The notes: generated by a model from the sequence alone, not told the origin. DNA of 64,000 nt from a virus (IMGVR_UViG_3300025314_000006), one strand, 5' to 3'; counted from the stretch's first letter, positions 1 to 64,000 are shown. A program made the numbers and translations.

Positions 1-3000
1 TTAAGTAATCCTTGTAAAACAGCTCCTTCAAATGATGTTGGAGAGGTTGTTCCAACATTTGGTTGAATAATTGAACTTTCCTCAGAACAAAGAGCTTTTA
101 ATGACTCAAGAGTAATTGGTCCAATTCCTTTCATTGAAGTACCGTCAAATCTCATTTTTATTCCCTCAAATGTTGTAGACATATCATTCGGTTTTATAGA
201 ATGTGTCACATTCATAATTTGATATAATCCAGAAAATATAGGGTGCTTTGCAACATGAAAATATTGCATAGGAGATATTTGTGCATTACCAATTACATCC
301 ACTTTCATTTTATAACTCCTTCCTTCCATTACAGATAAAATACTACAATCAGTTGTAACCACCTTATTTGAATTGTCTTTATCAACTAATCTTTGTAAAT
401 TTAAAATACTTTCAGCAGTAGGTCTTGATTCATCTGTAGAAACATCTATGTTTTTGACCACTGGATTATCTGGTGAACCAAAATTAATTTCAAAAGCATC
501 CATTTTTGAATTTTGTGCAACAGAAGTTAAACTTAATGATGTTCCATCATTTTCTTTTGTTCTATTTTCTGGAGTTGGAGTAAAGAGAACATGAAAAACA
601 TTGCCAATTTTTGGTTCTACATTATTTGATGGTTTAAAAATTTCAGATATGTTAGAATAATCAATATTTCCAGGAATTGGAATAAACATAAAATTGTTTT
701 TTGTACATAATTGTTGAATTATGTTCAATAAAGTTGTGTTTGCATTTGGTTTATAAAGCGAGTCAATATTTATTATTGAATGGGCGACATTTGTTAATAT
801 AGCCGGTGGATTTATTTTCTCCATCGGAAAATCATACTTAAATCCAGTTGATGAAGTTAATGTACCTAATGATGATTTTTCTCCAGGTAAATCTTCAACA
901 CTTCTCGATTTGGTTATTTTTCCACCTTCAATTTCTTCGATTATTGTACCATATTCTTTTTCTAAAGTATCAGCTATTGTTTTAGGTTCTATTGGTTGAT
1001 TTTTAGGTTTATTAGAGCCATCAGAAGACTTATTTGTATTAATACTTACGTTATCCATGCTATACCCCAAAACACCCCATTGGTGGAATATGTGATGCAT
1101 CTGAATGTATAAAGAGTTTTCATTAGATTGAGCCCTACCAAGTACTTGACTTAAAATATTGTTTTTCTCATCTTCAAGCTTGCTCATTCTATTTTCAATA
1201 TCAACACATATTTTTCTTAAAAATATTCTTTGGTTTTTGCCTCTAACATCAGTTGCGTTTTGTTTTGGTAAAAATAATCCCCACGTTAATCTCGGACTAT
1301 TATCATCTGTAATTTGAGAATAAGCAAGATATGTTACTCCATTTCCAATATTATCTTGATCTATAATTTTATAATAATAAACTCCTTTACCATCATTTAA
1401 CATAGAAACATCCGGATAGCCATCTAATAAAGGAATTGATTTTAAGTTTTGCAATTTTGAATAATCAAATACGGTACAAAATGGTATATGCGAATTTATT
1501 GTTTTTACTCTTTGAAATTCGTCTTTATTTTGTTCTTCATCAGAATTTCCATTAGATATTTTTACTACTCCTAACGGCTCTTCTGTTTCTTTGTGCTTTT
1601 TATCACTAAACTCTGAATCAGTATCACTATTTTGTACACCATCTATTGCTCCTTGATCAGATGATTTATCAAAAATAACAAAACTATATTTTATTTTGTT
1701 TAAAGGAGTGTCTGATAATGGATTTAAAAACGAATCTATTGACGTCAATGTTTTGTATGCGTCAATATCTGGAATCATCCATAATGTATTGTTGTTATAT
1801 AAATATTTAGCGGTGAAATCATCATAATTTATACTGTCAGAAATTTCTCTTGTATATGTTGCATCACTTCCTGGATAAAAAATTGATTTTGTATTTCCTG
1901 TTCCTAAAAAATTTTTAAACATAGAATCTACAGTTCCTAAAAATTCTTTTGACTCTCCAGTTCCTTTTGCAATAACTGCGTGTGTCTTTATTGTTTGTAT
2001 TGGAGTTTTTGATACTTTAACTATTTCGGTTTCTGTATTAGAATTTATTCCATACATATAAAGTCCTTCCCCATCTGAAGTAAGTAAATTATTTATAAAT
2101 CTACAAAACTTTTTAACATAACCATAATCTTCTGTTGTTAGGGATGAAAGAATCACATCTGTTATGTTTTTTAATTCTTTATCCGCAAGTTTTTCTATTT
2201 GATCTGGACTATCATCATCTAATCCTGATGTATTATAATCCCCAGGTTGATTAGAATCAAATGAGCGAGTTATAAAAGCTGCTATTCCAGAACGCACTAA
2301 AAGAGTTTCTAAAAATTGTTGTCCACTAGCATCTTTATATGGATTTGGACTTATAATTTCAAGATTATTAATTCTTGATATTATTTTATTTTCACTATTA
2401 TTTAATGCATCTTGATTTTGGCTTGATTGATTTTCTGCAATACCTTCACTAATTGCCGTTAAAAACCTTCTCACAAAACTCATTTCACATCCTTCTGTTT
2501 CTATTCCAGCTTCAGTGGCTGGAACTTGCTCTCCTTTACTATCAATAGTTAATGGAAAAAACTTACCAATCAACTTATCGCCATTAGGTAATTTATTTAA
2601 AATTCTTACTTTTTCATTTAGATTATAGCCATTATATCCAGCATCAAGTATTGAACCTAAAATGTACCCTCCGTCAGCAGCTAATCTTGAAAATACTTCT
2701 GAAATAGTGACTGCCCCCAATTGAGTTTCTGACGTTTGAAATAATCTCCTTTTTTTCTCAACTTCAATAAGATTAAGATTATCATCTATTTTTTTTAAAC
2801 CAGCTTTTACATCATTTTGAAAAGAAGTTGCAGAAGCATCAGCAAATTTTCCAGTTAAAGTTCCATTAGAATCGCTTCCTAAAATAGTCATATTTTTGGC
2901 AACACTATCCGGATTTCCTATTAATGCTATAATTTTTCTATGTTCAATATTTGATTGAGTAGGATTTCCCTTTAAAGATTTAAGAACCTCTTGAAATTTT

Positions 3001-3854
3001 GAACTGTTACCGGAGTCTTTTTCAAGACTTGGTGGAAGTTTAATTGTTATTATGGAAAATGCTGGCAAATCATTTTGTCCAGATACATTTTTTACTCTCG
3101 CTATTGTTGGTCTTCCTGCTACTTTTCCATTAATAACATCTCTTGGTTCAAAATCTTTATTAATTAAACCATCTATAGAGTTTATTTTTAATATAGAAAG
3201 TTGTTTTTGTAATTTATCATATTCTTTTGTTACTTGTTTTGTTTTTGTTTCTATAGTTTTACCTATTTTAATTATATCAAATATAGATTCAATTTTATTT
3301 TGTTTAGGAAGAATATTAGTGTTAGAATTAGCTTCGCCATTAACATCTCTTTTTAATCTTTTTTTTGCAAGAAGATATAAAAATGGAATATCCGCTAGGA
3401 ATCCAAATTGGTTAGGCACAAACGACGCCTTTATTTCATAACTTCCATCAGAAGAATTATATCTTGTATGAGTTTTTTTTAGATTCATTATCCAAACAAC
3501 CGGCTTACCAAGATAACCTTTAAATGTGAACCTAAATTTTGGTGGTGGCCAATCAAATAAAAGAGAATAGTCTAATTCACTTCCATTTCCATCAACATTA
3601 TCTAATTTTTCAAAAACAGTATTTCCATATAAATCCTTAAAGGTGATATCAATTATTGGTTGTAGAGACGTTTTTGTTTCTACTTGAATATCTATTATCC
3701 CAAAACCTTTATTTTCTCTCATCATTCCAACAGAAAAAGTTTTACTTCCCATTAAATCAACCACGCTATTTTTTAACAAAGGAATTGCCTCAAGCCTTAT
3801 ATCTAAATAAAGTTTGTCCATTTCTAAAAAAGTTGGAAGAGGTTGAAAGCTCAT
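1..3854 (-). CDS. Large baseplate hub/tail-associated protein (partial, runs off the window start)
   Basis: Not in the ORF track because it has no stop in the window. ATG at 3854 (MSFQPLPTFLEMDKLYL...FGIIDIQVETKTSLQPIIDITFKDLYGNTVFE...FDWPPPKFRFTFKGYLGKPV). The frame was open in every line spot-checked. C-terminal RSYKMKVDVIGNAQISPMQYF...VTHSIKPNDMSTTFEG resembles hub/late-control proteins of jumbo myophages. Confidence 0.7.
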   Translation of the reverse strand, partial: MSFQPLPTFLEMDKLYLDIRLEAIPLLKNSVVDLMGSKTFSVGMMRENKGFGIIDIQVETKTSLQPIIDITFKDLYGNTVFEKLDNVDGNGSELDYSLLFDWPPPKFRFTFKGYLGKPVVWIMNLKKTHTRYNSSDGSYEIKASFVPNQFGFLADIPFLYLLAKKRLKRDVNGEANSNTNILPKQNKIESIFDIIKIGKTIETKTKQVTKEYDKLQKQLSILKINSIDGLINKDFEPRDVINGKVAGRPTIARVKNVSGQNDLPAFSIITIKLPPSLEKDSGNSSKFQEVLKSLKGNPTQSNIEHRKIIALIGNPDSVAKNMTILGSDSNGTLTGKFADASATSFQNDVKAGLKKIDDNLNLIEVEKKRRLFQTSETQLGAVTISEVFSRLAADGGYILGSILDAGYNGYNLNEKVRILNKLPNGDKLIGKFFPLTIDSKGEQVPATEAGIETEGCEMSFVRRFLTAISEGIAENQSSQNQDALNNSENKIISRINNLEIISPNPYKDASGQQFLETLLVRSGIAAFITRSFDSNQPGDYNTSGLDDDSPDQIEKLADKELKNITDVILSSLTTEDYGYVKKFCRFINNLLTSDGEGLYMYGINSNTETEIVKVSKTPIQTIKTHAVIAKGTGESKEFLGTVDSMFKNFLGTGNTKSIFYPGSDATYTREISDSINYDDFTAKYLYNNNTLWMIPDIDAYKTLTSIDSFLNPLSDTPLNKIKYSFVIFDKSSDQGAIDGVQNSDTDSEFSDKKHKETEEPLGVVKISNGNSDEEQNKDEFQRVKTINSHIPFCTVFDYSKLQNLKSIPLLDGYPDVSMLNDGKGVYYYKIIDQDNIGNGVTYLAYSQITDDNSPRLTWGLFLPKQNATDVRGKNQRIFLRKICVDIENRMSKLEDEKNNILSQVLGRAQSNENSLYIQMHHIFHQWGVLGYSMDNVSINTNKSSDGSNKPKNQPIEPKTIADTLEKEYGTIIEEIEGGKITKSRSVEDLPGEKSSLGTLTSSTGFKYDFPMEKINPPAILTNVAHSIINIDSLYKPNANTTLLNIIQQLCTKNNFMFIPIPGNIDYSNISEIFKPSNNVEPKIGNVFHVLFTPTPENRTKENDGTSLSLTSVAQNSKMDAFEINFGSPDNPVVKNIDVSTDESRPTAESILNLQRLVDKDNSNKVVTTDCSILSVMEGRSYKMKVDVIGNAQISPMQYFHVAKHPIFSGLYQIMNVTHSIKPNDMSTTFEGIKMRFDGTSMKGIGPITLESLKALCSEESSIIQPNVGTTSPTSFEGAVLQGLL

Positions 3855-3855
3855 G

Positions 3856-4161
3856 TTATTTATTTTTTAGAATTACTACTTTTTGTTCATATTCTGTTTC
3901 TGCATCCCTAAGCGGAAATGCAACTCTAATTACTGTATTGTTGGGAATGTCAAATTCTAATGCATATTCCGGATTAGCTAATGAAATAAGCCAAGAGTAT
4001 GTGTCGTCATTGTATATATCAGCAGCAATGGTATCAAATCTCATCTTATCTGAATTATATATAACAAACTTATCAGTATCTCTTTTAGATATGGTAATTG
4101 CTGGTACGGTCATCATTTCTCTGTTGACAGTGATTAAATGTTTATATCTGCTGGTTGCCAT
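3856..4161 (-). CDS. Small baseplate wedge/tail protein, LysM-like (gp53/tail-X type)
   Basis: RFDTIAADIYNDDTYSWLISLANP...IPNNTVIRVAFP matches the LysM-like wedge pattern; lies between two baseplate genes. Confidence 0.65.
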   Translation of the reverse strand: MATSRYKHLITVNREMMTVPAITISKRDTDKFVIYNSDKMRFDTIAADIYNDDTYSWLISLANPEYALEFDIPNNTVIRVAFPLRDAETEYEQKVVILKNK

Positions 4162-4211
4162 TGTTTTAAAATTAACTTATTATTAATTAAAATAAATAAT
4201 AGAAAACTATT

Positions 4212-7200
4212 TTATTTTATTCTTGCTTGATAGAATCCTCCAATATCGTCAGCGAGAGGAGCATTACTTCCACTTGTAGACTCACCCCAATTTCCGACTA
4301 TGTTGAAACTCAGGGTCGCAACACACCACATAGGCTGAACTCGGCCACCAGAGCCATCTATAGACCAAGGTGAGTCATCATATGAAAACGAAATATTATT
4401 TATAATAACATCATAGTTGAACCAATCACCTAATTTTAAATGACTTACAGGTGGATATGTAAAAGAAAATCCTTTGCCAGAAGTATTTCTTGATGGTCTA
4501 GTAAGTTTGGATAAAAATTCCATTCTTGTTAAGAAATCTACTTTATCACCGGAAAAGAAAGCTGGCTGAAACATAAGATCTTTTTTCATTTCTTTTAATC
4601 TTTCTTTGGTTTCCTTAGTTTTTAAAGAAATGTCCCCAGAAGAATTAGTTTCTTCTCCACCTTTAATTAATTCTCTATAAATTTTTCCACCTTCATCTCC
4701 ATATTTACGATTTCCCACATTTGAAGAATTATCTTTTTGTTTAGCTTCTAAATTTGAAATTTCGGAATTCAATTCACTTATTTGAGATTTTAAAGTAGAA
4801 GTGTTTCCAACATCATCAGATGCTATAGCTAATAATTGAGCGTTATATTCAGATATTTGTTTCTTCTTATTTTTTATTTCTACTTCAATATTATCATTTG
4901 CTGTATTTATTCCATTTTCCGATTCAAAATGTTTACTAAAAGTTTCTGAATATGTTGTTGAATCTTCCCAATTAACACCAACATCAACAGTTTGAGAATA
5001 ATCAGTTAAAACAAAAAAGGATATGGAGCCTTCTCTATTTGAATTAGAATAAGTATAAATTGGCTCCGGTCTTCCAAGAAAATCTACCTTATTCCAATTT
5101 GCACTATCGCTATTTGAAAAAGACTTAACATATGGAGGAAAACTCATTGTATGATTAAGAGTAGAATCCCCATTTTGAATAGCGTAATTTTTTATTCTCA
5201 ATTCAAGGGTCCCAGCATCTTTACTTGGTTTATAGGGATTGGCTATTGTATATCTGGCATAAGCTTTTTTAGCATTTGGGTCAGCACTAATTAAAAATTT
5301 TTTAGTTCTTTGATTATAATTTTTAGATAAATCTATTCCTTCTGTTCCGGGAGCATTCTTTATTGTATTTATAATATGAGTAACGCCTCTTTCATGTTTA
5401 TTAAAATCAACAGCAATTGCATCTCCTGGAACTGTGTTTGACATCATAGAAATAGCCGTTCCTATTTCTCCATTTGTTGGTTTTAACAATTGTGTAACAG
5501 GAGATATTCCATCAGAATATTCCCCCGGAGATTGTAATCCTACATATGTTCCACCCTTAGCGCTAACTACTCCTGCTGGAGTTGAATTAGTAGATAATAC
5601 TTTTTCGTTTTTAAGCGTACTGTTAGATAATGATAACAGCTCTTTAAACCCTCCAGCGTTATGTCCATTTAATATACTGTATCCATCTAATAAATCATCA
5701 TATCTATTCCTGAAAACATTTTTCTGTAAATTATAAAGTTGAGCAGCATTGGTTATTTTCGCTAAAGGAATTCCAGAATCTGGTTTTGTTTCAAGCCCAT
5801 AAATTGGTTTTAAATTTTTGGTTGCGTCAAGTATTGTTCCTTTAAATTTCATAAGCTCTCTTATTGGAGCGCTCATAATTTCTAAATTAGATACACCTAC
5901 AAATGTGCTTGTTCCTCCCATCATTAAAGAAGTACCAAGACCATTAGAATTTCCATTTTTTGTTAATAAATTATGTCTAGTAGCATTTGCAATAGTTATT
6001 ATAGTATTTGGTCTATCAACATTTTTAGATAATAGAGAATTTCTTGTACCTACAGAATCAGATTCTAAGCTTAAATATTGAGGAACATTTGCTGATAATA
6101 AATCATTTCTTATACTTAATGAATTCTGATCTAAATCAATATTATTTACGACATTACTCGCCAATAATGCATTTCTTGAAATTAGTGCATCTCCATCTAA
6201 ATCAATAACTACAGGAACGTTTGCAGCAAGAAGAGCTCCTCTCGGAACCGCAGATAAAACATCTAAATCTGTATTTGACGGAACATTACTAGATAATAAT
6301 GTGTCTCTTAGAATTATTGAATTAGCGTCCAAATCAATATTGTTTGGTACATTGCTTGCCAATAATGAATCTCTTGGAATTACTGAATTTGCGTCTAAGT
6401 CAATATTATTTGGAACATTACTTGCTAATAGCGTGTTTCTTGGAGCAGTTGAGTTCGCATCTAAATCGATATTCACTGGAACGTTGTTTGCCAATAATGT
6501 ATTTCTCGGAACAGTTGAGTTTGCATCTAAATCTATATTCGCTGGAACGTTACTTGATAACAAATTTTCTCTTGCAGTTGTTGAGTTAGAATCTAAGTTA
6601 GTATTCGCTGGCACATTACTTGCTAATAATGAATCTCTTGGAACAGTTGAGCTTGCATCTAAATCTATATTCGCTGGAACGTTACTTGATAACAAATTTT
6701 CTCTCGTAGTCGTTGAGTTCGAATCTAAATTAACATTCGCTGTCACATTTGCTGAAAGTAATCCATCTCTTGTAATTGTTGAGTTCGCGTCTAAATTAAC
6801 TTTTGACGGCACATTTGATGATAGTAAACTTTCTCTTGTTACTGTCGACTTTGAATCTAAATTAATATTCGGTGCCACATTTGATGACAATAAACTATCT
6901 CTTGTAGCTGTTGAATTTGCGTCTAAATTAGCACTTATAGGAACATTTGACGACAACAAACTATCCCTTGAGATTGTTGAGTTTGCGTCTAAATCAATTT
7001 TTGATTGTACATTTGATAACAACAAGCTATCCCTTATGGCGGTTGAATTTGCATCTAAGTCAATTTTTTTAGATACATTACTCGATAATAAATTATCTCT
7101 TGTAGAAACTGCAGATAAATCAAGATTTATGTTTTTCTCTATATTTTTAAATTCCTGAGCTTCTCTGAACTGGGATGAATCTTTGTCGATATCAATTTTA

Positions 7201-7862
7201 CCTTCAATATTTTTAGATAAGGAAGCATTTCTTAATTTTAAAGACTCATTATCAATATTGATGTTGGACTTAATATTTGAGCCCAACATTTCTTCTCTTG
7301 TTGATATTGCTTTTGATTCTAAGTCTAAATTAGCCGGCACATTGCTCGATAATAAATTCTCTCTTACGCTAACAGATTTATCATCAAGATTTATCTTTTT
7401 CTCTACGTTATGAGAAATATTTGAATTTCTTGCATCTTTTGATTGAATATCTAAATTTGTTTCATGAGGAATGTTTTTTGATAATAGATTTTCTCTCACT
7501 GAGTCAGATAACTCTTCTAATCCAACAGAAGATTTAAGTAAACTATTTTTTGAAATTTGTGATTGTCTATAATTTTCTCCAGATATGTCTAAATCGATTT
7601 GTTTTTCTACATGTTTAGAAATCATTGTATTTCTGATGTTTGTAGAATTTTCATCAAGATTCGCTGTAAAAGTTGACTCGTTTTTTGCGAGCATTGTTTT
7701 TCTCGTTTCTGTATACAAAACATCATAAAGATTCTCCGGCCTCTTTACGTTTTTTGACAAAAGGGTTTTTCTAACTTCAGCAGAATATTGTCCAAAGAAG
7801 TGTTCTAACTTCTCACGAGCTTGTTGTTCTTCAAATGTTTCGTCATAATATTCTGTTGACAT
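4212..7862 (-). CDS. Baseplate/tail-tube-initiator-like protein with a long N-terminal 22-aa repeat region
   Basis: C-terminal FPPYVKSFSNSDSANWNKVDFLGRPEPIYTYSNSNREGSISF and VIINNISFSYDDSPW motifs typical of tube-initiator/hub proteins; 1216 aa. Confidence 0.6.
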   Translation of the reverse strand: MSTEYYDETFEEQQAREKLEHFFGQYSAEVRKTLLSKNVKRPENLYDVLYTETRKTMLAKNESTFTANLDENSTNIRNTMISKHVEKQIDLDISGENYRQSQISKNSLLKSSVGLEELSDSVRENLLSKNIPHETNLDIQSKDARNSNISHNVEKKINLDDKSVSVRENLLSSNVPANLDLESKAISTREEMLGSNIKSNINIDNESLKLRNASLSKNIEGKIDIDKDSSQFREAQEFKNIEKNINLDLSAVSTRDNLLSSNVSKKIDLDANSTAIRDSLLLSNVQSKIDLDANSTISRDSLLSSNVPISANLDANSTATRDSLLSSNVAPNINLDSKSTVTRESLLSSNVPSKVNLDANSTITRDGLLSANVTANVNLDSNSTTTRENLLSSNVPANIDLDASSTVPRDSLLASNVPANTNLDSNSTTARENLLSSNVPANIDLDANSTVPRNTLLANNVPVNIDLDANSTAPRNTLLASNVPNNIDLDANSVIPRDSLLASNVPNNIDLDANSIILRDTLLSSNVPSNTDLDVLSAVPRGALLAANVPVVIDLDGDALISRNALLASNVVNNIDLDQNSLSIRNDLLSANVPQYLSLESDSVGTRNSLLSKNVDRPNTIITIANATRHNLLTKNGNSNGLGTSLMMGGTSTFVGVSNLEIMSAPIRELMKFKGTILDATKNLKPIYGLETKPDSGIPLAKITNAAQLYNLQKNVFRNRYDDLLDGYSILNGHNAGGFKELLSLSNSTLKNEKVLSTNSTPAGVVSAKGGTYVGLQSPGEYSDGISPVTQLLKPTNGEIGTAISMMSNTVPGDAIAVDFNKHERGVTHIINTIKNAPGTEGIDLSKNYNQRTKKFLISADPNAKKAYARYTIANPYKPSKDAGTLELRIKNYAIQNGDSTLNHTMSFPPYVKSFSNSDSANWNKVDFLGRPEPIYTYSNSNREGSISFFVLTDYSQTVDVGVNWEDSTTYSETFSKHFESENGINTANDNIEVEIKNKKKQISEYNAQLLAIASDDVGNTSTLKSQISELNSEISNLEAKQKDNSSNVGNRKYGDEGGKIYRELIKGGEETNSSGDISLKTKETKERLKEMKKDLMFQPAFFSGDKVDFLTRMEFLSKLTRPSRNTSGKGFSFTYPPVSHLKLGDWFNYDVIINNISFSYDDSPWSIDGSGGRVQPMWCVATLSFNIVGNWGESTSGSNAPLADDIGGFYQARIK
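5955..7790 (-). repeat. Coding tandem repeat, 66 bp / 22 aa, about 23 clear plus several degenerate units
   Basis: Consensus VPxNIDLDxNSxxxRxxLLSxN read directly from the translation. Confidence 0.9.
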
Positions 7863-8083
7863 AATAAAAATCTTTTATTTAAATTAAATAGGAATGGATA
7901 ATTTTTTGAGATTGAGATTGTTTTAGGAAATTATGAATTGGGAATTTGATTTTTTGATGGTGATAAACAGTTTTTTGGGGATTTTACGGCTCGGTAATGG
8001 GTGGATTTTACATTTTTATTTTGCTGAGCTTGACATGTTAGGATTTTTCTTATATATTTACATGAAACATAAATGATTTATAA

Positions 8084-8287
8084 ATGGAAACTATAAAAAA
8101 ACAAAAAAGAGTTTTTAACTTTAATTTACCAGATGATCTAAGAGAGTATCTTAAATATAAAGCTAGTTTAAAAAGAACAACAATATCACAACACATTATT
8201 GATTTAATTGTTTCTGATATGGAAATTGAGAAACAAAAAATAACTAAAAATATTAATTGGGGAATAAACAATGAAAGTAAAAACTAA
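8084..8287 (+). CDS. Ribbon-helix-helix (CopG/Arc-like) DNA-binding protein
   Basis: KRVFNFNLPDDLREYLKYKASLKRTTISQHIIDLI has the strand-helix-helix pattern; overlaps the start of the next gene. Confidence 0.65.
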   Translation: METIKKQKRVFNFNLPDDLREYLKYKASLKRTTISQHIIDLIVSDMEIEKQKITKNINWGINNESKN

Positions 8288-9572
8288 ATTCACACTAAAT
8301 GAAGTATTAGACACTTTAAAAGAAAAGAAACTCAATAGAGACGAGTATTCGTTATTGTATAGTAGCTATGAAACACAGATTGGCAAAGATGGTTATCTGC
8401 AATTCAAATTAACAGAAAAAGATAATTGGAAAAATGTTCATACGCTCGTTAATCAATATTTTAATTCGGAAGAGCACGATAAAAAACATATAGAGCTAAT
8501 AGAAACTAAAATCGAAAAATGTTTAGTGACTCATCATGTTAATTTTTTTGAGAAAGAAAACAAGATAAATAATCATCCGGATAACTTATTGTGGTTAGGA
8601 CTGGATGAACATAGGATTTTACATGAGAAAATAATGTGTGAGGTAGTTGACAAAATGTGGAATCCCGAAAATACTGAATACTGTAATTTTGAAGTGCAGA
8701 GAGAAAAAATAAAATTAGCAGCATCTGAAAATGGTAGAAAGCATTTTGAAATATTGTGGCACGGAGAAAATAATGAAGAGTTTAGAGCAAAAATATTACC
8801 TATTCTAATCGAAAATGGTAAAAAAATAATGAATGAAAATTGGCATGGAGAAAATAGTGAAGTGTTTAGAGAAAAAATGAAATTAATCAAGAGTGAAAAC
8901 AATTATGAATTATGGCACGGAGAAAATAGTGAAGTGTTTAGAACTAAAATATTACCTACTCAAATTGAGAATGGGAAAAAAATAATGAATGAAAGATGGC
9001 ATGGAGAAAATAATGAAGAGTACAGAAAAAAAATGAAATTAATCCGTAGTGAAAATAATTATGAATTATGGCACGGAGAAAATAATAAAGAGTTTAGAAC
9101 AAAAATGAAACCATTTCAAATCGAATCTGGCAAAAAAGTAATGAAGGAATTATGGCATGGAGAAAACAACGAAGAATTCAGAGAAAAAATGTTAACTGTT
9201 GCTATAAATAATATTTCTGAACATAATGATACTTTTTGGAATGGTGAAGATAATAAATTAAGAAGAAAAGAGCAGAGCGAAAGAATAAAGGGAATATCAG
9301 AAAATTTTTGGTACGGAGAAAATAATGAAGAAAATCGTAAAAATCATGCAGAGAGATTGTCGAAAAGAAATGCTGACCCAGAACATAAACGAAAAGTAAT
9401 AGAAGGTAAGATATTTAAAATTTTCAAAAAAATATTAGAAGCAGGAGAAGAAATCTCAAATGAAACTTTCATTAAATACAAATTTAATGGAGCTCCATAC
9501 CCAATAACTGTTTTTGGTTCTATAGAAATTGCTATAGAAAAACTAAAAGATTATCATGAAAAGGTTAAATAA
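8271..9572 (+). CDS. HNH homing-endonuclease-like protein with WHGEN repeats
   Basis: HHVNFFEKENKINNHPDNLLWLGLDEHRILH is an HNH motif; inserted opposite to the flanking tail genes. Confidence 0.7.
   Translation: MKVKTKFTLNEVLDTLKEKKLNRDEYSLLYSSYETQIGKDGYLQFKLTEKDNWKNVHTLVNQYFNSEEHDKKHIELIETKIEKCLVTHHVNFFEKENKINNHPDNLLWLGLDEHRILHEKIMCEVVDKMWNPENTEYCNFEVQREKIKLAASENGRKHFEILWHGENNEEFRAKILPILIENGKKIMNENWHGENSEVFREKMKLIKSENNYELWHGENSEVFRTKILPTQIENGKKIMNERWHGENNEEYRKKMKLIRSENNYELWHGENNKEFRTKMKPFQIESGKKVMKELWHGENNEEFREKMLTVAINNISEHNDTFWNGEDNKLRRKEQSERIKGISENFWYGENNEENRKNHAERLSKRNADPEHKRKVIEGKIFKIFKKILEAGEEISNETFIKYKFNGAPYPITVFGSIEIAIEKLKDYHEKVK
8757..9340 (+). repeat. Coding repeat: eight W(H/N/Y)GE(N/D) units, mostly alternating 28 and 24 aa
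   Basis: Recurrent TGGCA(C/T)GGAGAAAA(T/C)A in the DNA; WHGENNEEFR-type motif in the protein. Confidence 0.9.
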
Positions 9573-9574
9573 CA

Positions 9575-12500
9575 CTAACTCACAAGCTTAGTATCTTCAA
9601 TCACGAGATTTTGAATTTCGCGCCCGTTGAGGCGTAAGTTTATTGTTATTGGTGCAATTTTTACAGTTTGTTCTGTTTGTCCTTTTTCAGAACTTCCACC
9701 AAAAACTGCATTTGCTAAACCAGAAATAGCTGAAGCGGTTGAAAGACGTTCAGCAGCTGAGGCCATATTATTTAATTTTTCAACATCAAGTCCCTTAACT
9801 GCTTCTTTTAATTTTCCAATTCCTTCTGCCATAGAATTTGTTGCAATAGCTGATATTTGCATTGCTGGAGCTAAAATAACCATAACAGCAGCAAGACTTC
9901 CAAGCGCAAATGACATCATCAATAATCCAGGAATAGCAAATAAACCAATTCCAGCAAGACCTAATAATCCAGGAAGAATAGAAACCAATGCGCTTCCCAT
10001 TCCTGAAAATCCATTCCAATCTACAGTTGACATAGCGTTAAATCCAGATGCAGCAACTAATAAAGAAGCCCCAAATAACATTAATGATAAACCGGCAATT
10101 GCAAGAGCTCCTGCTCCAAAAAGAAAAGCAAGACCAGCAGGAGTCATCATAATTGCACCAATTCCAGCAAGAGCTAACACTGCAAGTGCTGCCATTCCAA
10201 TAGAAATAAGCATTTGCGACCAAGGTATTCCTGCCATCATTTGCATTGCAAATGCGAATGGTATTAAAGCAACGGACATAACAAGCATAGCAAAACTTCC
10301 TTTTAGAATATCTCCGGAACTTATTTTCCCCATTATTTTACTCATAATCCACATAGCCCCAGCTAATTCAACTAAAGAGAATCCAAATGCCACTAATAAT
10401 ACTGGATTTATAGAAGAAAACACAGCAGCTAAAATACCAAGTGAACCACCAATTAACAAAACTGATATTGCTAATGTACCAGCACCTTGTATTATTTTTT
10501 TAGAATTAGCTCCACCAAATGCTTTTAATCCTGATGCTATACTCTCTAAAAAACCTCCAGGTTTTTTACCTTCCGGAACTTCTCCAGCACCTTTAACTTT
10601 TGGCATGCCGTAACTTCTTGGTTTAAATACTTTTTCAGCACCACCTCCAAATAATTTTCCTGTAATACCTTTAATGCTACCTAATAATTTTGTAAAAGCA
10701 CTACCTCCAAACGCCAAATATAAAGCAGCGGTTAGAGCGATTATTGCACCTACAATTTGTCCTCCACCACCAAATATTTCATCCCATCCTTTTTGAAGTA
10801 AGGAAAATCCAGAAGTTATTACGTTTAAAACCCAACCTATACCTTTTAAAACTGGCTCAAACACAGTCATTGTTGCTAAAAGAGAAGTCACAAAACTATC
10901 AAAACTTTGTTTCATAGATTGATTTGCAATATTTCTCGCTTCTAAATCAGTAGCATCATTTACTGCTTTTTCTCTAGCTATTTTAATCATTTCTGGAGTT
11001 AATTTTGATAAATCTGTAACTCCACCAACATCTAATTTTATTTCACCTTTATCTCCTATACTTGATAAGTTCGTTATAAACTCTTGGTCTTCAGGAGATA
11101 ACCCCTGAAGTGTTGAACCTAATAAATCTATTTTTTTATTTTTTAAAGCAGCTTGTGATATATAATTATACATTTCATCAGTTGATAAATGTAATGCTTC
11201 TGCAGCCATTGCTAATCTTTTTTTATCTACTGGGTTGATTTGAAATTTTCCATCTTTATTAATTTCTCCAATATCTGCCCCTAATTTACTAATCATATCT
11301 ATCATAGCATCGCCGCCCTCTTGGGAGGCGCTCATGAGTGAAAAAGGATCAACGTTTGCAAACGATCCTCCCACGAGCTGAAGTTGTGCGGCTGAATCGA
11401 TCGAATTTTCTAAATTCATCTGGAAAGCCTCTGTTACCTTTAGAATAGAGTCCATTGATACTCCCATTTTTTCTGCTTTTACAGCCATTTTAGCTAATGA
11501 TGCCTCTCCTTCTTTAAATCCCATTTTTTGCCATCTTGGTAATTCTTTTGCAATTTCAGAAGTCACCTTCGATACGTTTACTCCATAAATTTTAGAAGTT
11601 TTTGCTATGTTAGTAAACATATTTTTAATATCTTCTGTGGAAGAACCCAAAAACTTCATTTGTCCAACTATTCCATTAACTTCTTCTCCTGTAGCTCCAA
11701 GAGCTCCTGGAATTGCTTGAAATTGTTTTGCGAGTTCAGCTACTGCTGGAATATTATTTGTTTTAAGAGTATTAGCTAATTGTTCAACGTTTTTAAAAGA
11801 TTCTTCAGTACTAACTCCAAATTGTGCACCATTAGATACTAAGGATGACATAGACTCAGAAGTCGCTCTAATTTGGTCACCGGTTACACTAAATTTTCTT
11901 TGAATGTCTGATAATTTATCATCAAACATCATTAAAGTATCAACTATTTTTTGTGGACTTATATTTTGTGCGAAATTTTTTCCAATTTTTGTTAAAGCAT
12001 TTGATAAAGAGAAAACTTTTTTATTGGCTTCTTCTAATTCTGCTGTTGCTTTTTTTAAATCTTTATTAATTTCTATAAGTCCTTCTGGTCCATTTTTTTT
12101 AAAAAAATCAGAAAGACCGTCTTTATCTTTTAATTTATTCGTTATTTTTTTAAAAGCACTTAACCCATCTTCTCCCCACTTATCTATAAAAGCACTAAAA
12201 TCTTTTGTTTTTAAAGCCTCCGCTAAGGCTTTTCCCATGTCTGGCGTTTTTTTTGAAAAATCTTTTACTAATTTTTCTAAGTTCCCAGTATTTCCGTAAA
12301 TTGCTTTTTTAAAGTCTTTATTTAAAACTTCTGCAGATTCATTAAAAGCTTCCTTTAATATATCAACCTCTTTTGTCATCTTTGAAATATCTTCAGCAGA
12401 AGAATTCATTTTAACAAAAAAATCACTTTTATTTATTCCTATTATAGCATTAGATATTGAATTAAAATTTTCGTCTGATTTTTCAATGTCAGCAGAAAAG

Positions 12501-12604
12501 TCATAACCTGATTTTTGCATATCGGACATCAATTTTGCTATCTTAGATGCTCTTTTTTCATCTGATGCACTAAATTTTCCGCTATCGTTATTTTGCTTTG
12601 CCAT
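9575..12604 (-). CDS. Tape measure protein
   Basis: 1009 aa, helical, with Ala/Gly/Leu-rich hydrophobic C-terminal half; ends APITINLRLNGREI; sits upstream of the baseplate genes. Confidence 0.8.
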   Translation of the reverse strand: MAKQNNDSGKFSASDEKRASKIAKLMSDMQKSGYDFSADIEKSDENFNSISNAIIGINKSDFFVKMNSSAEDISKMTKEVDILKEAFNESAEVLNKDFKKAIYGNTGNLEKLVKDFSKKTPDMGKALAEALKTKDFSAFIDKWGEDGLSAFKKITNKLKDKDGLSDFFKKNGPEGLIEINKDLKKATAELEEANKKVFSLSNALTKIGKNFAQNISPQKIVDTLMMFDDKLSDIQRKFSVTGDQIRATSESMSSLVSNGAQFGVSTEESFKNVEQLANTLKTNNIPAVAELAKQFQAIPGALGATGEEVNGIVGQMKFLGSSTEDIKNMFTNIAKTSKIYGVNVSKVTSEIAKELPRWQKMGFKEGEASLAKMAVKAEKMGVSMDSILKVTEAFQMNLENSIDSAAQLQLVGGSFANVDPFSLMSASQEGGDAMIDMISKLGADIGEINKDGKFQINPVDKKRLAMAAEALHLSTDEMYNYISQAALKNKKIDLLGSTLQGLSPEDQEFITNLSSIGDKGEIKLDVGGVTDLSKLTPEMIKIAREKAVNDATDLEARNIANQSMKQSFDSFVTSLLATMTVFEPVLKGIGWVLNVITSGFSLLQKGWDEIFGGGGQIVGAIIALTAALYLAFGGSAFTKLLGSIKGITGKLFGGGAEKVFKPRSYGMPKVKGAGEVPEGKKPGGFLESIASGLKAFGGANSKKIIQGAGTLAISVLLIGGSLGILAAVFSSINPVLLVAFGFSLVELAGAMWIMSKIMGKISSGDILKGSFAMLVMSVALIPFAFAMQMMAGIPWSQMLISIGMAALAVLALAGIGAIMMTPAGLAFLFGAGALAIAGLSLMLFGASLLVAASGFNAMSTVDWNGFSGMGSALVSILPGLLGLAGIGLFAIPGLLMMSFALGSLAAVMVILAPAMQISAIATNSMAEGIGKLKEAVKGLDVEKLNNMASAAERLSTASAISGLANAVFGGSSEKGQTEQTVKIAPITINLRLNGREIQNLVIEDTKLVS

Positions 12605-12625
12605 ATCTATAAAATAAATAACTAA

Positions 12626-12660
12626 AAATAAAAAACCAAGCCTTATGAGCTTGGTTTTAA
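12626..12660 (-). terminator. Rho-independent terminator
   Basis: On the minus strand AAAACCAAGC-TCATAAG-GCTTGGTTTT followed by a T tract, just after the 12681 stop. Confidence 0.7.
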
Positions 12661-12680
12661 TTTAAATATATTGCAATATC

Positions 12681-13529
12681 TTATTTTTTCCCATACAACT
12701 CTTTTAGCTTGTCGTATTTTCCAGATGTAGAGCACATCGAGAGTTGCCCATCCAAATACTCAAAAGCTTCTCTTTCATTGTTTGACATTGGTTTTTGAAA
12801 GTTTGAATATGTAGCAAACCCAGTTTTGCCCATCTCTTCCATTTTATTAGTAGTTGATTTCTGACAAAGGACTCCATCTCTAAATTCAAAAGCTTCTTTT
12901 ATGTTATTGTAGTTTCCGTTTTCGAAATTAGAATAATTTTTCATATTAGAATGAGCTCCGGTCAAAACTAATAAAGAAGAGAAAAATCCAATAACTATTG
13001 TTATTAATACAATTAAACTCAATACAATTGAAAGGAATTTATTTAAATATAAATAATTACTAGTAAATTCCAAATATTCTCTTTGGTTATAAAAAACTGT
13101 TTGTCCATAATATATTATTGCAAAAAACGATACAAATCTAAAAACTCCCAACCAAGGAGAATAAGAATTTGGAAAAGCGAATAATGATTTATAAATGAAA
13201 ACAAATGGAAAAACAGGAATAGATTTTATTATTTCTATTATTCTGTCTCTTCTAAGTTCTTTAAGTAATTCTTCTCCTGCTTTTTTTATTTCTTCAGGAC
13301 TCATTTTTGATGATTTGCTTGTTTTTTTATTTTCATCTTGAGTATTTTCTGACTTTGTAAATATTCCGGAAAGCAACACATAGATAACATAAAGAGGATA
13401 AGTAATAAGCCTGAATGTAAACATTAAGGCATACACAAAAGAAAATGGTTCCTTTACAACTTTTTCTTGTGTTTTAGAACGAGGCTTTTTAACTTTTGTT
13501 TTTTTAGATATTTTTGTTGTTGTTTTCAT
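12681..13529 (-). CDS. Hypothetical multi-pass membrane protein
   Basis: Several hydrophobic segments in a 282-aa ORF; preceded by the bipartite promoter motif. Confidence 0.65.
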   Translation of the reverse strand: MKTTTKISKKTKVKKPRSKTQEKVVKEPFSFVYALMFTFRLITYPLYVIYVLLSGIFTKSENTQDENKKTSKSSKMSPEEIKKAGEELLKELRRDRIIEIIKSIPVFPFVFIYKSLFAFPNSYSPWLGVFRFVSFFAIIYYGQTVFYNQREYLEFTSNYLYLNKFLSIVLSLIVLITIVIGFFSSLLVLTGAHSNMKNYSNFENGNYNNIKEAFEFRDGVLCQKSTTNKMEEMGKTGFATYSNFQKPMSNNEREAFEYLDGQLSMCSTSGKYDKLKELYGKK

Positions 13530-13549
13530 AATTGTTGTTCTTTTTATGA

Positions 13550-13579
13550 TTAAACGTAAAAATAGAACAAATGTTGCAA
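13550..13579 (-). promoter_or_regulatory. Bipartite motif TTGCAACA-N15-CGTTTAA
   Basis: Exact copy upstream of the 13529 start; the same spacing recurs at several intergenic sites. Confidence 0.65.
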
Positions 13580-13679
13580 GATTAATAAATATAAAAAATA
13601 TAATTAGCCAGCTCTTTTTTATTTAGTGCTTTTATAGAAAACAATGTTTTTCTGAAGAAATTAAAAGTTAATCTTATAA

Positions 13680-14171
13680 TTAATTTGGAAGTCTATACAT
13701 TAACATACCCATTCGGTTAACGTCATTTGTTTCTTCAAAATTAAATTTTTTATAAAATTTTATAAGTCGATTTGTATCAGAACCATAAAAATCAGATGCT
13801 CTTAGTTTAATTTCTAAATTATTTTTATCAGCAAATTTTGTTATTTTTTCAAATAACACCGTTCCACTCCCTCTTTCTAAATCAGTTTTTATGACAAAAT
13901 CGTCTATCCATAAAACATATTGATTATTTTCTTTTTTAATTTTATATTCTATCTTACTTTCAGCTTGTTTATTGATAAAATTATTAAAAAACTCACCACT
14001 TATCTCATAAGTGTGTTCATCATAATTTTCAGTGTCTATTTGTTTATAACCACAATTACTACACCTTTCAGAACCTGTTGGAAAAGAATTTTTCATTCCA
14101 CAGGTTTGACAAAAAATGTCTTTCTTGAAGTTTTTTATAGCATCAATATGTTCACGAATTTCTTTACTCAT
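13680..14171 (-). CDS. GNAT acetyltransferase with a zinc ribbon
   Basis: CxxC...CxxC, then LERGSGTVLFEKI (acetyl-CoA loop) and RLIKFYKKFNF. Start moved to the ATG at 14171 (MSKEIREHIDAIKNF), which follows a CTATTTA motif. Confidence 0.7.
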   Translation of the reverse strand: MSKEIREHIDAIKNFKKDIFCQTCGMKNSFPTGSERCSNCGYKQIDTENYDEHTYEISGEFFNNFINKQAESKIEYKIKKENNQYVLWIDDFVIKTDLERGSGTVLFEKITKFADKNNLEIKLRASDFYGSDTNRLIKFYKKFNFEETNDVNRMGMLMYRLPN

Positions 14172-14184
14172 CCTTAATAAATAG

Positions 14185-14700
14185 CTAAATTTTAACAAAA
14201 ATCTGTTCTTCAATAAACTCAAAAAGTTCTTTTATTTTTTCTTGTTTGAAATACAGACGGTCTAATTGTTCTTGTTCTGCTCCGTATAATGTTGGCTCAA
14301 TTTTTATAAGAAATTCTGAATCACTGTGTGAAACTTCGACTCTGCAAAAATCATTTTCTTTATTAGAAATGGTATGAAAGTTCAAATTATATTTTACCAT
14401 TCCTATTGATATTCCTAATTCTGAAGTAATATTACTAAATCTTTTATCACCACTTTCTATTCCTTCATAAAATAGTCCTTTTGAGAAATAGAAAGTAAAA
14501 CACGCCATATCATTGAAATATTTCTGGAGCGTATATTTTTCTTTACTTAAGGACGTGTATCCTTTAAATACTGGTATTCTTTCTTTGTTTACCGGATAAA
14601 TGTAATCCATAATAATAAGAAGATTATCGTTTTCTTCAATTAAAATTGCATCTTTTGTAATGTCGAATTTTTCTGCTTGTTTAATTTCTGTTGTTTCCAT
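14185..14700 (-). CDS. Hypothetical protein
   Basis: 171-aa ORF in a tightly packed co-directional run. Confidence 0.7.
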   Translation of the reverse strand: METTEIKQAEKFDITKDAILIEENDNLLIIMDYIYPVNKERIPVFKGYTSLSKEKYTLQKYFNDMACFTFYFSKGLFYEGIESGDKRFSNITSELGISIGMVKYNLNFHTISNKENDFCRVEVSHSDSEFLIKIEPTLYGAEQEQLDRLYFKQEKIKELFEFIEEQIFVKI

Positions 14701-14724
14701 GATTTAATTGTTTTTAAGTTTTAA

Positions 14725-15456
14725 TCAAAAAATCTGACTATTAGCTACATTCGGTCTTAATTCTTGAAGTATTTTTGAATATTCCAGCATTTCATCTGTT
14801 GTAGTTTTGTCATTAAATTTTAAATTAAAGAACAAAGACTTAACCTCATCATCAGTTAATGTTTTATCTTCACAAAATTTCTTTATTTTACTTAAAGATT
14901 CAGTAAATGTAGGTTCTTTTGTTTTTTGTTTTATTTCAAACCTTTTTTTAAAAGACTCTAAAATCAAGAATATTTCTTCTGTTTTGACTTCTGAGATAAA
15001 TTCTATTTTGGGAATAAATTTTATCACATAAACTAGTTTCTCTTTTCTTCCTTCGGTATATTCCGAAGAGCACTCAACATGTCCTATTATTTTGTCGTTG
15101 TCTCTAATTTTTTCAGTATTCACAGTCAGGAAAATGAATCTATCTTTCTTTATAGCAACAACTTCGCAGGTATCTTCATCTACAAAATCCTTAATGTAGT
15201 TATCGCCAAAATCTAATACAAAAAATTTAGCACCATAACCAGAGCCTTCACTATAACCTGTATTTGGTTTTTTTATTTGTCCGGTACCAAAAAAAGCGAT
15301 ACCATTAAAACATGGCAAATTTTTATTACCATTAATGTGGTCTTTAACAACAAACATTGTTTCTTTATGATTTATAATTGGCTTTTCACAACCTTCCTTT
15401 TCGGAATAACCCATTAGCTTCATTTTTGAAGCTGTGTCTAAAATATCGTTTTTCAT
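14725..15456 (-). CDS. Hypothetical protein, paralog of 16540..17238
   Basis: Shares GCEKPII...FVVKD..NG...LPCF.GIAFF and KTE.IF.I.E.F.K.FEIK with the paralog. Confidence 0.75.
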   Translation of the reverse strand: MKNDILDTASKMKLMGYSEKEGCEKPIINHKETMFVVKDHINGNKNLPCFNGIAFFGTGQIKKPNTGYSEGSGYGAKFFVLDFGDNYIKDFVDEDTCEVVAIKKDRFIFLTVNTEKIRDNDKIIGHVECSSEYTEGRKEKLVYVIKFIPKIEFISEVKTEEIFLILESFKKRFEIKQKTKEPTFTESLSKIKKFCEDKTLTDDEVKSLFFNLKFNDKTTTDEMLEYSKILQELRPNVANSQIF

Positions 15457-15467
15457 GATTTTTGTTT

Positions 15468-15776
15468 TTAAAAATTATTTTTTAAAATTTCAACATTCCT
15501 ATTAACAACTTCAATCTCTTCTTTATCTAAATCCAATTCTCTTAATTCAATAATTGTTTTTAAAACATTAATTACATTCTCTATATCAGAATTTTCTAAA
15601 AATTTTGTATAATAAATAAAATTTCCGATTTCTAATTTATTTGCATAATCATTTCCTTTTTCTGCCGGATGATTCAAACCTTTTAATAAGAATTCTAATT
15701 CATTTTCAGTTAGAGACTTAAGTCTTTCTGTAATTAATAGAGCATTTTCTTTAATTTCCTTATTATCGTTTTTCAT
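15468..15776 (-). CDS. Hypothetical protein
   Basis: 102-aa ORF; 5' end similar to 14725..15456 (MKND). Confidence 0.7.
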   Translation of the reverse strand: MKNDNKEIKENALLITERLKSLTENELEFLLKGLNHPAEKGNDYANKLEIGNFIYYTKFLENSDIENVINVLKTIIELRELDLDKEEIEVVNRNVEILKNNF

Positions 15777-15837
15777 GATTTTGTTTTATTAAGTTAATAT
15801 CAAACTCTTGAGTTAATTTTGCTTTATCATTGTGCGT

Positions 15838-16236
15838 TTACCTTTGTTTTGCATCAATACTCTTGATAAAATCAAGGAAACCATCTACAATAATTGTATC
15901 GTATTTATCTCCTTTAATACAAAAGCATGTATCAATTAGCACGTAAGGGTCTTTTCTAAAATCCAATCTTAATTTATTGGCTATCCTGTCAAATAATCCA
16001 GCTGAGGCATAGCATTTTTCATAATCAGAATTCTCAAAAAACGAATCAATTTCATCAACTTTTATATGAATAGTCACATTTGCTTGAAGTTCTGATTTTA
16101 ATACATGAAAACAGAATTGGCGTACAGTTCTATCAAAATGTTCATTTTTTTTATTTAGATTTATCAATTCTTCTTTTGTTAATTTTTTTTCTGGAAAGTT
16201 TTCCAGTTGTTCTTTTGTTAATTTTAAATTTTCCAT
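15838..16236 (-). CDS. Hypothetical protein
   Basis: 132-aa ORF in a co-directional run. Confidence 0.7.
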   Translation of the reverse strand: MENLKLTKEQLENFPEKKLTKEELINLNKKNEHFDRTVRQFCFHVLKSELQANVTIHIKVDEIDSFFENSDYEKCYASAGLFDRIANKLRLDFRKDPYVLIDTCFCIKGDKYDTIIVDGFLDFIKSIDAKQR

Positions 16237-16240
16237 AGGT

Positions 16241-16528
16241 TTATTTTGATTTTTTTATTATTAAATTTTCATTTTCTTTTAAAATTTCTAATCCATTATT
16301 TAATATCAAAGGAAAGTTAATTGGAAAATCCAAATCACTTAATTCAACATCACCAAGTATGACTGCCTCATTTCTTTTGTTTTTAACAGCACAAAATCTC
16401 CAATCATTTTTAAAATCAAGAACTTTAAAAATTTCTTCTTTTCCTGTAATAAAATATAATTGAGTAATTTCAGATTTTATACTAATTGGTTTACTGAAAA
16501 ATACCGTCCATGTTTTTTGGGCTTCCAT
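16241..16528 (-). CDS. Hypothetical protein
   Basis: 95-aa ORF in a co-directional run. Confidence 0.65.
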   Translation of the reverse strand: MEAQKTWTVFFSKPISIKSEITQLYFITGKEEIFKVLDFKNDWRFCAVKNKRNEAVILGDVELSDLDFPINFPLILNNGLEILKENENLIIKKSK

Positions 16529-16539
16529 TTGTGATATAA

Positions 16540-17238
16540 TTATTTTATTTCAAACTGTTTTCTAAAATCTTCAATTATTGTAAAAATTTGTTCTGTTTTT
16601 ATTCCCAAATTAAGTACAGCTTCTTTTGTTGGAGTGAACGTTAATACATACATAAAATCTTCATTTCCTAATGATTCTTTTTTTCTCCCAACATTTCCAA
16701 CTATACAAGACTTAGAAGTGTTTTCATAAATAGGAATGTTGGTTACGTTGTCAGATAATCTTATTTGTTTATTATTAAAAAATGCTATACCTTTAAAACA
16801 AGGCAGTTCTTCATTTCCGTCAATACAATCTTTAACGACAAAAACAGTTCCATTTCTACTAATAATTGGTTTTTCGCAACCATCATCTTCAGAATGTCCT
16901 AACGATTTAAGTTTTGTGGCTATAAACAATATTTCTCTTAAAGAACTGCCAGACGGTTTGAGTGCAGATGACATTGATGCCATTTCTTTTCCAGATGAAA
17001 AATTTGATTGTTCTGATTGACAGTTTTGTTTTAATGTAATAATGTTTTCGTTAACAACATCAATTTCAGACCAACTCAATTCACTCAATTTAGAAATTAT
17101 AATTCCAATTCTATTCCATTTCTCAGGAGAAAAATCTTTCAATTTTTTTTGAATGTCAGTTATAAGAGTTAATTCTTTTCTAAAAAGTGGTTTTAAGAGT
17201 TCAACCACATCTACTACATTCTTTTCTTTGATTTTCAT
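16540..17238 (-). CDS. Hypothetical protein, paralog of 14725..15456
   Basis: Shared domain lies in the C-terminal half here and the N-terminal half in the paralog. Confidence 0.75.
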   Translation of the reverse strand: MKIKEKNVVDVVELLKPLFRKELTLITDIQKKLKDFSPEKWNRIGIIISKLSELSWSEIDVVNENIITLKQNCQSEQSNFSSGKEMASMSSALKPSGSSLREILFIATKLKSLGHSEDDGCEKPIISRNGTVFVVKDCIDGNEELPCFKGIAFFNNKQIRLSDNVTNIPIYENTSKSCIVGNVGRKKESLGNEDFMYVLTFTPTKEAVLNLGIKTEQIFTIIEDFRKQFEIK

Positions 17239-17272
17239 AATTGCTATTTTAATTAATGATTGTTTTTCTTAA

Positions 17273-17302
17273 TTAAACGCAATTATAAGCTAAATGTTGC
17301 AA
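17273..17302 (-). promoter_or_regulatory. Bipartite motif TTGCAACA-N15-CGTTTAA
   Basis: Exact copy upstream of the 17238 start. Confidence 0.65.
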
Positions 17303-18343
17303 TTATGGTTTTTTCTTTGGTACTCTTTTGGCAATTGTAGGTTTAACGATAGGTCTAACAGGTTTTGCAACAGCAGGATTCTTGGTAGTGATAACCTTAT
17401 TTAAACTTGAAATAAAGTAAGATAATGTTTTATTATCAGAAATTTTTTCATAATCAGAAGCATTTTCAGCTCTAACAATGGTATTCATATTTAATAAGCC
17501 CTTTTTAAATGAATCAATCATAGCACCGGAAGTATATGGACCTTTTTCTTTTCCTTTCGAAAGGATAAAGTATTTATTATTAATTGGTGATTGAGCAGGA
17601 ACTTTTGCAGTTTTAGTAATTTGTTGCAATTTTTGAGTCAATAACTTGTCATCCTTAACAAACTCAGTATTAGCTGAATTCGTTGGTCTTATTATTGTAT
17701 CTAAAGTAACTTTAAGATTTTTAAATCCTTTAATTGTTACTTTGTTTTTTATTGATTGCACTATATCGTTTGATGAAAAGGGTCCAAACTCTTTATCTGC
17801 TTTTTTAATGAAGTATTTAAATTCAATTTTTTTTGCTGTTGGAACATTATCTGCTTGATCATAATTTATTCCCATAAATTTAGAAGATGCTGGAAACCAT
17901 TTTCCTTTAAAAACAACTTTTTTACTACTCTTGTTCCAATCTAATAATTCAGCTTCAAAATTTCCATCAAAAAGCCATCCAATTTTCATTGGGTCTTTTT
18001 TTAAATCGTAAGTTCTTAGTGTTGCTTTTGTAATTCCGGCATTTTCTATAAATGGAGTTATATCTTTTACGTGGCTCCTTTTTCCAGATTTGTCGTAGAA
18101 AAAAGCTTCTGAACTTCCGGGCTCACTTGTAAATCTGTTATTATACTTTCCTAAATCAGATTTTTTAGCATCTACATTTGCAAGGTGTTTTTCAACAGAA
18201 GAACTACGAACGTATTGTTTGTTTGGTTGCGGTTTGTCTTTATATAACCAATTCTTTGGATGTAACTTACCCCAGTTAAATGCTTCAAATAGATTTTCTA
18301 TCCTATTGTTTAAGTCTTCAAATTCTTTTACCGGGTCTTTCAT
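17303..18343 (-). CDS. Protein with two GYF_2 (DUF4339)-like domains
   Basis: YFIKKADKEFGPFSSNDI and YFILSKGKEKGPYTSGAMIDSFKKGLLNMNTIVR; basic Pro-rich tail. Confidence 0.6.
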   Translation of the reverse strand: MKDPVKEFEDLNNRIENLFEAFNWGKLHPKNWLYKDKPQPNKQYVRSSSVEKHLANVDAKKSDLGKYNNRFTSEPGSSEAFFYDKSGKRSHVKDITPFIENAGITKATLRTYDLKKDPMKIGWLFDGNFEAELLDWNKSSKKVVFKGKWFPASSKFMGINYDQADNVPTAKKIEFKYFIKKADKEFGPFSSNDIVQSIKNKVTIKGFKNLKVTLDTIIRPTNSANTEFVKDDKLLTQKLQQITKTAKVPAQSPINNKYFILSKGKEKGPYTSGAMIDSFKKGLLNMNTIVRAENASDYEKISDNKTLSYFISSLNKVITTKNPAVAKPVRPIVKPTIAKRVPKKKP

Positions 18344-18430
18344 TGTGTTTTTCCGAACATTTTTTATTAAATAGTTTAGAAAAACAATAGTTATTTAAAT
18401 TACTTTTAAAATCCATTATATTTATAGGAA

Positions 18431-19495
18431 ATGCGAATAATGGAAAATTTAAGAAAATTTATAAAAAAAGTATTAAAAGAATCATTTGGAGTTCATGAAC
18501 CAACTGATGAATTGGCTGAGTGGTTATCAAATGAATTGATTGCAAACTTAAATTATTATCAAGAAAGAGGAATGTTAGATTCAAAAAAAAATATTATAAC
18601 ATTACCATTTAACATTCCCAATGAAATGATGCCAAAAACATTTTTAAATCAAATAAAAGTAAATTTAAATATTTCAGATAAAGGAAAAATAAATTCAATA
18701 ACTGGAGGTGATTTTGACACAAGCAAAACAAAAAGATTTGTAAGAAATAATCTATTTGTATATGATATAACAATAAACCTTAATTTTAATTGGGATTTCA
18801 AGTTTGATATTTCTGAAAAGATGACTTCTTTTTTCGAACACGAATTACATCACGCCTTCACTCATATAATTAAATTAAACAAAAAATCTAAATCAAAATA
18901 TCTAAATATGGTTTCAAGAATGCCAGTTTATGATTTACAGAACGTACTCGAAGAAAATCCTATTTTAAAAGATTTTGTATCTCATTTTTATTTAGCTTTA
19001 CCGGAAGAAGTTAACGCAAGAGTTCAGGAAGCGTATGGCGATATAAAAATTCATTTAAAAAAATCAGAAGAAGATTTAATGAAAGAGTTATATACAACAA
19101 GACCAATGGTTGACGCTGGAACAATGCTAATATATAAAACAGATAGAATATTTTCTTTACCAAAAGAAGTATTGGAAAATTTCATAAAACAATTTAATGT
19201 AAATATGAAGACATCAATAAATTTAGTTATTGCAAAAGCAAAAAGAGAAAATGATTTGGCGTATGCACATGATTCCGTTAAATATCCACAAACTGACACA
19301 ACAGCTTTTTTTACATTCTGGAGAAGAAGAATAAATAGAGAAGGCAATAAACTATTTAATAAAATCTTAAAAATGGTTAAAAAAGCAAAAAATTCAGAAG
19401 ATTATAAAATTGAAGCCATTGCTTATATGGATTCCGCAATTTTAGAAGAGGCGACTGGGTTTAATATAGAAGGATATAATGAACTTGATTTTTAG
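18431..19495 (+). CDS. Zincin-like metalloprotease (HExxH)
   Basis: FEHELHHAF plus a downstream EEVNARVQE. Confidence 0.55.
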   Translation: MRIMENLRKFIKKVLKESFGVHEPTDELAEWLSNELIANLNYYQERGMLDSKKNIITLPFNIPNEMMPKTFLNQIKVNLNISDKGKINSITGGDFDTSKTKRFVRNNLFVYDITINLNFNWDFKFDISEKMTSFFEHELHHAFTHIIKLNKKSKSKYLNMVSRMPVYDLQNVLEENPILKDFVSHFYLALPEEVNARVQEAYGDIKIHLKKSEEDLMKELYTTRPMVDAGTMLIYKTDRIFSLPKEVLENFIKQFNVNMKTSINLVIAKAKRENDLAYAHDSVKYPQTDTTAFFTFWRRRINREGNKLFNKILKMVKKAKNSEDYKIEAIAYMDSAILEEATGFNIEGYNELDF

Positions 19496-19866
19496 CTCAA
19501 AATCTTAGCTAAATCAACTTCTCCTTCCGCTATAATTCTTTTTTTAATAAAATTTCTAACAATATTTTCTGATTCATCAAAAACATTATACATAGATAAA
19601 GACTCTTCTTCTGTTAAATCAAAAGATTTATAGTCAACAAGTTCTTTAAATAGGATTTTTCCAACAAATGAACGAATTTCTTTATCTCCATCTTTAGTTG
19701 TCATTCTTATAATAAGAAAAGAAATGTGATTTTCTGAAAATAATTCAAAAAATGGATTAGGCTCTAATCCTGAATAGTTTTTAAAAGATTCTATTCTTAA
19801 ATTTTCTTCAGATTTTTTACATTCTTTTTTAAATGTTTCGATAAATTTTTCTTTTGTGATTTCCAT
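19492..19866 (-). CDS. Hypothetical protein
   Basis: 124-aa ORF; TATATTTG promoter-like box at 19883..19890. Confidence 0.65.
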   Translation of the reverse strand: MEITKEKFIETFKKECKKSEENLRIESFKNYSGLEPNPFFELFSENHISFLIIRMTTKDGDKEIRSFVGKILFKELVDYKSFDLTEEESLSMYNVFDESENIVRNFIKKRIIAEGEVDLAKILS

Positions 19867-19915
19867 GATTTTGTTTTTTTAACAAATATACTAATCAATC
19901 AGAAAAAAGTAAATA

Positions 19916-20566
19916 CTATTTTAATTGACCCATTTTTTTCATATCAGAAAAATAATCAAGCTTATGTAGTTTTTGTAAAGTGAATATGAAGCCAGATTTA
20001 TCATCTTCTGAAGGATTGTGTATTCTGCAATAATCTAAAAGCTTATCTTCTGGAATGTTTTTTATCTTTTTGTAGATTTGTTTTAAATCATTGAAAAAAT
20101 CATTCTTCACAGAAAATAATTTATCTTTTGATTTTTTAAGATTAATAAGTAATGGAATCGATTCTTTATCCATATTAAATTCAAAATCATCATCATATAA
20201 TTGATGGTTCATTATTGGATTGTTTTTAATTCTTAACTCTATATCTTTTAATAATTCTGAAAAAAAGTTATAAGGCCCTAATATATAATCGAAATCTTTG
20301 CCGGCACCAGATGTTAAATTTTTTGTTTGTTTTTTCCAATAAACAAATATTTTAGCCCTCCATTTATCATTTTTTTCTGCAAATATTATTTTAAAAGTAT
20401 AATTAGGAAATTTGTTTTGAAATTTATGAGAGAACGTCCATTGATTTAATCCATTTTTTTCAAAAAATCCAGTGTACAAAAAATCTTTTAAAAAAGGAGA
20501 AAGCCTTTTTATTGTTTTGGCAACTTTTTCTGCTTGAGTTTTAGTAAATTTATCTATATTGTTCAC
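19916..20566 (-). CDS. Hypothetical protein
   Basis: 216-aa ORF preceded by CTATTTA. Confidence 0.7.
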   Translation of the reverse strand: MNNIDKFTKTQAEKVAKTIKRLSPFLKDFLYTGFFEKNGLNQWTFSHKFQNKFPNYTFKIIFAEKNDKWRAKIFVYWKKQTKNLTSGAGKDFDYILGPYNFFSELLKDIELRIKNNPIMNHQLYDDDFEFNMDKESIPLLINLKKSKDKLFSVKNDFFNDLKQIYKKIKNIPEDKLLDYCRIHNPSEDDKSGFIFTLQKLHKLDYFSDMKKMGQLK

Positions 20567-20594
20567 AATTATAAATAGGAACGTTTTTATCTAT

Positions 20595-20624
20595 TTGCAA
20601 CAAGCATCACAAAAATTCGTTTAA
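20595..20624 (+). promoter_or_regulatory. Bipartite motif TTGCAACA-N15-CGTTTAA upstream of array gene A
   Basis: Exact copy ending 6 nt before the ATG at 20631. Confidence 0.65.
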
Positions 20625-20630
20625 ATAGTT

Positions 20631-21077
20631 ATGAACCATTCGAAACTAAAAGAAAAGCAAAAAGAAACTAAGAATACGCCATGGACAAAACTTGGGATAA
20701 AGGTAGATTTGTGTTCGTTTTTGACGAGGAAAGTGCTGGTTGAAAAGTTTTCTCCTCAAAAAGCTAAAGAATCAGAAATGAAAGAGTTTTTTATTTCGAA
20801 GATTGATGGGTGTGAATTATTTATTCATAATAACTATGAAAATTACGTTTTTTATATAAAAGAAACCAATGGAAACAAAGAAATTTTAATGGAAAAAAAT
20901 GAAAAAAACAAGACATTTTATATAAAACATGATGGCATATGGTCAGTTTTTGAGAGCCGATACATGCTCCAATATGATGAGATTCAGTCACTTACGCAAG
21001 GATACCTTTTAGACAGTTTAAATTCTAAAGGGTATAAAACAATTGGGTATTTTTTTCATAATTGGGGACCCTTTTAG
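20631..21077 (+). CDS. Array-associated protein A (unknown function); C-terminus encoded by repeat 1 and spacer 1
   Basis: 148 aa; ends LLDSLNSKGYKT-IGYFFHNWGPF with the TAG stop inside repeat 2; paralog of 24116..24550. Confidence 0.8.
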   Translation: MNHSKLKEKQKETKNTPWTKLGIKVDLCSFLTRKVLVEKFSPQKAKESEMKEFFISKIDGCELFIHNNYENYVFYIKETNGNKEILMEKNEKNKTFYIKHDGIWSVFESRYMLQYDEIQSLTQGYLLDSLNSKGYKTIGYFFHNWGPF

Positions 21078-21237
21078 ACAGTTTAAATTCTAAAGGGTAT
21101 AAAACGGATAAATGTGGATGGAATACATAAGGTTGACTTTTAGACAGTTTAAATTCTAAAGGGTATAAAACGGATAAATGTGGATGGAATACATAAGGTT
21201 GACTTTTAGACAGTTTAAATTCTAAAGGGTATAAAAC
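21006..21237 (+). CRISPR. CRISPR-like repeat-spacer array A (4 repeats, 3 spacers; no cas gene in window)
   Basis: 35-nt repeat CTTTTAGACAGTTTAAATTCTAAAGGGTATAAAAC at 21006, 21071, 21137, 21203. Spacers are 30, 31 and 31 nt; spacers 2 and 3 are identical. The architecture is certain, CRISPR function is not. Confidence 0.5.
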
Positions 21238-21244
21238 TTAAAAA

Positions 21245-22165
21245 TTACCTTTTACTACTATTTTTAGATTTATTTGCAGCATCCTTTTCTGCTTTATTCT
21301 GTTTTTCTATTTCTTCAGATATTCTATTTATTGTCCATCTTCTATCAACTGTAGTCATTTCATAAGCCTGATTTCTTGTTATTCCTTTACCATAATAATA
21401 AGCCAAAAAACATTCTTCATTCACGGTGTTTCTGTGAGTTTCTGGAAGAGATAAAAATTCTTCATCTATTTTAACAATATCTTTTAATTTATAATCACAA
21501 GACGGGCAAGTATGCATTATTGTCTCTTCAAATCCCGGTTCAACTTTATCCATGAATTCTCTTAAAGACTTAGAATCTTTAATTTTCATAGATTTTAGAT
21601 AATTGATAATATATTGTTTATCTGTTTTATCATTAATGGAAGTTATTTGAGTTAAGTATCTACTCATGAGTTGTTTATTTTTCATGAGATGTGATTTATA
21701 AACTCTTAATGGTTCAAAATTTATCTGAATTGGATTTTCTAAAAACAAACTGCTTGGAACTATGTACTCAAATTCTCCATTTTCATTTGGAGGAACATTT
21801 ATTTCCTTCGCTTCTATTTTGGAAATTTTAAATTGACCTTTTGATTTTGTTTCACATTCCGGACAAACAAACTCCATTTCAATTTCATCACCAAAAGTAA
21901 CAGACCTAAGAAATAATAAAATAGCATCCCTATCACACACTAAGAGTTCTTCATATTCCAAATCGGAATTTAGAATAACATTATTCATTAAAATTTTTAT
22001 AGCATTACCTCTTTGTGCTAAATATGGAGAAGACAATAAAATCTCATCATAACCAGTAAGAGCTCTTACTTGTATATGCGATGTTCCATCTTTGTAAAAA
22101 AGTCCCATCGATGGTAGATAAATCTCATCAAATGGGACTTTTAATAGTTCAGGTGTAGGTTTCAT
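21245..22165 (-). CDS. Baseplate hub assembly / tail assembly chaperone (T4 gp26-like)
   Basis: DEIYLPSMGLFY...VRALTGYDEILLSSP...DRDAILLFLR...CPEC, second CPSC near the C-terminus. Confidence 0.7.
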   Translation of the reverse strand: MKPTPELLKVPFDEIYLPSMGLFYKDGTSHIQVRALTGYDEILLSSPYLAQRGNAIKILMNNVILNSDLEYEELLVCDRDAILLFLRSVTFGDEIEMEFVCPECETKSKGQFKISKIEAKEINVPPNENGEFEYIVPSSLFLENPIQINFEPLRVYKSHLMKNKQLMSRYLTQITSINDKTDKQYIINYLKSMKIKDSKSLREFMDKVEPGFEETIMHTCPSCDYKLKDIVKIDEEFLSLPETHRNTVNEECFLAYYYGKGITRNQAYEMTTVDRRWTINRISEEIEKQNKAEKDAANKSKNSSKR

Positions 22166-22185
22166 AAATCTTAACTATTTGAAAA

Positions 22186-23076
22186 TCAGACCTTTGCATT
22201 TGGCCAGAAAAGCCGAGCTGTAATCGGAACCACATCTTCATAAACATGTCCGCAATTTTTACATTCAAATTCGTGATCCATATCAACTCCTGGTTCGATT
22301 ATTCCAATATATTCTCTTAAAAAATAACTATCAGAAATTGGCATACCAGCAATTGCATTACTAATATATATTTTATCTCTAACTCCATTCATTTCCATTA
22401 TTTGAAGAAGATATCTTTCAGTAAGTAAATTGGAAGTTCCAGTGCTCTTTTTTATTTTTTTCATAGATTCTACTTTCTTAGCAAGATAATCTTCATCTTT
22501 ACCAGTAAGAAGTCTGAATTTAACCACCATTTTCATCTTTGGAAGCTTAATTGAAAATTCTCCATTTTGGTCAGGCTCTCCTTCTAAAGTTTTATATTTC
22601 AAAGATGAAAGCTTAACAGAAGTTTTATATTGCTCAGTACAATCAGGACAAGTCATCTTAACTTCATAATCATCTCCATAGCCGGTAGAACGTAAAGATA
22701 ATAAAACAGCGTTCTTATCACCTGTAAGCATATCATTCGGACGTAGAGTCTTATCAATTATAGCATGCTCCAAAAGAACGTCTAACACTTTACCATTCTT
22801 AATTAAATCAGGACTTGTTAAAATATTTTCATCTTCTGCAGTCAAATACTTAACCTTTAATGTTTTTTGACCATTTGGATAGTATTTTCCTTGTGAAGGG
22901 AGTTCTATCTCGTCTGTAGGAACCATAAATTCCGTATCGATAAATTGTGCCGGTACTCCAGAACTGTCAGACATACTTTTAATATGTTCAGCTTGCTGAT
23001 TAGTATTATTAGTTGTTTGTGGTGCATCTACACCTTTTTTACCTCCAAGGGTAATTGAATCATTTTTTTCTTCCAT
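22186..23076 (-). CDS. Baseplate hub assembly / tail assembly chaperone (T4 gp26-like), tandem paralog
   Basis: DEIELPSQGKYY...VKYLTAEDENILTSPDL...GDKNAVLLSLR...CPDC...CKNCG. Confidence 0.75.
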   Translation of the reverse strand: MEEKNDSITLGGKKGVDAPQTTNNTNQQAEHIKSMSDSSGVPAQFIDTEFMVPTDEIELPSQGKYYPNGQKTLKVKYLTAEDENILTSPDLIKNGKVLDVLLEHAIIDKTLRPNDMLTGDKNAVLLSLRSTGYGDDYEVKMTCPDCTEQYKTSVKLSSLKYKTLEGEPDQNGEFSIKLPKMKMVVKFRLLTGKDEDYLAKKVESMKKIKKSTGTSNLLTERYLLQIMEMNGVRDKIYISNAIAGMPISDSYFLREYIGIIEPGVDMDHEFECKNCGHVYEDVVPITARLFWPNAKV

Positions 23077-23158
23077 TTTTGTATGTTTTTATAATAGATA
23101 GTCTATAGAAATTTTTTGGTTCTTTAAAATTAACTTACTCTTGTAAAAAAGTGAATAA

Positions 23159-23629
23159 TTGTTTAATTTTAATATTATGAACGATAAAAAATTTGGGATT
23201 ATAGAAATACGAGATGGAGAAACGGTAAGAACTTATGAAGGACTATTTGAAATTCCTAAAATAAAAGTTGATATTGTTGAATATCAAGGATTTTATATGC
23301 CAACAAATAGAGCATGGGAAGATATTGAATTAAATTTTTTTGATTATTGTGATATTAGAAATCTTATATGGATTGATGAATGGTTGATAGAGCAATGTGA
23401 TATAGCAACTGGACTAACGATGCGTGCTGTTGACTATAAAAAGGACATCATTTTTAAAATTGGTGAATACCAATGGAATTTGTACGGTTGTTTTCTTAGA
23501 GATGTTAGTGATAATTTATTGAAAGCATTGACAAGAAGAGTTTTAGTTGAAAGGATAGGTTATCCAACAATGCAAATTTCAAAAACAATAGTATTAAATA
23601 TTGATAGAGCTATGTTAGTAGATATTTAA
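23159..23629 (+). CDS. Divergent tail-tube (gp19-like) paralog
   Basis: WEDIELNFFD...DEWL...TG...DYKKDI...WNLYGCFL parallels the tube gene at 63669. Confidence 0.5.
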   Translation: MFNFNIMNDKKFGIIEIRDGETVRTYEGLFEIPKIKVDIVEYQGFYMPTNRAWEDIELNFFDYCDIRNLIWIDEWLIEQCDIATGLTMRAVDYKKDIIFKIGEYQWNLYGCFLRDVSDNLLKALTRRVLVERIGYPTMQISKTIVLNIDRAMLVDI

Positions 23630-24062
23630 ATCTTGACTTTGTTAATTCGTAATTCTTTTTTAAATCATCTTCCCAAACTCTTTCTAATTCATATCCGTTA
23701 TTTTTTGCTATCGCATTTTTTTTAATATCATTGTAAAATGTTCTTTTCTGCATTTGAGACATTTCTTTCAATTCTTTATCTTTTGCATGCCAAAAAATTC
23801 CATCCGTTTCAACAAGCATGTTTTTACTTGGTATATAAAAATCATATATTTTTCCACCAACAATCTTTTGAGTTTCGTATTCAATATTTAATTCTTCTAA
23901 TAAGCTTGCGAAGGATTTTTCCGGAGCTGTAGGATTTTTATCCATTTTTTTGGCCATACCCTCAATATAAGCTTGTTTTTGCTTTTGAGTTCTGGGACGA
24001 TTTAGAGCATGCCTTTTAATTCCTCTTAAAATAGATGCTGTAGTTTTTTTCTTCTTTGCCAT
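23610..24062 (-). CDS. DUF559/Vsr-like PD-(D/E)xK endonuclease
   Basis: PTAPEKSF...YDFYIPSKNMLVETDGIFWH...DIKKNAIA...GYELERVWE. Confidence 0.8.
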   Translation of the reverse strand: MAKKKKTTASILRGIKRHALNRPRTQKQKQAYIEGMAKKMDKNPTAPEKSFASLLEELNIEYETQKIVGGKIYDFYIPSKNMLVETDGIFWHAKDKELKEMSQMQKRTFYNDIKKNAIAKNNGYELERVWEDDLKKNYELTKSRFKYLLT

Positions 24063-24115
24063 CTGTAATAAATAGATAAAGAAACAATATGATAGGATTT
24101 TACGTTTAAACAGTT

Positions 24116-24550
24116 ATGAGTCAATCAAAATTAAGAGAAAATCGAGAAAAAGTTAGTGATACACCATGGACAAACCTTGGTATAAAATTGGACTTATGTT
24201 CATTTTTGACGAGGAAAGTATTGGTTGAAAAGTTTTCTCCTCAAAAATCGAAAGAAATAGAAATGCGGAATTTCTTTATTTCTAAGATTGATGGATGTGA
24301 GATATATTTAAACTCGAAGCATCCGGATTCCGTTTTTTACGTCAAAAATAAAGAGATTTTAGTGGAAAAATATGAAAAAAACAAGGCGTTTTACATAAAA
24401 TATACCGACTTTTGGTCAGTTTTTGAGAGCCGATACATGCTCCAACATAATGAGATTCAGTCATTTACACAGATTACCCTTGAAGAGGGTCTAAAATCTA
24501 ACGGTTATAAAACTTTCCAACAATTCGAACATACCCCTTATCAACCTTGA
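24116..24550 (+). CDS. Array-associated protein B (unknown function); C-terminus encoded by repeat 1 and spacer 1
   Basis: 144 aa; ends TLEEGLKSNGYKT-FQQFEHTPYQP with the TGA stop inside repeat 2; roughly 60% identical to protein A by eye. Confidence 0.8.
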   Translation: MSQSKLRENREKVSDTPWTNLGIKLDLCSFLTRKVLVEKFSPQKSKEIEMRNFFISKIDGCEIYLNSKHPDSVFYVKNKEILVEKYEKNKAFYIKYTDFWSVFESRYMLQHNEIQSFTQITLEEGLKSNGYKTFQQFEHTPYQP

Positions 24551-24780
24551 AGAGGGTCTAAAATCTAACGGTTATAAAACTCAACCCTATATAGAATGCT
24601 TAATTGCAATCCTTGAAGAGGGTCTAAAATCTAACGGTTATAAAACGTTCAAATTCACGCATGCGGAAAATGAACTGCCTTGAAGAGGGTCTAAAATCTA
24701 ACGGTTATAAAACCAGCATCAAGATATTCTTTCAGTGTGAACGTCCCTTGAAGAGGGTCTAAAATACAACGGTTATAAAC
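24478..24780 (+). CRISPR. CRISPR-like repeat-spacer array B (5 repeats, 4 unique spacers; no cas gene in window)
   Basis: 36-nt repeat CCTTGAAGAGGGTCTAAAATCTAACGGTTATAAAAC at 24478, 24545, 24611, 24678, plus a degenerate copy at 24746. Spacers are 31, 30, 31 and 32 nt. Confidence 0.6.
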
Positions 24781-25128
24781 TTAAAATAACTCATTTTTTG
24801 TTAAAGATAAAGTTTCAAATCTTTTTTCGCCGTAAACCCAATATTCTTTTATTCCATTTGGATAAATTATGGCTGGCTTAAAGTGACCTCTGTGAATTTT
24901 TCCATGAAAATAATATCCTTCAATGCCAGATGAATGTATTGTGGCTGGTTGATCATTGTCTCTGTGTAACTTTCCGTCTTTATCAAAAAAATTATCCAAA
25001 GTTCCGTCTTTTTCATAAAATATAACTCGTTTTTCTTTCCAAGTATCTTTATGGTACCAAATTTTAGTATGGCCATAATCTTCATAGGGTTGTCTAAAAA
25101 ATTCAGTTATGACAAATCGTTCCAACAT
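24781..25128 (-). CDS. Protein with LHR.D.PA (MORN-variant-like) repeats
   Basis: KLHRDNDQPATIHSSG...KIHRGHFKPAIIYPNGIKEYW. Confidence 0.6.
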   Translation of the reverse strand: MLERFVITEFFRQPYEDYGHTKIWYHKDTWKEKRVIFYEKDGTLDNFFDKDGKLHRDNDQPATIHSSGIEGYYFHGKIHRGHFKPAIIYPNGIKEYWVYGEKRFETLSLTKNELF

Positions 25129-25451
25129 TATAAAACCTTAAATTCACTTATGTTTTGTTTTTTAAAGGATTTCTCCATCAATTTTGAAGCGTCAAGTCCT
25201 TGTTCCTTAAAAAATTCTTGAATTGTAGGTACTGCTAAGTCGTAATAATCTTCTAACATTTCTTCATATTTTTCGATTTCAGACTCGCTTAATCCTTCTC
25301 TATTTAATTCAAATCCGCGAACGTATTTAACATCATCTTTATCATAATTTTTAATTGAATTCGAAGATTCTTTTAAGAAAACCGGTCTTAGGATTTCTCT
25401 GTTTGATGTAGTTCCATCATCCTTTTTGTAGATAAATTTAGCTTTTTCCAT
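25128..25451 (-). CDS. Hypothetical protein
   Basis: 107-aa ORF coupled to the downstream gene by a one-base overlap. Confidence 0.7.
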   Translation of the reverse strand: MEKAKFIYKKDDGTTSNREILRPVFLKESSNSIKNYDKDDVKYVRGFELNREGLSESEIEKYEEMLEDYYDLAVPTIQEFFKEQGLDASKLMEKSFKKQNISEFKVL

Positions 25452-25546
25452 AATTTTTTATTTTTTATAGTATTGATTTTGTTGTATTTAGATTGTTTTG
25501 CCAGTTTTTATTTTTTTTCTTTCTAATTATTTAAAAGAACGGAATT

Positions 25547-26134
25547 ATGTTAGAACTTGAAAAAACACCAGTATTTGTTAATGTTGTTAAAGATAATAAA
25601 AACAATTCTTATATACAAAAAAACAATCTACTTATGTTAGGTTTTTTTAGCTGGAATGATTTAATGGAAAAATTAGTTGGCGTTAAATTTTCATTAATCA
25701 ATTTTATTATAGCAATTTTTGTTGGATTTTCTTCATTTATAACACATTATATTTATAATGATGCTAAGGCAGTTTTTTTTATGTTAGGATTAGTCGGATT
25801 AGATGCAATATTTGGTATTATCAGAGCATTAAAAAACAAAACATTTTCCAGCGCCAGGCTTCCACGCATAATCATCGTCATGCTTACGTACAGCGGGTGT
25901 TTGGCTACTGGTACCGCATTAGCGAAATTTAGCACTTTATATAGTTTTATCCCCGGAATTCTAATTTCCGCATTTTGTACAACTAGCATAGTTTCTATTT
26001 GGGAAAATTTACATCTTTTAAAATTAATATCAGATGATGTTTATAATATGCTTTCAAAAAAATTAAATGCTTTACAAATATTATTGTTTGGAGGATTTAA
26101 TGTTCTAAATAAAAAGAATAAAAAGAAAAAATAA
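25547..26134 (+). CDS. Holin (phage holin 4-1 family-like)
   Basis: Multiple TM segments; LDAIFGIIRALKNKTFSS and SIWENL motifs; basic C-terminal tail. Confidence 0.7.
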   Translation: MLELEKTPVFVNVVKDNKNNSYIQKNNLLMLGFFSWNDLMEKLVGVKFSLINFIIAIFVGFSSFITHYIYNDAKAVFFMLGLVGLDAIFGIIRALKNKTFSSARLPRIIIVMLTYSGCLATGTALAKFSTLYSFIPGILISAFCTTSIVSIWENLHLLKLISDDVYNMLSKKLNALQILLFGGFNVLNKKNKKKK

Positions 26135-26163
26135 TCACATCTTAATAAATAATATTAATAATA

Positions 26164-26200
26164 TAAGCGTTAATTTATAAATTAACGCTTTGTTTTTTTA
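26164..26200 (+). terminator. Rho-independent terminator
   Basis: AAGCGTTAAT-TTATAA-ATTAACGCTT followed by a T tract. Confidence 0.7.
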
Positions 26201-26221
26201 TTTATACTATTTATATTTGTA

Positions 26222-26410
26222 ATGACAACAATTTTTCTAAAAATCATGGGACGACAAAAACAAAAAATAACAAGAAACAAACACATTCAGATACGACTGG
26301 AAGAAACAATTAAAAATGATTATTTTAACATTTGTAAAAAAAACAAAATTAAGTTTTCAAAACACATAAGAGATTTTATTTTAGATACCATTGATAAGGA
26401 AATAATTTAA
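26222..26410 (+). CDS. Ribbon-helix-helix-like small DNA-binding protein
   Basis: KHIQIRLEETIKNDYFNICKKNKIKFSKHIRDFI; directly upstream of an endonuclease gene. Confidence 0.55.
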   Translation: MTTIFLKIMGRQKQKITRNKHIQIRLEETIKNDYFNICKKNKIKFSKHIRDFILDTIDKEII

Positions 26411-26424
26411 ACTCAAAACACAGA

Positions 26425-28209
26425 ATGGACATACAGGAATTAGCACAAAAAATATCAATAGAAAATTTAGATAAATTAAATAAAAAAGAAGTTAAACAAT
26501 ACACTTTGCTTAATAAAGAATTTCATAAATCATTAAGAAAAATATTTATTGACTTAAATTGTTTTAAAAATCATGGTGCATATGATTATATTTATGTTAT
26601 AAATTCATTGAATTATTCTTTAGAAACATTTGAAGATTTACAGATTTTTATAAAAAAATTTTTAACAAACAAAAAAAGAGATGTGAGTTTCGAAAAGTTA
26701 ACATTAATTTCAAAAATTAATGAAAAAATTTTACCTCAAATAATTAAATTCACAAATAATTATCCATCTGATATTGTTAATGTTGTAAGATGTTCGATGA
26801 TAATTCAAAATATAAAAACATTTCCTACATGTTTGCATTGCGGAATTAAACCAGTATATTATTTTCAATCAAAGATAGGAATATACTGTTCTAAGGAATG
26901 TGCTTATAATTCTGATGGCAGGGCACAAAAAACGTTTGACACTAAACTAAAATTATATAACAATGGACATTATACTAATACAGAAAAAAGCAAAGTAACT
27001 ATTATAAATAAATATGGAGTTAATCACATATCTCATATACCTGGATTTGCAGATAAAGTTAAACAAACAAAATTAGAAAATTTTGGAGATGAAAATTACA
27101 ACAATAGAGAGCAGGCTAAAGAAACCTGTATTGAAAAATATGGAGTTGAAAATGTTTTACAATTAAAAGAAACGCAGAATAAAATAAATATAACCAAATT
27201 AAAAACATTATCATCATTTAAAATTATGAATATTTCAGAGATTGTTGATATTATTTTAAAAAATAAATTATATAATTTTTCTCAAAAAAAGTTCAATAAA
27301 TACAAAAAACAAAACCCGGAATTTAAATTTAATTTTTTGCGACATCGTAAAAACTTTATGTTTGGTCACAATAATTATGATATAGATATAATAAAATTAT
27401 TTTATTCCATATCTTATAAAATTCAAACTTTTGATGAAGTTAAGTTATTTATTAACACTTTTATTATTAACGGCAAAAATCATATTCATGAAAATGTTCT
27501 TAATTTTTTTACAGAAAAATTCCGTCTTGATTTAAAAGATAAAATTTTAGAAATGACCAAAAATTTTCCAAATAAAATATCTATGGTTGGCAGAAGTTTA
27601 TTAATTTCCAAAAACATAAAAGAGTTTCCTAAGTGTTTAACATGTGAAAAAAATCCAGTTTCTTGGTCAAATTCGTCAAAACTTGGAATATATTGTTCTA
27701 AAAAATGTGCGGACGCATCTTGTGTTAAGCATAATAAAAGTAAAATAACAAACATAGAAAGATATGGAGTAGAAAATGTCATGCATAATCAAAATATTTT
27801 CGAGAGAAGTCAGAAAAATGGCTTTAAAATGTATAAATACAAAGATACCTCTTTAAATTATCAAGGTAAATATGAATTATATTTTTTAGAACTAATGGAA
27901 AATGCAGGACTGTTAAATGAAATTAAAAGAGGTCCAAGTTTCAAATATAAATGGGAAAATAAAATTACTACATATTATTCTGATTTTTTGTTTAAAGAAA
28001 GAATAATTGAAATAAAGTCAGTATGGACATATGATAGTAAAGGGAAAGATATTAAAAAAGGACTGAAAAATGAAGCAAAATGGCAATCCGTAAGAGAGTG
28101 TGGTATGGAAATAGATATTATAATAGATGATGATAAAAAAATAAAAATCTTAGAATATGTTACAACAATTGCACAAACATTAAATAAAAATTCGGAAGTA
28201 AAATCGTAA
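26425..28209 (+). CDS. Putative homing endonuclease: Zn-finger and KYGV repeats plus C-terminal PD-(D/E)xK domain
   Basis: Duplicated FP.CL.C...YCSK.CA module; KETCIEKYGVEN repeats; YQGKYE...YYSDF...IIEIKSVWTY. Confidence 0.7.
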   Translation: MDIQELAQKISIENLDKLNKKEVKQYTLLNKEFHKSLRKIFIDLNCFKNHGAYDYIYVINSLNYSLETFEDLQIFIKKFLTNKKRDVSFEKLTLISKINEKILPQIIKFTNNYPSDIVNVVRCSMIIQNIKTFPTCLHCGIKPVYYFQSKIGIYCSKECAYNSDGRAQKTFDTKLKLYNNGHYTNTEKSKVTIINKYGVNHISHIPGFADKVKQTKLENFGDENYNNREQAKETCIEKYGVENVLQLKETQNKINITKLKTLSSFKIMNISEIVDIILKNKLYNFSQKKFNKYKKQNPEFKFNFLRHRKNFMFGHNNYDIDIIKLFYSISYKIQTFDEVKLFINTFIINGKNHIHENVLNFFTEKFRLDLKDKILEMTKNFPNKISMVGRSLLISKNIKEFPKCLTCEKNPVSWSNSSKLGIYCSKKCADASCVKHNKSKITNIERYGVENVMHNQNIFERSQKNGFKMYKYKDTSLNYQGKYELYFLELMENAGLLNEIKRGPSFKYKWENKITTYYSDFLFKERIIEIKSVWTYDSKGKDIKKGLKNEAKWQSVRECGMEIDIIIDDDKKIKILEYVTTIAQTLNKNSEVKS

Positions 28210-28213
28210 CATT

Positions 28214-30490
28214 TTAAAACACTTTTCTAAATTCAGCACTTCCATCAAAAGATAACCATCCTTTTTCTTTTTTAAATTTAGTCACATAAACACTATTATT
28301 CTTAAGCTTTGACTCAAGTTTTTTATACATATTATCCCACATAATAACTTTTTTAACTGTAGCCCCATCGGATAAGTGTAATACATACATTTTTCTTCCT
28401 GTTTTAGTTAATTTTTGTTCTACATTATTTAAACAGAAATAATAATAATTAATAGGATTATCAAAATTTGTTACCGGCTCTAACGCTACTCCATATTCTT
28501 CAACAAAAGCATCTCTGAGTTCATGCAGTTTTTTGAGTAAACCGAGATCAAGATTACAAACTTCTAAAAATTCTTTTTGCTTTATATCATCTGGAGTTTT
28601 ATTAAATTTCTTATAAACAGTAACAGAATCCATTCCAAAATTTCCAAATATATCTAATTGCATAACGTTTTTTACTTTCGCAGTTCTCCATGCCATAATT
28701 TCCTCTCTGGATGGTGACCAATCATCAAATAGTCCAGCTTTTAAACACGCTTCAAAACTGCCTTTATTAAATTTTTTAAAAGGTACCGAGAAAAACTCAT
28801 CCCTCGTTAACGTTCCTATATTTTTGGCTTTTAATTCTTTAAATGCAATATCTCCCATTCCATTTATTCCAGAAAATCCCATTGCAATTTTTTTATTTTC
28901 AATTGATGTCCATTCCCAATTAGATTTTCTTACAGGAGGGGCAATTTCAATCCCTTTAGACATAGCAGAAAGAAGTGCAGCTTGTAACCATTGTTTTTCT
29001 TTTTCTTTATCGCTATTACTTTTAGGGTGATTTAAAAGTGCTGTATAGAATTCAGTCGGATAATAGTGTTTTAAAAAAAGGGTTTGCATAGCTATGTAGC
29101 TATATGAAGTTGCATGTGATTTATTGAACGAATATCCCAAATATTTAATTAACCAGTCTTCTATTTTAGTTACTTCTTCTTCAGATAAACCCTTTGTTTT
29201 TGCTCCGTCTATGAATTTTTTCCACAAATCAATATAATTTTTATAATTTTTATTTTTTAATTCATCTTCTGTTAATATGTCTCCACGTAATTTTTTTGCA
29301 ATTATTTTACTAGCTGAGTCCATATATTTTCTTAAGTTATCACCATCTCCTTCATCCATTCCACCAATTTCCTTAGCAATAAACATTAGTTGTTCTTGAT
29401 AAATTAGTACACCATTAGTTTCTTCTAATAATGGAGCTAAAAGTTCATGTACATATGTTTTTTTTTCTGGATTGAATTTATTTTGTATAAATTCAATATG
29501 AGCTCCCATTCCAAGACTTCCAGGTCTATATAATGAATTTGCTGCTGTTAATTCTTCAAATGTTTCAATCTGAATTCCTTTTATTAAAGCATTCATTCCC
29601 TCAGATTCAAATTGAAAAATCCCTTGATTATTACCCATTCTAAGTTCTATAAAAAGATTTGGGTCTTCAAGATTCACATAATCAACTTGCTCCTGTATGT
29701 CTATTCCTTTGTTTTCTTTTACAAGTTTTATTGCTGATTTTATAACATTAAGAGTAGTTAAATTTAATCTGTCTAATTTTAAAATACCAAGAGAAGATAA
29801 ATCCTTTCCACTTCCAGATTCTTGATAACCTGAAACTATTTGACCTTTACAAATATTAACTGGCATATAATCCCAAACTGGTCCGGGCGTAATAACAATA
29901 CCAGCAGCATGCTTTCCTAAATTCCTTATTTGTCCTTGAAGTTTTAGAGTAATACTTAATATTTCTGCATTATCTGGAGAAGTTAACCAGTTTTTAACTC
30001 TTTCTGAGCACTGTGGGTCATTTGGCCATGTTTCGAACCATTCTTGTAAAGAAATATCCCAAGTCGGTTTCGTTGGCATTTCTCTTGTTACAGCAAAAAC
30101 ATCTGACTCAAACCCAGATTCCCCTCCGAGAGCTTTAACCACATCTTTTATACATCCTTTTTCATTAAAAGTGCCAAAAGTAATTACCGGTATAACTCTT
30201 TCTTTTCCATATTTATCATACAAAAATTGTAATGTTTTTGCATCTGAACCTGTTTCAAAATCGATATCGATATCAGGAATCGATTTCCTTTTTGTGTTTA
30301 AAAATCTTTCAAAATATAAACCAAAACGAAGAGGGTCTATTTTTGTTATATCAAGACAGTATGATAATAAACAACCAGATGCAGAATTATGAACTCCTAA
30401 ACTTTCAACATTGTAAGAGTGAGAATTTTCTACTGTTAAATCGTGAACTCTACCTTTATATTTAATTATATTTTTTGATTTTAATTTCAT
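28214..30490 (-). CDS. dnaE: DNA polymerase III alpha subunit, C-terminal half, with an N-terminal split-intein fragment
   Basis: ITKIDPLRFGLYFERFLN, PDIDIDF, GKHAAGIVI, GIFQFES, GVLIYQEQLM, YSFNKSH motifs. Confidence 0.95.
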   Translation of the reverse strand: MKLKSKNIIKYKGRVHDLTVENSHSYNVESLGVHNSASGCLLSYCLDITKIDPLRFGLYFERFLNTKRKSIPDIDIDFETGSDAKTLQFLYDKYGKERVIPVITFGTFNEKGCIKDVVKALGGESGFESDVFAVTREMPTKPTWDISLQEWFETWPNDPQCSERVKNWLTSPDNAEILSITLKLQGQIRNLGKHAAGIVITPGPVWDYMPVNICKGQIVSGYQESGSGKDLSSLGILKLDRLNLTTLNVIKSAIKLVKENKGIDIQEQVDYVNLEDPNLFIELRMGNNQGIFQFESEGMNALIKGIQIETFEELTAANSLYRPGSLGMGAHIEFIQNKFNPEKKTYVHELLAPLLEETNGVLIYQEQLMFIAKEIGGMDEGDGDNLRKYMDSASKIIAKKLRGDILTEDELKNKNYKNYIDLWKKFIDGAKTKGLSEEEVTKIEDWLIKYLGYSFNKSHATSYSYIAMQTLFLKHYYPTEFYTALLNHPKSNSDKEKEKQWLQAALLSAMSKGIEIAPPVRKSNWEWTSIENKKIAMGFSGINGMGDIAFKELKAKNIGTLTRDEFFSVPFKKFNKGSFEACLKAGLFDDWSPSREEIMAWRTAKVKNVMQLDIFGNFGMDSVTVYKKFNKTPDDIKQKEFLEVCNLDLGLLKKLHELRDAFVEEYGVALEPVTNFDNPINYYYFCLNNVEQKLTKTGRKMYVLHLSDGATVKKVIMWDNMYKKLESKLKNNSVYVTKFKKEKGWLSFDGSAEFRKVF
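30386..30490 (-). mobile_element. Split intein C-fragment (35 aa)
   Basis: MKLKSKNIIKYKGRVHDLTVENSHSYNVESLGVHN followed by Ser (+1); blocks F and G are recognisable. Confidence 0.9.
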
Positions 30491-30494
30491 ATTA

Positions 30495-31556
30495 TTATAA
30501 TGTTTTTACATATTCAAGTGTCATTTTGTGTAGGAAAATCATAAAATCAAAATTAAATCCTCTATCCAAACATTCTTGTTTCTTAAAATCGTTATTAATT
30601 TTACATTTATTATATATCCAAGTGGATTTTACTTCAATTATTTTATTTATTGAGATAATGTATATATCTGGAAAATATCTTCTTACAATGTTATCTATGT
30701 CTGTATAAAATATTTTTCCTATTTTATTTTGTATGTTTTTATTGCCAATTATCAAATCTTCTTCTTTAAATTCTTTTAATAAAATATCTAAAGCCTTATT
30801 TTCATACCCTTGCAGTTTTATAATTTTTCCACTTGGCATTATATATTCTTTAAATTTAAAGCTATTTTTTTGTGATTTTGAAAAAATTTTTTCATTTTGC
30901 ATAACACTATAAACTCCATATTTTTCAAAAACAGCATCCAAAATATTTTGTCTATAATTTTCATCTTGCCATTTTTCCAACATTTTATTACTCTGATTTT
31001 CTTTATAACCATCTTTTTTCCAAACTTCTATCATTTTTTTGCTTTGATTTTCTTTGAATTCTGGTCTATTTTTACATATTTTTTGTGCAACAGAAGTATT
31101 TTTTAACCAATTAAGAGATGATGTTACTTTTTTATTTATGCATTTATTACAAATTGGTTCGAGTGAAAAATAATCTCTTTTTATAATATTTCTACATGCT
31201 AATTCACTTTTTTTATTACAAGCTTCACAACAAAAAGTTATTTTCATTTTGGAACTTTTAAACGCTTCTATTTTCCATTCTCCTAAAGCAATAAAATCAC
31301 TTAATTCTATTCTGTTATTTATAGACTTTATATCATAGGCATTTAATAAATTTTCTAAATCTCTATTTTTAAATGGAATTTTACTTTCTTTTAATAATTT
31401 TCTAAATAATTTTAAGTTAATATTAAATTCTTTGGAAAATTTTAATATTTCATTTTTTGTTAAAAATCCATTTTTATTAATAATGACATTTAATATTTCT
31501 TTTTGTTCTTTTGTTATTTCTTTTTTCATGACTTTATATTTACTGTAAATAGTCAA
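30495..31556 (-). CDS. Free-standing putative homing endonuclease between the dnaE halves
   Basis: CxxC...CxxC; KYGVYSVMQ; LQGYE...RRYFPDIYI...IIEVKSTW PD-(D/E)xK domain. The true start may be the second Met (31529). Confidence 0.75.
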   Translation of the reverse strand: MTIYSKYKVMKKEITKEQKEILNVIINKNGFLTKNEILKFSKEFNINLKLFRKLLKESKIPFKNRDLENLLNAYDIKSINNRIELSDFIALGEWKIEAFKSSKMKITFCCEACNKKSELACRNIIKRDYFSLEPICNKCINKKVTSSLNWLKNTSVAQKICKNRPEFKENQSKKMIEVWKKDGYKENQSNKMLEKWQDENYRQNILDAVFEKYGVYSVMQNEKIFSKSQKNSFKFKEYIMPSGKIIKLQGYENKALDILLKEFKEEDLIIGNKNIQNKIGKIFYTDIDNIVRRYFPDIYIISINKIIEVKSTWIYNKCKINNDFKKQECLDRGFNFDFMIFLHKMTLEYVKTL

Positions 31557-31573
31557 AAAAAATCCTTATTGGA

Positions 31574-33091
31574 CTAAGTCGGTAAATAATCTACTTCCAT
31601 AATTTCATCTTCATTAGTTAAATCATTTGCTTTAACCCAACTTCTATTACTTGTTAGAAACTCATGGTCTAATGTGCATCTTATTTTTATTTTGTTTTCA
31701 AATTCTAATTCAACAATATCTTCTTCTATGTCATAAGACAAAACATCTATTACTGTTTGCTTATTTCCATAAGCATCTATCACTTCTTCTCCTATATCTA
31801 TTATTTCTATAGAAGAATATAATCCATTAGACATTTTTACTCTACTTCCTGGCAAAAAACATCCTCTTCCAGGTCCTGTGGCTATATCATTTTCCTTACA
31901 AAACTTAATTAATTCCCAAACAACCATAAAATAATCAGACACTTTTTTATCGTCAATTACTTTTAGTTCGTAATCAAGCCTGTCCTTATATTTTTGAATA
32001 ACTTCATCATCAATTTTTACTAAACCATTTTTTTTATAAATGTTTAATTTTTGTTTTAATTTTGCATGTGCAAGTTTTGTTATTATTTCCTTAGTTCCTG
32101 TTTCTTTAAAATACTCAATAACATCCGGTGTTGGCTCGTATTTTGGAAATTTCTCTACATCCGTTTCAAACTCAAAATTACATTTATCAGCAACTTTTAA
32201 AGTGTTATCTAAACATTCTTCAATAAATTTATCCGGATAATTATATCCAAATTCTTTATTCATTTTATAAAAATCATCTCTATTAGAATAATACAGATGT
32301 CGTGCTTGAAGTTTAAATGCTGTAGGGTCATCTACAGACTTATGTTGATTAATGGAAATAATCACATCCTGTAAACGATTATTTTCAGGACTCGAATAGT
32401 GAACATCACCTGTAAGTATTGGTGTTAATGAATATTTTTTAATCATTCTTAAAATAAAATGATTATATTTTTTTTGTTGAGGGATTTCATTAAATTGTAA
32501 TTCTGCCACAAAATTGTTTCCAAATTCTCGCATTAAAAGTTTTATTCTTTCTTCTGCTTCTTGTTCCTTGCCTTCTTCTATTAACCTTGCCATTTTACTG
32601 GCCATACAACTGCTCGTAATCAAAAGTCCGGACTTATTCTCAATAAGCCATTCTGTTGTTATTCTGCCCCTACGATAATACCCTTCTGTGAAAGAACGAT
32701 AAGTTAATTTATTTAAATTAACAAACCCTTCTTTATTCATTATAATAATTGATTGATGAGTATCTTTCCCCTCATAGGATTTTTCTTCATGTTTATCCAT
32801 TTCATCATTCAGATAAGCTTCCATTCCAATTATCGGCTTAATTCCAGCAGCTTTACATTTATTATAAAATTCAAATGTACCAGATGCATGACCGTGGTCA
32901 ATTAAAGTTATAGCAGGATGATGGTAATCCTTCGCTAAACTTACGTAATCGTCTATCTTCGCGGAACCATCGAGTAAGCTATACGAACTATGTAAATGCA
33001 AGTGTACCATAGGTTTTCTATGTAAACATCCATCATTTTTACAACTACATCTTTCCATTATATTTTGTTTTTTACAAATATAATAAAACAA
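31574..33091 (-). CDS. dnaE: DNA polymerase III alpha subunit, N-terminal half (PHP domain), with a C-terminal split-intein fragment
   Basis: HLHLHSSYSLLDGS, LIDHG, GIKPIIGMEAY, GDVHY motifs; the extein ends at GPGRG. Confidence 0.95.
   Translation of the reverse strand: MFYYICKKQNIMERCSCKNDGCLHRKPMVHLHLHSSYSLLDGSAKIDDYVSLAKDYHHPAITLIDHGHASGTFEFYNKCKAAGIKPIIGMEAYLNDEMDKHEEKSYEGKDTHQSIIIMNKEGFVNLNKLTYRSFTEGYYRRGRITTEWLIENKSGLLITSSCMASKMARLIEEGKEQEAEERIKLLMREFGNNFVAELQFNEIPQQKKYNHFILRMIKKYSLTPILTGDVHYSSPENNRLQDVIISINQHKSVDDPTAFKLQARHLYYSNRDDFYKMNKEFGYNYPDKFIEECLDNTLKVADKCNFEFETDVEKFPKYEPTPDVIEYFKETGTKEIITKLAHAKLKQKLNIYKKNGLVKIDDEVIQKYKDRLDYELKVIDDKKVSDYFMVVWELIKFCKENDIATGPGRGCFLPGSRVKMSNGLYSSIEIIDIGEEVIDAYGNKQTVIDVLSYDIEEDIVELEFENKIKIRCTLDHEFLTSNRSWVKANDLTNEDEIMEVDYLPT
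31577..31861 (-). mobile_element. Split intein N-fragment (95 aa)
   Basis: CFLPGSRVKM (block A) and IRCTLDHEFLT (block B TxxH); ends WVKANDLTNEDEI. Confidence 0.9.
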
Positions 33092-33107
33092 TTCATATTT
33101 ATAGCAA

Positions 33108-33533
33108 ATGGACTCAAATAAAAAAATTAGGAAACATATTCAAAAAATATTATCAGAAGATTTTGGTCAAGGAAAAGACTCTTTTGTTGATACAATTAAA
33201 GATGTTAATATATATGATTTAATTGGAAGACCAAATGAAACAGTTGATAGTGCTGCTGGAACTATAAAATTTACCTTAGAATTAGAAATTAGAAGATGGG
33301 GATTAGAAGGGATAATAATCGATGTAAGTGATTTTGTTGTTAATCGTGTTGTAATTAATAACGAAACTGAAGAAACAAGGCATGAAACAGTTGCATACAT
33401 TAAAGATGGAATTCCAAAAGATAATTTTAAATTAATGATTCACAGAACTTCTGGGAAAAGACATATTGGAGCTTATGAAGTTGAAATAAGTGAAGCAAGA
33501 AAAGAAATAGAAATATCATTTTATAGCATTTAA
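33108..33533 (+). CDS. Hypothetical protein (possible head-internal protein)
   Basis: 141 aa; N-terminal KIRKHIQKILSE motif. Confidence 0.65.
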   Translation: MDSNKKIRKHIQKILSEDFGQGKDSFVDTIKDVNIYDLIGRPNETVDSAAGTIKFTLELEIRRWGLEGIIIDVSDFVVNRVVINNETEETRHETVAYIKDGIPKDNFKLMIHRTSGKRHIGAYEVEISEARKEIEISFYSI

Positions 33534-33611
33534 TTATTCGTGTTGACTTTTTGAAAAAAACCATTTAGATTTGTCAATGATTAGATAATTAAATGTCGAA
33601 CCTAAAAAATA

Positions 33612-34154
33612 ATGAATGAACAAGAAGTAGCAAAAAAAATAATCACAAAAAGCGGAAGACCCGGAAGAGAGATAAAAATAGACGGGACGAGATTTGGAAA
33701 TCCAAATGTTGTCTTTAAATTAGGAACTGCCGAAGATAAAAATAGACCACACACAGTATATATTAATGCTACATTTTGGGTTGATATTAAAGATAAAGAA
33801 GATGTCGAAGGATTTGACAGAATTATTTCAAGAAGATATTCAAAAGAATTAAAAGATATATATAAAGTTGATTTAAAACCAATGCTTGAAAATAATAGGA
33901 TTTTCCCACTTTATTATGACAATATTTTTATTGCTGAATTTCCTGATAATTTAAATTATAATTCTAAAAAAAGTTTCACATCCATTGAAATTAGTCTTCA
34001 TACCGCAAATTGCTTAAATAAAGAAATAGATTATTCTCTAAAAGATAGGGTGGATAACGAATTGTTTATGGAAATGATGGAAATATCGAAAATAATAGCT
34101 AATACAGATTTGTTGAAAAGCAAATTAGGGTTCAGTATACACAAAAACAAATAA
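33612..34154 (+). CDS. Hypothetical protein
   Basis: 180-aa ORF; TAGATTTG box at 33566..33573 upstream. Confidence 0.7.
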   Translation: MNEQEVAKKIITKSGRPGREIKIDGTRFGNPNVVFKLGTAEDKNRPHTVYINATFWVDIKDKEDVEGFDRIISRRYSKELKDIYKVDLKPMLENNRIFPLYYDNIFIAEFPDNLNYNSKKSFTSIEISLHTANCLNKEIDYSLKDRVDNELFMEMMEISKIIANTDLLKSKLGFSIHKNK

Positions 34155-34960
34155 TGGAAAATAAAAAAATAATAGGATGGTTTAGTTGTGGTATAACAAG
34201 TGCTGTAGCATGTAAGATGACTGTTGATAAATATGGTAAAGATAATGTTGTATTAATATATTTTGAAATTGACTCTGCTCACGAAGATAATGAAAGATTT
34301 ATTTTAGAATCTGAAAAATGGATTGGAGTTAAAATAGAACGTAGGCGCTCAAAAAAATATAAAGACCAATTTGATGTTATAGAAAAAACAAGATACGTTA
34401 ATGGTCCGGGTGGTGCCAGATGTACAAAAGAATTAAAAAAAGATGTTCGAGTAGCAGTAGAAAAAGAAATAAAATATGAACATCAGGTTTTTGGATTTGA
34501 ATTTGCAAAAAAAGAAATAAATAGAGCTATTCGTTTTTCGCAACAATATCCACATACAAGTCCAATTTTTCCTTTAATAGAATCTAAATTAACCAAAGAA
34601 CAATGTGCCGGTATATTATTAAATGCTGGAATAGCATTACCAACTATGTATACGCTGGGTTTTCATAATAATAATTGTAAAATGTGTGTTAAAGGAGGAA
34701 AAGGATATGCCAATTTGATTAGAACACATTTTCCAGAAGATTTCGATAGAATGGCAAAACTAGAGCGAAAAATTGGAAGAAGTTGTATAAAAAATAAATT
34801 TTTAGATGAATTACTTCCAGAAGAAGGAAGACATGAATCACCAATATTACCTGATTGCGGTACATTCTGTGAAATAGAATTTTCAGAAATAGAAGACCTA
34901 AATACAGAAAAAGTTTTAAACGGAGAAATTACTATAGACGATGTAACTGCTTCACAATAA
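34154..34960 (+). CDS. PAPS-reductase-like (adenine nucleotide alpha hydrolase, PP-loop) protein
   Basis: GWFSCGITSAVA PP-loop; CTKELKK; HNNNCKMCVKGG; DCGTFCE. Confidence 0.7.
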   Translation: MENKKIIGWFSCGITSAVACKMTVDKYGKDNVVLIYFEIDSAHEDNERFILESEKWIGVKIERRRSKKYKDQFDVIEKTRYVNGPGGARCTKELKKDVRVAVEKEIKYEHQVFGFEFAKKEINRAIRFSQQYPHTSPIFPLIESKLTKEQCAGILLNAGIALPTMYTLGFHNNNCKMCVKGGKGYANLIRTHFPEDFDRMAKLERKIGRSCIKNKFLDELLPEEGRHESPILPDCGTFCEIEFSEIEDLNTEKVLNGEITIDDVTASQ

Positions 34961-34988
34961 CTTAATAATACTAATATATTCAACAACT

Positions 34989-35020
34989 AAAGCACCACAA
35001 TCGTGGTGCTTTTATTTTTT
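34989..35020 (+). terminator. Rho-independent terminator
   Basis: AAAGCACCAC-AATC-GTGGTGCTTT followed by a T tract. Confidence 0.8.
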
Positions 35021-35047
35021 CTAAACTATTTAGAAGAAAAAATAATA

Positions 35048-35704
35048 ATGTCAAACGAAGGTAAATATATTATAAGTGAATTTTATGCTTTCAATCCGGA
35101 TGCTTCTTTAATAAGAGAAGCAGAAGATAAGCATATGCCTATTGTTTTAAAGGGCATACTTCAAAAAGGAAATACCACCAATAAAAACGGAAGAAAATAT
35201 CCATTAGAAATTCTTAAAAGAGAAGCTGATAAATATAATCAACTTGTAAAAGAAAGAAGAGCGCTTGGAGAATTAGATCATCCAGATTCAGCAGTTGTTT
35301 CATTATCTAATGTTTCTCACTTAGTTACAAAAATATGGTGGGAGGGAGAAACTTTATATGGAGAAGTAGAAATTATAGATACTCCTTCTGGAAATATTTT
35401 AAAAGGTTTATTAAGAAGCGGAGTTATGCTTGGTATCTCATCAAGAGGAGTTGGTTCTGTAAAAAGTCATCAAGGCGATGACGTTGTTCAAGAAGATTTT
35501 GAATTAATTGCTTTTGATTTTGTTTCATCGCCATCAACACCTGGAGCATATATGTTCAAAGAAGGTGTAGAAAAGATAGGATTGAAAAAAATTACTAATA
35601 ATAGTTTTAAAACATTAAGAGCTGAAGACGTAGAGTCTGCTTCAAATTTTATAAAAAATAAAAAATTATCTGACATTTTCGGACAAAAATTTTGGACAAA
35701 ATAA
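35048..35704 (+). CDS. gp21: Prohead core protease (T4 gp21-like)
   Basis: NKNGRKYP, ALGELDHP, LGISSRGVGSV, DFVSSPSTPGA. Start placed at the ATG at 35048, because the track start lies inside the terminator. Confidence 0.92.
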   Translation: MSNEGKYIISEFYAFNPDASLIREAEDKHMPIVLKGILQKGNTTNKNGRKYPLEILKREADKYNQLVKERRALGELDHPDSAVVSLSNVSHLVTKIWWEGETLYGEVEIIDTPSGNILKGLLRSGVMLGISSRGVGSVKSHQGDDVVQEDFELIAFDFVSSPSTPGAYMFKEGVEKIGLKKITNNSFKTLRAEDVESASNFIKNKKLSDIFGQKFWTK

Positions 35705-35777
35705 CAAATAAAGTGGAATTTGCTTTTTTATCAACTATTTATGTTGAAATAAGCGCTTTTTTAATTCAATAAAAAAA

Positions 35778-37172
35778 ATGAGCATAAAAAAAAGTTTAAT
35801 ACAGCAAGCAATACTCGAAGTTCGAGATATAGAAAAGTTTGCAACAGAAAAAGCAAGAAAAGCTCTTGAAGAAGAGATGGCGCCAAAAATTAAACAAATC
35901 ACGAATGAAGCTCTTAAAGAATTAGAAAATAGTTCTTTAAACGAAGGAATGAATTTAGAAATTCCAGCAGGTGCTGAACTTACTATAAAAATGCCAGAAG
36001 GTGAAACAAGTGAAATTGAGAACTCTTCTGAAACAGAAATAGAAAATGAAATATCTGATGATAATTCAGAAGAAACAATAAATAACGAAGAAAATATGAG
36101 CGATATCTTTGAAATCGAAGGTCTAAATGAGGAAGATGCAACTTTGCCAAATGCTGGTACACCTGCAGAAGCTCCGACTCCAACTCCTGATGCAACTGCA
36201 CCAGTTGATGAAACACCAACAGAAGAACCTGTGTCTTTAGAAAGTATTTCTCAAATGCTTAAAGATATGGATGCTAAAATTGATGCTATTTCATCAGAAG
36301 AATCTTCTGAACAAGGAGATAGTGAAGGAAATGTTTCTATTGTAGATGATGAATCTGAATCAGAAATTACTCCAGAAGAAACACCTGCTCCTGAAGCTCC
36401 AGCTCCAGAAATTCAAACACCTGTTCAAGAAGAAGAATATGAATTAGATGAAGAATTTGGTGAAATGGATGAAGTTGTTTATGAAGTAGAAGATGATTGT
36501 GAATTAGATGAAGAAATGGTAGAGTACGAATTAGAAGAAGAGGATATGTCTGATTTAAATGATGATTCTGTAATGGAAATGTTTAATGAATTAGAAATAG
36601 TTGATGAAGATGTTGAAGAAGATAATACATCAGTAGAAGAAATTCACGGTGTTGGTCATAACCTAAAGCATACAAATACACTTGGTAAACTTCCAAAACA
36701 AGGAGTTGAACAAAGAAATGAAATTAATGAAAGTATTAAAAAAATAAAAGCTCAATATGTGTCGAAATTCGACGGGCTAAGTCAGGAAAACGAAAGTTTA
36801 AAACAAACAATTAAAGAATATAAAGACTCTTTCATTGTTTTGAGAAAACAAATAAACGAAGTACAGATTTTCAACGCAAAATTGGCTTATGCCAACAAGC
36901 TATTCACTAACGGTGGTCTTACAAATGATGAGAAAATGAAAATCGCTGAGGAATTTGATAGTGTAGAAACTATCGAAGAGGCAAAAAAACTCTATAACAA
37001 TTTCCTTAACGAAATGAAAGTTTCAAAATCAGCAAAAACTCCATCTGTTGCAAAATTAAAATCTGTAAATCCGGCAGTAATAAAACCTTCAAACTCTAAA
37101 ACGCTTTTCGAAAGTGATGAGATGATAAGAATGAAAAGACTTGCTGGAATAGTTAAAAATAGTGAAGAATAA
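35778..37172 (+). CDS. Prohead scaffolding/core protein
   Basis: Very acidic central region and coiled-coil C-terminus (LNEV..FNAKLAYANKLF); located between protease and capsid genes. Confidence 0.8.
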   Translation: MSIKKSLIQQAILEVRDIEKFATEKARKALEEEMAPKIKQITNEALKELENSSLNEGMNLEIPAGAELTIKMPEGETSEIENSSETEIENEISDDNSEETINNEENMSDIFEIEGLNEEDATLPNAGTPAEAPTPTPDATAPVDETPTEEPVSLESISQMLKDMDAKIDAISSEESSEQGDSEGNVSIVDDESESEITPEETPAPEAPAPEIQTPVQEEEYELDEEFGEMDEVVYEVEDDCELDEEMVEYELEEEDMSDLNDDSVMEMFNELEIVDEDVEEDNTSVEEIHGVGHNLKHTNTLGKLPKQGVEQRNEINESIKKIKAQYVSKFDGLSQENESLKQTIKEYKDSFIVLRKQINEVQIFNAKLAYANKLFTNGGLTNDEKMKIAEEFDSVETIEEAKKLYNNFLNEMKVSKSAKTPSVAKLKSVNPAVIKPSNSKTLFESDEMIRMKRLAGIVKNSEE

Positions 37173-37198
37173 ACTTATAAATTAAAAAAACTAAAAAA

Positions 37199-38776
37199 AT
37201 GAGTGAATTATTAAATTCAGGACAAGTTGGTCTAACAACTCTTAGAAATTTGTCCGAACAAAGAAAAACAATCATCAAGAACTGGGAAAACTCAGGTTTA
37301 CTTGAAGGATTAAATGCTGGCAAGAAACAAAGTATTGCACAGTTACTTGAGAACCAAGCTTCTCACATGTTGAATGAGGTTACACTTGATTCATCTGCTG
37401 GTCGTTTTGACACAGTTGCTTTCCCAATGGTACGTAGAATTTTTTCTCGTCTATTAGCTAACGAAATCGTTTCTGTACAGCCTTTGGCTTTACCTTCTGG
37501 TTTGTTATTCTATATGGATGCAAGAGTTTCCACTACTAAAGTAGCACCTCAAAACACTGCTAACGGTCAAGCTGGATCAACATTTGGCAACGATTCTGCA
37601 TATGAAAGATTTTATGATAACAGAGGTTATGATGCATCTTTTGGAACTGCAACTACTGCTTACGGAACTGTTATGACTGTAGGTTCTGGTAGTACAACTA
37701 CAGGTTTAATTGAAACAGGTGTTACCCTTGGTACATCATTTGATGTAAATAAAGCACAATCATCTTCTTCTTTAATTATGTCTGCTGTAACAGCTGTTGT
37801 TTATAATGGTTCAACCGTTGTAGCTGCAGGTAGTAGTATTAGATATTATTCTTCCCTTCAAAGATGGGGTCAAAATCAATTTGAATTAAATGGTGCTGGA
37901 GCAACTCCTGCTGCTGGAATAGTTCTTGACGTTCGTCCTGCAGGTGTTTATGGTGCAAGTTTTAACACTGCATTATTGCAAGACTTTAGTTTTATTCCAA
38001 GTTTTGAAGTTTATAATGACCTTGAGGCTAAGTCAGAAATGACTGAACTTACAATTCGTTTTTCTTCTGTAACAGTTAATACTTCTACAAGAAAAATGAG
38101 AGCACACTGGACACCAGAGTTAGCTCAAGATTTAGAAGCTTACCACTCTATCGATGCTGAAGCTGAGTTAACAGCTCTTCTTTCAGAAGAAATTGCAGCG
38201 GAAATTGACCGTGAAATCATCAGAGACCTTGTACAAGGTGCTTTATTTGAAGCTCGTTGGGATTATGCAGGTTTGAAAAATAATGCAAATTTCTTCGGTA
38301 CTCAAAAAGACTGGAACCAAACTCTTATCACTAGAATTAATGAGCTTTCTGCTCAAATTCACAAAGCTACATTACGTGGTGGTGCTAATTGGATAATCTG
38401 CTCTGCAGAAGCTGGTGCAATTTTTGATGACTTGGAATATTTCCACGTAGATTCTTCTGCTTCTCCAGAAACAGAAAAATACAACTTAGGTGTTGAAAAA
38501 ATTGGTAGCCTTGGAAACAGATATGTAGTTTACAAAGACCCATACATGCCTGCACAAATCGTTCTTTTAGGACACAAAGGTAATACTTTCCTTGAAGCTG
38601 GTTACGTGTACGCACCGTATATTCCTCTTCAGTTGACTGCTACTATCTATGATCCGAACGACTTTACTCCAAGAAAAGGAATCATGACACGTTACGCGAA
38701 GAAAATGATTAACAACCGTTTCTATGGTGTTATCATCTTAGATAACTTGAATACTTACGCACAAGTTTACTCATAA
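37199..38776 (+). CDS. gp23: Major capsid protein (T4 gp23-like)
   Basis: FPMVRRIF...IVSVQP, TRKMRAHWTPELAQDLEAYH, EIAAEIDREII, YAPYIPL, GIMTRYA. Confidence 0.97.
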   Translation: MSELLNSGQVGLTTLRNLSEQRKTIIKNWENSGLLEGLNAGKKQSIAQLLENQASHMLNEVTLDSSAGRFDTVAFPMVRRIFSRLLANEIVSVQPLALPSGLLFYMDARVSTTKVAPQNTANGQAGSTFGNDSAYERFYDNRGYDASFGTATTAYGTVMTVGSGSTTTGLIETGVTLGTSFDVNKAQSSSSLIMSAVTAVVYNGSTVVAAGSSIRYYSSLQRWGQNQFELNGAGATPAAGIVLDVRPAGVYGASFNTALLQDFSFIPSFEVYNDLEAKSEMTELTIRFSSVTVNTSTRKMRAHWTPELAQDLEAYHSIDAEAELTALLSEEIAAEIDREIIRDLVQGALFEARWDYAGLKNNANFFGTQKDWNQTLITRINELSAQIHKATLRGGANWIICSAEAGAIFDDLEYFHVDSSASPETEKYNLGVEKIGSLGNRYVVYKDPYMPAQIVLLGHKGNTFLEAGYVYAPYIPLQLTATIYDPNDFTPRKGIMTRYAKKMINNRFYGVIILDNLNTYAQVYS

Positions 38777-38806
38777 AACTGAGTAATACCTGAATAAGGA
38801 TAGAAT

Positions 38807-38844
38807 AAAAAATCCAGCCACTAAGTGAGCTGGATTTTTTATTT
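38807..38844 (+). terminator. Rho-independent terminator after the capsid gene
   Basis: AAAAATCCAGC-CACTAAGTGA-GCTGGATTTTT. Confidence 0.8.
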
Positions 38845-38900
38845 AATATTATTTAACTCCAAAGTTTGGAATTTTGAAAATTTGTTATATATTTACAAGT

Positions 38901-40379
38901 ATGAAAAAAATACGATGTAAAACAACCGGTAAAGAATTTGGAGACTTAGAAAATAAAAGCGGATGTATAGCAGAACATCTTAATAGCTTAAATATAAATG
39001 TTCCAACCTCATTTTTAAGAAGACAGTTTCTAAAAAAAAATGGTCAAATGTGGCATATGCAATTTTTTGACGTTTTTGAAACAGTAGACAAAGAAATTAA
39101 AAAATGTAAATATTGTGATTGGACAACTGTTGATTTAGATAATAAAAGCGGTCAATACACGTTGCATTTAAAAGATAAACACAACAAAGATATTATACAG
39201 TATGTTGAAGAATATCCAGAAGAAAAAAATCTATTTAATACATTTTTTAATAAAAAAGAGCTAAAAGATTTTATAAATTCCTCAGAAGATAACTATATTA
39301 TTTGTAAAGTGTGTAATGAGAAATTAAAAAAAATTACCAATAGTCACTTAAAAACTCATAATCTTTCATTATTTGAATATAAACTCAATTTTTCGACTGA
39401 AACATTAAGTGAATTTGCTAGACAAAATTGTATAAAACAATATGAAGAAAATTTAAAATTTATTAAAAGTAATTTTACATCATCTGGACATAAAGAAATT
39501 AATGATTTTTTATTTGAATTAGGATTAAATTATGAAGTGAATAATAAAAGTTTATTAAAAGGAATTGAATTAGATATTTTAATTCCTGACAAAAAAATAG
39601 CCATCGAATATAATGGTTTACTATATCATTCAGAGATATATGGTAAAAAATCTCGTAGCTATCATTTAAATAAAACTAAACAAACTAATGAAAATGGTTA
39701 TTTATTAATACATATTTTTGAAGATGATTGGATTCAAAAAAAAGATATAGTAAAATCCAAACTTAGACACTTACTTGGTTTAAATAAAAACATCATCATT
39801 CACGCAAGAAAATGTATTATTAAAGAAATAAACCCTACTTTAAAAAATGAATTTTTAAACAAAAATCACATTCAAGGAGAAGATATGTCAAACATTCATT
39901 TAGGAGCTTATAATAACGATGATTTAGTTGCTGTTATGACTTTTGATTCAAATAGACACATGTCTATAAAAAATATAGTTGAAGGAGAGTGTGAATTAAA
40001 AAGATTTGCGACAAAAATAGATTGCAGAATTCCAGGTATTGCTAGTAAGTTACTGAAATATTTTATTAAAAATAATAATCCTAAAAAAATAATAAGCTTT
40101 GCAGATAAAACCACAACAATAAACGATGAAAATTTATATACTAAACTTGGATTTATTTGTAAGGAAATAATCGGGCCGGATTATAAATATTTCAATCCAA
40201 AAGTATCGAGGAATAGAAGACTACACAAATTCGGTTTCGGAAAAAACTCTATAAAGAAAAAATTTCCAGAAGTTTATAATCCGGATAAAACCGAATGGGA
40301 AATGATGCAAGAACTTGGTTATGATAGAATCTGGGACTGTGGCAAATTTCGGTATGAAATGGAAATAAAAAATGATTAA
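38901..40379 (+). CDS. Putative homing endonuclease (Zn fingers, DUF559-like nuclease, Hef-like C-terminus)
   Basis: ELDILIPDKKIAIEYNGLLYHS; ARKCIIKEI; KNHIQG; ELKRFA; RIWDCG. Start placed at the ATG at 38901. Confidence 0.8.
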   Translation: MKKIRCKTTGKEFGDLENKSGCIAEHLNSLNINVPTSFLRRQFLKKNGQMWHMQFFDVFETVDKEIKKCKYCDWTTVDLDNKSGQYTLHLKDKHNKDIIQYVEEYPEEKNLFNTFFNKKELKDFINSSEDNYIICKVCNEKLKKITNSHLKTHNLSLFEYKLNFSTETLSEFARQNCIKQYEENLKFIKSNFTSSGHKEINDFLFELGLNYEVNNKSLLKGIELDILIPDKKIAIEYNGLLYHSEIYGKKSRSYHLNKTKQTNENGYLLIHIFEDDWIQKKDIVKSKLRHLLGLNKNIIIHARKCIIKEINPTLKNEFLNKNHIQGEDMSNIHLGAYNNDDLVAVMTFDSNRHMSIKNIVEGECELKRFATKIDCRIPGIASKLLKYFIKNNNPKKIISFADKTTTINDENLYTKLGFICKEIIGPDYKYFNPKVSRNRRLHKFGFGKNSIKKKFPEVYNPDKTEWEMMQELGYDRIWDCGKFRYEMEIKND

Positions 40380-40416
40380 ATTGATTTTTTAACATATTTA
40401 TAGTTAAAGATAAAAT

Positions 40417-40605
40417 ATGGAAACAATTTCAAAAGTAGTAACATCATCTTGCGTGATAAATGGCACAATTCAAGGTTCGCAAATAAATATTACATATAGT
40501 CAAACTGGAACAGATAAACCATCACAGATTAATGCAAATTGTACAATTCCTTCTATTATAGAAAGTGGAGCCACACAAACTCAAAATATTGATAATAATT
40601 TATGA
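40417..40605 (+). CDS. Small hypothetical protein
   Basis: 62 aa; preceded by a TATTTA motif. Confidence 0.5.
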   Translation: METISKVVTSSCVINGTIQGSQINITYSQTGTDKPSQINANCTIPSIIESGATQTQNIDNNL

Positions 40606-40781
40606 GACCAGGGCTTGCTGGAGGAATGATTAATAATGGTACAAACATAAATATGATAATGTACAGCAATGGACAAAAATCAACTTCAATATCAGGAAAA
40701 TTAACGATGGATGAAGTGGCATTTATTTTGTCCGAAATTGAGGTGGAGCTTAACGCAATTTTTAATCAATTTACAGTTTAA
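40602..40781 (+). CDS. Small hypothetical protein (not in the track)
   Basis: 59-aa ORF MRPGLAGGMINNG...FNQFTV; ATGA overlap with the upstream stop. Confidence 0.45.
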   Translation: MRPGLAGGMINNGTNINMIMYSNGQKSTSISGKLTMDEVAFILSEIEVELNAIFNQFTV

Positions 40782-41248
40782 TTTAAACCATTTAAACTCT
40801 GAAGAACAATTTTTACTGTATCGTTTTCTATAACAACCGGTATTCTAATCATGTTTTTTGTAGCATAAATAATTGCTTCATAATTTAAAACAACAGTATC
40901 GGTACCAGTTTTAGATTTTAATTTTATAGTATAAGCAAATTCCATAGTTTCGTACATTTTACGAATATTTACTGTTCCATATTTTTTAATAGAACCGGAA
41001 CTTGTGAATTTTAGCATATCATCAAATTTTCCAATTTTATACAAGGCTTGGAAATAATTTCCAAATGAAGAGCCGTAAACCAATACTGGATTTGAGTATT
41101 GTTTGATTTCTAAATCTGTATTAGTTACCGGTCCGTTCTTAACCACTGTCTTAATAATAGAAGTTTCAATATGGTTTTCTTTATTTTTGCAAGAGCTTAA
41201 AGCTATTGCTAAAACAGATGTAATTAAAATAAATGATTTAGTTTTCAT
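40778..41248 (-). CDS. Lipoprotein
   Basis: Signal peptide MKTKSFILITSVLAIALSS-CKNK with lipobox Cys followed by Lys-rich residues. Confidence 0.7.
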   Translation of the reverse strand: MKTKSFILITSVLAIALSSCKNKENHIETSIIKTVVKNGPVTNTDLEIKQYSNPVLVYGSSFGNYFQALYKIGKFDDMLKFTSSGSIKKYGTVNIRKMYETMEFAYTIKLKSKTGTDTVVLNYEAIIYATKNMIRIPVVIENDTVKIVLQSLNGLN

Positions 41249-41266
41249 ATTGTTTGTTTTATTAAA

Positions 41267-41296
41267 TTAAACGGTAAATGAGTTAGATTGTTGCAA
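41267..41296 (-). promoter_or_regulatory. Bipartite motif TTGCAACA-N15-CGTTTAA
   Basis: Exact copy upstream of the lipoprotein start. Confidence 0.65.
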
Positions 41297-41335
41297 TATT
41301 TTTGCTATTTACTATAACAATCTAAAAACAACAAA

Positions 41336-41629
41336 ATGGGAACTAAAATGACAATTAGCAATTTAAAGAAACTTGTAAGAGAAGAAGTTGACAGACAAAT
41401 GACCGCAGAAAATAATCTTAATGAAGCAAAGAAAAAACCTTCTGCAGTACTTACTAAGAAAGAAAAATCAACTGTAGTTAAAAAAGCTAAAGCCGGTGAA
41501 GATGTTTGTAAAAAAGGAAAAGAATTTAAAGAGATTGAAAAGAAAGCTAAAGAATCAGGTGCTAAAGATCCAAAAGCAGTTGCCGGTGCAGCTATGTGGA
41601 AAAATATATCAAAGAAAAAAGGTAAATAA
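41336..41629 (+). CDS. Small basic protein (possible head-internal protein)
   Basis: Lys-rich; N-terminal LKKLVREE and LNE motifs. Confidence 0.6.
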   Translation: MGTKMTISNLKKLVREEVDRQMTAENNLNEAKKKPSAVLTKKEKSTVVKKAKAGEDVCKKGKEFKEIEKKAKESGAKDPKAVAGAAMWKNISKKKGK

Positions 41630-41636
41630 CAAACTG

Positions 41637-42035
41637 TTATTTTAACAATTCAGCTATATCTGAATGAATTTTTTCATTCACCATTGACTTCCATTCATCT
41701 GAGCCACTTTTAATGAAGTTTCTTATCTGAGTGGCGCTGATATTAGCAATAGTTTCAGGTGGCGTGTACATATTTGTTTCATATCCAACTGTTCTGCCCC
41801 AATTTACAGATTCTATATCTGGAATTATAATAACGGCAACATTTTGACCTTCATAAATTTTTTCCCATAAAAATTTAACCTGCTCCGCAGATAATGGGTT
41901 TTTTTCATCCGGAACAATATCTCTTATTGCTATTAACACCGGAATTCCTTTATTTAATTTTTGCTCGAACAGCCATTGGTGAGCGAGGGAGCAAGGCTGA
42001 AAACGTCCAATAAATAGAGCATTAGGTTTTTTCAT
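41637..42035 (-). CDS. Cytidylyltransferase/NMN-adenylyltransferase-like nucleotidyltransferase
   Basis: FIGRFQPxxxAH (the HxGH motif reads SLAH) and NISATQIR. Confidence 0.75.
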   Translation of the reverse strand: MKKPNALFIGRFQPCSLAHQWLFEQKLNKGIPVLIAIRDIVPDEKNPLSAEQVKFLWEKIYEGQNVAVIIIPDIESVNWGRTVGYETNMYTPPETIANISATQIRNFIKSGSDEWKSMVNEKIHSDIAELLK

Positions 42036-42883
42036 AGTATGTAATTTTCAAGTATTTTTTTCACATTTTTAAATCTATTATCCATTACTAAAATATAATC
42101 ATATTCTTTTTCTGCGGCTTCTTTTTTTAATAAATTTATTTCTAAATTATTTTCCCAAATATATGTAGATTTTATCTCAAAAACAATATTACTATTTTTT
42201 ATTGTAAAATCAGAAAAATAAGAATGTGTTTTTCCATTTGCATCATTATAGTTTATTATTGGACCACGTTCTATTAAATTTAATAAATTAAAACTTTCAA
42301 CATATAACAAAAATTTCAATTCATAAGAACTTTGATAATCAATTTCTTTATATTGTTTTGTAAATATTTTACCCCATCTTTTTCCTGGTTTTTGCCTTCC
42401 TTCTTTATAAGATAATAATGTTGCTTTGCTTAACTTATCTTTTGTTTCTTGTGTTCTTTTTTTGCCAGTATTAAGTATTGCTATTTTAGCCCAGCCATTT
42501 GCTTTTTTTATTTTTTCTTTCGATGTTTCCCATGTAAATGGATTTCCTTTTTCCTCAAGAAGTTTTTTTGCTGCTAATTTAAAATTTTCATTAGGAGGAA
42601 CTCCATACATACCATTTCTTTTACCTTTATTAAAACATTTATTACAATAGTGAATGGTTTTTTTTGAATCTAAATCACGTATTCTTCTATTATGAACCGC
42701 ATCGCAATCATCACATTTTAATGTTAATTTTAAAGTTCTAAATCTTGTTGTTTTTAGTAATGCCCAATGAACTTTAATTGGTGTATTTAATTCTGGACAA
42801 TAACCTAATTTTTTAGTCCAATCACTAAGTCGGCAACTATTAGGTAGTTCTATTTCTAATTCTTCAAATTCTTTAATATACAT
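42032..42883 (-). CDS. Putative homing endonuclease (NUMOD3-like repeat plus PD-(D/E)xK)
   Basis: GKRNGMYG; TGKKRTQETKDKLS; YQSSYE...YFSDF...VFEIKS. Confidence 0.7.
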   Translation of the reverse strand: MYIKEFEELEIELPNSCRLSDWTKKLGYCPELNTPIKVHWALLKTTRFRTLKLTLKCDDCDAVHNRRIRDLDSKKTIHYCNKCFNKGKRNGMYGVPPNENFKLAAKKLLEEKGNPFTWETSKEKIKKANGWAKIAILNTGKKRTQETKDKLSKATLLSYKEGRQKPGKRWGKIFTKQYKEIDYQSSYELKFLLYVESFNLLNLIERGPIINYNDANGKTHSYFSDFTIKNSNIVFEIKSTYIWENNLEINLLKKEAAEKEYDYILVMDNRFKNVKKILENYIL

Positions 42884-42941
42884 ATCTCTTTATACATAAA
42901 TATAAAGAAAAAAGTAAAAATAAGATTATTGCCACATCATT

Positions 42942-43169
42942 TTAGACATGTCCATTTAATTGATTAAATATTTTTAATAATTTCATTTTTCTTCCGGTAA
43001 GATTTCTGACTTTTTCAACAAGAACATATCTAACAGGAAATTCCGCATCTTGTTCTTCTAATTTTCGTAATGCATCTGAAATTAAATTTGTATGCATTAT
43101 TCCATTTTTAAATATTTCAGGAAATTCTTCTCTAAGTTGATTAAAAATCTCTTCTCTATTTTTTCTCAT
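42942..43169 (-). CDS. Small hypothetical protein
   Basis: 75-aa ORF coupled to the upstream gene. Confidence 0.55.
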   Translation of the reverse strand: MRKNREEIFNQLREEFPEIFKNGIMHTNLISDALRKLEEQDAEFPVRYVLVEKVRNLTGRKMKLLKIFNQLNGHV

Positions 43170-43330
43170 TATTTAAAAAATTTTATTATAGAGAACTTCA
43201 ATTTAACAAAAAATAATGACAAGCGAGAAATAGATAACATAAAAGATTCCCATGTTATAAATAAATCAGCTAAATCAAAATGAGAATGTGCATCCGGACA
43301 AAATCCTAATATATGATAAATTATTTCCAT
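43169..43330 (-). CDS. Small hydrophobic protein
   Basis: MEIIYHILGFCPDAHSHFD...; start moved to the ATG at 43330 to avoid the tRNA-like element. Confidence 0.5.
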   Translation of the reverse strand: MEIIYHILGFCPDAHSHFDLADLFITWESFMLSISRLSLFFVKLKFSIIKFFK

Positions 43331-43340
43331 AGTTAAATTA

Positions 43341-43397
43341 TGTGACCCCAGTTGAATTCGAATCAACTTGTGTTCTATCCAGCTGAGCTATGGAGTC
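43341..43397 (-). ncRNA. tRNA-like RNA lacking the anticodon arm
   Basis: GACTCCA-TA-GCTCAGCTGGATAGAAC-ACAA-GTTGA-TTCGAAT-TCAAC-TGGGGTC-A: 7-bp acceptor stem, D arm and perfect T arm, with only 4 nt between D and T arms. Confidence 0.65.
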
Positions 43398-43417
43398 ATT
43401 AATTGCAAAATTACAAT

Positions 43418-44011
43418 TTAAAATTCACACTCTTCAACTTTTTTAATTCTTTTTTCTGGATATTTTTCAAACAATACTTTATATTTTGAAACTTTATTTT
43501 TTCCTTCAAATTCAAGACTTATTTGAATCATTTCGGAAAGAGTAACAGCTTGAGTTCCTCCTTTAAAAATTAAATTCAATTTATTAACTGACATTTTTAA
43601 ATTTCTTGCCAATTCTCTTTTTGTAAGCTTTTCATTTTTAATGTGTTCAAGAAGGCACCTTCCAATAAACCAGCAAATTGAATTCCGGCCTTTTTTAGGC
43701 GCTTTTAAAAAAACCATTTGGCCTTCTTTCCCTATTGTTACTCTTGTATTTATCAAATGAAAAAAACTTCCTACCTCACTTGCAATAAGACATCCACTTT
43801 TTTTATAAAAACTAAAACTTTTAAATGGTAATTTTTTCCCATCTTTTTCAAATTCTTCAATAGGAACAATTAAAATATTTAATCCAACTTCTGATTTTCC
43901 TGCCTCTATTTCTGTACAAACAAAACAAACAACGTAGTTTAAAGGAGATAATCCTTTCTCTTTCATTAATTCTTTTGTTCTTTTAAAAAAAATATTAGTG
44001 GCGTTTATCAT
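43418..44011 (-). CDS. Hypothetical protein with C-terminal Cro/XRE-like HTH
   Basis: LTKRELARNLKMSVNKLNLIFKG. Confidence 0.6.
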   Translation of the reverse strand: MINATNIFFKRTKELMKEKGLSPLNYVVCFVCTEIEAGKSEVGLNILIVPIEEFEKDGKKLPFKSFSFYKKSGCLIASEVGSFFHLINTRVTIGKEGQMVFLKAPKKGRNSICWFIGRCLLEHIKNEKLTKRELARNLKMSVNKLNLIFKGGTQAVTLSEMIQISLEFEGKNKVSKYKVLFEKYPEKRIKKVEECEF

Positions 44012-44537
44012 TTTTTGTTTTTGCTTTATTTTGTCTTATCTTTTTTTGCATAGGAGCATTTGTTTGTCCTATATGTTCGCGAAGATAAAGTTCTTTTTTA
44101 AAAACTAATTCTTCATCTGTATTACGTAAGTATCTTTTTCTTTTCCTGAATTCCGTTAACAATCTTACAGTATCCATTTTCTTTAATCTTTCTGGAACTT
44201 CAAGGTTCTCCCAAGCAATAAAATCTTCTATTCTTTTATCTTCAAAAACTTCTCCCCACTTTTTTTCAAATTTAACTTTATTTTTTCCGCAAACAACGCC
44301 TATTTTAGGAAAACCATTTTCTGTTTTTATATATTCAATTTCTCCTTTTCTAAAAGTGTTATCAGGTTTTTTAACTCTAACAATCATTCCAACATAAAGA
44401 ATGTTCTCTCCCCAACCATATCTTGAAAGCCCTCCTTTTTCATCAAGATAGAATTCTTCATCCTTATACTTTTTTTTAAGTATTTCAAGCTCTCTTTCTT
44501 TTCTTAGTCTGTCTAATTTTTCTTCTGATGTTTCCAT
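43995..44537 (-). CDS. Hypothetical protein
   Basis: 180-aa ORF; a variant bipartite promoter motif lies at 44544..44573. Confidence 0.7.
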   Translation of the reverse strand: METSEEKLDRLRKERELEILKKKYKDEEFYLDEKGGLSRYGWGENILYVGMIVRVKKPDNTFRKGEIEYIKTENGFPKIGVVCGKNKVKFEKKWGEVFEDKRIEDFIAWENLEVPERLKKMDTVRLLTEFRKRKRYLRNTDEELVFKKELYLREHIGQTNAPMQKKIRQNKAKTKNDKRH

Positions 44538-44576
44538 GGTGTTTTAAACGAAATAAACTGAAAGTTGTTGCTTAAT

Positions 44577-45488
44577 TTATAAATTTGTTGAAATTTTATT
44601 CCATTTTCTTTCTAAACAAGGTAGGTTAAATTTTGAGATAATGTCTTTTAATAATAATATTTTATTTCTTCTATATAAATTAATAGTTATTATATTTGTT
44701 TTTTTTACACCTTTTATAAAAAAATCATTATATAATTTTGTTTTTTTTAGAATTTTAATGTAAAATTTTTTCCAATTTTTGTGAGAAACTATAGAAATTC
44801 TATTAGAATTTTTTGAACCATTTTTAGATATACATCCATCTCCATCTATTATTCCTATTATTAAACATAATAATAATTCAGTATTATATTTAGAAATGCG
44901 TTTGAAATTTATAGGATTATAAGTTTTTCTATCTTTTAAATTATATTTTCCTTGTATTTCAGGAATTGATATTCTGTTTGAAAATGATATTCTATATGAT
45001 TGTGATTTATTTCTAAATTTTATTTCTTTATTAAAATTAATAAATTTAGCAAATTTTTGCAAGTGATTTAAATCTTTTTTCGCTAAACATAATTCGAATT
45101 TATTTTTATTTAATGAACCATCAGCTATTATAAATCCAAGCCAATAAAAACTTAAAAATGTTTCTTCTAATAATTTAGATAGATTATTTTCACTGTTATT
45201 ATATATATCATTTAACTTGTGTTCTTTTTTAAATTTACCGCCATTAATCGAACATTTTTTACATAAACTTTTATTATTAATAGCTACTCTTTTATCAGAA
45301 AATCGTGAATAAACTATAATATTATCACAATTAGGACAATTTCTATTTAAATTTTTAAATAAATCAATATCATGTTTTCTTTTTGAACATGTTCTACAAG
45401 CTCTATTTGCCTTAAAAATTTAGTTGCAATTTTTTTCAGATGAATGAATTAATTCTTTATGACATTGTGGACAATTTCTTTTATACAT
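44577..45488 (-). pseudogene. LAGLIDADG homing endonuclease with an in-frame TAA at codon 23
   Basis: ATG at 45488; CPQC, stop at 45420..45422, then CRTC/CPNC/CKKC, YWLGFIIADGS and LIIGIIDGDGCI, all in one frame continuous with the track ORF 44577..45062. Confidence 0.8.
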
Positions 45489-45558
45489 AATTTAATTTAT
45501 AATAAATATGTATAAATTTCCAAAAGCTGGTAAACCGTTATTTAATGTTTTGTTTTTA

Positions 45559-45891
45559 TTAAATCAGACATTTTATTTTTTCAATTAGCACTATTCTTGT
45601 TTCACCTAAAAAACTTACGAACTCCCAGTGTGTATCATGTTTACTGCGTTTCCAAGCTGTTTTTCTGTGTTTAAGCCCACTCGTTAAAACATCACTATAA
45701 ATTCCTTCTCCTTCAAGAAGATTTAAAAGTTGATAAGTTTTCATGCACGCATGAAATCCTTCTAAGATACAAAACCTTTCAATTTCAGTATGGTAACTTT
45801 CAATAGATTCTAAGTCTTCCTGAAACCAAATTTCAGCATGTTTGCCAGCTATTCTTATTTTGTGAATGGTTTTTATTACGTGTTCAGACAT
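45559..45891 (-). CDS. Hypothetical protein
   Basis: Track ORF; start moved to MSEHVIK. Confidence 0.6.
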   Translation of the reverse strand: MSEHVIKTIHKIRIAGKHAEIWFQEDLESIESYHTEIERFCILEGFHACMKTYQLLNLLEGEGIYSDVLTSGLKHRKTAWKRSKHDTHWEFVSFLGETRIVLIEKIKCLI

Positions 45892-46198
45892 TATTTGCTT
45901 TTTCAATATCATATTTTAAAAAATTTTCAAAAAAATCTTCAATACCACAACAACTATAATATTTATTTTGTAATCCCTTTTTATTAACTCCCCATCTTCC
46001 AGTAGTATAAAAATATTGATACTTTTTATTTCCTATATAAATAAAAATCATATGAGCACTTTCTACAACGAGAAATTTTATATTTTTATCATTTAAAAAT
46101 TTTTTAACATTTTCAATAGTTTCTTCTGTAAATCTTTTAAACTTTGCTTCTCCTTTAGAACTTACGTGAGAAAATTCCCATTTTTTTTTATTTTCCAT
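45884..46198 (-). CDS. Hypothetical protein
   Basis: 104-aa ORF coupled to the RNA ligase gene. Confidence 0.65.
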   Translation of the reverse strand: MENKKKWEFSHVSSKGEAKFKRFTEETIENVKKFLNDKNIKFLVVESAHMIFIYIGNKKYQYFYTTGRWGVNKKGLQNKYYSCCGIEDFFENFLKYDIEKANNV

Positions 46199-46998
46199 TA
46201 TTTTGTTTTATAATTGTTTTCATAACCATACCATTTATATTTTTCACTATTAATCAAAGTGGCTGGCTTCCAGGTTTTAGTCCAATGCTCATCTGTTTTA
46301 ACGTGTTTTTCCCTAACAAGTTTGAATATGTTATTAAATTCATTTGATTGTGTTTTAATAATACCGTCATTTGTTTTAAATGATTCTACGTTTCTTATAA
46401 CAAATCCCTCACAAGCCGGTTTATCATTTTCTGGGTCATAACCTCCAAGCATGCCATGAGTGTCAGTATATTCTTCCCAATTCATACCAAGAAATGATTT
46501 TAACCATTCTCTTAAAGAGTCATCTTCTGATTTTTTATCTGATATAAATTCTGATAACGGTTTCTTAATTTCTATTACCGGAACCGTAGGAAAATCCAAC
46601 ATGCCGGCATAAAACTTAACTTCTTCCCAAGAGAGCCATACACCATTTTCTCTTACGGCAAACATATAAAAAAAAGATTCAAGTTTTTTATATCCTATAG
46701 AATGTATTCCATACATATTCTCTCCAAATATTTCAAGACCTTTTAAATCATTTTTTATAAGCTCCCATCTATCCCACATAGGTTTATCCCATAGATGTGC
46801 ACTTGGTGCCGTATGCGACCTTGCAAATACTCCCTCTTTTTTAAAACAATCATTCTGTCCATCTAATTTTTCAGAAGCAATTAATTTCATTTTAGAAATT
46901 GGCTCTAAGTATCCTTCTGACAATATCCGGTCATCCGAAGTTGTTCCTTTCGAAATTGGAAAATGTAAAGTTCTTGAGTATTTTGTTGATTCTTCCAT
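46198..46998 (-). CDS. RNA ligase family nucleotidyltransferase
   Basis: YSRTLHFP; EKLDGQN (motif I KxDG); FGENMY; EGFVIR; KLVRE. Confidence 0.8.
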   Translation of the reverse strand: MEESTKYSRTLHFPISKGTTSDDRILSEGYLEPISKMKLIASEKLDGQNDCFKKEGVFARSHTAPSAHLWDKPMWDRWELIKNDLKGLEIFGENMYGIHSIGYKKLESFFYMFAVRENGVWLSWEEVKFYAGMLDFPTVPVIEIKKPLSEFISDKKSEDDSLREWLKSFLGMNWEEYTDTHGMLGGYDPENDKPACEGFVIRNVESFKTNDGIIKTQSNEFNNIFKLVREKHVKTDEHWTKTWKPATLINSEKYKWYGYENNYKTK

Positions 46999-47000
46999 TG

Positions 47001-47288
47001 TTATTTCCAGCTAACCATTAATTCGTTACAAATATGACATACATCTAAACATTCATCGTTTATGTTTAAAACATATGGAATTAAAATGTTTGTTGTCATT
47101 TTACCACAAAAATTACATTTTTTATCAAATTCAAGAGCTGTGCTATATTCTCTTTCATAACCAAAACGTAAAGCCAATTTAATATGAAAAGGTATTTTTT
47201 CAACCAAAATTTCTCTTGTTAATTTTCTATATAAAATTTCATTTAAATCAAATACTGGCTTATATGTAAATTTATTAAATTTTTCCAT
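47001..47288 (-). CDS. Hypothetical Zn-binding protein
   Basis: CNFC...CHIC; start placed at MEKFNK; TATCTTTG box at 47295..47302. Confidence 0.55.
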   Translation of the reverse strand: MEKFNKFTYKPVFDLNEILYRKLTREILVEKIPFHIKLALRFGYEREYSTALEFDKKCNFCGKMTTNILIPYVLNINDECLDVCHICNELMVSWK

Positions 47289-47351
47289 TATACACAAAGA
47301 TAACTATTTTATATTAAACGGATGAGTAACTAAATTGTTTTTAAAAAAATG

Positions 47352-47422
47352 TTGCTCCAAATAGACTCGAACTATTATCTCGCACCTTCAAAGGGTGGCA
47401 TCCTGCATTAGACGACAGAGCA
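47352..47422 (-). tRNA. tRNA-Gln(TTG)
   Basis: Acceptor TGCTCTG/TGGAGCA; anticodon loop CTTTGAA; T loop TTCGAGT. Confidence 0.8.
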
Positions 47423-47427
47423 ATATG

Positions 47428-47499
47428 TTTTCACTCAGAGATTTGAACTCCAATTACAACAGTCAAAATGTTGTGTCCTGCCAGTTAGACGAAGTGAAA
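47428..47499 (-). tRNA. tRNA-Gln(TTG)
   Basis: Acceptor TTTCACT/AGTGAAA; anticodon arm CAACA-TTTTGAC-TGTTG; T loop TTCAAAT. Confidence 0.8.
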
Positions 47500-47502
47500 A
47501 TA

Positions 47503-47545
47503 TAAAACAAAAAACCCGAGACATTTTTAAGTGTCCCGGGTTTTT
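47503..47545 (-). terminator. Attenuator terminator upstream of the tRNA-Gln pair
   Basis: AAAAACCCGGGACA-CTTAAAAA-TGTCTCGGGTTTTTT followed by GTTTT. Confidence 0.85.
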
Positions 47546-47569
47546 CGCGTAAGTATTAAATTTTTCTCT

Positions 47570-47641
47570 TTACGACATAGCAATTCCAGAACTCTTACTC
47601 AGAGTTTGTTGTTGTTGTTGCTGTACGAATATTGTTTTCAT
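47570..47641 (-). promoter_or_regulatory. Leader peptide MKTIFVQQQQQQTLSKSSGIAMS (six consecutive Gln codons)
   Basis: ATG at 47641; CAG CAA CAA CAA CAA CAA; TAA at 47570; terminator begins about 25 nt downstream. Confidence 0.8.
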
Positions 47642-47695
47642 TTTTCTTTTAAATATTAACTAATTTTTATAAACTCGTTGTTTTTAATTGACTTG

Positions 47696-47767
47696 TAACC
47701 CCGACGGTAGTCGAAACCGCATTTTGAATTCGAAAAATTCACGTCCTAACCATTAGACGACGGGGCT
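47696..47767 (-). tRNA. tRNA-Glu(TTC)
   Basis: Acceptor AGCCCCG/CGGGGTT; anticodon arm TGAAT-TTTTCGA-ATTCA. Confidence 0.85.
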
Positions 47768-47856
47768 ATATATATCTTAAACCTATCCAAATTACGTGCA
47801 CTTAATTCAGAAAAAAATTTTATAAATTCTTTCAGTTATAAAATATTCTTTCGGCT

Positions 47857-47939
47857 TGGTGCCCCTGGCGGAAGTCGAATCCGCAAAAACCAAGTTTCTA
47901 AAACTTGTAGCTGTGCCAGTTTGCATATGTCACAGGGGC
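47857..47939 (-). tRNA. tRNA-Leu(TAG), short variable arm, encoded CCA
   Basis: Acceptor GCCCCTG/CAGGGGC then ACCA; anticodon arm CAAGT-TTTAGAA-ACTTG; enlarged D region. Confidence 0.75.
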
Positions 47940-47944
47940 ATTTA

Positions 47945-48112
47945 TTACATTTTTTGCAATTGCGATTGCAAATCTGCAATTTTTCTTTGATAATCTGGAA
48001 GATTTATTTCTTTAGTTGATGACGTTTTTTTAGTCAACTCTAAAGTCATTTCATCTTGTAAGAATTTAAGTCTTTCCTGCAGTCTTTGTTTTTTCTTTTC
48101 TAATTTTCCCAT
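47945..48112 (-). CDS. Small coiled-coil protein inside the tRNA cluster
   Basis: MGKLEKKKQRLQERL...; start moved to the ATG at 48112 because the track start overlaps a tRNA. Confidence 0.6.
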   Translation of the reverse strand: MGKLEKKKQRLQERLKFLQDEMTLELTKKTSSTKEINLPDYQRKIADLQSQLQKM

Positions 48113-48135
48113 TTTATTGTTTATTATATTTATTG

Positions 48136-48210
48136 TAGTCAGAGAGGGGATTGAACCCTCGACCTTTTGTGTATAAGACAACTGCTACTTGACCGCTGAG
48201 CTACCTGACT
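48136..48210 (-). tRNA. tRNA-Ile(TAT)
   Basis: Acceptor AGTCAGG/TCTGACT; anticodon arm TTGT-CTTATAC-ACAA; T arm GAGGG-TTCAATC-CCCTC. Confidence 0.8.
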
Positions 48211-48215
48211 ATTTG

Positions 48216-48295
48216 TACCGGAAAAAAGATTTGAACTTTCACGCATTTCAGCGACAGATTTTGAATCTGCTGTGTCTACATTCCACCATTCCGGC
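48216..48295 (-). tRNA. tRNA-Leu(CAA)
   Basis: Acceptor GCCGGAA/TTCCGGT; anticodon arm GCAGA-TTCAAAA-TCTGT; long variable arm. Confidence 0.85.
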
Positions 48296-48317
48296 ATTAT
48301 TTAAAAGAACTATTCTG

Positions 48318-48399
48318 TGATCGGGAGAGGATTCGAACCTCCAATTGGCTTTCGCCACAGTTTAGAAAACTGCTTCAATATCCATTCTGGCACCCAATC
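48318..48399 (-). tRNA. tRNA-Arg(TCT) with a long variable arm
   Basis: Acceptor GATTGGG/CCCGATC; anticodon arm GCAGT-TTTCTAA-ACTGT; variable arm GGC-GAAA-GCC. Confidence 0.75.
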
Positions 48400-48416
48400 A
48401 TTTTATTTTACAACAG

Positions 48417-48499
48417 TGGTCGAGACAAGATTCGAACTTGCAATTGACTTTCGTCACAGTTTAGGAAACTGTTTCAATATCCATTTCTGACACCCAACC
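48417..48499 (-). tRNA. tRNA-Arg(CCT) with a long variable arm
   Basis: Acceptor GGTTGGG/CTCGACC; anticodon arm ACAGT-TTCCTAA-ACTGT; variable arm GAC-GAAA-GTC. Confidence 0.75.
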
Positions 48500-48508
48500 A
48501 TTATATAG

Positions 48509-48589
48509 TACCCCTGACAGGGGTCGAACCTGCAAGCTATTTGCGTTTGGGCTTAAACCAAATGAGTTTTCCAATTTCTCCACAGAGGC
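48509..48589 (-). tRNA. tRNA-Leu(TAA)
   Basis: Acceptor GCCTCTG/CAGGGGT; anticodon arm TTTGG-TTTAAGC-CCAAA; long variable arm. Confidence 0.85.
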
Positions 48590-48610
48590 ATTTTTTTCAA
48601 AGAACTACAT

Positions 48611-48649
48611 AAAAACAAAAAACCCCAACTTTTCAAGCCGGGGTTTTTT
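48611..48649 (-). terminator. Attenuator terminator upstream of the first tRNA
   Basis: AAAAAACCCCGGCT-TGAAA-AGTTGGGGTTTTTT followed by GTTTTT. Confidence 0.85.
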
Positions 48650-48669
48650 GAACATTTATATTTTTTACT

Positions 48670-48765
48670 TCATAAACGCACGTTATCCGGCCATACTGAT
48701 TTTTCCTCTATCAGTTGTTCTAAAGATAATTGTCTTAGTGAGTTGTATGTTGTGATGTTTTTCAT
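48670..48765 (-). promoter_or_regulatory. Leader peptide MKNITTYNSLRQLSLEQLIEEKSVWPDNVRL
   Basis: ATG at 48765, TGA at 48670; codons 10-21 are CTA AGA CAA TTA TCT TTA GAA CAA CTG ATA GAG GAA. Confidence 0.7.
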
Positions 48766-48806
48766 TTTTACTCTATTAAATAGTATGTTTTTTTATTAAT
48801 ACGATA

Positions 48807-48838
48807 CAAATGTATAAAAAGTTTTAACTAAAAGCAAA
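48807..48838 (-). promoter_or_regulatory. Bacteroidota-type sigma70 promoter for the tRNA operon
   Basis: TTTG-N20-TACATTTG matches the -33 TTTG / -7 TAnnTTTG consensus. Confidence 0.8.
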
Positions 48839-48887
48839 TTTATTTTCATTTATTTTTTAATATTTATGGAAAAGCCAATATTATATA

Positions 48888-49679
48888 ATGAATTCACAGG
48901 AAAAAAATATAAGAAATTTTGTTAAAAATCTTCTTAAAGAAAATTATCAAGAGATAGATGAAGCGAACAAAGGAAAACAGTTTAACTCATATTTTGAACT
49001 TGTATTTAAAAATATAAAACCAAATATTCCAGAAAATAAATTTAGCGATATAGAGATTTTACAAAAAGCTAAAGAATTAATAAATAATAAATTAACAAAA
49101 GTTTTTTTAAAAGATTTTGAATATACTGATTTTATTATTATGAAATTGGGAAAATTTGTCTTAAACGATAAAGGAGTTAGAAGTGTTTTAACTTTCAGTA
49201 AAGAAAGAGATATAGATAAAGGCTATTCCTATATGTATCTTTATATTTATCATAACACAATTGAGCTTATAAGATTTGGAAGTTCATTTTTCGAAGATAA
49301 TAATGCATTATTTAAAGAAGCAAAAGAATTCATTAAAAACAGAGATATAAAACTTGTCACAAAAACAGAAGTCGGTAAATTAGAAATTAAAAATGAATTT
49401 GAAAAAGACAATATTATAGATGTAACTGATTATAGCAAAATCCAGAAACAAGCACCCATAGAAAGACATGGTGTATTATATGATAAATCTAAAAATTATA
49501 AGGTTGGAGATAATTTCTTACATAAAAACTTAGGAGTCGGTAAAGTAGTTAAGACTAAAAGAGTTACAGCAGACGTTCCCACTATTGATGTGAGTGTACA
49601 ATTTAAAGGCGGAGAACAAAAAAGGTTTAGGATGGAAAAACCAATGATGGGTCAAATTCAAAGTCAGCAGCTGTCGTAG
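48888..49679 (+). CDS. Hypothetical protein with a C-terminal SH3/Tudor-like domain
   Basis: N-terminal IRNFVKNLLKE; C-terminal YKVGDNFLHKNLGVGKVV...VQFKGGEQKRF. Confidence 0.65.
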   Translation: MNSQEKNIRNFVKNLLKENYQEIDEANKGKQFNSYFELVFKNIKPNIPENKFSDIEILQKAKELINNKLTKVFLKDFEYTDFIIMKLGKFVLNDKGVRSVLTFSKERDIDKGYSYMYLYIYHNTIELIRFGSSFFEDNNALFKEAKEFIKNRDIKLVTKTEVGKLEIKNEFEKDNIIDVTDYSKIQKQAPIERHGVLYDKSKNYKVGDNFLHKNLGVGKVVKTKRVTADVPTIDVSVQFKGGEQKRFRMEKPMMGQIQSQQLS

Positions 49680-49959
49680 TAATAAAAATACAAACGGTAT
49701 CTAAATTTTTAAAAGTTTTACCATCTCGTAACTTTTCATCAGGTATTTGAAAGTTAACAATTACTTTTTTATTTGAAAATTTATTACATATTTCAGAAAG
49801 CTTTTCAAGGTTTACAGTATTAAGATTATTCGTTTTTATATATAATTGAATATCTTCGTCATTCGGATTTTTAACATCAACATCAATAATATCAACAGCA
49901 GATATTACTTCTGTTAATACGTTTTCCTTGATTTCTGATGTGATGTTTTTACTTTTCAT
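49627..49959 (-). CDS. Hypothetical protein
   Basis: 110-aa ORF; a variant bipartite promoter motif lies at 49966..49995. Confidence 0.6.
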   Translation of the reverse strand: MKSKNITSEIKENVLTEVISAVDIIDVDVKNPNDEDIQLYIKTNNLNTVNLEKLSEICNKFSNKKVIVNFQIPDEKLRDGKTFKNLDTVCIFITTTAADFEFDPSLVFPS

Positions 49960-49990
49960 ACTGTTTTAAACGAGGAATCATCAAAAAAGT

Positions 49991-50812
49991 TTAAAATTTT
50001 CGTTCTTTTTCCATTCTTCTTAAAGATTGTAAAGGAGTTTCTCCAGGCAATATATCATAACCACACCCTATTGTTCCACCTTTCCAAGAACCTGTTCTTT
50101 CTCCTACTTCTCCAGTGACTTTATCTGAATTTAGTGTTTTGCAATTTCGTTTTTCTAAGATAACAAATCTATCCAGTGGTCCGGCATAACTAAATTCAAT
50201 ACTAATTGTTTTTCTTTTTTTATTTGGAAAGACAGACCACTTTAACCATTTCCAACGCCATTCTCTTTCTTCTACTTTTAATTCAGCCATTCTATGTTGA
50301 ATTTCGCCATTTTTTAAAACATAAGTATAAGGATATGATTCTTTCCAGATAACATTTTTCCATTCGTCATGATAAAAATCTTTATAATTTCCTTTAGTTT
50401 CATGTGCCCAAGTATTATCTTTTCTTAAAACGCTGGTACGAACCCAATCCCAACTCCATGGCATGTAGAAGCAATGTTTTTTTCTTTTCCAACACCACCA
50501 AAAAGAATTTAACTTCCATTTTCCTTCTCCATACCAATAATATCCATATTCAGGATATTCTGAATTATTAATTCCTGAATGAATTGGAAAATCCAAATAT
50601 ACTGAGCCGTATCCAAGAGCTAAAAAAGGTATCCATATTAAAGATAAAAATGAAAAACCGGTGAAAAAAATTCCAATTAAAGGGATTAAGAGAGAAGGGG
50701 TAAAATTCATATGTGCTCTATCACTAAAATAAGATGCTGGACTAATTCTAAAACTTGTTTTTTCAAAACCTGTGTAAATATTAATCCAATCGTTTCTATA
50801 TATATTTTTCAT
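49991..50812 (-). CDS. Trp-rich hypothetical membrane protein
   Basis: 273 aa with a TM segment at about aa 40-65. Confidence 0.7.
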   Translation of the reverse strand: MKNIYRNDWINIYTGFEKTSFRISPASYFSDRAHMNFTPSLLIPLIGIFFTGFSFLSLIWIPFLALGYGSVYLDFPIHSGINNSEYPEYGYYWYGEGKWKLNSFWWCWKRKKHCFYMPWSWDWVRTSVLRKDNTWAHETKGNYKDFYHDEWKNVIWKESYPYTYVLKNGEIQHRMAELKVEEREWRWKWLKWSVFPNKKRKTISIEFSYAGPLDRFVILEKRNCKTLNSDKVTGEVGERTGSWKGGTIGCGYDILPGETPLQSLRRMEKERKF

Positions 50813-51215
50813 TTTTTACAATTTCTATTAGTTTTCTTAAACAAGCAAGTTCTGCTTCTTCATAAGAATTATAATGAATTGAATTGCCTTTCATTTCATA
50901 TTTTTCTATAACTGTTATTTCATATTTCCAAGTTTTAACATCTTCTCTGTCATGTAAAAATATTTGGGATAACATATTATATTTTTCTCTAAACCATCTA
51001 AATGCTTGTTGGTAAAGTGGAGATGTAACCCATTTATCGCTATAACCCATATTTATTGTAGTTGAAAAATGAGTATCTTCATCACCATCATTTGGATATC
51101 CTCTATAAGGTGTTAAACTTTTATCTCCAGCATAATAATTAGCGAAACACGGCTCATTAAAACCCAAATTTCTCAAAGCTAATGCTTCATCATATAATAC
51201 GAATTCTTTTTTCAT
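50796..51215 (-). CDS. Hypothetical phage protein
   Basis: KEFVLYDEALALRNLGFNEPC...PLYQQAFRWFREK...SYEEAE in a co-directional run. Confidence 0.7.
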   Translation of the reverse strand: MKKEFVLYDEALALRNLGFNEPCFANYYAGDKSLTPYRGYPNDGDEDTHFSTTINMGYSDKWVTSPLYQQAFRWFREKYNMLSQIFLHDREDVKTWKYEITVIEKYEMKGNSIHYNSYEEAELACLRKLIEIVKNEKYI

Positions 51216-51958
51216 TTTTGAATTGTTGTAAGAGTTAAATGATTATCTTCCAAAACACATTCAGCTACCATCCCATCAAGTCCATTTCTATCTTTTAATC
51301 GTGTAATTGAAAATATATTTTCTCTTTTTTTTATTGAAAAATAAATATCACTTGCATATACTATTGAAGAGTTTATTGGCATTGTAGTATCATCAACTGA
51401 TGCTCTATGTTGATTAGAGATAATAACATGAGTATTAAAATTTAATGCTAAACTTCGTAATGTTTCCGCAATTTCTCGTTGCCTAACATATTTATTCTCT
51501 TCTGTTTTTCTTATGTAAGATAATCTTGCTTTTAAGTTATATTTTTCAAAAATAACAACTCTGGTATTTTCATCTTTAAATTTCGTATATGAAAAAGAAT
51601 TGTTATTTAAATCAAACATTGGTCCGTCAATAATTATGACGCAACTACCAGTTAGAAATTCTAAATGATGAGCAATTTTTTGATTGAAAGATTGTATAGT
51701 ATCTTCATAAAAAAAATCAAGAATAATTAACTTTCCTAATGTTTTTTCTAATTCATGTGAAACTAAATCAGTGTTTCTAAAACGACGTGATGATTCACTA
51801 AATAAAAGAACATTAACACCAGACTTTATATAATTAAATGCCATCGTAGTCATTACTAAGGATTTTCCCTGTCCTGCAGTTGAACCAACACCTATAAGTT
51901 GAGGGTATATAATATTTTTAGATTCGTCAACACGAACTATATCAGAAAATGGATTCAT
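51212..51958 (-). CDS. RecA/DnaB-like P-loop ATPase (short, C-terminal-domain only)
   Basis: GSTAGQGKS Walker A; IIIDG; VIISNQ; KDRNG. Confidence 0.65.
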   Translation of the reverse strand: MNPFSDIVRVDESKNIIYPQLIGVGSTAGQGKSLVMTTMAFNYIKSGVNVLLFSESSRRFRNTDLVSHELEKTLGKLIILDFFYEDTIQSFNQKIAHHLEFLTGSCVIIIDGPMFDLNNNSFSYTKFKDENTRVVIFEKYNLKARLSYIRKTEENKYVRQREIAETLRSLALNFNTHVIISNQHRASVDDTTMPINSSIVYASDIYFSIKKRENIFSITRLKDRNGLDGMVAECVLEDNHLTLTTIQK

Positions 51959-52758
51959 TATTTAGATTTAGAAAAATATTTCTTACTATATTCGGTAGTA
52001 ATTTCTTCTTTCATACCGGCTGAGCGTAAATCTTCGTATATTTTATCAGCAATATGTTCACAACCATCAACATCTGAAGTTGTGTCTGTTAAAAGGGTTA
52101 TTTTTTTAACACAGTCAGGAAAATCCTCAAGAATTTGTTTTAAAGAAACAGCAACACAATGTGATTTTGCTTGTCCAGCAACTAAAACATTATCGTTTTT
52201 ATCAAATAATTCATGAATAAGAGCAGTATTGTAAATTCCATCAGTTTCATTTTGAAAGATTCCAAAATGTTCTGTATTACTTTCCATCCCTTTTAGATGA
52301 GAACAAAAGGATTTTCCAGTTATATCCATCCATTTTCTTAGTGCTGAGTATAATGGAGGGAATATATTAGAACCATAGGTTCCAGAAATGCAATGATAAG
52401 GCCATATTGTATGAGTGAAATTATTTTTTGTTTTTAAAACTTCAAGATATGTTAATGCATTGTGAGAATCTTTTGGATTAGCAGTTTTCCAAATACCTTT
52501 TTGTACATCTTCTATTGTAATATTTGTAAACGGCTCCGGATTTTTTCCTTCTTGATTTTCCCAATACATTGAATGAAAAATACTATCAAGCAAATGCATG
52601 TCTAAAGAAATATGTATTGTTTCTATTTCATTTGCATTTTCAATAATAAATTCAGAAAGTCTATGCATGTCAGAATCAGCTCCTTTTACATAAAGAGAGG
52701 CTCCTGGTAAACAAAAATCTGTTTGTGGATCAACGATGAGAAGTGATACTTTTTTCAT
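51958..52758 (-). CDS. pncA: Nicotinamidase/isochorismatase-family hydrolase
   Basis: LLIVDPQTDF, SLDMH...HSMYW, WPYHC, AGQAKSHCV. Confidence 0.8.
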   Translation of the reverse strand: MKKVSLLIVDPQTDFCLPGASLYVKGADSDMHRLSEFIIENANEIETIHISLDMHLLDSIFHSMYWENQEGKNPEPFTNITIEDVQKGIWKTANPKDSHNALTYLEVLKTKNNFTHTIWPYHCISGTYGSNIFPPLYSALRKWMDITGKSFCSHLKGMESNTEHFGIFQNETDGIYNTALIHELFDKNDNVLVAGQAKSHCVAVSLKQILEDFPDCVKKITLLTDTTSDVDGCEHIADKIYEDLRSAGMKEEITTEYSKKYFSKSK

Positions 52759-52781
52759 GATAAAAATGTTTTTCTACAATA

Positions 52782-52811
52782 ATAAACGCAAAGATACAAA
52801 AAAAGTTGCAA
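52782..52811 (-). promoter_or_regulatory. Composite promoter: TTGCAACT-N15-CGTTTAT with an embedded TATCTTTG
   Basis: Both motif types overlap upstream of the 52758 start. Confidence 0.6.
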
Positions 52812-52826
52812 TATATTTAATTACTT

Positions 52827-53213
52827 TTAAGAATGACATTCGTATGCCCATTTTTCTAAATGATTCCTTTGTTTCTCATTTAACTCGCACCAATATTCAT
52901 CCAGATATTCTTCACAAACCTTCTTAAATTCATTTGGAATATACATTTGCATCATTTTTCTATGGTGATGCATCGTTCCTAATGGAGCCGGACAATGTCC
53001 AAGCCATTCATGTTTAAATAACATTTCTTTTAATTCATGTTTAATTTCTTTTATAGTTTTTTTATATATAAAATCTTCAATACAATCTTCTATAAATTTA
53101 GAATGTTCTGGACTATTATCAATTATAATTATTTTTCTGATAATTGGTAATTTTTCAACAAAAACTTCTCTTTTTATAAATTCCTCATTCATATTCACCT
53201 TCGCTATACCCAT
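52827..53213 (-). CDS. Hypothetical protein
   Basis: 128-aa ORF. Confidence 0.6.
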   Translation of the reverse strand: MGIAKVNMNEEFIKREVFVEKLPIIRKIIIIDNSPEHSKFIEDCIEDFIYKKTIKEIKHELKEMLFKHEWLGHCPAPLGTMHHHRKMMQMYIPNEFKKVCEEYLDEYWCELNEKQRNHLEKWAYECHS

Positions 53214-53463
53214 TTTTATGTTCTTTTATTTCTTTTAAAATCATTATAAGTCTTTCTGATTGAGTAGAAGCATCATATTTTGTCCAGCTTCTTTCTTTTC
53301 TGTATTCGATAAAATCTTTATGAACAAAATCCTTCGTCAATCCCATAAGAATCTGGTGCATTTTTTTCTCTTGGAAATCCATTTTCAAATTTAATATTTT
53401 TTTTCCAATATCCAAAAAATTAACAGTAGTCATTTTTCGGCGACTATTTACAAAGAAAAACAA
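53185..53463 (-). CDS. Hypothetical protein
   Basis: 92-aa ORF; the true start is probably downstream (MTTVNF). Confidence 0.5.
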   Translation of the reverse strand: MFFFVNSRRKMTTVNFLDIGKKILNLKMDFQEKKMHQILMGLTKDFVHKDFIEYRKERSWTKYDASTQSERLIMILKEIKEHKNGYSEGEYE

Positions 53464-53466
53464 ATC

Positions 53467-53760
53467 ATGGGAAGTTTTTCAAAAAATTATGAAGCTATAT
53501 CATTAGCGACCGGAACAACAAATTCAAGTACTTTAGGAAATGGAATAACAGCAAATACTGTACATCAAATTTATTGCTTATCGACAGGAGTTATTACAAT
53601 CAATCCAATGGGTGGAGGGAGTTTTATTTGGTCAGGCACAACAAATTCTTTTATTGACGTGGTTCCATCTTCTGTTGTTGTAGATAGTGGTTCTACTGGA
53701 TGCTTTATAGGATTCAGAGTTAAAAATATGGGTAATTCATATACTCAAAATGCATTTTAA
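53467..53760 (+). CDS. Small Thr/Gly-rich putative virion protein
   Basis: Beta-rich composition; first gene of the neck cluster; CTATTTA upstream. Confidence 0.6.
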   Translation: MGSFSKNYEAISLATGTTNSSTLGNGITANTVHQIYCLSTGVITINPMGGGSFIWSGTTNSFIDVVPSSVVVDSGSTGCFIGFRVKNMGNSYTQNAF

Positions 53761-53774
53761 TAATAAATTATAAA

Positions 53775-54953
53775 ATGGAAATTACGTCAGAGAATCCGTT
53801 ATCAGGAATGAGTAGCAGTGATGTTGCCAGACTTTATCGTAGAATACGAAGAAAGCTTGGTGAACCTGTTATGAACGTTGAATTGCGTGATGAACAATTG
53901 CAGGAATGTGTCGAAGAGGCAATTGAAGAGTATTCTTCATTTATCAACAATTGGTCATTAGAGAATAAAATGTCTCAAATGCTTGGTTTACCAAAAAATA
54001 TTGATTTTACATTAAAATTTGTTTCTAATAATTTTGGTTTTGAAAGAACATTTGCAAGGGCTTATTCAGATTTGGTAGGAAATTCATCAACTTCTTTAAG
54101 AGAACTTAAAGTTGCTGTTATTACATTATCTGCCGGAACTCAAAACTATTTTATAGAAAATGGTAGAGAAATAAATGAAGTAATGTGGTATACTCCAAGT
54201 TATATTAACTTATATGGTTTAGACCCTTTATCAAATTCAAATATTGCTTATACAGAATTTGGAGCTAGTTTTGCCGGATATAATTTATATTCTGTAATGC
54301 CTATTTATGATACATTTTTAACTGCCCAAGCTGCTACGGTAAGAAATAAAGTAAGAGGTTCTGAGTATTCTTATAAAATTGTAGGTGGTCCAAATGGAAC
54401 CAAAAAGTTAACACTTTATCCAATTCCTAAAATGCCTGCTAATTCCGGATATATTAGTCCTGGTTTTGCTACTCCCGGTAGTGTACTATATTATTATTAT
54501 GATACGGTTGGTGTTGGTGGTAATAGTGAACTTTCAGGTTTTACTGCTAATCCAAATTATACTGGAGGAACAAATTCATTAGGTCAAGAAAGTCAAGGAA
54601 ATGGGTTAGTTTCTGGTCCTTCTGATGCTCAACTTTACAATTTGTCATATGCTGAACTTAATGATCCAGCTAAAAGATGGGTTAAAAGATTTGCACAAGC
54701 CATGGCAAAAGAACTGTTAGGACTTGGAATAAGAGGAAAATTTAGTACTGTTCCTATTCCAGGTGCAGAAGTTACTCTTAATGCTGATTCTTTAATATCA
54801 AATGGAAGAGAAGATATGACTGCATTAAGAGAAGAATTAAAAGACACATTAGGAAAATTAAACTACAAAGCAATACTTGAAAATAATGCATCTATTCAAG
54901 ATAGTATAAATAAAACATTCATCTATAGTCCTCTTGGGATATGGAGAGGCTAA
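53775..54953 (+). CDS. gp13: Neck protein (T4 gp13-like)
   Basis: IRRKLGEPVMNVEL.DEQL.ECVEEAIEEY and WVKRFAQA.AKELLG..RGKF..VPIPGAEVTLN. Confidence 0.85.
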   Translation: MEITSENPLSGMSSSDVARLYRRIRRKLGEPVMNVELRDEQLQECVEEAIEEYSSFINNWSLENKMSQMLGLPKNIDFTLKFVSNNFGFERTFARAYSDLVGNSSTSLRELKVAVITLSAGTQNYFIENGREINEVMWYTPSYINLYGLDPLSNSNIAYTEFGASFAGYNLYSVMPIYDTFLTAQAATVRNKVRGSEYSYKIVGGPNGTKKLTLYPIPKMPANSGYISPGFATPGSVLYYYYDTVGVGGNSELSGFTANPNYTGGTNSLGQESQGNGLVSGPSDAQLYNLSYAELNDPAKRWVKRFAQAMAKELLGLGIRGKFSTVPIPGAEVTLNADSLISNGREDMTALREELKDTLGKLNYKAILENNASIQDSINKTFIYSPLGIWRG

Positions 54954-54970
54954 TTAAAATCAATTAAATC

Positions 54971-55510
54971 ATGGCAAATCCTCCTTACAATGATGGTGAT
55001 AAAAAACCTGAAGAAGCAAAAGAACAAGATGTTTCAAGGAAAGGTATTGATTTATTCTTTGGAGAAAAAGAAAGGGAATTCTTTGATACTGTAGGAAGAG
55101 AATTGGTAAATGATATTATTAAGGAAAGTTTTGTTCTTTATAAAATAGATTATGCTAAAACAAACACACATAAACTTTATGGAGAAGCTAAAAAGAAAGC
55201 TTATAAAACTCCGATTGAAGTATTCGGTAGAATTAACGTAGAAGTTGAATCTCCAGAATATATGGCTTCAGGTGGACTAATTAAAAAAGGTTATGGAAAA
55301 ATTACTGCCGATGTTTATAGAAGTCATTTAAATGAATTAAATGCAAATCCAAAAATAGGAGATTTTATGTACTTTAAAGGACATTTTTACGAAATAATAG
55401 ATGATGGCTCTTCAAACATTGGAAACGAACAATCTTATGCTGGAGATATAGTGTTTTCAATAAAAATAATAGGAATTAGAGTTAAGGATGATGTTTTCAA
55501 TGCAAAATAA
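54971..55510 (+). CDS. gp14: Neck/head-closure protein (T4 gp14-like)
   Basis: VLYKIDYAKTNTHKLYGEA and PKIGDFMYF; follows gp13. Confidence 0.7.
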   Translation: MANPPYNDGDKKPEEAKEQDVSRKGIDLFFGEKEREFFDTVGRELVNDIIKESFVLYKIDYAKTNTHKLYGEAKKKAYKTPIEVFGRINVEVESPEYMASGGLIKKGYGKITADVYRSHLNELNANPKIGDFMYFKGHFYEIIDDGSSNIGNEQSYAGDIVFSIKIIGIRVKDDVFNAK

Positions 55511-55673
55511 TTAATTCTGACATAATGACATATTTAATTTCTGTTTATAAATAAAATTCGTTATTATTACAACTCTTGTTTAAAATTTAACCTAATCCAA
55601 TATTCCAATTACTAAAACCATAGTTAAAGCTATAAGCTGTATGGATTTAATTAGTATGCATAAAAAGACATAG

Positions 55674-56357
55674 TTAAAAAATATATGAATTACAATCAAC
55701 TTTAACTACAAAACCTTTATGCCAGTATAAATTTGAAGGTAAATTTATATTCTTTTTAAAATATACCAAAGTTTTCTTGCCCCTGATTACTGTTGCTTTC
55801 ATAATTTTAATCAAACGACTAACTGTTGAGCCTGATTTATTAATTAACAAAGCCAATTTTTTTACACTAATTTTTAAATAATTAGAAAATTCACCGAATG
55901 TTTTCAGAGGTACTTTAATAGCTTTTTTATGGCGTTTTAAAGCATTAGCTCCTGTTGGATTAGTTTGGTCTTTCCTAATTTGATTAATGTACTTAAATTG
56001 ACTTTGTTTATGTTTTAATACTTCATATCGTAAAGAGTTTGTAAGTAAAGATAAAGTGTTATTGTTTTCTATTTTAATATCATGTTTTAATTTGATATCA
56101 TAAACTTTTTTTAATTTTTCAGTTGAAATGAAAATAATATCCTTCCCTTCGGTTCTTATCCAGTTATTATCTTTAAAGAATTTGATATATTTTATTATTG
56201 AATTTCTACTTAATCCGCTTTGTTTTGATAGTTTATAGGGTGAGTAGTTATAAACTCTACCATTAGAGTGAATATGTTTTAATTTAAGAAAAACAGCATA
56301 ATGTCTAATGATATCGCTGTCTATAAATAATTTTATTAAATTAATATTTGTTTTCAT
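55674..56357 (-). CDS. Basic DNA-binding protein with two HTH-like segments
   Basis: YKLSKQSGLSRNSIIKYIKFF and VKKLALLINKSGSTVSRLIK; inverted relative to its neighbours. Confidence 0.6.
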   Translation of the reverse strand: MKTNINLIKLFIDSDIIRHYAVFLKLKHIHSNGRVYNYSPYKLSKQSGLSRNSIIKYIKFFKDNNWIRTEGKDIIFISTEKLKKVYDIKLKHDIKIENNNTLSLLTNSLRYEVLKHKQSQFKYINQIRKDQTNPTGANALKRHKKAIKVPLKTFGEFSNYLKISVKKLALLINKSGSTVSRLIKIMKATVIRGKKTLVYFKKNINLPSNLYWHKGFVVKVDCNSYIF

Positions 56358-56477
56358 CTAACAACGAACGTATAATTCGTAATTCTTGGCATTTTTGTGC
56401 AATCTTAAATGTTATTTTTCCAAAAAGCAAGTTTACTGATAAAAAAAACTATTTATTAGATATAACCATAATTAAAA

Positions 56478-57188
56478 ATGTCAATTCAAAGTAACATAAA
56501 CAATCTTCTCGATCAAAGTTTTGAAAATAATAATTATTTACCTAAAAAACTTCTTTTAGAAGATATAGACCAAGGTGTTGTTGATTATATAAATTCATTA
56601 AATATTTCTGTTATTAATGCAGAAGATGTTTTAGCTAAAGTTCCGGTGATTTATTTAAATCAAGAAAGATGGGCGGAATTTAAAATGAACTGGAAGTTTT
56701 TAAAAGATGAAAGTGGAGAAGAAATAAATATGCCTTTTATGGTAATAAAAAGAACTTCTGTCAAACCCGGACAAAATCCACTTAAAAGAACAATTCCTAA
56801 AAAGAAAAAATTTGTTTTTGTTAAAGTTCCAATTTTTGATGGAACACTTAAAGGATATGATTTATATAAAATTCCACAACCCCCAAGAGTAGATGTGCAA
56901 TATGAGCTAAGATTTTTAACGCATTATATTCAAGATACAAATGTTTCTTATGAAAGAATGATTATGGATGGATTCTCTGATGGACAAGGCTATATGAATA
57001 TAAACGGATATAATATTCCATTAATGTTATCTGACCCAAGTGAAGAAAATACAGTTGATGAAATAGCCTCAGATAGAAAATTTCAAATTATGTTTCCTTT
57101 AACTGTTTTCGGCAAGTTGGTAGACCCAATAAATTTTGAAAGAGTACCAACAATAACTAAAATTAAGATAGATATAACAGAGAGATGA
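56478..57188 (+). CDS. gp15: Tail terminator / sheath stabiliser (T4 gp15-like)
   Basis: LEDIDQG...VPVIYLNQERWAE...PFMVIKR...VDVQYEL; immediately before the sheath gene. Confidence 0.75.
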   Translation: MSIQSNINNLLDQSFENNNYLPKKLLLEDIDQGVVDYINSLNISVINAEDVLAKVPVIYLNQERWAEFKMNWKFLKDESGEEINMPFMVIKRTSVKPGQNPLKRTIPKKKKFVFVKVPIFDGTLKGYDLYKIPQPPRVDVQYELRFLTHYIQDTNVSYERMIMDGFSDGQGYMNINGYNIPLMLSDPSEENTVDEIASDRKFQIMFPLTVFGKLVDPINFERVPTITKIKIDITER

Positions 57189-57248
57189 GTTTTAAGAATT
57201 TTCTCCTATTTATTGTAAATAAAAATAACATTTAAAAAATAAAAAAAC

Positions 57249-59894
57249 ATGGCCACAGTCTTCGTTAGCCCAGGGGTATACACAAGAGAACAGGATTTTT
57301 CTGTATTCGCATCACAAATAGGAATCACAAGACTCGGTCTTGTTGGTGAAACAACAAAAGGTCCGGCTTTTGAACCTATAAAAATTTCAAGCACAGATGA
57401 ATATGTGGCAAGATTTGGAACAACAGATACTAATTTGCAACTTCCATACGTTGCTAATTCGTTTTTAAAACAATCTCAAGAACTTACAATAACAAGGGTT
57501 TTAGGTAAAGAGGGTTTTACTAATTCTGCTGCTTGGATTATTCAAGGAAGTACATATGAGTATTTTTCTGGAACTTCTACACAAACTGGTGTAACTATTT
57601 CAATTAATAATCAATTACTTTCTACTGGATGGACAATTACAACTTCTGCAGATACTGTAATGGCTGATAATACTATTTCAGCAGCAACTGTTGGAAATGA
57701 TACGGTTGTTGGTTTTAGTGGTGCTTCTGTTTCTACAACAGCGTGGTTAAATGCGTTAAATACAACTTCGTTTAGTGGATTTGGATTTACGGTAGCTGGA
57801 GATAGTTCAACAACATATATTTCATCAGCAACTACAATAGTTTTATCACTAACAGCTGATACCAGACAAAACAGCGGAGCATTTAGTGGTTCTCCTCTTT
57901 GTGTTATTAGAAGTAAATCTTCTGATGAAGGTACAACATTCCTTGCGAATAATGAAAGCTCAATTAAAATTGCAAATATTACAAGTACCTTATTCCCTTT
58001 TACATTAAGCGGAACAACAGGACCTTTAACCGCTTTAACTACTAGTGCTATTACTGTTTCTTTAGATGAAACAAGAGAAGATTATATTGTTAAAGTTATT
58101 GGGAAAGATCCAAAAAAATACAGTACTGACTTTGGTATATATGTTGAAAGTATTTATCCACACTTTATAAGAGAAGCCTCAAGTAGAAGTGAAATCCTAT
58201 CAATAAGTTCTGCCATTACATATTCTACAGATGCTATTTATACAGATTATGCAACTGAATTTCAAACTCCAGTAACTCCTTACATTGTTTCTAAAGTTGC
58301 AGGTGGTGTTGTTAGAGATTTATTTATGTTTACTTCAATATCTGATGGTGATAGTGCAAATGAAGAAATTAAAATTTCAATTGCAAATATTGATGATGTT
58401 ACAAAAACATTTGATGTTGTAATTAGAGCTTTTGGAGATACTGATGCAAGTATCTCGATTTTAGAAAGATTTAGAGCATTAACTCTTGATCCTACTCAGC
58501 CAAATTATATTGCTAAAGCAATTGGAACATTAGATGAGGATTATCCAAGAATGTCTAATTACGTTACACTTACTTTAGCTGAAAATCACCCTACAAATAC
58601 AGTTCCTGCAGGTTTTAAAGGTTATACTTTTAGAAATACAGGAATAAGTGGTTCGACTTCTCCTAATATTTATTACAAGACTCAGTATTTTTCTGGAGAT
58701 TCTACATTTAAAACTTATTTAGGCGTGTCTGAGCTCGGTTATACCGGTCACACTGCTGGAAGAGTTTCTATTAGTCAATCAGTTAAAACTATTGAACATG
58801 ATTTGTGGAGTTATATTGGAGCTACTCCATCAGGAACTACTACAGTAAAAGGATTTCACTTAGAAAGTGTCGCTTCTACTACTGATTTTATTGTTGGAAC
58901 ATTTTCATCAATAAGTGGTTATACAAAATCTGAACGTAAATTCACTTTAGTTCCGGCTGGAGGCTTTGATGGTTGGAATAAGTTTAGAAGTCCGGATTTT
59001 ACATCCTCTGCGATTGATGCACAAAATGTCGTAGCTATAAAAGAAGCTATTGATACAATGACTAATTCGGAAGAAGTTGATATTAACTTATTTGCTTTGC
59101 CTGGTGTAGATTTTTATAATCATGAAGATGTTGTTAAATATGGTTTAACAATGATTGAAAATAGAGCTGATGCACTTTATATTGTTGACTCTCCAAGAAT
59201 TTCTACTGCAGATGCAAAAGGAACTGCTACAGAAGCTGTTTCTGACCTTCAAGGTACAGGAATAGATTCAAATTATGCAGCAACATATTGGCCATGGGTT
59301 CAGATTAATGATGCAAATTTTAATAAATTTGTTTATGTGGCTCCTACATTGGAAATTGTTAGAACAATTGCTTTAACTGATAATGTTTCTTATCCTTGGT
59401 TTGCTCCAGCTGGTTACAATAGAGGTGCTGTATCTGAATTAGTTCAAAAAGCTGATATTAAATTATCACAAACTGATAGAGATACACTATATCAAGATAG
59501 GATTAATCCGATTGCGACTTTCGTTCAACAAGGTGTTGTAGTATTTGGACAAAAAACTCTTCAGGTTAAACAATCAGCTCTTGATAGAGTAAATGTTAGA
59601 AGACTTTTATTACAGGTTAGAAGACTTATCGCCGCCGCTTCTCAGACTTTATTGTTTGAAGCAAACGATTCAACGGTTAGAGATCAATTCTTACAAAAAG
59701 TTGAACCAATATTACTTCAAATCCAAAATCAAAGAGGTTTAACAGCTTTTAATGTTGTTCTTGATAAGGCACCGGCAGCTAATGCTCCTAATACTTTGAC
59801 TGGGAAAATTCAGCTAAAACCTACGCCCTCACTTGAATTTATGGATATCTCATTTAGTATTTTGCCCAATGGCGCGAATTTTTCAGATTTTTGA
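57249..59894 (+). CDS. gp18: Tail sheath protein (T4 gp18-like)
   Basis: FVSPGVYTREQD, GETTKGPAFEP, YWPWVQ, PWFAPAG.NRG, INPI, GQKTLQ...ALDRVNVRRLL. Confidence 0.97.
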   Translation: MATVFVSPGVYTREQDFSVFASQIGITRLGLVGETTKGPAFEPIKISSTDEYVARFGTTDTNLQLPYVANSFLKQSQELTITRVLGKEGFTNSAAWIIQGSTYEYFSGTSTQTGVTISINNQLLSTGWTITTSADTVMADNTISAATVGNDTVVGFSGASVSTTAWLNALNTTSFSGFGFTVAGDSSTTYISSATTIVLSLTADTRQNSGAFSGSPLCVIRSKSSDEGTTFLANNESSIKIANITSTLFPFTLSGTTGPLTALTTSAITVSLDETREDYIVKVIGKDPKKYSTDFGIYVESIYPHFIREASSRSEILSISSAITYSTDAIYTDYATEFQTPVTPYIVSKVAGGVVRDLFMFTSISDGDSANEEIKISIANIDDVTKTFDVVIRAFGDTDASISILERFRALTLDPTQPNYIAKAIGTLDEDYPRMSNYVTLTLAENHPTNTVPAGFKGYTFRNTGISGSTSPNIYYKTQYFSGDSTFKTYLGVSELGYTGHTAGRVSISQSVKTIEHDLWSYIGATPSGTTTVKGFHLESVASTTDFIVGTFSSISGYTKSERKFTLVPAGGFDGWNKFRSPDFTSSAIDAQNVVAIKEAIDTMTNSEEVDINLFALPGVDFYNHEDVVKYGLTMIENRADALYIVDSPRISTADAKGTATEAVSDLQGTGIDSNYAATYWPWVQINDANFNKFVYVAPTLEIVRTIALTDNVSYPWFAPAGYNRGAVSELVQKADIKLSQTDRDTLYQDRINPIATFVQQGVVVFGQKTLQVKQSALDRVNVRRLLLQVRRLIAAASQTLLFEANDSTVRDQFLQKVEPILLQIQNQRGLTAFNVVLDKAPAANAPNTLTGKIQLKPTPSLEFMDISFSILPNGANFSDF

Positions 59895-59921
59895 TCTTAG
59901 CCTCAAACTATCAATAAAATC

Positions 59922-59952
59922 AAGGGATACAATAAAATGTATCCCTTTTTTT
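59922..59952 (+). terminator. Rho-independent terminator after the sheath gene
   Basis: AAGGGATACA-ATAAAA-TGTATCCCTT followed by a T tract. Confidence 0.8.
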
Positions 59953-60016
59953 ATTATTAAAAAAATAATTATTTACTTTTTTAAAAATTTAATCATATTT
60001 ACAAATACAACAATAT

Positions 60017-61312
60017 GTGTTGGTTAAAATTGAATATATGAAATTAATTTGTATAAACTGTAATTGTGATTTTGAAAAACCGCAAGAACAAAAAACGTGT
60101 TCCAGAAAATGTTCTGATGAACTTAAAAAGAAAAATAACAGAGAAGAGCGAACTTGTATAATGTGTAGTAAAATATTTGAAGTTAAAAAAATAACTGAAA
60201 AAACAATGTGTTCTGATGTTTGTAGACAAGAGTATGATAAAATTCCAGAAAACAGAGCAAACAGAATGAAAAAAACAGAAGAGGCTGTAATTAAAAAATA
60301 TGGTGTTAAAAGCACTTTACAACTTGATGATGTAAAAGAAAAAATAAAAATAACAAACATAGAAAGATATGGAACAGAAAGTCCATGTCAAAGTGAAGAA
60401 GTTAAAAACAAATCAAAAGAAACTTGTTTAGAAAAATATGGAGTTGAATATTCTTTACAGTCAATTGAGATTAGGCAGAAAGGAAATATTTCAAAAAAAG
60501 AATTATATGGAGATGAAAATTATAATAACAGAGAACAAGCTGTTAGAACAATGAATGAGTTATATGGTGTAGATTATGCTATTCAAAATGAAAATTTTCA
60601 ACAAAAGCAACAAGAAACTAATTTAGAACGATATGGAGTTAGGTTTGCTTTGCAAAATGAAGAAATAAAGATAAAAGCTCAAGAAACTAATTTAGAACGA
60701 TATGGAGTTAAATTCATTACTCAAAATGAAGAAATAAAAACAAAAATAAAAGATACTAATTTAGAAAAATATGGAGTAACATCACATCTCGCATTTAAAG
60801 AAGTCAGAGACAAAGGAAAAGAAGTTATTTTTGAAAAATATGGAACATACAATCCAATGAGCTTAGATGAGGTTAAGGATAAAAGAAAAAAAAATAATTT
60901 AAAGAAATATGGAGTAGACCATCCAATGAAATTAAAAGAGGTTTTAGAAAAAAATCATTTATCTGGACTTCGAATACATAAATACAAAGACACAGAAATA
61001 ACCTACCAAGGTTCCTATGAAAAATACTTTCTCGAGCTTCTTGAAGAAAAAGGCTTATTAAATGAGGTAACTAATGGTAAAAGTTATGATTATATTTTTG
61101 AAGAAAAGCAACATGTTTATCACACGGATTTTTCATTTAGAGGAAAACAAATAGAAATAAAATCCGGATGGACATATAATAACAATGGAAAAAACTTAAA
61201 ACTACAAGAGATAAACGAAACAAAATGGCAATCTGTTAGAAAATTTGGTGATTCTATTGTGGTTCTTATTAACAAATCCGAAATTTCAGGATTTATTAAA
61301 GCTTTACAATAA
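60017..61312 (+). CDS. Putative homing endonuclease (Zn finger, KYGV repeats, PD-(D/E)xK)
   Basis: About ten TN(L/I)E(K/R)YGV-type repeats; YQGSYE...YHTDF...IEIKSGWTY. Confidence 0.75.
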   Translation: MLVKIEYMKLICINCNCDFEKPQEQKTCSRKCSDELKKKNNREERTCIMCSKIFEVKKITEKTMCSDVCRQEYDKIPENRANRMKKTEEAVIKKYGVKSTLQLDDVKEKIKITNIERYGTESPCQSEEVKNKSKETCLEKYGVEYSLQSIEIRQKGNISKKELYGDENYNNREQAVRTMNELYGVDYAIQNENFQQKQQETNLERYGVRFALQNEEIKIKAQETNLERYGVKFITQNEEIKTKIKDTNLEKYGVTSHLAFKEVRDKGKEVIFEKYGTYNPMSLDEVKDKRKKNNLKKYGVDHPMKLKEVLEKNHLSGLRIHKYKDTEITYQGSYEKYFLELLEEKGLLNEVTNGKSYDYIFEEKQHVYHTDFSFRGKQIEIKSGWTYNNNGKNLKLQEINETKWQSVRKFGDSIVVLINKSEISGFIKALQ

Positions 61313-61336
61313 TTTCCAAGCTCATTAATTTAGCAC

Positions 61337-61684
61337 ATGCCAAGAAATAAAATATATTTAATTTATTGTAAAACAAATAATTTGTATAAAATAGGAGTTT
61401 CTCTTAATAAAGACAAGAGATTAAAACAACTTCAAACCGGCAATCCTTACGAAATTTCAATAATAACTACTTATGACAGTAAATACCCTTATAAGGTAGA
61501 GAAGGTTCTTCATAACGTATTTATTTCCAGAAAAACTCCTGATAATTTTCAATATGATTTTGAATTATTAAAAGGAGAATGGTTTAATCTTTCTCCAAAA
61601 GACGTTTTAGAATTTATTAATTCTTGTAAAAGAATAGAAGAAACAATAGACAATCTTAAAGTTGCTGGTAATCCGTTTATTTAA
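61337..61684 (+). CDS. GIY-YIG family protein (T5orf172/MUG113-like)
   Basis: IYLI...YKIGVS...KRLKQLQTGNP...EKVLH...GEWF. Confidence 0.8.
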   Translation: MPRNKIYLIYCKTNNLYKIGVSLNKDKRLKQLQTGNPYEISIITTYDSKYPYKVEKVLHNVFISRKTPDNFQYDFELLKGEWFNLSPKDVLEFINSCKRIEETIDNLKVAGNPFI

Positions 61685-63533
61685 TTTCGTTTGTCAACTC
61701 AAATTTCAACGTTCCACAATCCCAAATTCTATCAAATCCATTTTCTTGAGCTAAATCCCATTCCGTTTTTGAGGGGTCTCCATTGAATTCTTTTAGAAGT
61801 GTTTGTTTATTGTAAGTAAATCTGTGAAATCGATTTAAGTAATCTTTCGTATTTAAATAAAAATAACTTGGTTTACTTTGTCCTAAAAATTTAAAACCAT
61901 TTTTAGAATATACGGTATTTTCTGAATTTATGCCGGACCATCTGCAGTCAGCATATGAAATTATTGATGTGAAATTATTATTTTTTTTGAAGTGACTTAA
62001 TAATTTTTCAAATCCACCTACGACATTTGTATTTATAAGCGAACAAAATCTATTTAATTCAAATTCCCCTTCTTTTGATTCTTTAAAACCGGTTACAATT
62101 CTTTTTTTAGAAAAAGTCATAATTGAAACTAATTCAGAATTAAAATATAAGCCATATCGAATTGAGTCAACCGAAGTCCCTTGTATATGATTTCTATTTA
62201 AAAATTCATTTTTATCTTTATTTGACACTTCTTTTATTTCGCATTTTCTTGCATAAATCTTATTGTTTGTCTTGTTTATTAAATTTAATATTCTGCTGTG
62301 TACTATTTCTTTTCTATCTCTAATTTCATCATCAAAAATATGAATTAACTTAATTCCTTCTCTTTCACATAGCCTTGTTTTGTGCAAATGATATATTTTA
62401 TCTCTTTCACCCGAGATTTCTGAATGATAGTAATTTCCATTAATTTCTAAAGCAAGGTTGAATTTTGGAATAAAAAAATCTAATTCTAATGGAGAAATTA
62501 TTCTTTTTGTGTTTTGTATGTATTCAATATTAAATTCATCTAATAAGTTTTTAATGTCCATTTCTGGTTTTGAATATTTTATTGGATTACACACTCTACA
62601 AATTGGGACATTTCTATTAAAAATTGTCAGAAAAACATTTTCACACTTATTACATTTTACTTCATAATTTATGTGTGAATCCCATGTTTTTCCAGAAGAA
62701 ATTGTTGTATAACTATTGAAATCAAAACTTAAGTTTCCTTTTTTTAATATTTCTCCAATAGTTTTTATAGATTTTTCTCTTTGTTCATTTTTGAATTCAC
62801 TAGATTCAAAAAAGTAATTATATCCATACTTTTCCTGCATTGTTTTAAGCATTTTTTCGCGAACTTCAGCATTGTTTATTGCATGTTCTGCTCCATATTT
62901 TTTTAAATTTGTTTCTTTCATTTTATCTAAAAACTCTTCTAATTGAAGATGATGTTCCACTCCATATTTTTCAAGAATTGTTTCTTTAGCTTTATCTCTA
63001 TTGTTATAGTTTTCATCACCATATTTTTCTAATTTAATTTCTTTGGATTTTATTGAAAAATTTTCTAATTGTAAAACATTTTCAACTCCATATCTTTCAA
63101 TGCAGGTTTCTTTAGCCTGTTCTCTGTTTGTGTAGTTTTCATCTCCGTATCTTTCTTTTTTTGTTTGTTTTACCTTTTCTGCAAATCCTTCTATTTGAGA
63201 CGGATGGTCAACTCCATACTTTTCCTGTATTGCATCTCTCGTTTTTTGCATTCGCTCATCTTTGTGTTTTTCTTTGTATATTTTTAAACACTCTGGAGAA
63301 CAATTTAATTTTGATTTATGTTTTCCGGTATTAAATATATTACCACATGTAGCACATTCTTTTTCTCTGGAACCAAATTTTTCAGCATATGTTTCTTTAA
63401 ATTTTTTTACTTTCTCATCACTGCTTTGTTTTCTTAATTCTTTATAACAATCTTTTGAACAAGTTAAAACATGATTATGTTTACCTGGATCAAAATCATT
63501 TTGACAAATTGCACATTTTTTTATTTTTCCCAT
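61677..63533 (-). CDS. Putative homing endonuclease (Zn fingers, KYGV repeats, DUF559-like nuclease, Hef-like C-terminus)
   Basis: ELDFFIPKFNLALEINGNYYHS; YARKCEIKEV; RNHIQG; ELNRFCS; RIWDCG. Confidence 0.8.
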   Translation of the reverse strand: MGKIKKCAICQNDFDPGKHNHVLTCSKDCYKELRKQSSDEKVKKFKETYAEKFGSREKECATCGNIFNTGKHKSKLNCSPECLKIYKEKHKDERMQKTRDAIQEKYGVDHPSQIEGFAEKVKQTKKERYGDENYTNREQAKETCIERYGVENVLQLENFSIKSKEIKLEKYGDENYNNRDKAKETILEKYGVEHHLQLEEFLDKMKETNLKKYGAEHAINNAEVREKMLKTMQEKYGYNYFFESSEFKNEQREKSIKTIGEILKKGNLSFDFNSYTTISSGKTWDSHINYEVKCNKCENVFLTIFNRNVPICRVCNPIKYSKPEMDIKNLLDEFNIEYIQNTKRIISPLELDFFIPKFNLALEINGNYYHSEISGERDKIYHLHKTRLCEREGIKLIHIFDDEIRDRKEIVHSRILNLINKTNNKIYARKCEIKEVSNKDKNEFLNRNHIQGTSVDSIRYGLYFNSELVSIMTFSKKRIVTGFKESKEGEFELNRFCSLINTNVVGGFEKLLSHFKKNNNFTSIISYADCRWSGINSENTVYSKNGFKFLGQSKPSYFYLNTKDYLNRFHRFTYNKQTLLKEFNGDPSKTEWDLAQENGFDRIWDCGTLKFELTNEIK

Positions 63534-63668
63534 AACGTAAGCATTGTGTATTTATGTAAATATAGCAAAATAAAATTAAAAAACAAATAATAAACAAATT
63601 TGTTTTTATTTTTTAAATCATAGAATTTTTTTTTTTTAGTATTTATAAGAAAACTTAATAATAAAAAC

Positions 63669-64000
63669 ATGGGAGTTATAATGTTCCGTCCTGTTCCAAT
63701 CGAACAAGAACCAAAAAGAAAGAATAGATTCAGTCTTGAATTTCCAACTGAATTAGGATTCGAATCTTATTTAGTGCAAACCTCTGGAAAGCCAAAGATA
63801 ACAATCAATGCGACTGAGGTGCAATACATGAATACCTCAACATTTGTTGCTGGACGCTATAAATGGGAAACTATTGATATTGAATTTATCGACGTAATCG
63901 GACCATCAACCACACAAAAAGTTATGGAATGGGTTCGTTTACATGCTGAATCAGCTACCGGTAAAATGGGATATGCTGTAGGATATAAAAAGAACCTTGT
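63669..64000 (+). CDS. gp19: Tail tube protein (T4 gp19-like), partial
   Basis: EPKRKNRFSLEF...GRYKWETIDIEFID...VMEWVRLHAESATGKMGYAVGYKK; runs off the window end. Confidence 0.9.
   Translation, partial: MGVIMFRPVPIEQEPKRKNRFSLEFPTELGFESYLVQTSGKPKITINATEVQYMNTSTFVAGRYKWETIDIEFIDVIGPSTTQKVMEWVRLHAESATGKMGYAVGYKKNL

Follow-up and report, generated by a model that had tools for sequence, protein, structure and literature searches.

A ribosome-mediated, multivalent transcription attenuator probably heads the tRNA operon of a large tailed phage. The operon was found in a stretch of 64,000 nucleotides of viral DNA, which as a whole is called the window. The evidence comes from the anatomy of the operon's upstream region, from the enrichment of a short leader ORF in codons that the tRNAs of the operon can read, from conservation in the closest relative, from a correspondence between leaders and tRNA arrays in four phage lineages, and from a complementarity between leader and terminator that keeps a constant position. 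Translation of the leader, stalling of the ribosome and regulated termination are the steps that would connect these parts.

The tRNA operon and its surroundings

The window is a 29% G+C part of the phage genome, and among its genes are those for a DNA polymerase, a tail sheath and a major head protein. Its DNA is present in soil, sediment and groundwater metagenomes, in 20 sequencing runs that are all of DNA and none of RNA; the 4 of these 20 runs that were compared with the window held identical fragments only and no informative variants. A blastn search of the region against GenBank phages gave trivial tRNA-level matches only, and no relatives of the divergent 263-aa neighbour protein were found in IMG/VR. 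Two large HNH/homing-endonuclease genes lie elsewhere in the window, at 38874-40379 (+) and 61677-63533 (-), one of them directly after the major head protein gene.

The operon and its leaders occupy the minus strand from 48838 down to 47351 (Table 1). ARAGORN called the tRNA genes Leu-TAA, Arg-CCT, Arg-TCT, Leu-CAA, Ile-TAT, Glu-TTC and two copies of Gln-TTG. Embedded among them is an ORF for a Lys- and Gln-rich protein of 55 amino acids that belongs to no Pfam family. Relatives of this protein occur in 13 metagenome loci, and they are located within or adjoining a tRNA array at every locus where tRNA genes were found. A gene for a 98-aa protein and an RNA ligase gene follow 3' of the tRNA-Gln pair. 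The ligase gene is next to the tRNA operon in the closest relative, G001, as well, and it may be a sign of tRNA repair. On the other side a 273-aa protein (window 49991-50812, minus strand) matches the Pfam family Acb3, a CBASS inhibitor, with E = 2.4e-38; G001 has a homologue at the same relative place (L014 3233-4057).

Table 1. Features of the tRNA operon and its leader units in the window.
Feature	Position	Strand	Basis or remark
Promoter-like motif TTTG-N20-TACATTTG (putative)	48807..48838	-	Position and recurrence in related units
Leader ORF, ATG, 31 codons and TGA	48670..48765	-	Translation predicted
Sensor codons 10-21, LRQLSLEQLIEE	48703..48738	-	
Small hairpin ACUGAU/AUCAGU over codons 18-23	48695..48715	-	Folding
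Predicted antiterminator 5' strand GGCCGG, codons 25-27	48687..48692	-	Folding
Intrinsic terminator with T tract	48608..48650	-	Hairpin 48650..48616, -20.9 kcal/mol
tRNA-Leu(TAA), first tRNA	48508..48589	-	ARAGORN
tRNA with anticodon CCT (Arg by anticodon), 84 nt, long variable arm	48416..48499	-	
tRNA with anticodon TCT (reads AGA), 83 nt, long variable arm	48317..48399	-	
tRNA-Leu(CAA)	48215..48295	-	
tRNA-Ile(TAT)	48135..48210	-	
Conserved 55-aa ORF embedded in the tRNA operon	47945..48112	-	
tRNA-like element, UAG anticodon loop, encoded CCA, below threshold	47857..47939	-	
tRNA-Glu(TTC)	47695..47767	-	
Inner leader ORF, 23 codons, 6 consecutive Gln codons	47570..47641	-	
Second intrinsic terminator	47507..47548	-	
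Two tRNA-Gln(TTG) genes	47351..47499	-	
RNA ligase gene	46198-46998	-	PHROG 'RNA ligase', 1.9e-30

Some of the tRNAs have an unusual form. They are of class II shape (83-88 nt), with a long variable arm that forms a mini-hairpin, and they carry anticodons of class I amino acids, namely Arg, Glu, Lys, Asn, His, Trp, Thr, Gly and Cys; often they stand beside a copy of normal length. Apart from the two in the window (Table 1), such tRNAs were seen at L014 6621-6706, L052 3021-3106, L054 2986-3072, L058 3081-3166 and at five places in L064 (2794-2881, 3004-3090, 4330-4415, 10162-10247 and 11718-11803). The converse case is found in L057, where the Leu tRNAs are only 74-75 nt long.

An earlier reading of this DNA, made from the sequence alone, had placed a promoter, a 31-aa ORF, a terminator and the first tRNA one behind the other, and each was recovered at its place, the promoter as a putative motif that recurs before four other units. 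The motif ends 41 nt upstream of the leader ATG. Promoters of Bacteroidota have the elements -33 TTTG and -7 TAnnTTTG with a spacing of about 19-21 nt; the motif of the window matches them exactly and may be of this type. The same strict motif precedes all three leaders of the contig L057 (L057-1, L057-2 and L057-3) as well as the G001-C unit. In the whole window it occurs 4 times versus 3.45 times expected; since it is not enriched, the promoter call rests on position and recurrence. A scan with the sigma-70 consensus did not have 48807..48838 among its listed promoters. At L057 1927-1964 and 6338-6376 the -7 box ends 4-7 nt before the leader ATG; given this short distance, two of the L057 leaders may be translated from leaderless or nearly leaderless mRNA.

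Sensor codons of the leader

Codons 10-21 of the leader are exactly those that the sequence-only reading had spelled out. It had also claimed that eleven of these twelve codons can be read by tRNAs of the cluster, and this part stands only if the UAG tRNA-like element is counted. The strict count is 9 of 12, because a Leu-TAG tRNA is accepted by neither ARAGORN nor Infernal. A relaxed ARAGORN run made no call at 47939..47857, and a focused Infernal scan with the Rfam tRNA model reached 17.7 bits, as compared to the gathering cut-off of 29. The candidate was consequently rejected as a tRNA gene. The element has a cloverleaf-like fold with an oversized D region, and it encodes a CCA end, which the other tRNAs of the operon do not.

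The codon usage in 41 long ORFs of the window (14,972 codons) served as background for these counts. Readable codons account for 22.8% of the background codons, or 23.5% if the UAG element is counted. Finding 9 of 12 within a 30-codon ORF has P = 1.8e-3 under random draw, and 42 of 13,742 segments from real genes do as well; for 11 of 12 the corresponding values are P = 1.7e-5 and 0 of 13,742. The chance calculation proposed in the sequence-only reading thus puts both counts above background (P of about 2e-3 and 2e-5). Rare codons in the leader include CTA (0.5%), CTG (0.1%), ATC, TAC, CCG and CGT.

The leader of the window is nevertheless the least clean unit of the series described below. 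TCT is a sensor codon without a matching tRNA, two other sensor codons need the sub-threshold UAG element, and Arg-CCT and Leu-CAA of the array have no codon in the leader. When Gln is removed from its own array, the leader scores 7/10, which is no better than its score versus the array of L057-2. The sensor amino acids L, R, Q, E and I are also typical helix formers. The exact pattern AGACAATTAnnnTTAGAACAA, which corresponds to RQLxLEQ, has 36 matches in IMG/VR, with G001 as the sole homologue. The string alone is not special, because it is in frame in 35 IMG/VR contigs besides that of G001; those that were read are mostly ordinary protein genes. A search with a degenerate back-translation of LRQLxLEQLIE returned G001 and one unrelated contig without tRNAs, and nothing else.

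Conservation in the closest relative

G001 is a complete phage of 518,809 bp with terminal repeats, which was reached through its RNA ligase (77% protein identity). Its homologous leader is a 33-codon ORF (L014 5828-5929), and the terminator behind it (L014 5953-5984) has the same CCCCGGCU arm as that of the window. The terminator is followed by a Thr(CGT) tRNA at 6000-6071 (found by Infernal only, 56 bits) and then by Leu(TAA). The codons kept in the G001 leader are CTA AGA CAA TTA nnn TTA GAA CAA CTn ATA GA, and the peptide core common to both leaders is LRQLxLEQLIE. The N-termini of the two leaders are alike, while the C-terminal third is unrelated as a peptide. At conserved residues 9 of 10 codons are identical versus a baseline of 61% in the ligase gene, a difference that is not significant (P of about 0.05).

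Two differences between the leaders are suggestive, albeit from a comparison of two sequences only. The CTG codon of the window corresponds to CTT in G001, the array of which contains a Leu(AAG) tRNA that is missing from the array of the window. Likewise, there is an ACG codon in the G001 leader, and the Thr(CGT) tRNA comes directly after its terminator. Both differences follow what the attenuator hypothesis predicts.

G001 also encodes a class I aminoacyl-tRNA synthetase of 450 amino acids (Pfam tRNA-synt_1, 1.6e-51). The gene is preceded by a unit of its own (L014 4130-4290), which consists of a leader with five Val codons (GTG/GTC), a strand AGCCGGA that is complementary to an arm of the terminator, and the terminator, located directly before the synthetase ATG. 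With the same parts in front of a synthetase gene, the tRNA units gain credibility as attenuators. Within the tRNA array of G001 there is, in addition, a 163-aa ORF with HNH-like motifs (L014 6931-7422), as judged from its translation only.

Leaders mirror the tRNA arrays behind them

Related loci were anchored on the 55-aa array protein, and the rest of G001 and a distant contig, G002, were added; the ligase of G002 is 38% identical. In this material 14 units of ORF plus terminator were collected, or 15 with the unit of G002, which was left out of the statistics. Small ORFs upstream of a Phe tRNA in L052 were rejected as leader candidates; they lie inside an ordinary (HNH-like) gene.

The contig L057 has three leaders, which divide 27 tRNAs into blocks of 8, 13 and 6. 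The central run of the L057-1 leader is composed only of H, T, Q, W, F, C and P, with an Arg codon shortly before the run, and the tRNAs behind it are Pro, Thr, Cys, Phe, Trp, Gln, His and Arg(ACG). The L057-2 leader names N, M, I, V, D, R, A, G, E and K and is followed by Lys, Lys, Val, Arg(TCT), Asn, Met, Gly, Gly, Glu, Asp, Met, Ile and Ala tRNAs. The third leader names Y, S and L, and behind it are three Leu, two Ser and one Tyr tRNA. The agreement extends to the level of codons. For Arg, the L057-1 leader uses CGA and the L057-2 leader AGA; the two Gly tRNAs have their counterparts in GGA and GGC, and the three Leu tRNAs in CTA, TTA and CTC.

Further units in G001 belong to a Phe/Ser/Asn/His/Thr group, to five Lys tRNAs and to a block of 19 tRNAs, the leader of which names G, M, V, W, Y, P, I, D, A, T and R. 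L054 and L055 contribute one Tyr-block unit and one Lys unit. The leader of G002 names Asp, Ala, Tyr, Leu, Gly, Cys and Thr.

The agreement was quantified by scoring 9 non-homologous leaders with 9 arrays; each pair was given the score of its best-matching stretch of 10 codons, with strict rules for wobble. The true pairings sum to 68, versus 34.4 +/- 6.1 in permuted pairings, and 0 of 200,000 permutations reached 68. The match is specific for the reading frame: 155 of 390 leader triplets (40%) match the array in frame versus 17% in each of the other frames. Leader residues mirror their own tRNA block in four phage lineages. Co-variation of leader codons with tRNA content in related phages, which had been suggested as a check of the initial reading, is hence positive in G001, in L057, in L054/L055 and in G002.

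Terminator and predicted antiterminator

The distance from the end of the terminator to the first tRNA is 26 nt in the window and 8 nt in L057. These gaps leave no room for another promoter, so the tRNAs would be made only by read-through of the terminator.

The sequence-only reading had proposed that GGCCGG can pair with CCGGCT in the terminator, and this pairing could be confirmed. The strand GGCCGG (48692..48687) pairs with CCGGCT (48641..48636), which is part of the terminator 5' arm, and GGCCGG:CCGGCU is the minimum-free-energy pairing once the 3' arm of the terminator is omitted from the fold. The strand is located 16-23 nt upstream of the end of the stop codon. Its duplex with the 5' arm has -11.9 kcal/mol in the window (shuffle P = 0.02). 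In G001 the strand AGCUGGG pairs with CCCGGCU; the 5' arm is conserved between the two phages, while the partner strand differs in its letters and in the amino acids it encodes.

The same geometry is found in most of the units. In 9-10 of 13 the strongest partner of the 5' arm is located 11-30 nt upstream of the end of the stop codon, and the energies of the antiterminator duplexes range from -9.5 to -22.4 kcal/mol across units. A simple search for an antiterminator gave nothing convincing in 3 of the 13 units, two of which are Lys units. The best upstream duplex has a median of -10.45 kcal/mol for the 14 terminators of leader units versus -4.8 kcal/mol for 22 other terminators of the same DNA (Mann-Whitney P = 2e-4).

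A small hairpin (48715..48695) ends 2 nt before GGCCGG and leaves this strand outside. A hairpin at the equivalent place in G001 is built from different letters (ACAACUU/AAGUUGU). The hairpin of the window is a possible pause hairpin. Folding of the window unit revealed no hairpin of the trp 1:2 type that would sequester the antiterminator strand. In the absence of such a hairpin the default of an untranslated RNA would be read-through, and we therefore describe the unit as a three-segment variant of a leader-peptide attenuator. An Rfam scan of 44000..52000 with E up to 1 detected neither a T-box nor any other riboswitch.

Inner units in series

The sequence-only reading had also seen a Gln attenuator nested downstream as a second tier, and the data agree with it. 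The Gln unit of the window has no promoter motif of its own, and its antiterminator partner (-10.7 kcal/mol) is positioned 15-23 nt before the end of the stop codon. The unit is kept in G001, with 7 Gln codons, a terminator and four Gln tRNAs. The Gln leader and terminator of G001 (L014 8444-8575) give a sub-threshold match to the Rfam family Thr_leader (31.3 bits versus 55, E = 0.05).

The strict promoter motif is absent from all five inner Gln/Lys units, and they stand directly behind tRNA genes. In every case the amino acid of the inner unit is present in the outer leader: Q in the window and in G001, and K in the G001-A and Tyr-block leaders. A serial design requires the inner codons in the outer leader, and this explains the two CAA codons in the leader of the window.

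Proposed mechanism

The following sequence of events would account for the architecture. Transcription would start from the motif at 48838..48807, and the leader would be translated as the RNA emerges. After a smooth run to the TGA the footprint of the ribosome would lie over GGCCGG, the terminator hairpin (48650..48616) would form and the RNA polymerase would halt 26 nt before tRNA-Leu. If the ribosome stalled at any of codons 10 to about 19, GGCCGG would be free to pair with CCGGCU of the 5' arm; this antiterminator pairing would block the terminator, and the tRNA genes would be transcribed. The codons for stalling would be those that belong to the Leu, Arg, Ile, Glu and Gln tRNAs encoded downstream. 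Judging from known footprint sizes, a ribosome at the stop codon is expected to cover GGCCGG and a ribosome on codons 10 to about 19 is not. This geometry suggests that the unit would work as an OR gate. RNA from read-through would then reach the second, Gln-only attenuator in front of the two tRNA-Gln genes. The net effect would be a negative feedback, in which the tRNA set is made only while its cognate codons are decoded slowly.

Other explanations of the architecture

The same cis-architecture could serve a different signal, namely the loss of host tRNAs or of their charging instead of feedback from the phage tRNAs. Cleavage by host anticodon nucleases and amino-acid starvation are candidate causes, and the attenuator would be an alarm that switches on replacement tRNAs. 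This idea draws on the RNA ligase (PHROG, 1.9e-30) directly downstream of the array and on the homologue of the CBASS inhibitor Acb3, 1.2 kb upstream. It further draws on the way in which leader-peptide attenuators work: they answer the supply of charged tRNA whatever the cause, as is established for trp/his attenuation. However, a gene neighbourhood is weak evidence, and the causes of stalling are not separable from sequence. We consider this signal possible, albeit the less likely one, and note that it is compatible with the attenuator mechanism proposed here. A sensor of translation or coupling in general, which answers any slowdown or shortage of ribosomes and for which the particular codons matter little, seems improbable to us. 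The geometry needs only a ribosome that reaches the stop in time and the untranslated default appears to be read-through, both of which would suit such a sensor; but it would need neither leaders whose composition tracks their own array across lineages nor a match that occurs in frame only.

If the leader were an ordinary small protein gene with its own terminator, the tRNAs would have to come from leaky read-through or an unrecognized promoter, and AT-rich codon usage together with helical composition would have produced the codon match as a side effect. RQLxLEQ in identical codons is indeed common in unrelated phage proteins, phage tRNAs serve the commonest phage codons anyway, and the leaders share an N-terminus, MK(K)N.TY, that could indicate a function of the peptide. 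Yet the enrichment is significant even against real genes of the same genome, and the mirror rule includes the rare residues W, C and H in other units. In G001, moreover, the C-terminal third is not conserved as a peptide while its complementarity to the terminator is kept, and the gap behind the terminator is too short for a promoter. Together, these results make a plain protein gene very unlikely. Least plausible of all, and hardly to be expected, is a T-box-like element that senses uncharged tRNA directly, with the codons as specifiers that are not translated. It would account for the cognate triplets and for nothing further; neither a T-box nor another riboswitch was detected with Rfam, the triplets share the reading frame of an ATG and a stop codon, and this stop is at a constant distance from the antiterminator strand.

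Discussion

The attenuator proposed for the tRNA operon resembles known leaders with several kinds of regulatory codons. Multivalent leader attenuators control amino-acid operons of enterobacteria, such as ilvGMEDA (Leu/Val/Ile) and thr (Thr/Ile). The phage unit shares with them a short leader with several kinds of regulatory codons and an intrinsic terminator with a competing antiterminator, and a stall on any regulatory codon would likewise give read-through. It differs from them in that it would regulate tRNAs and not biosynthetic enzymes, and in that its leader names more amino acids, five in the window and up to eleven in related units. It also has three RNA segments instead of four, without a 1:2 hairpin, and it is in series with a second attenuator. 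The inner unit, with six Gln codons, a terminator and tRNA-Gln genes, is more similar to the single-amino-acid leaders trpL, hisL, pheL and leuL; however, there is no sequence homology to these leaders, and its target is the tRNA itself.

Leader peptides are also known from genes of the translation apparatus. pheST, which encodes an aminoacyl-tRNA synthetase, has a leader-peptide attenuator. In bacilli a His leader is located upstream of hisS paralogues (PMC2965389). In these systems stalling on cognate codons controls a gene that serves translation, and the Val leader of G001 is of the same type; in the window, by contrast, the controlled genes would be tRNAs. Since the sensed molecule and the product are then of the same kind, the feedback would be direct. 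T-boxes similarly couple the status of a tRNA to read-through by a choice between terminator and antiterminator; unlike the phage unit, they bind uncharged tRNA directly and without translation.

Full-text searches of the literature turned up no account of tRNA genes under the control of a leader peptide, and in a survey of premature terminators tRNA genes are not mentioned (PMC2965389). We read the phage units as a known mechanism with a new target; what is new are the tRNA genes as targets, a sensor of such breadth, the connection in series and the phage setting.

To our knowledge the regulation of tRNA genes in phages is essentially unknown, and the usual view is that they are a constitutive cargo which matches codon usage. 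On balance we lean towards a broader picture for huge phages with Bacteroidota-type promoters, in which the whole tRNA repertoire would be under closed-loop control with codon resolution. Every tRNA block and at least one synthetase gene would be behind a leader that lists the amino acids of the block, and the blocks would be connected in series, with outer leaders that also list the inner codons. The result would be a hierarchical logic circuit that measures the speed of decoding codon by codon and that may also serve to detect host defences by which tRNAs are depleted.

If a leader-peptide attenuator does control tRNA genes, the supply of tRNA is regulated by demand, with the ribosome itself as the sensor and a product, the tRNA, that directly relieves the signal, the stall. 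Many codons would be multiplexed in one short sensor. The combination of a sensor peptide and a switchable terminator would provide compact, programmable parts for synthetic control by tRNA availability. For the phages themselves, the question of why they carry particular tRNAs would become testable, as the leader would spell out the codons that the phage treats as limiting.
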